IMG/VR virus record: IMGVR_UViG_2695420822_000017 | Strand: one strand, 5' to 3' | Length of the DNA: 4,891 bases | Source of the DNA: a virus | Lineage: Duplodnaviria > Heunggongvirae > Uroviricota > Caudoviricetes | Part shown: positions 1 through 4,891 of the stretch, piece after piece | How the letters are laid out: every line of letters starts with the position of its first letter | Numbering within the stretch: position 1 is the stretch's first letter | Made by a program: the position numbers and the translations under genes | Notes under the pieces: generated by a model | What the model saw: the letters and a program-made list of their open reading frames with translations, nothing else | Database searches by the model: none | What the model was told of the DNA's origin: nothing

Positions 1-31
1 TACACTAAATCAGTAAGTTGGCAGCATCACC
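1..31 (-). mobile_element. IS1 terminal fragment (left inverted-repeat end); body of the element lies beyond the window start
   Basis: Positions 1-31 (TACACTAAATCAGTAAGTTGGCAGCATCACC) are the reverse complement of the IS1 left end as I recall it (GGTGATGCTGCCAACTTACTGATTTAGTGTA). The outermost IS1 base maps to position 31, so the element runs leftward out of the window. Composition changes immediately after position 31. Recalled from memory, not searched. Confidence 0.6.
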
Positions 32-568
32 AGCCTTCTTGAGGCTACCACCTGTTTTCAGGTGTCATTCAGACGTGATTTGCCCCAGATTGGGAAAGCA
101 CGCTTTTTTCTCAGCTATCGTCCTCTTATTTTGCCGTTACATTTCTTTTTGCACTCTAATGATTAATTTACAATAATAATATCGGTAATTATTGAGTAAT
201 AATAAATTGATTATTGCAAATGTAATTTAATTCCATCTTCGCGTTATATTCCAATCTTTAATCTCCGCATGGAACAAGTTGCATGCGTGACTATATTAAG
301 ACAACTTATAACCACCAAAACATTTGCTTTGCAAGCAAAAACAGTGACCATTGACTCTAAGAAAATTCCGATCTATTGTTAGGGTCATCAAAGTTACTTA
401 ACAGTATTCCGAAATGAAAATACAAAGCAAGCTAATTGTCTTATTAAACATTATTATTGCATTTATATTATTTGAGCTTTTAGCTCAAAAATTTGGTTTG
501 AGTACATTATTTTAAAGCAAGATAAACAATATCGGGCACTCTAGTTTTTATAATTAACAATTAAACGT

Positions 569-589
569 NNNNNNNNNNNNNNNNNNNNN
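569..589. other. assembly gap (21 N)
   Basis: A run of 21 N is present in the sequence. True length and content are unknown; any feature spanning it is unresolved. Confidence 0.99.
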
Positions 590-690
590 AAACGTCCATA
601 AAATGTTATTTACTTTTCTTCGCTATTGTCATATCTTAATATAGTGGCTTACGCCACTCTACTTTCATCACATTTTGTACGTTTATGTAC

Positions 691-724
691 TCGCCATGAA
701 GCTCTTTCATGGCGATTTTTTATT
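691..724 (+). terminator. rho-independent terminator, plus-strand orientation
   Basis: Perfect 9-bp stem CGCCATGAA (692-700) / TTCATGGCG (706-714) with a 5-nt loop GCTCT, followed by A then TTTTTT (716-721). On the minus strand the hairpin is not followed by a U-tract, so it is oriented to stop transcripts travelling left to right toward tfa and stf. Confidence 0.55.
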
Positions 725-807
725 CTTAATCCAAGAACATACTCCCTACCTATAGCAAAATCACTTTTTTAACAAAAGAATAACGTATTTAGGTAATCAT
801 TACGAAT

Positions 808-1260
808 TTACCCTATAGGTGCTACTGGCCATTCAATATCCGGTGCAGTTGATGTATCAACACGGTTCAGCAACACCCGATACTTTTTCCAGGCTTCCAG
901 CAACAAGGTTTCTTTCTCCGTTGCGATCTCCAGATCCACAGCATCCTGAAGCGGCGCTATATGCTCACTGGCTACCTGCATCAGGCTGTTTTTTGTTTCT
1001 TCCGCCTCCCGGATCCGGAACAGTTTTTCTGCTTCCGTATCCTTCACCCAGGCTGTGCCGTTCCACTTCTGAAACTCCCCTTCCGGGGATAACCAGGTGA
1101 CATTTTCCGGTAATGAGCCGAGTTCAGAAATAAATAACGCGTCGCCGGAAGCCACGTCATAAACCGTTTTACCCCGATGATCTTCAACGAGATGCCACGA
1201 TGTTTGCAGGCAGACCTGTATGAGGCGGAATATATGCGTCACCTTCACCAATAAATTCAT
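808..1260 (-). CDS. tfa: tail fibre assembly protein (Tfa-like), C-terminal reading frame; gene appears frame-disrupted
   Basis: The 150-aa ORF carries [28 protein letters not shown]...[23 protein letters not shown]...[26 protein letters not shown], which matches lambda Tfa as I recall it. Its first ~20 residues ([20 protein letters not shown]) are an out-of-frame reading of the Tfa N-terminal region, so the annotated ATG at 1260 is probably not the native start. It sits directly downstream of stf, as in lambda. Confidence 0.8.
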
Positions 1261-1312
1261 TAGTTCCGGCCAGCAGGTTATAAATTTTTATGGTCCGTGC
1301 TTGTTCACTCAT
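1184..1312 (-). pseudogene. tfa: Tfa N-terminal fragment in a different frame (native tfa start, prematurely terminated)
   Basis: ATG at 1312-1310 lies 11 nt downstream of the stf stop. Translation gives [37 protein letters not shown], matching the lambda Tfa N-terminus from memory, then IVASR and a TGA at 1186-1184. The conserved Tfa sequence resumes in the +1 frame from about position 1200. Confidence 0.6.
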
Positions 1313-1323
1313 TCTGAATGCCA

Positions 1324-4300
1324 TTATGCGAGCCTCACAATATAGTTAAATGCGATGTTTTTGACGGTGTTTTCCGCGTTACCAGCAGCGTTAACGGTGA
1401 TGGTGTGTCCATGTGAACCAATCGCAACAGAGTGCGTATGAGCACCAATACCGACAGTATGCGCGTGTGCACCCGCAGATGCTGCTGTGCCGGACAGTGA
1501 GTGTGTATGGTTTCCTTCTGAAGATGATTTACCTACCCATTGGGAGGTGCCACTGGTTAATGAGCCACTGATACCAACCTGATTAGTCCCGCTAACTTGA
1601 GTACTCCCTGCCGGAAACATTCCAGTAGGTTGACTCCCGCTATTCGTTCTGGGCCCAGTCTGACTATGTTGGTGGGCCCCAGCTGAACTTGTAGAGCCGC
1701 TCAGACTGTGCGTATGCGCCCCGGTGTTATTCGTGGATTTAGTGCCGTAATCAAACGACGATGTGGTTTTCGTCCCCAAATCCGTACTGGATGCGCTGGC
1801 GCTGTGGGTGTGCGATTTAATGCCATCCTGTTCCTGAGACAATACGGCACGACCACTGGCGGGCTTGCCCTTAATCGTCCAGCCACGCATATCAGGGATC
1901 ACGCCTGACGGATAAGCGGCTGCAAGTTTCGGGTAAGCAGATTTGTCAAAAGTCTGCCCCTGCATCAGGGCATAACCAGACGGAACGGTATCTGATGGCC
2001 ACGGGATTGGTGCACCGACTGGATAAAACTCTGCAGGAGGATGAGCCGAGGTGTAAAGCTGCGCCCACGGCGACCAGTTTGCGTCGGTCGTATCCCGTCG
2101 TGAACGAATAAATGCCGGAGCATGAGCACCGCTTGTACCACTCCAGCCGATGAGTAACTCACCTTCGCCAACGGCTGTCATCCCTTTCAGGTGAATGATA
2201 TTTCCATACGCTGTTGGATATCCGTTGTTATACACCTCGTATAACTCAAGACCTGCTGCCCCCTGCGTATTGTCTGTCAGCGCGGCTACCCGACCTTTTG
2301 AAGCCAGATTAACTGATGATACTGCTGTTCCACCTGACGGTAGCGCCCCGATCTCTGATGCCGTTGGCTTATTTCTGGAGTTATAGTCCCTTCGCCAGCC
2401 AGGTGAATAATCTGTTCCGTGATTAATATAGGTAAACTGGGCGTTGGTTGTTCCGCCACCGCTGGATGTGGTCGGAGTGGTAATGCGGATCGTCATCGCT
2501 GACTTTATCCCCATTACTTCAATGACAGCTCCGGCGAGATGAATATTACCGCAGCCAGTATCAGTAATGATTTTATTATTGCCATAAGACCAGGAACCCT
2601 TGCACATCCAGTATGGATGGTTAAATGCTCCCTGAGAATCCAGCCACTCGATAAACTGTGCAGTCGTCCAGTTTCCTGTTGTTGTGCTTACTGACCCACC
2701 GAAGGCACGGCAGGCACCAATATTTTTCGTAAAGGTGTCTTTGCCAGGGATATCCGCACCGTTCTGATCTTTCTGCAGACGTTTCTCAGCATTGTCATTG
2801 GCTGCTTTTACTGCCTTTGGCGTTGCCGCCAGCGTTTCAGACGTGCTGTTGGTCGCGCTGCTTAGCTGGATTATCCCTTTCTGTGCTGTCGTTGCATCCT
2901 GTGCGGTGTATTTCCCGTTAGCCAGGTCATACGCGGCCTTAACGGCTTTTGGTGTTGCCGCCAGTGACTCGGAAGTGCTGTTAGTCGCACTACTGAGCTG
3001 TACTATCCCCTTTTTCGTCGTGCTCGCATCCTCCAGCGCCACGGCGGATGCAATATCCTCTGCCCGTTTTGCCGCTGTCTCAGCGCGCGTTGCTGCAGAT
3101 TCCGCCGTACTTTTGCTCTGAGCTGCTGCCGTCGCACTACCAGCAGCCTCTGTCGCCTTCGTGGATGCCGTCGTGGCGCTGCCCTTCGCTGCTGACGCCT
3201 GTCTGGTCGCCTCATCTTTTGAAGCAGACGCCGATGATGCCGATGACGCCGCCGAACTGGCGGACGATGCGGCAGCCGTTTTTGAGGATTCTGCACGGGT
3301 TTCCGACGCTTTCGCGTTCGTTTCGGATGTCTTCGCTGCGGAAGCTGACCTCGCTGCTGCCGTGGCCTGCTCAGTGGCTTCGCCAGCCTTCGTTGTGGCT
3401 GTTGAAGCGGATGATGCGGCGCTTTCTGCCGATTTTCCGGCGGCGGTGGCACTGGCTGAGGCCTGCCCGGCACTTGTTGACGCGGCACTGGCAGATAATG
3501 CAGCCGCTGTTTTTGAACCTGCCGCAGCTGAGGCGCTCTGTCCCGCTGCTGTTTCAGAAGACTTAGCGTTCGTCTCGGACGTTTTTGCCGCCTTCGCGGA
3601 ATTTCCTGCCGCCGTTGCCGAGGAAGCTGCACTACTGGCACTTGATGATGCATTCGTTTCTGAAGATTTCGCTGCCTCTTTTGAGGCCGCCGCACCCCGT
3701 GCCGAGGTGGCAGCTTCTGACGCCTTCGTGGTCGCTGTGGATGCAGAAGTGGCTGCCGATTTTTGTGATGCTGCGGCATTCGTTTCTGACGTTTTCGCGG
3801 CACTGGCGCTGGTAGCTGCCGCGCTTTTTGATGACTCTGCAGCAGCACTTTTTGCTGCTTCACGGGCCTTTGTCGATGCCGTTCCTGCGCTGGAAGACGC
3901 TGACTGAGCCGACGACGCGGCCTGTCCGGCTGACGTGCTGGCGGCACGTGCTGAGGCTGCAGCATCGGTTGCATGAGTTGCCGCCTCGCTGGCTGATTTT
4001 TTCGCGGCTGCCGTATTCTGTGCAACCGCGGAGGCGTTACGTGACACCTCTTCCACCATCTGCTCAAAGCGGCGCAGTGCCTCCGGTCGGACATCATCCT
4101 CCGTCATGGCACCGAGAAAATCATTCAGCGTACCTGGTCTGGAACCTTCATAGACGGTAATGGTCCCGGCATGTGAAGGCGGAAAACCTTCAACCAGCAG
4201 GGTGACGCTGTACTGACCATGCTCAACATCCATGCTGTAACGTCCGGCTTCATCCGGATTTTCAGAGGCCACCGTGTTCACCACCATCGTGCTGCTGGTT

Positions 4301-4383
4301 CGTCTGGCCTTCAGCACAATGGTGCAGTTCTGTACTGGTTTTCCTGTGCCATCTTTAAGCACGCCAGAAATTTTTACTGTCAT
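1324..4383 (-). CDS. stf: lambdoid side tail fibre protein (Stf-like), 1019 aa
   Basis: Uninterrupted 3060-nt ORF. N-terminus [22 protein letters not shown]...[14 protein letters not shown]...[13 protein letters not shown] and C-terminus ...[49 protein letters not shown] match lambda Stf as I recall it. A long Ala/Ser/Thr-rich shaft (~3064-4026), two tandem fibre repeats and seven HxH motifs near the C-terminus are present. A GGTGGA Shine-Dalgarno-like sequence lies about 5 nt upstream of the ATG. Confidence 0.95.
2767..3012 (-). repeat. tandem ~132-bp direct repeat inside stf encoding two phage tail-fibre repeat units
   Basis: The protein has [27 protein letters not shown]... (codons 458-501, coordinates 2881-3012) immediately followed by [27 protein letters not shown]... 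(from codon 502, coordinate 2880 downward). The same periodicity shows in the antisense frame ([22 protein letters not shown] / [22 protein letters not shown]). Confidence 0.75.
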
Positions 4384-4395
4384 ACTTTTCCACCA

Positions 4396-4430
4396 ATAAA
4401 AAAAGCCCGCAGCAGTGACGCCACGGGCTT
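4396..4430 (-). terminator. rho-independent terminator between lom and stf, minus-strand orientation
   Basis: On the minus strand: AAGCCCG (4430-4424), a 14-nt loop, CGGGCTT (4409-4403), then a T-run (plus-strand A7 at 4398-4404). It lies about 100 nt downstream of the lom stop and ends about 12 nt before the stf start codon. The loop is larger than ideal. Confidence 0.5.
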
Positions 4431-4534
4431 CAGGACAGTGTAACTTTACGTTTCCTCAAACGCAGTTCACCCCATAAGGTGGATGAACCTGCGTATCATA
4501 ACAATATTTACAGAAGATAAATCGGCGTCTGTTG

Positions 4535-4891
4535 TCAGATACGGTATCCGATACCAACAATAAATGCATCCGTTCGCCAGTCACCACTACCGGAACCTTC
4601 ATAAGCAAGGTCAATGGTCACGGATTCGGTCGGGTTAAACTGCACGCCAGCCCCCCACGCCAGAGACGTGTTGCTGTGGCGACCGTCATCACTTCCGGTC
4701 AGCACATCGTGCGTTTTCCCCTTGTTGTCAGTTACGCGGAGATAATCCCCGGAGAAAGTCGACACACGGCTGTAAGCCACACCCACCATCGCATACGCGC
4801 TGAACCATTCATTCACGCGTACAGACGGCCCCGCCATCACGCTGAACCAGCGGTTACGCACGGAATCTTCATGCCAGCGGGTATCGCTGTA
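4535..4891 (-). CDS. lom: Lom/Ail-family outer membrane beta-barrel protein, 3' portion (5' end outside window)
   Basis: Translation reads ...YSDTRWHEDSVRNRWFSVMAGPSVRVNEWFSAYAMVGVAYSRVSTFSGDYLRVTDNKGKTHDVLTGSDDGRHSNTSLAWGAGVQFNPTESVTIDLAYEGSGSGDWRTDAFIVGIGYRI*, which matches the C-terminal half of lambda Lom from memory. The reading frame is open to the window edge; the listed ORF start at 4861 is an internal Met. Stop codon is at 4535-4537. Gene order lom-stf-tfa is as in lambda. Confidence 0.9.
   Translation of the reverse strand, partial: YSDTRWHEDSVRNRWFSVMAGPSVRVNEWFSAYAMVGVAYSRVSTFSGDYLRVTDNKGKTHDVLTGSDDGRHSNTSLAWGAGVQFNPTESVTIDLAYEGSGSGDWRTDAFIVGIGYRI

Follow-up and report, generated by a model that had tools for sequence, protein, structure and literature searches.

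The window, a 4,891-nt stretch of DNA from a virus of the Caudoviricetes (IMG/VR record IMGVR_UViG_2695420822_000017), carries three phage genes on its minus strand and, beyond the stop codon of tfa, a region that extends to the end of an insertion sequence. An earlier note, made from the letters alone, had singled out positions 32–807 as an AT-rich, ORF-poor island, and the borders that it gave, the terminal repeat of IS1 (1–31) on one side and tfa, which lies on the minus strand from 808, on the other, were confirmed. The features of the window are as follows.

1–31, no strand assigned: end of IS1 with its terminal inverted repeat, outside the module
32–116, no strand assigned: right-hand part of a mosaic segment cut by IS1 (whole segment about 205 bp)
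235–807, plus strand: conserved module (the entire cassette), with the tfa stop codon as its right limit and a left limit of about 203–235 depending on lineage
351–379, plus strand: sigma-70 promoter-like site, TTGACT-17 nt-TATTGT, matching the consensus at 9 of 12 positions
414–515, plus strand: 33-codon ORF, YncL-like, with a single hydrophobic stretch; peptide MKIQSKLIVLLNIIIAFILFELLAQKFGLSTLF
569–595, no strand assigned: assembly artefact of 21 N (569–589) and a second copy of AAACGT (590–595), 27 surplus positions in all
643–724, plus strand: conserved 82-nt 3' block, −27.1 kcal/mol, z = −6.5
691–724, plus strand: intrinsic terminator of the cassette, facing the 3' end of tfa
808–1324, minus strand: tfa, tail fibre assembly (Pfam Caudo_TAP, 2e-44), with its stop codon side at 808
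1324–4383, minus strand: stf (Pfam phage_tail_N/Phage_fiber_2/Collar)
4535 onwards, minus strand: lom, partial (Pfam Ail_Lom)

The base composition of the region is as the earlier note described it, with a G+C content of 0.317 across 32–807 and 0.301 across 203–807 compared to 0.541 for tfa and stf (808–4383). It is also correct that neither strand contains an ORF of at least 60 amino acids, the longest one wholly inside 32–807 having 48. The same holds for 64% of first-order Markov sequences of equal composition and length; thus, "ORF-poor" by a 60-aa criterion carries no information, and here the criterion masked a real gene of 33 codons. Of three other short ORFs, those at 18–176 and 62–166 span the IS1 junction or the mosaic piece, and a 37-aa ORF at 269–382, which is annotated in phage PhiR70_1, was rejected because its ATG is ACG in most copies.

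E. coli TUM9757 contains positions 32–807 at 100% identity, and matches to at least 80% of the region occur in 280 complete genomes, with 99–100% identity among the matches listed. The run of N, which had been suspected of hiding sequence, proved to hide none. Genomes that are 100% identical on both sides read without interruption across the gap (...caattaaacgtccataaaatg..., also given as ...ttaaacgtccata...; the TUM9757 sequence was read directly), and the 776-base query spans 749 bases in the 100%-identical genomes. The 100%-identical reference lacks the 27 surplus positions, and so, to judge by their record spans, do the other full-length matches listed. The N run and the duplicated AAACGT are most simply explained as a scaffold join of overlapping contig ends.

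In the two records that were examined for its host element, the region lies in a lambda-like prophage at the lambda attachment site, adjoining ybhB and bioA. Three cultured lambdoid phages, ev099, mEp332 and PhiR70_1, carry the entire region, and in each of them the order is tfa, the region, about 750 further non-coding bases, an AraC-family regulator and IS remnants; in ev099 only, int and xis come next after the IS remnants. Because of this gene order, the region is the counterpart of lambda's non-essential "b" arm.

The left end of the region has a separate history. The same IS1 junction is found in strain 2009C-3133, where the IS1A transposase is annotated, and IS1-free relatives extend leftwards by 551 bp that are missing here and that include a 3' fragment of a tRNA-Ser gene. 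Judged from these alignments, IS1 came in later, and the adjoining 551 bp on its left were deleted. The mosaic segment of about 205 bp that IS1 cuts recurs at the ends of other lambdoid prophages, and about 500 further genomes match query positions 1–85 only; in the O26 strain RM8426 the segment adjoins uspF in a prophage at the Rac site, and its homology reaches further left in both RM8426 and TUM9757. The late arrival of IS1 bears on the terminator at 691–724, for which insulation against read-in from IS1 had been suggested. The terminator is unrelated to IS1, because the cassette is unchanged in phages without the element; it is 94–100% identical in phages and prophages that lack IS1 at this place (TUM9757, ev099, mEp332, PhiR70_1, D6 and sit-linked prophages).

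The remainder of the region is a conserved module that was directly downstream of tfa in nine of the nine loci examined. Of 5,426 complete E. coli genomes, 827 contain its ORF segment (934 places) and 827 its 3' block (933 places), and the two parts are therefore inherited together; the location is chromosomal for all 935 places. The left neighbour differs between contexts: at the lambda attachment site it is the AraC-family regulator or IS1, Qin-site prophages have the ydfJ junction there, and in others sitABCD takes this place. Other tfa-bearing prophages, such as K-12 Rac, are without the module. Diverged copies are about 76–90% identical overall, the most diverged being that of Sx181 at 76%. 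The copies all derive from E. coli phages, and the number of independent lineages among them is small. Among GTDB species representatives, a scan for the 3' block gave no match and a scan for the terminator gave one chance match, inside a Rubrivivax transporter gene; at the stringency of these scans the module was not seen beyond E. coli phages. Two scans of viral contigs returned the same set of about 48 E. coli prophage contigs and added little diversity.

The pattern of substitutions clearly points to purifying selection on the 33-codon ORF. In the ORF frame the window differs from Sx181 by 11 synonymous and 7 non-synonymous changes (pN/pS 0.16, Nei-Gojobori) and from K-15KW01 by 5 synonymous and 1 non-synonymous change (pN/pS 0.05), compared to pN/pS values of 0.44 to above 5 in the other two frames; these statistics rest on about 25 substitutions in few lineages. 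The length of the ORF is conserved, and its stop codon survives an adjacent 5-nt deletion in Sx181. If the region were an inert, decaying remnant, that is, junk between tfa and the prophage end with the relic terminator of a lost gene, one could point to the patchwork of fragments that makes up 32–235 beside the IS1 deletion and to the annotations of the matches listed, none of which calls a gene on the module. However, the region is 76–100% identical across viable phages and prophages at several integration sites, the substitutions in the ORF are biased to synonymous ones, and even the most diverged copy retains the promoter-like site, the ORF and the terminator. We consider a decaying remnant hardly tenable.

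The encoded peptide has a hydrophobic core, LIVLLNIIIAFILFELLA, which together with its length of 33 residues fits a single-pass membrane miniprotein. When three variants of the peptide were compared with 18,950 models, the sole match was NCBIfam YncL (NF000537), with E values of 1e-5 to 8e-5. NF000537 is an equivalog family, "stress response membrane protein", with a curated cut-off of 35 bits; the three variants score 25.0, 23.5 and 22.5 bits, and K-12 YncL scores 68.6 bits. Because these scores are below 35 bits, the ORF is not called a YncL equivalog; by its sequence it is a diverged YncL-like paralogue and not YncL itself. Homology to the wider YncL family that goes beyond the composition of a hydrophobic helix is indicated by two further comparisons. 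BLASTP aligns the peptide with K-12 YncL at 39% identity over 28 residues, ungapped from Met1 (E 2e-7), and the Smith-Waterman score against YncL is 60, a value that none of 20,000 composition-preserving shuffles reached (mean 20.2, sd 4.1), while eight other small hydrophobic proteins gave scores of 18–29. Searches of Pfam, PHROGs and PADLOC gave no match for the peptide, and an exhaustive search of 1.8 billion representative proteins had just two matches, the peptide itself and a frameshift variant of 43 aa. The exact peptide is present twice in the protein collection, both times without a name. A literature search found no paper on the peptide, the seed stretch or the terminator sequence, and nothing relevant on morons or small membrane proteins near tfa.

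YncL is a 31-residue inner-membrane protein that is induced in E. coli by heat shock and in minimal medium, and its production causes partial depolarisation of the inner membrane and condensation of the nucleoid (PMC12542507). RseP is able to cleave it (PMC10470546). The expression of yncL in Salmonella depends on sigma-S, and the transcript was first catalogued as an "sRNA", STnc1110, with the ORF recognised afterwards (PMC5437024); a short transcript for a gene of this kind thus has a precedent.

The promoter-like site lies 35 nt upstream of the ATG, which places the predicted start of transcription near 386 and gives a leader of about 28 nt. The same scan recovers the site at the homologous position in GF130 (TTGACT/TATTGT) and in Sx181 (TTGACT/TATCGT), and the −35 hexamer is invariant in the copies aligned. 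The predicted RNA, which would extend from 386 to about 722 and have a length of about 310 nt once the 27 artefactual positions are left out, folds with z = −3.5 relative to shuffles. None of the lineages aligned has a Shine-Dalgarno sequence before the ATG (ttccgaaATG), whereas K-12 yncL has a good one, AAGGTGG. Leaderless translation is unlikely, as inspection by eye revealed no acceptable −35/−10 pair at the right distance, and the spacing does not suit a sigma-32 promoter, which was considered by analogy with yncL.

The terminator at 691–724, seen by the earlier note, is strong, with a stem (691–715) of 11 pairs, 5 of them G-C, that is followed by TTTTTT on the plus strand; the hairpin alone has a folding energy of −15 kcal/mol (z = −5.8 against shuffles). 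The terminator scan calls it on the plus strand alone, both in the window and in the diverged lineages GF130 and Sx181. It is no "orphan", as it had been called, since it belongs to a conserved module with a promoter-like site and a 33-codon ORF. The proposal of a plus-strand transcript that ends here stands in outline, the promoter-like site, ORF and terminator being kept across diverged lineages, but the product envisaged for it, an sRNA or the 3' end of a lost cargo gene, does not stand as stated: the gene is still present, as the YncL-like ORF under purifying selection.

We favor the interpretation, to which we assign a probability of roughly 60%, that positions from about 235 to 807 are a phage "moron" expressing a YncL-like single-helix membrane miniprotein. 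The cassette, AT-rich and self-contained, would sit in the non-essential arm of lambda-like phages, between tfa and attP. Its weak sigma-70-type promoter (351–379) would initiate a plus-strand transcript near 386, and this transcript would code for the 33-residue single-helix membrane miniprotein (414–515), which has diverged from its chromosomal paralogue, the stress protein YncL, run on through a 175-nt 3' untranslated region and halt at 691–724, before it could run antisense into tfa. The observations behind this interpretation are the conservation of the module, its linkage to tfa across prophage contexts, the constraint on the ORF, the similarity to YncL and the strand-specific terminator; from them we infer that the promoter is used, that the ORF is translated and that lysogens express it independently of the late operon. 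By analogy with YncL, the miniprotein may act at the membrane as a modulator of host physiology or stress state. A distinct base composition is typical of morons, and the cassette has 30% G+C compared to 54%, is placed between tfa and attP-proximal cargo, and shows a patchy presence (827 of 5,426 genomes). Of the further moron hallmarks, an own promoter and terminator, the terminator is clear and conserved and the putative promoter is a 9-of-12 consensus match kept in three lineages. The window contains a second, classic moron in lom, which has a terminator of its own.

The position of the hairpin suggests a different role, in which the terminator is a boundary element that insulates the tail-fibre/late operon from convergent transcription from the left and the hairpin might protect the 3' end of the tfa mRNA. 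Indeed, the element stays at the tfa border whatever the left-hand cargo, it is the first intrinsic terminator downstream of sitD in the sit-linked prophages, and the minus-strand RNA of the structure is equally stable (z = −7.0). It would end the plus-strand transcript 84 nt short of antisense entry into tfa. However, the minus strand continues after the hairpin as GTACATAAACG, without a T run, and hence the hairpin is not a terminator for tfa. A boundary role would also leave the selected ORF and the conserved promoter-like site unexplained, and insulation is an expected by-product of any moron terminator, so that it complements the moron interpretation more than it competes with it. As the principal function of the locus, we regard it as improbable.

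A larger challenge comes from the 3' block (643–724). It consists of the hairpin AGTGGC-TTAC-GCCACT (643–658), reported earlier and present as described, about 18 single-stranded nucleotides, a weak mini-hairpin, the terminator stem-loop (691–715) and a U tract (716–721), and the candidate RNA stretch within it reads CUCUACUUUCAUCACAUUUUG. The 175 nt between the stop codon and the terminator are long for such a small gene. Relative to Sx181, the block is 94% identical, while the ORF is 80%, the sequence upstream 61–76% and the sequence downstream 67% identical, and the identity of the block is at least 90% in every genome carrying it. Better conservation of the block than of the ORF hints at a second function, and an sRNA role, independent or derived from the 3' end of the mRNA, is possible. 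Such a product could be the main one, with 643–724 acting as an Hfq-type trans-acting sRNA that is processed from the 3' untranslated region or made from a weak promoter of its own. The succession of a 5' hairpin, about 18 unpaired nucleotides, U-rich sequence and a terminator with U5–6 is the known layout of the Hfq-binding module of enterobacterial sRNAs. The substitutions avoid the stems or yield wobble pairs; among ten variants, stem changes give wobble pairs or touch terminal pairs only and all others fall in loops. By eye, a −10-like element, TAnnnT, is kept in all lineages, and a candidate promoter for the block can be assembled from TTTACT (609–614), a 17-nt spacer and TATCTT (632–637), with a start near 643.

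Several observations weigh against an RNA as the main product. The candidate promoter matches the consensus at 8 of 12 positions and is not called by the scan, and a check against Rfam, which the earlier note had recommended, yielded no match in 32–807 even at E = 1. The ten variants contain zero compensatory base-pair changes; covariation is therefore uninformative and speaks neither for nor against the structure. Most of one variant of the block is common to GF130 and Sx181, and recombination at the module borders could, with few lineages, create such an island of conservation. Furthermore, the block was never found without the ORF in the 5,426 genomes, and nothing else in the window is complementary to its single-stranded stretch. 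We therefore view a mainly RNA-based function as a tentative alternative that is less probable than a coding one. The two can coexist, and a dual-function locus, in which one short transcript would yield both the YncL-like miniprotein and, from 643–724, an Hfq-dependent trans-acting sRNA with which lambda-like phages would reprogramme gene expression in about 15% of E. coli strains, seems to us conceivable but rather doubtful.

The size and hydrophobicity of the peptide would also suit the membrane toxin of a type I toxin-antitoxin system, with an antisense or neighbouring sRNA to restrain it. In lacking a Shine-Dalgarno sequence and having long, structured untranslated regions, the transcript would be similar to type I toxin mRNAs, the only minus-strand promoter-like site (632 to 603) is directed antisense at the ORF, and YncL production reduces membrane potential and viability (PMC12542507). 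Yet this site was not recovered at the homologous place in the diverged copies, the region that it would transcribe is the least conserved (61%), and the scan found no minus-strand terminator. A second candidate structure, a terminator-like hairpin at 471–489, lies inside the ORF, and its stem is broken in K-15KW01 and Sx181. The peptide has no toxin-family or PADLOC match and, to our knowledge, YncL has no antitoxin. A conserved antisense or adjacent antitoxin RNA gene, which marks type I systems, was thus not found at the locus, and we judge a toxin-antitoxin function very unlikely.

Compared with YncL (K-12 b4598; Salmonella STM14_1932), the ORF product is of the same size class (both about 31–33 residues) with a single hydrophobic helix, and the two have in common the pattern M-x-[IV]-x-S-[KR]-x-[IV]-V-L-[IL]-N ... 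L-F-x-L-[IL]-x-x-[KR]-F-G. Both would be expressed from a short monocistronic RNA ending at an intrinsic terminator, which for the ORF is a prediction. The ORF is phage-borne and AT-rich whereas yncL is a core chromosomal gene, and its 175-nt 3' region is unrelated to, and much longer than, that of yncL. With the lambdoid morons (lom and bor of lambda; those of HK97 and HK022), the cassette shares the design of an extra gene between modules with its own promoter, here putative, and terminator, as well as a composition unlike its neighbours and a site dispensable for lytic growth. It differs from them in a product far smaller than those of the known lambda morons and in the unusual length and high conservation of its 3' untranslated region. 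The Rac and Qin prophages of K-12 encode YnaM/YnfT (NF041477), which are, like the ORF product, small and hydrophobic and the genes of which lie between tfa and the prophage end, convergent with tfa. However, YnaM has no sequence similarity to the ORF product and matches its own family only, and in K-12 Rac the pin invertase and ynaE lie between tfa and ynaM, unlike the arrangement in the module. As for the 3' block, the 3'UTR-derived Hfq sRNAs CpxQ and SdhX and the prophage sRNA DicF likewise combine a hairpin, a single-stranded stretch and a U-tailed terminator. Prophage sRNAs and the block are alike in their location at the end of a short prophage mRNA, although the block has no Rfam family. 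One case of an sRNA from the 3' UTR of a prophage gene is KilS, from kilR of Rac (PMC8175672).

Annotation systematically overlooks both small membrane proteins and phage morons. The cassette is a case in point, as it is carried by about 15%, or about one in seven, of complete E. coli genomes and by cultured lambdoid phages and is un-annotated in the records inspected; a gene of fewer than 50 codons can lie behind what looks like an "orphan terminator" in an island free of ORFs. If the cassette is expressed, a YncL-type protein would be present in lysogens in a second copy under phage control. Recent work ties YncL to membrane depolarisation, nucleoid condensation and metabolic slowdown (PMC12542507), and an expressed phage copy would offer a plausible prophage route to altered stress tolerance, persistence or sensitivity to membrane-active agents in the host. 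The locus also provides a natural diverged YncL variant for structure-function work and, in its conserved 3' block, a concrete candidate regulatory RNA carried by a phage.

Outside the cassette, three minor observations were made in the window. The lom gene has a terminator at 4431–4402. Rfam matches elsewhere in the window comprise IS009 inside tfa and sub-threshold isrG hits in the stf repeats (E up to 1). Finally, alignment with the intact 193-aa gene of TUM9757 revealed that tfa of the window has a 65-bp deletion between positions 1200 and 1201.

Comparison with IS1-free relatives revealed that the IS1 copy at the left edge of the window (positions 1–31) stands in place of 551 bp of their sequence (compare 5450–6000 in the related stretch L001 with 5233–6000 in a second, L002). 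No target duplication matching this IS1 copy was found in the comparison with these relatives, which, together with the replaced 551 bp, points to an adjacent deletion mediated by IS1. Within the missing 551 bp lies part of a tRNA-Ser gene, a 3′ fragment (L001 5828–5890, minus strand) that is probably a relic attachment site.

The sequence next to the IS1 copy, window positions 32–116, is part of a segment of ~205 bp that is complete in L001 (5880–6086) and in another related stretch, L007 (2880–3086). Many other lambdoid prophages carry this segment at their ends, with 93–100% identity, and it contains a perfect hairpin, CACCTG-TTTT-CAGGTG. In O26 RM8426 it is located beside uspF, immediately beyond three NleG-like (DUF1076) genes, and this piece is found without the YncL-like module, the conserved tfa-linked cassette, in ~500 genomes. 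The segment may be a recombination linker.

In the sit-linked prophages of GF130 (L010 2765–3453) and Sx181 (L009), the module terminator lies ~660 bp downstream of the end of sitD, and a terminator scan detected none between the sitD end and the module terminator. Thus, read-through from sitABCD may cross the YncL-like gene. A connection between prophage RNAs and yncL already exists in the literature: the mRNA of the chromosomal yncL gene is listed among the RIL-seq partners of KilS, which is an sRNA derived from the kilR 3′ UTR of the Rac prophage, and also as a target of RprA (PMC8175672; bioRxiv 10.1101/2025.09.11.675593). K-12 Rac (L063) itself encodes a small hydrophobic protein of the YnaM/YnfT family, YnaM, at 6294–6407, in a position analogous to that of the YncL-like gene, between tfa and the prophage end; the two proteins are unrelated. 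Small membrane proteins may be recurrent cargo at this location.

The tfa gene of the window (808–1324, minus strand) lacks 65 bp between positions 1200 and 1201 compared to the intact 193-residue gene of E. coli TUM9757, and the deletion breaks it into two ORFs of 46 and 150 residues. Either tfa is a pseudogene in the source strain or the deletion is an error of assembly. Matches to RNA families and a further terminator were located in tfa and beyond, as follows.

848–1046, minus strand: IS009 (RF02111), 218 bits, full length, wholly within the tfa coding sequence in sense orientation.
3411–3659 and 3705–3827, plus strand: weak isrG (RF01390) matches, 25.6 and 18.8 bits, in the Ala/Ser-rich repeats of stf.
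4402–4431, minus strand: strong intrinsic terminator, 13 pairs followed by T7, between lom and the stf start.

The IS009 'RNA gene' family seems to correspond to a conserved part of tfa. Both isrG matches score under the gathering score of 100 and most likely arose by chance, owing to the repetitive, G+C-rich sequence. The terminator at 4402–4431 is the classic lom moron terminator, located within the late operon.

Follow-up and report, generated by a model that had tools for sequence, protein, structure and literature searches.

A recent 65-bp deletion has very probably made the tail-fibre assembly gene tfa a pseudogene in a decaying lambda-like prophage of Shigella sonnei

A lambda-like prophage segment from Shigella sonnei carries an open side tail fibre gene, stf, directly followed by a tail-fibre assembly chaperone gene, tfa, whose coding sequence is divided between two reading frames. 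Is this the trace of a real lesion, a defect of a draft assembly, or a layout from which an active chaperone is still made? Comparison with intact tfa genes and with other copies of the same locus makes it very probable that a real and recent 65-bp deletion has turned tfa into a pseudogene in a decaying prophage. Four other explanations (a shortened product from an internal start, supply of the chaperone in trans, an artefact, and programmed frameshifting) are improbable even when taken jointly.

The window and its tail-fibre genes

The stretch of DNA that was analysed (the window, 4,891 bp; IMGVR_UViG_2695420822_000017) is the entire contig CXBP01000227.1 of a Shigella sonnei draft assembly (GCA_001255875.1). 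Both tfa fragments bear "[Shigella sonnei]" in the names given by their sources, the CXB* accessions neighbouring this contig are S. sonnei isolates of Holt et al. 2012 (PMC5447701), and HE616528.1 is S. sonnei 53G, of lineage II (PMC5447701). Read from right to left, the minus strand carries the 3' part of lom, a terminator-like hairpin, stf and tfa; downstream of tfa lies an AT-rich stretch devoid of large ORFs, which is followed by the end of an IS1 element (the first 31 bases). The window thus covers the right-hand end of the tail module of a lambda-like prophage, and its relatives in RefSeq genomes of E. coli have the same gene order: J, Ail/Lom, "prophage tail fiber N-terminal domain-containing protein" and "tail fiber assembly protein". 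The features are as follows:

808..1324, minus strand: tfa, tail-fibre assembly chaperone gene with a 65-nt internal deletion, very probably a pseudogene, in two frames (alignment to intact tfa genes)
1184..1324, minus strand: native-frame tfa remnant of 46 codons (Tfa residues 1-41 plus IVASR, then TGA)
1202..1203, minus strand: deletion junction, 65 nt missing, with a 2-nt ambiguity of position from the shared CA (alignments)
808..1260, minus strand: shifted-frame tfa ORF of 150 codons (Pfam Caudo_TAP at residues 29-148)
1324..4383, minus strand: stf, side tail fibre gene, a single uninterrupted ORF of 1019 codons
4402..4431, minus strand: terminator-like hairpin and T run between lom and stf
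4535..4891, minus strand: 3' part of lom (Ail/Lom outer-membrane protein gene), cut at the contig end (gene 1-357 of the related record L012; PF06316)
1..31, no strand assigned: presumed terminal inverted repeat of an IS1 copy abutting the prophage end, at the contig end (IS1 transposase genes follow in relatives)

We take bases 1-31 to be the IS1 terminal repeat from the known sequence of IS1. IS1 transposase genes lie directly beyond this point in three related records (L003, L013 and L020), and in many E. coli relatives, which do not have this IS1, the match to the window starts only from base 32.

The initial annotation had called the fibre gene intact, and this is so: stf is one open frame from 4383 to 1324, and its product contains the domains phage_tail_N, Phage_fiber_2 and Collar. 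Its stop codon overlaps the start of tfa on the same strand (TAATG; 1324-1326). The part of stf that is rich in Ala and Ser also contains two long spurious ORFs, 3003-4097 on the minus strand (364 aa) and 3161-3907 on the plus strand (248 aa), and degenerate direct repeats phased at 21 nt, in which Tandem Repeats Finder detected no array; the lambda record likewise has an antisense "orf206b" within stf. Two weak matches to the Rfam family isrG within stf, scoring 25.6 and 18.8 bits where the gathering score is 100, were treated as chance.

The tfa gene was assigned to its family by a match to the Caudo_TAP profile (Pfam PF02413 and PF28596) and by its position directly downstream of the fibre gene. 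Its homologues are 193-194 aa long and annotated as "tail fiber assembly protein". In lambda the same gene (orf-194, NP_040605) also directly follows stf with overlapping stop and start codons, and the parts retained in the window are approximately 95% identical to it in DNA and 92% in protein; unlike lambda tfa, which is one frame of 194 codons, the gene in the window has codons 42-63 deleted and its frame broken. A different annotation also falls on this DNA: window 848-1046 (minus strand) gives a full-length match to the Rfam family IS009 (RF02111; 218.5 bits against a gathering score of 117), which lies wholly within the tfa coding sequence and on the coding strand. This suggests that what the IS009 "RNA gene" family picks up is largely coding DNA of tfa in prophage remnants, with no separate RNA involved.

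Two further observations concern the AT-rich stretch. A 21-N run at 569-589, with AAACGT on both sides, is a scaffolding artefact; the site is continuous, with no extra sequence, in L004-L007, in L011 and in complete E. coli genomes. On the plus strand, a hydrophobic ORF of 33 aa at 414-515, MKIQSKLIVLLNIIIAFILFELLAQKFGLSTLF, resembles the small stress-response membrane protein YncL (NCBIfam NF000537: E-value 1.3e-5, 25 bits, under the cut-off of 35). It lies in a stretch of 27-30% GC between a promoter-like site (351-379) and a strong terminator-like hairpin (691-715), the whole region spanning 351-715, and has no annotation in RefSeq relatives; the prophage end may thus carry a cargo gene for a small protein that has escaped annotation.

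The 65-nt deletion and the two frames of tfa

By comparison with lambda Tfa, the initial annotation had proposed that about 65 nt are lost between ...GLPAN and SWHLVEDH... and that tfa is thereby put in two frames, and had suggested alignment to lambda and other tfa genes to locate the indel. Nucleotide alignments to tfa of E. coli SCU-111, to lambda and to L011, the nearest intact allele, bear this out: there is one gap of exactly 65 nt and no second indel, and the flanks of the junction are 100% identical to L011. The junction reads ...CTGCCTGCAAA[CA]TCGTGGCAT... and lies at window 1203|1202 +/- 2 shared bases, the CA present at both ends of the lost segment constituting a microhomology of 2 nt. 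The repeat search and Tandem Repeats Finder detected at the junction no direct or inverted repeat beyond this CA and no repeats of the inversion type, and no hairpin that could have promoted the deletion was found, the intact segment folding like shuffled sequence (z -0.76).

The residues removed are S42-S63 of Tfa (22 residues). The native-frame product is MAFRMSEQ...GLPAN followed by IVASR, 46 codons from ATG 1324. Starting from ATG 1312, the initial annotation had counted 42 codons, and that frame does run 42 codons to the TGA at 1186-1184; the native start, however, is ATG 1324, in frame and 12 nt further upstream, which is the start used in lambda orf-194 and in the RefSeq homologues. The Tfa body, from SWHLVEDH... 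to the C-terminus, is carried in the other frame by ORF 1260..808, in agreement with the switch originally placed near 1200-1204. This ORF consists of 20 out-of-frame residues (1260-1201), Tfa residues 64-193 (1200-811) and a TAA stop codon (810-808), and it matches Pfam Caudo_TAP over profile positions 1-130 of 131 (E-value 2.3e-44, 151 bits). In precomputed Pfam matches the intact 193-aa Tfa has Caudo_TAP_N and Caudo_TAP and the 150-aa product has Caudo_TAP alone; no NCBIfam model matches Tfa. The window therefore holds no uninterrupted ORF of about 190 aa with Caudo_TAP_N and the C-terminal domain, the gene being split into 46 and 150 codons, and since 65 nt is not a multiple of three no single frame reads through it. 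The deletion is not a chance pattern: it specifically sets this gene apart from over 5,000 loci homologous to it.

Could the two frames be joined, or the second be used alone? Programmed +1 ribosomal frameshifting has in its favour the approximately 77 nt that the two tfa frames share (1260-1184). The split, however, is a derived deletion, and all homologues are read in one frame; no known +1 shift site was seen in the overlap, where frame 0 ends in CGT TGA A, and a fused product would still miss 22 residues. A conserved two-frame layout with a shift site, as found in lambda G/GT or IS1 insAB', is not what we see here, and we give this explanation a negligible probability.

A shortened Tfa made from ATG 1260, or by re-initiation after TGA 1184, and acting on Stf either alone or with the 46-aa N-terminal fragment, has more to be said for it, since ORF 1260..808 stays open for 150 codons with the complete Pfam Caudo_TAP region, and the conserved C-terminal helical domain (118-176 in the structural model) would be untouched in the deleted allele. 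Other N-terminally shortened tfa ORFs are also common in E. coli (e.g. MAVFNSDEA..., 140 aa, on 167 contigs). Against this, there is nothing special about ATG 1260, which all intact alleles possess unchanged and out of frame, and the sequence upstream of it, read by eye, offers only a GGA four bases away. The first 20 residues of the 150-aa product would be unrelated to Tfa, and residues 1-63 of the domain that binds the fibre (PMC9608196) would be missing. Furthermore, the deleted allele is derived and in the minority, and there is no sign of selection for a shortened Tfa. Overall, we regard an active product from an internal start as quite unlikely, and a deletion pseudogene remains our preferred interpretation of the split gene.

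Distribution of the deleted and intact alleles

A draft contig with a scaffolding defect of its own invites the suspicion that the lesion is an artefact, as the initial annotation had considered in the form of a draft-assembly error or a homopolymer or indel error in the reads. In favour of this suspicion are the N run with its duplicated AAACGT, the chimeric nature of a scaffold from the same project (L008), and the fact that tfa is a multi-copy sequence. Nevertheless, the finished chromosome of S. sonnei 53G has the identical junction, as do assemblies made independently at other centres and with other assemblers: L004-L009 and L012-L015 all contain it and represent at least three submitter series in addition to 53G, the exact 150-aa product is encoded on 104 contigs including 53G (HE616528.1), and the exact 46-aa product, named "phage tail protein [Shigella sonnei]", on 109. 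A loss of 65 nt with a 2-nt microhomology is, moreover, neither of the homopolymer nor of the k-mer type of error. We consider an artefact of a scaffolded short-read draft extremely improbable, and regard both this reading and that of recoding as effectively excluded.

The deletion has a narrow distribution. When a 51-mer centred on the junction was searched for in 5,426 complete E. coli genomes and 50,697 phage records, no match spanned the junction. A 38-nt junction sequence has three matches in IMG/VR, two of them apparently S. sonnei draft contigs (L008 and L009), and none in the GTDB species-representative genomes; the latter result is expected, because GTDB presumably does not treat Shigella as a separate species. 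In contrast to the 104 occurrences of the deleted allele, the intact 193-aa allele (P0031) is present in 3535 blocks of the collection.

At least eight megabase-scale Shigella records, S. sonnei 75/02 (CP019689.1) among them, also have the intact allele at this locus, which identifies the deletion as the derived state. The locus order is shared: J, lom, stf, tfa, IS1, an AraC-type remnant, an integrase, a yfdC-like gene and mlaA. Five of these chromosomes with the intact allele, complete or nearly so, were compared with 53G and are 99.8-100% identical to it over approximately 12.5 kb apart from the 65 nt, which are the sole structural difference in the module between 53G and these five; between L011 and the window, the 65 nt and one SNP are the only differences in 4.3 kb. 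Because the flanks in the intact-allele chromosomes are nearly identical, the deletion appears from these comparisons to be a single recent event and a minority allele within S. sonnei.

Erosion of tfa has also occurred elsewhere. Defective E. coli prophages carry truncated tfa remnants, C-terminal fragments of 131-148 aa that fall in the same 90% cluster as the 150-aa product and are another sign of frequent tfa erosion. They differ from the gene in the window in that their 5' part is absent altogether or they start elsewhere, the 65-nt junction being specific to Shigella assemblies (0 of the 5,426 E. coli genomes).

The two tfa alleles do not segregate with the two versions of stf. An stf of 1019 aa precedes the deleted tfa in L004-L009 and L012 and the intact tfa in L010 and L011, and an stf of 1027 aa precedes the deleted tfa in L013 and L014 and the intact tfa in L019-L021 and L023-L027 (L022 has an stf call of 1041 aa, L028 no stf call). 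Differences between the stf versions are confined to the 5' third of the gene, and from window 3034 up to the IS1 end there are none (window 3034-4400 compared with L013, L015 and L019-L028). The occurrence of both alleles behind both versions could reflect recombination between prophage copies or arbitrary paths of short-read assembly through a 3-kb identical repeat. It leaves our conclusion unaffected, because the finished 53G chromosome has an intact stf of 1027 codons directly before the deleted tfa.

We also considered that the deleted allele may not be neutral: a Tfa reduced to its C-terminal domain, or split into 46 and 150 aa, might act on Stf or a different fibre; alternatively, loss of the chaperone might have been selected in a sublineage of S. 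sonnei, together with gene conversion between two prophage copies. Selected loss with gene conversion would, if true, explain why both tfa alleles stand behind both stf versions; we nevertheless attach little probability to a non-neutral allele.

Decay of the prophage and fate of the chaperone

The initial annotation had offered an inactivated chaperone in a decaying prophage as one interpretation, and this agrees with the state of the element, in which J is broken, IS1 abuts the module and an intact tfa exists at the same locus elsewhere. Four longer contigs (L004-L007) contain the stf of the window together with the deleted tfa. In the two of these whose gene J was examined (L004 and L006), this gene for the essential tail-tip protein is interrupted by a TGA in frame at codon 68, and its reading frame shifts near codon 620. 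In the coordinates of L004 the J pseudogene spans 5731-9182, with the TGA at 5932 and the frame change around 7563-7645. The 53G-type locus has an intact J and a lom shortened to 135-160 aa, and in all versions of the locus IS1 lies immediately beyond the AT-rich stretch. Further disabling lesions are thus present in the same element (J, lom, IS1), and these are the usual marks of an eroding Shigella prophage.

The broken J also bears on the possibility that the fibre is still assembled because the same genome has a second, nearly identical prophage tail module whose intact cognate tfa acts in trans. S. sonnei drafts do hold two lambdoid J genes: the scaffold L008 is a chimera of two J genes that mixes both types and thereby shows that one S. 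sonnei genome can hold both. That each tfa allele is found behind both stf versions suggests exchange between copies, and E. coli genomes have a median of two tfa-like places. However, with the J of the window-type prophage broken, a fibre folded in this way would have no functional tail to sit on, and the Tfa-family gene found nearby in L015 (173 aa, Mu-like) is a different gene and not the cognate allele. We find supply in trans highly improbable.

PMC9608196, citing the structure of TfaMu (5YVQ), describes Tfa proteins as modular: an N-terminal beta-sandwich binds the fibre, and trimer assembly is the task of a conserved C-terminal domain. TfaMu, the product of gene U of phage Mu, belongs to the same family, and its C-terminal helical region aligns with ours: residues 127-191 of the intact Tfa match residues 113-174 of 5YVQ chain B (E-value 1e-8). 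Nothing else aligns, and the N-terminal domains cannot be aligned by sequence. The Mu gene is intact and lies in an invertible segment, whereas the locus studied here has no inversion repeats. An AlphaFold2 model of the intact 193-aa Tfa, built without an alignment, has a mean pLDDT of 51.5 and values below 50 for the N-terminal 98 residues; only its helical hairpin in the C-terminal part (118-176) is believable, and the deleted residues cannot be placed in a fold. The alignment to TfaMu, this hairpin and the Pfam matches of the intact and 150-aa products all agree with the modular layout. The deletion takes out part of the N-terminal, fibre-binding half of Tfa, and the conserved C-terminal helical domain is left only in the shifted frame, behind a weak start.

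With codons 42-63 lost and the frame shifted, translation that begins at the native start, itself coupled to the stop of stf, ends after 46 codons, and the remaining 130 native codons sit in another frame. Presumably no full-length Tfa is made, and the 46-residue product would be without most of the N-terminal domain and the whole C-terminal domain that drives trimer assembly. Stf, encoded next door, would therefore not be folded by its own chaperone, and from this we infer loss of chaperone function. As the prophage is already decaying (J, lom, IS1), the simplest view of the lesion is neutral decay that has spread among a minority of S. sonnei isolates. Some findings count against this: stf is still an open frame of 3 kb, the 150-codon ORF, which annotation pipelines call as a gene, keeps the whole C-terminal domain and about half of the N-terminal domain, and both tfa alleles stand behind two stf versions. 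The open frame of stf probably means that there has been too little time yet for a lesion in it.

The closest parallel is laboratory lambda, in which the same two-gene side-fibre module has a natural frameshifting lesion: stf is divided into orf-401 and orf-314 ("PaPa" as opposed to "Ur-lambda"). The lambda record gives stf as two CDS, and the record of HK630 remarks "missing C relative to Ur-lambda". The lesion of laboratory lambda is a single-base loss in the fibre gene that leaves tfa intact, whereas the one described here removes 65 nt from the chaperone gene and leaves the fibre ORF intact. Side fibres are dispensable for lambda-type phages, as Hendrix and Duda reportedly found in 1992, and laboratory lambda has its frameshift in stf itself; loss of tfa would therefore be expected to be tolerable even in a viable phage.

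The split of tfa is thus a case of ordinary prophage decay, an event of a known kind that involves no new mechanism and no sequencing error. It raises no new question about tail-fibre assembly, and beyond correct annotation its importance is slight. We suggest that both ORFs be annotated as one tfa pseudogene instead of as a "tail fiber assembly protein" of 150 aa and a "phage tail protein" of 46 aa. The 65-bp deletion could help to recognize a subset of S. sonnei isolates by a simple PCR or in silico, and as a case of prophage erosion in Shigella it is both clean and very recent.
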